A stretch of 24,000 nt of DNA, from the NCBI GenBank assembly GCA_021323375.2, contig JAJPCT020000004.1:1-24000 (forward strand), written 5' to 3'. A program made the position numbers and the translations under genes. Under the pieces are notes generated by a model, which had not been told where the DNA came from, searched no databases, and saw nothing but the letters and a program-made list of their open reading frames with translations. The stretch is from Candidatus Wolframiiraptor gerlachensis. GTDB lineage: Archaea > Thermoproteota > Nitrososphaeria_A > Caldarchaeales > Wolframiiraptoraceae. Below are positions 1 through 24,000 of the stretch, in pieces (within the stretch, counting starts at the first letter, position 1; each line of letters starts with the position of its first letter).

Positions 1-2
1 TC

Positions 3-131
3 TACAGGGTTGAGGCCGACCAGTGGGCTAAGGTAGCGCTACTTAGGGAAGCCGGTATACCCGTACCTAAGGTCTACAGGGTCGGGGAGAGCTTCGAGGG
101 GGTGGTGATCGCTAAGCTACCGGGGGCCTAG
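3..131 (+). other. Short ORF fragment entering from the window start (ATP-grasp/kinase-like motif), possibly a gene remnant
   Basis: The frame-3 translation is YRVEADQWAKVALLREAGIPVPKVYRVGESFEGVVIAKLPGA*, with TAG at 129-131. The LLxxAGIPVPxVY pattern normally lies mid-protein in ATP-grasp or small-kinase folds, yet the frame stops here. It overlaps the 3' end of the opposing ade fragment by 20 nt. Confidence 0.25.
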
Positions 132-969
132 AGTCTAGGCCGGACTCTGTTATCGCCTTAACGGTCTCGGCCACGTCGAGCCAGGCGGACCCCTCCCTCA
201 TGTATGCATACATCCCGAGCCTGAGCCTCTCGATCGCATCGCGCTTTGTTGTCAGTTCGTGGCTCGAGGTTATTCCGGCGGCTGAGTAGGCGGCAAGCTC
301 CCTCCCGAGGAGGCCGGCATCATGCCCCTCCACGAGCTTCCCGGCTCTAAGGGCTGCAGCTATCTTGGCATGCACCTCCTCATCGCCCGCGAGAACTCCT
401 GGATAATTCATCATCTCTCCAAGCGCTATCACGCCATCCCATGAGAGGGCCTCCTCAACCTCCCTCGGCCCGAGAACTGCCCCAGCGGTCTCGAATGGCG
501 GGTTCGCTGGGACACATGATGGAACCGTGATAAAGACCTTGAGCGGGAGATTCTCAGCCTCTTGGAGTATCAGTTTAACGCCTTCTAGGCCAAGCACATT
601 GGCTATTTCATGCGGGTCTATGAAGACCGTGGTTGTCCCCCTTGGGAGAACGGCTCTCGCGAACTCCGTCAAGGTAACCATGCTACTCTCCACATGGACA
701 TGCGCATCGAGGAATCCGGGGGCGAGATACCTCCCACCAGCATCATACACCTTGGTGTCAGGGCCTATACAATGGTCTGCATCGCCGATGAGAGCTATTC
801 TATCCCCTTTAACCGCGACATCCATGCCCTCAAGAACCTCCCCCGAGTTTACGTTTACGAGGGTGCCATTCTTTATCACGAGATCCGCCTTAACCCGGCC
901 GAGTGCGACATCAACGAGAAGCCTTGTAATCTCGTGGAGCCTACTCCTCCTGCCGAGAAAACGTGCCAT
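112..969 (-). CDS. ade: Adenine deaminase-like amidohydrolase, N-terminal half only (likely truncated or pseudogenised)
   Basis: The 285-aa ORF has the adenine deaminase N-terminus (DLVIKNGTLVN...GFLDAHVHVESS HxH metal motif, EGH, SSHE). It stops at ...ESGLDSRPPVA*, just before the position where the family carries its conserved Asp motif. Full-length enzymes are roughly twice this length. Confidence 0.7.
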   Translation of the reverse strand: MARFLGRRSRLHEITRLLVDVALGRVKADLVIKNGTLVNVNSGEVLEGMDVAVKGDRIALIGDADHCIGPDTKVYDAGGRYLAPGFLDAHVHVESSMVTLTEFARAVLPRGTTTVFIDPHEIANVLGLEGVKLILQEAENLPLKVFITVPSCVPANPPFETAGAVLGPREVEEALSWDGVIALGEMMNYPGVLAGDEEVHAKIAAALRAGKLVEGHDAGLLGRELAAYSAAGITSSHELTTKRDAIERLRLGMYAYMREGSAWLDVAETVKAITESGLDSRPPVA

Positions 970-1148
970 AGTGATTATCCATCCCCTCGATTTATATCAT
1001 TTCCCGGCTTAAACCAGTATCCTATGAGATCTTGCGGTTAAGCGGCTGACAAGGAGCCCGAGTCGGCTTTCTCGGGTAAAGAGGATATGGTTTGGAGATA
1101 CTAAAATAAGGCTCCTATTTCTTCTCGATGTGAAGGGGTGTAGGCTGA

Positions 1149-1844
1149 GTGGAGACTGATGCTATTTTCGAGCCGGGCGCCGAGAAAATTAGGGTTCCTG
1201 GAGCGGTGCTGATTGAGGGGCTTCCAGGGGTCGGGCTGGTCGCGAAGGCGGCTGTAGCCTACCTCTTAATGAAGCTCGGTGGGAGGAGAATATGCAGATT
1301 CTATTCCCCATTCTTTCCATCGGTCGGCTATGTTAGGGATGGCAGGATACTTCCATACTTCGCGGACTTCTATCTCGTTGAGTCGCAGAGGCCATTAATC
1401 CTGCTCTATGGCAATGCTCAACCCTCCACATATTATGGCCAGCATGAGTTCTGCCAGCGCATCATAGAGGTCGCCGCGAACCTTGGCGTCAGATCCGTAA
1501 TAACCCTCGGAGGTTATGGTAAGGATCAGGTGAGCGATCCAAGGGTGATATACCTGTCCTCGACGAGCGAGGAGGCCGTCAAGCGGGCTCTCGAGAAGAT
1601 TGACGCGGTCCCATATGAGGGCCAGATAGTGGGCGCGGCAGGTCTCCTCATACTAATGGCCGGGGAGCTTGGCATGGAGAACCTCTCCCTCTTGATCGAG
1701 GCTGGGGACATGATCCCGGATTACCTAGCGACTAGGAGGGGGGTTGAGGCGCTGGCTAAGCTACTCGACCTAGATATAGAGATCGGCGACATCTACGACT
1801 TCTCCGTGGCCTATGAGGAGGCTGTTAAGACGCTTGAAGGCTAG
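1149..1844 (+). CDS. PAC2-family (proteasome assembly chaperone-like) protein
   Basis: The 231-aa ORF has a GTG start preceded by GGGGTG. The motif EGLPGVGLVAKAAVAYL and the overall length are typical of archaeal PAC2/DUF75 proteins. Confidence 0.7.
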   Translation: METDAIFEPGAEKIRVPGAVLIEGLPGVGLVAKAAVAYLLMKLGGRRICRFYSPFFPSVGYVRDGRILPYFADFYLVESQRPLILLYGNAQPSTYYGQHEFCQRIIEVAANLGVRSVITLGGYGKDQVSDPRVIYLSSTSEEAVKRALEKIDAVPYEGQIVGAAGLLILMAGELGMENLSLLIEAGDMIPDYLATRRGVEALAKLLDLDIEIGDIYDFSVAYEEAVKTLEG

Positions 1845-1904
1845 CGTGGGTGAAGCATATGAGCAAGACCACGGCGAGATCACATGGAATATATCTGAAA
1901 AATG

Positions 1905-3062
1905 TTAAGGAAAAAGGGAAGGGGGAGAGGCTGCTCTTAACATGTTGATTATCTTTGTCGCCTCTTGCCTCAACTCCCTCACCCTATCCGCATATTCATG
2001 TAGCCTTCTATGAAGTTCTTTAAGGATCTGTTGCTTATCCAAAATCCTCTCAGCGAATCTCTCATCCGGAATCAGTTCGCAAGCCCTGATTATACTCCTA
2101 ATGGTTGAAGTCTTCTCGATAACCCTTAGCCAATCCCAGACAGGTTTAACGAGATCGCGATCAATTTTGTCTTTCTTAATGAATCGTAAAGCAAGAATTC
2201 TTTTGACCTCCCTGAACGGTTGTAGCAACCTTAGGTTTTTCAAAAGATATTCAACAGCATTTCTCTCCGTAACAGTGAATACGTACATTGGGCGTCTTGA
2301 TTTAATAATATGTTGTGTTGATTTGATAATACGACCTTCAATAATGTGAATTTCGTTTGCGTCATAAAGTCTTGCGAAACCGTAGGGAATTGTTAATGAT
2401 TTAAAGACTTGGTGAATCGTTTTTATGGTTTCTCTTTTCCCGTTGTAGAGCTTGATTGCAAACCAGACGTGTTTTCGATCAGTATGAGTTACTGCTATAC
2501 ATCCATCTCCTGAAATTGCGCCTGATAACAGTTTTAGCCTCTCCTCATTCATGAGTTCTTTGACAGGCTTTTCTAGTTCTCGGATCCAAGACTTAGTGTC
2601 AAGATGTGCTACTAGATGCCACCACGTCATATTATCGTCCAAAATCGGTTTAACCATAGTCCACCCATATCTAGAGAAGAATCGTTGCATTCGATGAGCG
2701 AAGAAGTCCTTAGTAGTATTTACCTTCAATCTAATTGTGTATCGTTGGTAGATAACGTTGAGATCTGTAATTGACAATCCACGTACAATCTGCGCATCTT
2801 CGTCTGGAGCTCGTCGAGGTACTTTATGCCTTTTCGTGCCCATAGGTATATTTTCTCCATTAAGCCAGCGCCATATAGTGTTGCGTCGTACTCGTACTCC
2901 AGTTTTTTCTGTGATTATCCTAGCGATTTCTTCGTAACTAATCCTCCTCTTATATTTATTCATCCGTTCAAATTCCTCGAAAACCAATGAAACTATTTTT
3001 TCTTTTATTTCATCTGGTTGATCTCTATAACAATTCGTCCCCTCCATCTTTAGTATCACCAC
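1905..3062 (-). CDS. HTH + LAGLIDADG-domain protein (free-standing homing-endonuclease-like gene) in an AT-rich island
   Basis: The N-terminus has an HTH-like segment (ISYEEIARIITEKTGVRVRRNTIWRWLNG). A central LAGLIDADG-type motif (LKLLSGAISGDGCIAV) is followed by a typical beta-rich domain. A more likely ATG start is at 3047 (MEGTNCYRDQ). The region is AT-rich; for example, only 20 G+C in 2281-2340. Confidence 0.6.
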   Translation of the reverse strand: MVILKMEGTNCYRDQPDEIKEKIVSLVFEEFERMNKYKRRISYEEIARIITEKTGVRVRRNTIWRWLNGENIPMGTKRHKVPRRAPDEDAQIVRGLSITDLNVIYQRYTIRLKVNTTKDFFAHRMQRFFSRYGWTMVKPILDDNMTWWHLVAHLDTKSWIRELEKPVKELMNEERLKLLSGAISGDGCIAVTHTDRKHVWFAIKLYNGKRETIKTIHQVFKSLTIPYGFARLYDANEIHIIEGRIIKSTQHIIKSRRPMYVFTVTERNAVEYLLKNLRLLQPFREVKRILALRFIKKDKIDRDLVKPVWDWLRVIEKTSTIRSIIRACELIPDERFAERILDKQQILKELHRRLHEYADRVRELRQEATKIINMLRAASPPSLFP

Positions 3063-3583
3063 CCCCCTATTTCATCGTAGACTTCCTGCCATCCCCACCA
3101 TTCTATGGCGTCTTCCAACAGCTCGTATATCTCCGCCCTCAATCGCTCCATCAATGGTGATCCGAGCCACCTAGCGTAGAACCGGCAGAACTCGAAGACA
3201 TCATCCCTGAGTTTACCATAGCTCGTCAGCTTAACCATGAAGTCGGTCTTCGGGTCGGCTAGGAGGTCGAAGAAAGAGTCAACACAGTCTATGAGATGCT
3301 TGAAGTCTTGGAGCGCCCCGGGCCCGAGCTCCGCGAACGCGCCGCCATACCGATCCTCAACATCCCTCAGAATCCTCCTGAGGTCGGAGCCTCCATAGAC
3401 TATAAATCCCTTCCCGGCCATCCACATCACCCCCTCAAGCAGCGCCAGCAGCGGCACTATCAACGACATGGCAATCCACCATATGATCCATGGATCTATC
3501 GGCCTCGGCCACCAACCCCTCCCCCTCTTCATCCTCCTTAGACAAACCATGTCTCCCATCCTCCTCTCCTTCCATGGTTTCAC
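3056..3583 (-). CDS. Hypothetical W-rich protein with one N-terminal TM segment (ORF175)
   Basis: The ORF is 175 aa, and likelier ATG starts at 3559 or 3550 sit after a GGAGAGGAGG run. It has a hydrophobic segment WIIWWIAMSLIVPLLALLEGVMWMAG and the C-terminus AEIYELLEDAIEWWGWQEVYDEIGGW. No family was recognised. Its stop lies 9 nt before the ATG of the downstream LAGLIDADG gene. Confidence 0.5.
   Translation of the reverse strand: MKPWKERRMGDMVCLRRMKRGRGWWPRPIDPWIIWWIAMSLIVPLLALLEGVMWMAGKGFIVYGGSDLRRILRDVEDRYGGAFAELGPGALQDFKHLIDCVDSFFDLLADPKTDFMVKLTSYGKLRDDVFEFCRFYARWLGSPLMERLRAEIYELLEDAIEWWGWQEVYDEIGGW
3072..3130. repeat. Copy A of a ~60-bp conserved sequence (3' end of ORF175); its partner is at 8377-8444
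   Basis: tcatcgtaga...tcctgccatcccc(a)ccattctatggc(g)tc(t)tccaacagctcgtat matches 8377-8444, with a few substitutions, a 1-nt indel and a ~10-nt indel. Confidence 0.8.
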
Positions 3584-3610
3584 CCCCTCGGGCTCGGCCC
3601 AGCCCAGGAG

Positions 3611-3774
3611 GGCGGCGGGCCCCCCGGCGAGCAGGGGCTACTAACCCCACCCCGCAACCGGCCACCCGGAATAAAGGCCGGTATCTAGGGGTGGGGCGTT
3701 CGCCCAAACCCCCGGGGAGCTCCGCCCACCCACCGGGGCAGGCCTCATGGCTCCCTCGGGAAACCCGCCCGCCG
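3611..3774. repeat. Two degenerate, tail-to-tail copies of the GC-rich structured repeat family (E1b 3611-3653 and E1a 3688-3774), forming a long inverted repeat
   Basis: CCCCACCCC (3645-3653) and GGGGTGGGG (3688-3696) are perfect inverted repeats. They enclose CCGGCC (3658-3663) / GGCCGG (3676-3681). E1a shares GGGGTGGGGC, GGCCTCATGGC (compare E2 GGCCTTTATGGC) and CCGCCCGCCG with the full copies. E1b shares GGCGGCGGGC and GGCTACTA...CCCCACCCC with the reverse complement of E3. Confidence 0.55.
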
Positions 3775-4069
3775 AAAGCCTTGCCAACACCCTCCAGGGA
3801 ATTTCAAAGAGTTCTAATCGGATATAATCGGTCGGAGGCTTTTTCTTTCCCCCTCTCGCAGGTAAAAATTTCTTTCAGCTCAGGCACGGTAGAGGAATCC
3901 CTAAATCTAATGTATGAAACTTTCGAGACTTATAAGGCTTCGCCCCTGACCTAGTTTATATGGGTCTAACACATTAAGTTTAGATCTCTATTGACCACGA
4001 TATAGCTAATAGTAATGATGGGAAGAGGGTAGTATAGGAGGTCTTGAAAAATATGGGGGTTGATAATAG

Positions 4070-4762
4070 ATGAGTAGAGAGGTTGAGAAAATTAAGACCA
4101 TCGTTCTCGAGACGTTCTTTGGAACTGCTGAGGTCGGCTTATTCTCGGTGGCGACTGAGAAGATCTGCCTAGTCCCACCACAGCTTAAGCCGAGGCAGAA
4201 GAGGCTGATAAGAGGCGTGCTCGAGGTCGAGGTTATCCCAACGACGATCGCCGGCTCGATACTGTTATCGGCCTTTGCGACGGGCAATAGCAACGGCCTC
4301 CTCCTATCAAACCTAGTCTTGGAGGAGGAGCTTGGCGTAATTAAGAAGCACGTCGGCGACATGAACCTCGCTGTGGTGGAGGGGAAGTATACGGCGATAG
4401 GAAACCTCGTTCTGGCGAATGATCGGGCAGCTCTCGTGAGCGATATTCTCCCAAAGAGCGCTGTGAAGATGATAGAAGATGCTCTAGGCGTCGAGGTTGT
4501 AGTTGGGAGGATCGCGGATAGAAGTTATGTCGGCTCGCTCGCGGTAATAACGAACACTGGCGGCCTAATCTTCGTCGAGGCATCAGAGGAAGAGGAGAAG
4601 ATGCTCTCAGAGCTATTTAAGGTCGAGGTGGTACCGGGCACTGTGAATAATGGCGTAAAGTTCGTTAGAAGTGGGATACTCGCAAATAGCAAGGGCGCTA
4701 TCGTGGGGTCACTAACCACAGGCCCAGAGCTCATGACGATATCTAGAGCTCTCGGGGTCTAA
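4070..4762 (+). CDS. eif6: Translation initiation factor 6 (aIF6)
   Basis: The 230-aa ORF has the pentein-repeat aIF6 pattern (GTAEVGLFSVATEK, IPTTIAGSILLSAFATGNSNGLLL, YTAIGNLVLANDRAALVS, SYVGSLAVITNTGGLI, VNNGVKFVRSGILANSKGAIVG). Confidence 0.9.
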   Translation: MSREVEKIKTIVLETFFGTAEVGLFSVATEKICLVPPQLKPRQKRLIRGVLEVEVIPTTIAGSILLSAFATGNSNGLLLSNLVLEEELGVIKKHVGDMNLAVVEGKYTAIGNLVLANDRAALVSDILPKSAVKMIEDALGVEVVVGRIADRSYVGSLAVITNTGGLIFVEASEEEEKMLSELFKVEVVPGTVNNGVKFVRSGILANSKGAIVGSLTTGPELMTISRALGV

Positions 4763-4773
4763 AGCCAGCCCAT

Positions 4774-5097
4774 CTAAAAGTATATCTGGACGTGCGGGAT
4801 ATTCCCGAATCTTATAATAGCCCTCTCCGGCACAATACCCTTCTCCACCATGTAGGATACAGCTACTTCGCCCAACAGGTTAAGGATCTTCGCCTGAATT
4901 ATGTACTTGTCGAGCTCATCTCGCGCGATTAGGGCACCGCCGTAGAATGCCTCGCTCACCTCCACCGTGAAGCCCTCGCTTACCTCAATCTTCTTCCCGA
5001 GAAGCTCCTCATCGCAAACGGCGACAACGGTCTCGCCAGTCTTCGAATGGTGAACCTTGACCCACACCCTATCCGACGGCATCCCTCTCCACGTCAA
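4774..5097 (-). CDS. DUF424-family protein
   Basis: The 107-aa ORF contains VKVHHSKTGETVVAVCDEELLGK...SEAFYGG...LNLLGE...GNIPHVQIY, which is typical of the archaeal DUF424/COG2412 family. The start may be the internal Met at 5082. Confidence 0.65.
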   Translation of the reverse strand: MTWRGMPSDRVWVKVHHSKTGETVVAVCDEELLGKKIEVSEGFTVEVSEAFYGGALIARDELDKYIIQAKILNLLGEVAVSYMVEKGIVPERAIIRFGNIPHVQIYF

Positions 5098-5160
5098 GGG
5101 TGGTGGCGCGCGAATATAAGTTTCTCGGAAAGATTCAAAAACTCTCTTCCGGAATTACCC

Positions 5161-5901
5161 ATGATCCTCATGGAGGAGGCGTCGAAGGAGGAGCTGATGA
5201 GGAGGATCGCGGGCGAGATAATCCTCTCGGAGAGCCCAGGCCGCGTCATGAGGAAGTGGAGGTCGCTCTTCGAACTCACCCAAGCCGAGGTCGCAAGGCT
5301 CATGAGGATCTCACCGTCAGTCCTCAGCGACTACGAGAATGATAGGCGGAAATCCCCGGGAACAGTGTTCGTGAGGAGATTCGTCCAAGCCCTGATAGAG
5401 GCGGATGAGCTGAGGGGTGGACAGCAGGTGAGAAAATACGCAGTCTTCTACAGGAGTCTGAGCGCGGCAGTGATGGATCTAGATGAGTTCGAGTCTCCGA
5501 GAACAGTTAAGGAGATTGTCTCGGCTGTTAGAGGCGAGGTCCTCGCGGGTGAAGGTCTCCTCGATATGCCGATCTATGGCTACACGGTCATCGACAGCAT
5601 CAAGGCAATAAAGCTCCTCGACGCATACGACTTCCTCCACCTCTTCGGTAGGAACCCGATGAGGGCTCTTATATTCACCTCCGTGACGCGCGGTAGGTCG
5701 CCCATGGTTGCGGCAAGGCTTTACCCGATAAAGCCTAAGCTGATCATAATACATGGGCCGAGGAGGGAGCAGGTGGATAGGCTGGCGATAGAGCTCGCTG
5801 AGCTGGAGAAAATTTGCTTCGCATTATCAACACTCCCAACTGTTGAGGAGCTCATAAATGGACTCAGGTCTCTCAGGGCCGCCGGGCGTGAGGAGAGATG
5901 A
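5161..5901 (+). CDS. HTH (XRE-type) transcriptional regulator, archaeal COG1395-like
   Basis: The HTH segment is LFELTQAEVARLMRISPSVLSDYENDRRKSPG, followed by a conserved C-terminal domain. ATG at 5161 is preferred over the track start at 5047, which would overlap the divergent DUF424 gene. The stop overlaps the next gene's ATG (ATGA at 5898-5901). Confidence 0.7.
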   Translation: MILMEEASKEELMRRIAGEIILSESPGRVMRKWRSLFELTQAEVARLMRISPSVLSDYENDRRKSPGTVFVRRFVQALIEADELRGGQQVRKYAVFYRSLSAAVMDLDEFESPRTVKEIVSAVRGEVLAGEGLLDMPIYGYTVIDSIKAIKLLDAYDFLHLFGRNPMRALIFTSVTRGRSPMVAARLYPIKPKLIIIHGPRREQVDRLAIELAELEKICFALSTLPTVEELINGLRSLRAAGREER

Positions 5902-6818
5902 AGCCGATAAAGGATATCCGGCTATCCCCCGGGATAAAGGTCTCAGAGCTTGTCGAGCAGTTTAGGGAGGCTGGAGGCTTCTCGGCCAAGTAGCTTGGCA
6001 TCGCCGCCAGCATCCTCAAGGAGATGATCGGTGATAAGAAGTGTGTGAAGTTCATATCATTCGTCGGTGCTCTGGTCGCGACGGGCATCAGGAGTGTAAT
6101 CGCGGAGGCGATCAAACGAGGCATGTTCGATGTAATAATCACGACATGCGGCGCCATAGATCATGATATAGCCCGATCCCTAGGCCAATACTATGATGGG
6201 GACTTCTGGATGGATGATGAAGAGCTGAGAGGCAGGGGGATACATAGGCTTGGAAGCGTCTTGATACCCCTAGACTCCTATGGCCCGGTGATAGAGCGCT
6301 TCCTGCAGAATGTTCTTGAGGAGGCGTATTTGGATGGCATGAGGGAGCTAGCGAGCTATGAAGTCTGCGAGCTGATAGGTGAGAAGATTCAGGATGAGGA
6401 GAGCATACTATACTGGGCGCATAGAAGGGGTGTAAAGGTATTCGTCCCGGGGATAATGGATGGGGCAGTTGGCACGCAACTCTGGCTATTCCAGCAGAAG
6501 CATAGGGACTTCAGGCTAAACCTCTTCAAAGATGCTGATGAGCTCGCGGGCATAATTTTCAAGGCCGAAAGGACTGGGGCGCTGATGATCGGCGGCGGCA
6601 TCTCGAAGCATCATACATTATGGTGGAACCAGTTTAAGGAGGGCCTCGACTACGCGATCTACCTAACCACGGCCTGCGAGTATGATGGGAGCCTCAGTGG
6701 CGCCCGGGTCCACGAGGCGGTCTCATGGATGAAGGTTAAGGCTGGCGCAAGGAAGGTAACGGTCTACGGGGATGCGACAATAACCCTGCCACTCATAATA
6801 GCAGCCGCGATGGAGTAG
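5898..6818 (+). CDS. dys: Deoxyhypusine synthase, interrupted by an in-frame TAG at 5991-5993
   Basis: The downstream 264-aa ORF (6024-6818) has DHS hallmarks (VIITTCGAIDHDI, GIHRLGSVLIP, PGIMDGAVG, GGGISKHH, EYDGSLSGA, EAVSWMK). The 31 codons from ATG 5898 (MKPIKDIRLSPGIKVSELVEQFREAGGFSAK) are in the same frame and align with the conserved GFQAxxLG N-terminal motif. The TAG sits at a residue position within that motif. Confidence 0.85.
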
Positions 6819-6821
6819 CCG

Positions 6822-7256
6822 CTATCCACTCATCTCTCGGCTCTTAATTACATCAGCCTTCACAAGCTTCAAGTGTAGTATGCCATTCACGTAAGAGCTC
6901 TCGAGAAGCCTAACCCTACATGGGAGCTTTATCTTCCTCCTGAAGCCCCCTCCACCCCTAAGAAACACCTTATTTTCCAAGACCTCGAAGGAGACCTCGC
7001 TCTCGGGGCCCGGGACCTCAGCCGTCACACTTATCAAGCTATCCTCCTCATGAACCTCGACCGGATATCTCTTCAGCTGCTTCGAGCCCTCCAGCGCCCT
7101 CTTAATCTCCCTAAACCAGTAGAATCCCAAGATCACTAGGATTCCCGCGAGTATGAGGCCTAGGAGGCCCCTCTGAAGCCTCGCCAATACAGCTAGCCCT
7201 AGAAGCCCGAGGACCAGGAGTAGTACCACGAGTGAGAGGCTGCTCCTCGTGGACAA
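6822..7256 (-). CDS. Membrane-anchored small heat-shock protein (Hsp20/alpha-crystallin domain)
   Basis: Two N-terminal hydrophobic segments are followed by an ACD-like region (VEVHEEDSLISVTAEVPGPESEVSFEVLENKVFLRG...RKIKLP...SSYVNGILHLKLVK). Confidence 0.6.
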   Translation of the reverse strand: MSTRSSLSLVVLLLVLGLLGLAVLARLQRGLLGLILAGILVILGFYWFREIKRALEGSKQLKRYPVEVHEEDSLISVTAEVPGPESEVSFEVLENKVFLRGGGGFRRKIKLPCRVRLLESSYVNGILHLKLVKADVIKSREMSG

Positions 7257-7345
7257 GGCCGGAATTCCTATCTAAGTTTTATGGCTGCTTAGGCTTAAAC
7301 CTATGCCTCTTTATTCTCAACAACCCTTCTCAGCCTAAACTTGGT

Positions 7346-24000: not shown

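Follow-up and report, generated by a model that had tools for sequence, protein, structure and literature searches.

The 60-bp repeat that occurs twice in the window (the whole stretch of 24,000 nucleotides analyzed here) represents the conserved 3' end of the coding sequence in a small gene family, ORF122. We consider it fairly probable that ORF122 is the conserved leader of a modular mobile cassette, whose cargo, a nuclease or recombinase gene, is swappable, and in which the two genes are arranged for coupled translation. Among the readings offered in the preliminary description of this DNA, a composite element with a conserved left part and exchangeable cargo is the best supported one, given at least five partner families, the insertion of whole units, and the scattered distribution of partners.

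Repeat copies and the insertions carrying them

Both copies of the repeat, as well as the genes holding or following each of them, lie on the minus strand; the two copies are direct repeats spaced by 5.3 kb. Copy A (3072–3130), corresponding to the last ~20 codons of ORF175, pairs with copy B (8377–8444) both in the pairwise alignment and according to the repeat finder (family D13), the two being ~90% identical across 48 nt. When up to two mismatches are allowed, the window contains two occurrences of a 31-mer taken from copy A, against 0.00 expected from 100 shuffles, and hence the ~60-bp repeat reported initially is real. The further details of copy B were also read in the sequence as reported: a single nucleotide deleted after GAATGG and 10 nt inserted, following which CTACGATGA matches again; an open frame (8351–8449, minus strand) ending in TYELLEEAIEWGDGRRFWGIYDEGVKGDENHE and a stop codon, with a TAG four codons upstream; and the ATG of the recombinase-like gene P3 at 8353, overlapping the TAA of the remnant (ATGAGTAA). 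Copy B is what remains of an ORF122-family gene that has been truncated at the 5' end and patched in frame; it matches positions 283–335 of 350 in the nhmmer search, so the sharp boundary at 8444 does exist, but is caused by this truncation and is not the edge of a site. Neither Rfam (at gathering scores for the whole window, and in the E-value mode for 3500–4100 and 18400–19100) nor tRNA scans yielded anything relevant.

ORF175 (3056–3583, minus strand) is a full-length member of the family, with a conserved core of 120 aa at 3059–3418. Its C-terminus is indeed encoded by copy A, but its N-terminal 55 codons are probably not translated, the start being placed near 3418 because ~120 aa is the customary length in the family.

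Comparison with empty sites shows that ORF175 belongs to insertion A (1897–4104, minus strand, 2208 bp), which consists of a 520-nt upstream region, ORF175, and the partner gene P2, is missing from 13 out of 13 same-genus genomes, and sits within codon 12–13 of eIF-6. The original 5' end of eIF-6, 12 codons long, is stranded at 1859–1896 (plus strand), and a substitute start with the first 11–12 codons is provided by the end of the insertion (4070–4104, plus strand). P2 (1905–3062, minus strand) is an AT-rich gene of 385 aa, whose start overlaps or abuts the ORF175 stop: its ATG lies 8 nt past the TGA, and a GTG overlapping the stop (GTGA), as in its homologues, is probably the actual start. 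The protein has an N-terminal HTH domain and one LAGLIDADG-like domain. The latter assignment, made in the preliminary description, misses the Pfam cut-offs (13.4–15.5 bits for LAGLIDADG_1 and LAGLIDADG_3, the cut-offs being 22.5–23.1); all four tested members of the P2 family match the same model at residues ~170–260, likewise below the threshold, and P2 has a visible motif SGAISGDG. A P2 paralogue is present on contig C21. A separate partner family of 277-aa proteins passes the LAGLIDADG threshold at 56 bits.

Copy B lies inside a recombinase element. This insertion B (7305–8488, minus strand, 1184 bp) comprises a 44-nt left end, the ORF122 remnant, P3, an RNA, and a 45-nt tail; it is missing from three relatives (G005, G002, and G008), and interrupts UPF0182 eight codons ahead of the stop. 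Both here and at the eIF-6 start, the end of an essential gene has been rebuilt by an insertion. The direct repeat AAACCTAT is found on both sides (7297–7304 and 8489–8496), being present as a single copy in the empty site. P3 (7460–8353, minus strand) encodes a 297-aa IS110/TasR-like DEDD recombinase-like protein with the true start MSKVIF, and its 3' end is overlapped by a structured hairpin RNA (7347–7496, minus strand). In this RNA, the internal-loop strands GGGAAATAGGTT and AGGCTTAAAC correspond to the sequences immediately flanking the insertion on its two sides, the matches being 12 nt and 10 nt long; matches of at least 10 nt were seen for 10 out of 200 shuffled targets. At locus C7, 8-nt loop matches are found at the outer junction of the orfX–ORF122–P3 unit.

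The identification of the gene following copy B as a DEDD recombinase was borne out at the level of the fold, a RuvC-like DEDD domain with a C-terminal Tnp/RNA-binding domain: in Foldseek, P3 is similar to the IS621 and ISCro4 chains with probability 1.00 over 311–332 aligned columns, and to TasR with 1.4e-7. Residues D8, E45/E54, D91, and D94 are completely or almost completely conserved among 31 homologues; S190, invariant in alignment A4, is a candidate for the catalytic serine of the Tnp domain. Sequence searches with P3 produced no matches to Pfam (including the IS110 transposase models), NCBIfam, or PDB sequences.

Downstream partners and their proposed exchange

The 1.28-Mb metagenome-assembled genome (MAG) contains 12 ORF122 loci, ten of them on contigs other than that of the window; more than 200 loci were found in hot-spring metagenomes, and only six by the scan of GTDB genome contigs. 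The preliminary description had set against its own readings a history of only two copies produced by segmental duplication, and homologues never accompanied by mobile genes; neither holds, since there are 12 copies in the MAG, and the adjacency of ORF122 to a mobile-type gene is essentially obligate. At all 12 MAG loci the gene directly next to ORF122 on the same strand is P3, P2, the 277-aa LAGLIDADG_3 protein, or TnpB. The same four types follow ORF122 in 70 out of the 85 metagenome and genome loci that have enough downstream sequence; among the remaining 15, most are followed by other HTH or LAGLIDADG_3 families, by a single unknown 400-aa family, or by ORFs cut by the contig end. At none of the 85 loci is ORF122 directly followed by a recognized housekeeping gene, and neither in the MAG nor in the surveyed loci was an ORF122 with an unoccupied 3' side seen, the only exception to a mobile-type gene following ORF122 being the degraded locus L073, one of the 85.

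Whole ORF122 units, many of them preceded by the small divergent genes orfX and orfY, are insertions, with empty sites in sister genomes for both window units and for C16, C26, C23, and C7; for C2 no empty site was found, its flanks lying apart in the relatives. The all-versus-all comparison of five insertions showed no common termini and solely the genes ORF122, orfX, and orfY shared, nor was a common right flank found among the units. TnpB, matching the Cas12f1-like TNB and OrfB_IS605 domains (67 bits with the cut-off at 26.3), is the partner at C26, C18, and C2. ORF122 holds the position of tnpA there, but its predicted fold is not HUH, and it does not appear to be a transposase; no Y1 TnpA (PF01797) was matched in the 89%-complete MAG, with the controls matching. 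Downstream of the TnpB and LAGLIDADG partners, only one remnant of the P3-type RNA, which would place these partners in a P3 frame, was found (at C18), and guide-like matches between the insert interior and the target in the units without P3 did not exceed the chance level.

The distribution of partner types requires 13 changes over the 36-row ORF122 tree, in which four out of 33 branches are strongly supported. The gap in identity between the same-partner and different-partner pairs is 0.003–0.016 in the gene body and 0.05 in the last 60 columns. The partner type is unlinked from the ORF122 gene body and scattered over a poorly resolved tree. In P3 and TnpB, homology between the ORF122-linked copies and those linked to the remote homologue L2 begins only ~12–16 nt upstream of the start codon, and the junction sequences differ between loci even for a single partner type.

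In most of the 70 loci the distance from the ORF122 stop to the partner start is about –30 to +27 nt, and GGAGGTG is located within or after the last ORF122 codons across the copies. Stop and start overlap or are separated by 3–27 nt, and this arrangement, together with the ribosome-binding site, recurs in the copies and has the anatomy of a coupled pair, as far as can be judged from nucleotide sequence. The translational coupling suggested initially thus fits the arrangement, including the retention of the 3' end in 5'-truncated remnants, while its functional side is putative. Because several copies are broken beside an intact partner (C4b, C7, C21, and C2), ORF122 is dispensable, at least in cis.

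According to the cassette model, ORF122 would be the conserved upstream, orfA-like leader of mobile units found in thermophilic, Caldarchaeales-like members of the Nitrososphaeria. The promoter-proximal ORF122 would be followed by the gene of a nuclease or recombinase, which has a GGAGG-type ribosome-binding site ahead of it and starts no more than ~25 nt past the ORF122 stop or overlaps it. This interchangeable gene would encode an RNA-guided IS110/TasR-like DEDD recombinase, TnpB, or one of several HTH–LAGLIDADG proteins, and the cargo may be exchanged by recombination inside or just past the ORF122 3' end. Truncated copies would keep this end since the downstream gene needs its ribosome-binding site and the stop/start arrangement.

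Alternatively, ORF122 could be an insertion hot spot, with separate mobile nuclease genes (IS110-like, TnpB IS, homing-endonuclease) landing site-specifically after its stop, which we consider unlikely. The variety of junctions, even with one partner type, the start of P3 and TnpB homology so close to the start codon, and the occupation of one slot by unrelated nucleases, resembling free-standing homing-endonuclease genes beside conserved phage genes, are consistent with it; but the empty state of ORF122 was never observed, the supposed target has no excess nucleotide conservation, and the right flank needed for homing is not shared. Moreover, the guide loops of the window P3 match the flanks of the whole insert, the remnant included, and not the ORF122 end, and at C7 the 8-nt loop matches likewise lie at the outer junction of the unit. 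The preliminary description's proposal that a resident gene serves as a hot spot or att site is also at odds with ORF122 being inserted DNA itself, and with the synteny, in 13 out of 13 relatives, of the DNA between the two window copies.

The ORF122 protein and its possible role

The confident predicted fold and the synonymous variation indicate that ORF122 is a genuine protein gene. The AF2 prediction for 35 diverse sequences is a four-helix bundle with pLDDT 88, and the protein is acidic (median pI 4.7, net charge –8). Synonymous variation is seen throughout the gene (codon identity given the same residue, 0.59–0.60). With ORF122, P2, and P3 as queries, no family in Pfam, NCBIfam, PHROGs, or PADLOC scored above the threshold; the PDB sequence-profile search with ORF122 and P3 found nothing, and Foldseek with ORF122 against PDB and BFVD retrieved generic helical bundles alone (E ~0.6 or worse). 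ORF122, orfX, and orfY have no match to known anti-phage defence or toxin–antitoxin systems in PADLOC, Pfam, and NCBIfam. The exhaustive profile search of 1.84 billion representatives yielded only 80 ORF122 clusters, with no fusion proteins among the representatives searched. The copies of P3 and TnpB without ORF122 carry L2 in the equivalent position (hhalign E 7e-5 over 80 columns); an L2/ORF122 chimera is present at one locus, and the variant L3, upstream of two TnpB copies, retains the 5' half and not the 3' half.

The ORF122 protein may be an accessory factor; since it is too acidic for a DNA binder, it perhaps modulates or inhibits either the nuclease or a host system. More far-reaching, and rather doubtful, is the suggestion that the ORF122/L2 superfamily is a universal, hitherto unrecognized accessory protein on which diverse selfish DNA enzymes came to depend in thermophilic Nitrososphaeria. 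It covers both an acidic, DNA-mimic-like nuclease tamer and a host-system inhibitor, the enzymes being IS110/TasR-like, TnpB, and LAGLIDADG. If true, this would mean a plug-and-play architecture of mobile elements, with a constant leader and the enzyme as an exchangeable cassette.

A non-coding role of the conserved stretch, as a DNA or RNA signal (transposon end, att core, guide target) to which the gene is incidental, is very improbable and already largely refuted. The repeat boundary of copy B is sharp, and remnants retaining only the 3' end recur in metagenomes, where many fragments of 25–60 aa match ORF122 profile positions ~65–121; but conservation spans the whole 360-nt gene and not its end alone, the last 22 codons have no excess of synonymous conservation, being as variable as the rest, amino acid identity is even lower there (0.56 vs. 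0.68), and the diverse sequences are confidently predicted to share a fold. Virtually no weight can be given to a segmental duplication or to the copies being attL and attR of one large element spanning 3130–8377, which was rejected: they are direct repeats, but the DNA between them is syntenic housekeeping DNA (eIF-6, an HTH gene, deoxyhypusine synthase, and an Hsp20-like gene, in the order kept in 13 out of 13 same-genus genomes), they lie in two separate insertions, each with its own boundaries, and ten more copies are on other contigs.

Comparison with known systems

Mobile elements are usually classified by their enzyme, whereas here it is the enzyme that varies, and a small, unannotated gene for a protein that stays the same: an RNA-guided recombinase, TnpB, and homing-endonuclease-like genes all fit one slot after ORF122. 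The shared leader gene is new here, and the literature search found no work joining TnpB, LAGLIDADG, and IS110 in archaea. Annotation of these elements should take in the leader gene, which accounts for the short "orphan" conserved stretches before AT-rich genes in these genomes. If ORF122 acts on nucleases or the host, it might regulate DNA-cutting enzymes in general, among them the compact, heat-stable, RNA-guided ones that attract interest as tools.

In intronless homing, free-standing homing-endonuclease genes, e.g., seg and mob of phage T4, reside between conserved phage genes. The likeness lies in unrelated selfish nuclease genes occupying one slot beside a conserved gene; in contrast, ORF122 travels with the nuclease into unrelated chromosomal sites, with no homologous right flank. 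Nuclease–immunity and toxin–antitoxin pairs shuffle their modules, as colicin DNases and their acidic four-helix Im proteins do. They resemble the ORF122 units in the tight coupling of a nuclease gene with the gene for a small acidic helical protein, and in the mixing of partners, but ORF122 has no sequence or significant fold similarity to them and no PADLOC match, and is often broken beside an intact nuclease gene, its inhibitor role being putative.

The retroelement accessory proteins Avd and 23S-IVS are also ~120-aa four-helix bundles encoded beside the enzyme of a mobile element. The Foldseek similarity of ORF122 to an Avd-like phage protein (TM 0.62) and to PDB 2RLD (TM 0.43–0.46) is not significant (E 0.8–3); moreover, Avd is basic, whereas ORF122 is acidic, and the partner enzymes differ.

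The IS110/IS1111 recombinases guided by bridge RNA or seekRNA (IS621, PDB 8WT6; ISCro4) and TIGR-TasR (PDB 9MTY) match P3, and not ORF122, by the full-length fold, the 3' structured RNA with loop strands matching the target flanks, and the duplicated target core. Unlike them, the P3 element has a single guide loop and no Pfam IS110 domain, and carries a gene of the ORF122 or L2 type inside its left end; no accessory gene of this type is mentioned in PMC12045711.

Finally, ORF122 units resemble IS3-type orfA/orfB and IS200/IS605 tnpA–tnpB elements in that a small upstream gene has a stop/start overlap with the enzyme gene, and in being multi-copy, patchy insertions missing from sister genomes. 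They differ from both in lacking shared inverted-repeat termini, with no Y1 TnpA found in the genome, and in the leader itself: it is not an HTH protein or a Y1 HUH transposase but an acidic four-helix bundle, and this one family serves at least five unrelated families of downstream enzymes.

The repeated segment and the ORF122 gene family

The window comes from contig C4 of a MAG of 1.28 Mb (89% complete) and has archaeal gene content (eIF-6, deoxyhypusine synthase, a PAC2 gene; ~52% GC), with all features of the repeat on the minus strand. The preliminary description reported a ~60-bp stretch preceding two unrelated genes (copy A, 3072–3130; copy B, 8377–8444), and this is confirmed by alignment, by the repeat finder (family D13), and by a 31-mer with two occurrences in the window at ≤2 mismatches (chance expectation 0.00). 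Aligning 2960–3260 with 8260–8560 yields ~48 nt at roughly 90% identity, the reported 1-nt deletion and 10-nt insertion of copy B, then nine matching bases. AT-rich genes indeed start at the frame end in both places (GC 0.37–0.44 vs. ~0.55 in the surroundings): the recombinase-like gene P3 (7460–8353) via a stop/start overlap, ATGAGTAA, at 8353, and the HTH/LAGLIDADG-like gene P2 (1905–3062) via a GTGA overlap or an 8-nt spacer (3047–3062) relative to the stop of ORF175 (3056–3583, C-terminus YELLEDAIEWWGWQEVYDEIGGW).

The two copies are alike because both are ends of genes of one family, here ORF122 (usual length about 120–123 aa), to which ORF175 belongs; copy B covers only profile positions 283–335 of 350. 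The MAG contains 12 ORF122 loci (tblastn and nhmmer), seven near full length and five 5′-truncated or broken, rather than only two copies, as the preliminary description had allowed. The family is narrow: a search of 1.84 billion representatives gave 80 clusters and no fusion proteins. It is also patchy, being present in three of 13 same-genus genomes (tblastn matches range from 0 to 14 per genome), and its hosts are only hot-spring MAGs labelled ‘Thaumarchaeota’, Nitrososphaerota, and Bathyarchaeia, with Candidatus Wolframiiraptor and Terraquivivens among the GTDB matches. AlphaFold2, given 35 sequences, confidently predicts a four-helix bundle (pLDDT 88, pTM 0.80). Neither PDB nor BFVD yielded a significant relative, and protein-family and defence-system models gave no match either.

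Synonymous codons are variable along the whole gene (codon identity at conserved residues 0.59 in the last 22 codons vs. 0.60 elsewhere), and protein-level conservation of these last codons is lower than that of the rest. Since synonymous sites there are no more conserved, no additional signal at the nucleotide level is detectable in the 60-mer; judging by its codons, ORF122 evolves as a protein gene.

Partner genes and upstream genes

In all 12 own-genome loci, the start of a same-strand gene lies only a few bases from the ORF122 stop, and these partners fall into four families unrelated to one another. P3 (about 290 aa; locus B, C7, C16, C3) has conserved residues D8, E45/E54, D91, and D94, and its model (pLDDT 88) matches TasR (9MTY) at 1.4e-7 and, at full length with probability 1.00, the IS621 and ISCro4 bridge recombinases. 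P2 (about 385–500 aa; locus A, C21) combines an HTH with a LAGLIDADG domain below threshold. Of the two initial assignments, the DEDD recombinase is supported by the fold match and LAGLIDADG only by this sub-threshold domain. The others are a 277-aa HTH–LAGLIDADG_3 protein (C23, C12, C6; 56 bits) and TnpB (C26, C18, C2; Cas12f1-like_TNB, 67 bits).

A metagenome scan yielded 205 relatives and, from these, 80 retained loci, which together with other fetched loci gave 85 with ≥150 nt downstream. Their partners are 277-aa-like LAGLIDADG (23), TnpB (22), P3 (16), and P2 (nine), the other 15 being for the most part additional HTH or LAGLIDADG_3 proteins, an unknown family of 400 aa, and contig-cut ORFs, with one locus (L073) degraded. 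A recognised housekeeping gene never directly follows ORF122 among the 85 loci. Both this survey and the 12 own-genome loci run counter to the option, considered initially, that homologues are never followed by mobile genes. Most ORF122–partner gaps fall between −30 and +27 nt, and GGAGGTG occurs inside or behind the final codons.

P3 copies without ORF122 (C1a, C1b, C25, C5, C17, C19) have in its position a small gene, L2, whose end just ahead of the P3 start resembles the ORF122 end. The TnpB family of the C2 unit has at least nine copies in sister genome G002, and L2-like genes, not ORF122, precede all five with fetched upstream DNA. Upstream of two TnpB copies, those on C5 and C10, lies an internally deleted variant, L3. 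In an hhalign comparison, L2 and ORF122 align across 80 columns (E 7e-5, probability 62%), they share the pattern F-x-R-x-Y-A...G...M...L...E-I...L-L-E, and at C6 there is a chimera of the two, L2(N)/ORF122(C). In the copies examined, the nuclease genes in these families are preceded by an orfA-type member of the superfamily.

Boundaries of the inserted units

Insert limits were set by comparison with empty sites in sister genomes. At locus A, PAC2–eIF-6 spacing is 17–27 nt in all 12 sister genomes with both genes on the fetched stretch (the G012 contig, which starts inside eIF-6, is not among them), and in the window a 2208-bp insert (1897–4104) lies within eIF-6 codon 12–13. The original 5′ end of eIF-6 (12 codons, 1859–1896) is stranded beside PAC2, and the element end (4070–4104) provides a ribosome-binding site, ATG, and 11–12 codons, giving N-terminus MSREVEKIKTIV instead of MSKATARSHGIY; thus, this essential gene was rebuilt by the insert. 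Upstream of ORF175, 3600–3760 is very GC-rich (0.63–0.66) and contains GGGGTGGGGC and ATAAAGGCCGG, motifs resembling the P3-type RNA in a different order; it has no Rfam match and no second copy in the genome. In the closest relative (G005:C24, 227–1017), an intact ORF122 adjoins a deoxyhypusine synthase fragment (residues 199–264 only), which points to an independent event, insertion or rearrangement, in this neighbourhood.

At locus B, a 1184-bp insert (7305–8488) lies between AAACCTAT repeats (7297–7304, 8489–8496), of which the empty site has a single copy, eight codons ahead of the stop of a 929-aa UPF0182 gene, whose new stop (8485–8487) falls within the insert. A long hairpin RNA of 125–145 nt with covarying stems overlaps the 3′ end of nearly every P3 gene. 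In the window RNA, the 3′ internal-loop strand, GGGAAATAGGTT, is identical to the DNA immediately beyond the left end of the insert (8490–8501), and the 5′ loop strand is the complement of GTTTAAGCCT, immediately beyond its right end (7291–7300). As the loops match the outer flanks, the RNA-guided element includes the ORF122 remnant within its boundaries; by these matches, P3 did not land beside a resident ORF122 at this site. On C7, 8-nt loop matches occur at the outer junction of the orfX–ORF122–P3 unit in the opposite orientation, which is weaker evidence than that from locus B.

A solo P3-type GC-rich hairpin sequence, with no adjoining P3 gene, is found at 18786–18915, flanked by an AT-rich TATA-like tract and a T-run, and about a dozen more such solo sequences are present on other contigs. 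In sister genome G011 (C33, ~900–1500), a different insert of ~590 bp, with GC-rich P3-RNA-like sequence and no P3 gene, occupies the same AAACCTAT site between an Hsp20-like gene and UPF0182.

Whole-unit insertions were found at four more loci: C16 (2434 bp; orfX, ORF122, P3, RNA), C7 (1980 bp; same layout, ORF122 internally deleted), C26 (3232 bp; orfY, orfX remnant, ORF122, TnpB), and, at a tRNA gene, C23 (94095–96023, 1929 bp; orfY, ORF122, LAGLIDADG). The right end of the C23 unit repeats a tRNA-like 3′ segment, as in integrase-type integration. Small conserved genes orfX (107–133 aa, N-terminal CxC...CxxC motif) and orfY (87 aa) stand divergently upstream of ORF122 in many units (C18:16256–16654, C16:86923–87264, C7:27543–27848; C26:6274–6537), and neither matches Pfam or PADLOC. 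No common termini were found among the units, the shared parts being the ORF122, orfX, and orfY genes only. As far as these comparisons go, ORF122 is part of the inserted DNA and not a resident target. In relatives, the flanks of the C2 TnpB unit (C2:29600–34000) are separated, either by 68 kb or by lying on different contigs, and hence mark a rearrangement breakpoint.

Probable exchange of partners and possible role of ORF122

On the ORF122 tree (36 rows), the four partner labels require 13 changes (minimum 3, shuffled mean 19.5); one well-supported clade mixes TnpB and P2, the tree being otherwise weakly resolved. Nucleotide identity between same-partner genes exceeds that between different-partner ones by 0.003–0.016 in the gene body and by 0.05 in the last 60 columns, a linkage decay that recombination within ORF122 would give. 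When ORF122-linked and L2-linked copies of P3 or TnpB are compared, homology begins only about 12–16 nt before the start codon. A remnant of a P3-type RNA 3′ end lies at C18:13429–13464, ~110 nt downstream of the TnpB partner. It is the sole such case found and hints at an older P3-type unit in which P3 gave way to this TnpB.

Among the three explanations offered initially, the best reading, and probably the correct one, is a modular mobile cassette in which the leader gene is conserved and the enzyme swappable; the ORF122 3′ end would be retained because the translation-initiation context for the cargo gene lies there. That ORF122 served as an insertion hot spot, from which each pairing arose, is unlikely, as an unoccupied ORF122 was never seen, its end is not conserved in the way of a target, and the evidence from the guide points elsewhere.

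ORF122 is acidic (median pI 4.7, net charge −8), which argues against DNA binding or transposase activity, and several broken copies precede intact partner genes, so it is not needed in cis. Y1 TnpA was not found in the 89% complete MAG. We infer that ORF122 plausibly modulates either the nucleases or a host system. We found no paper on one leader-gene superfamily common to unrelated mobile nucleases; what is new here is the link of one such superfamily across them.
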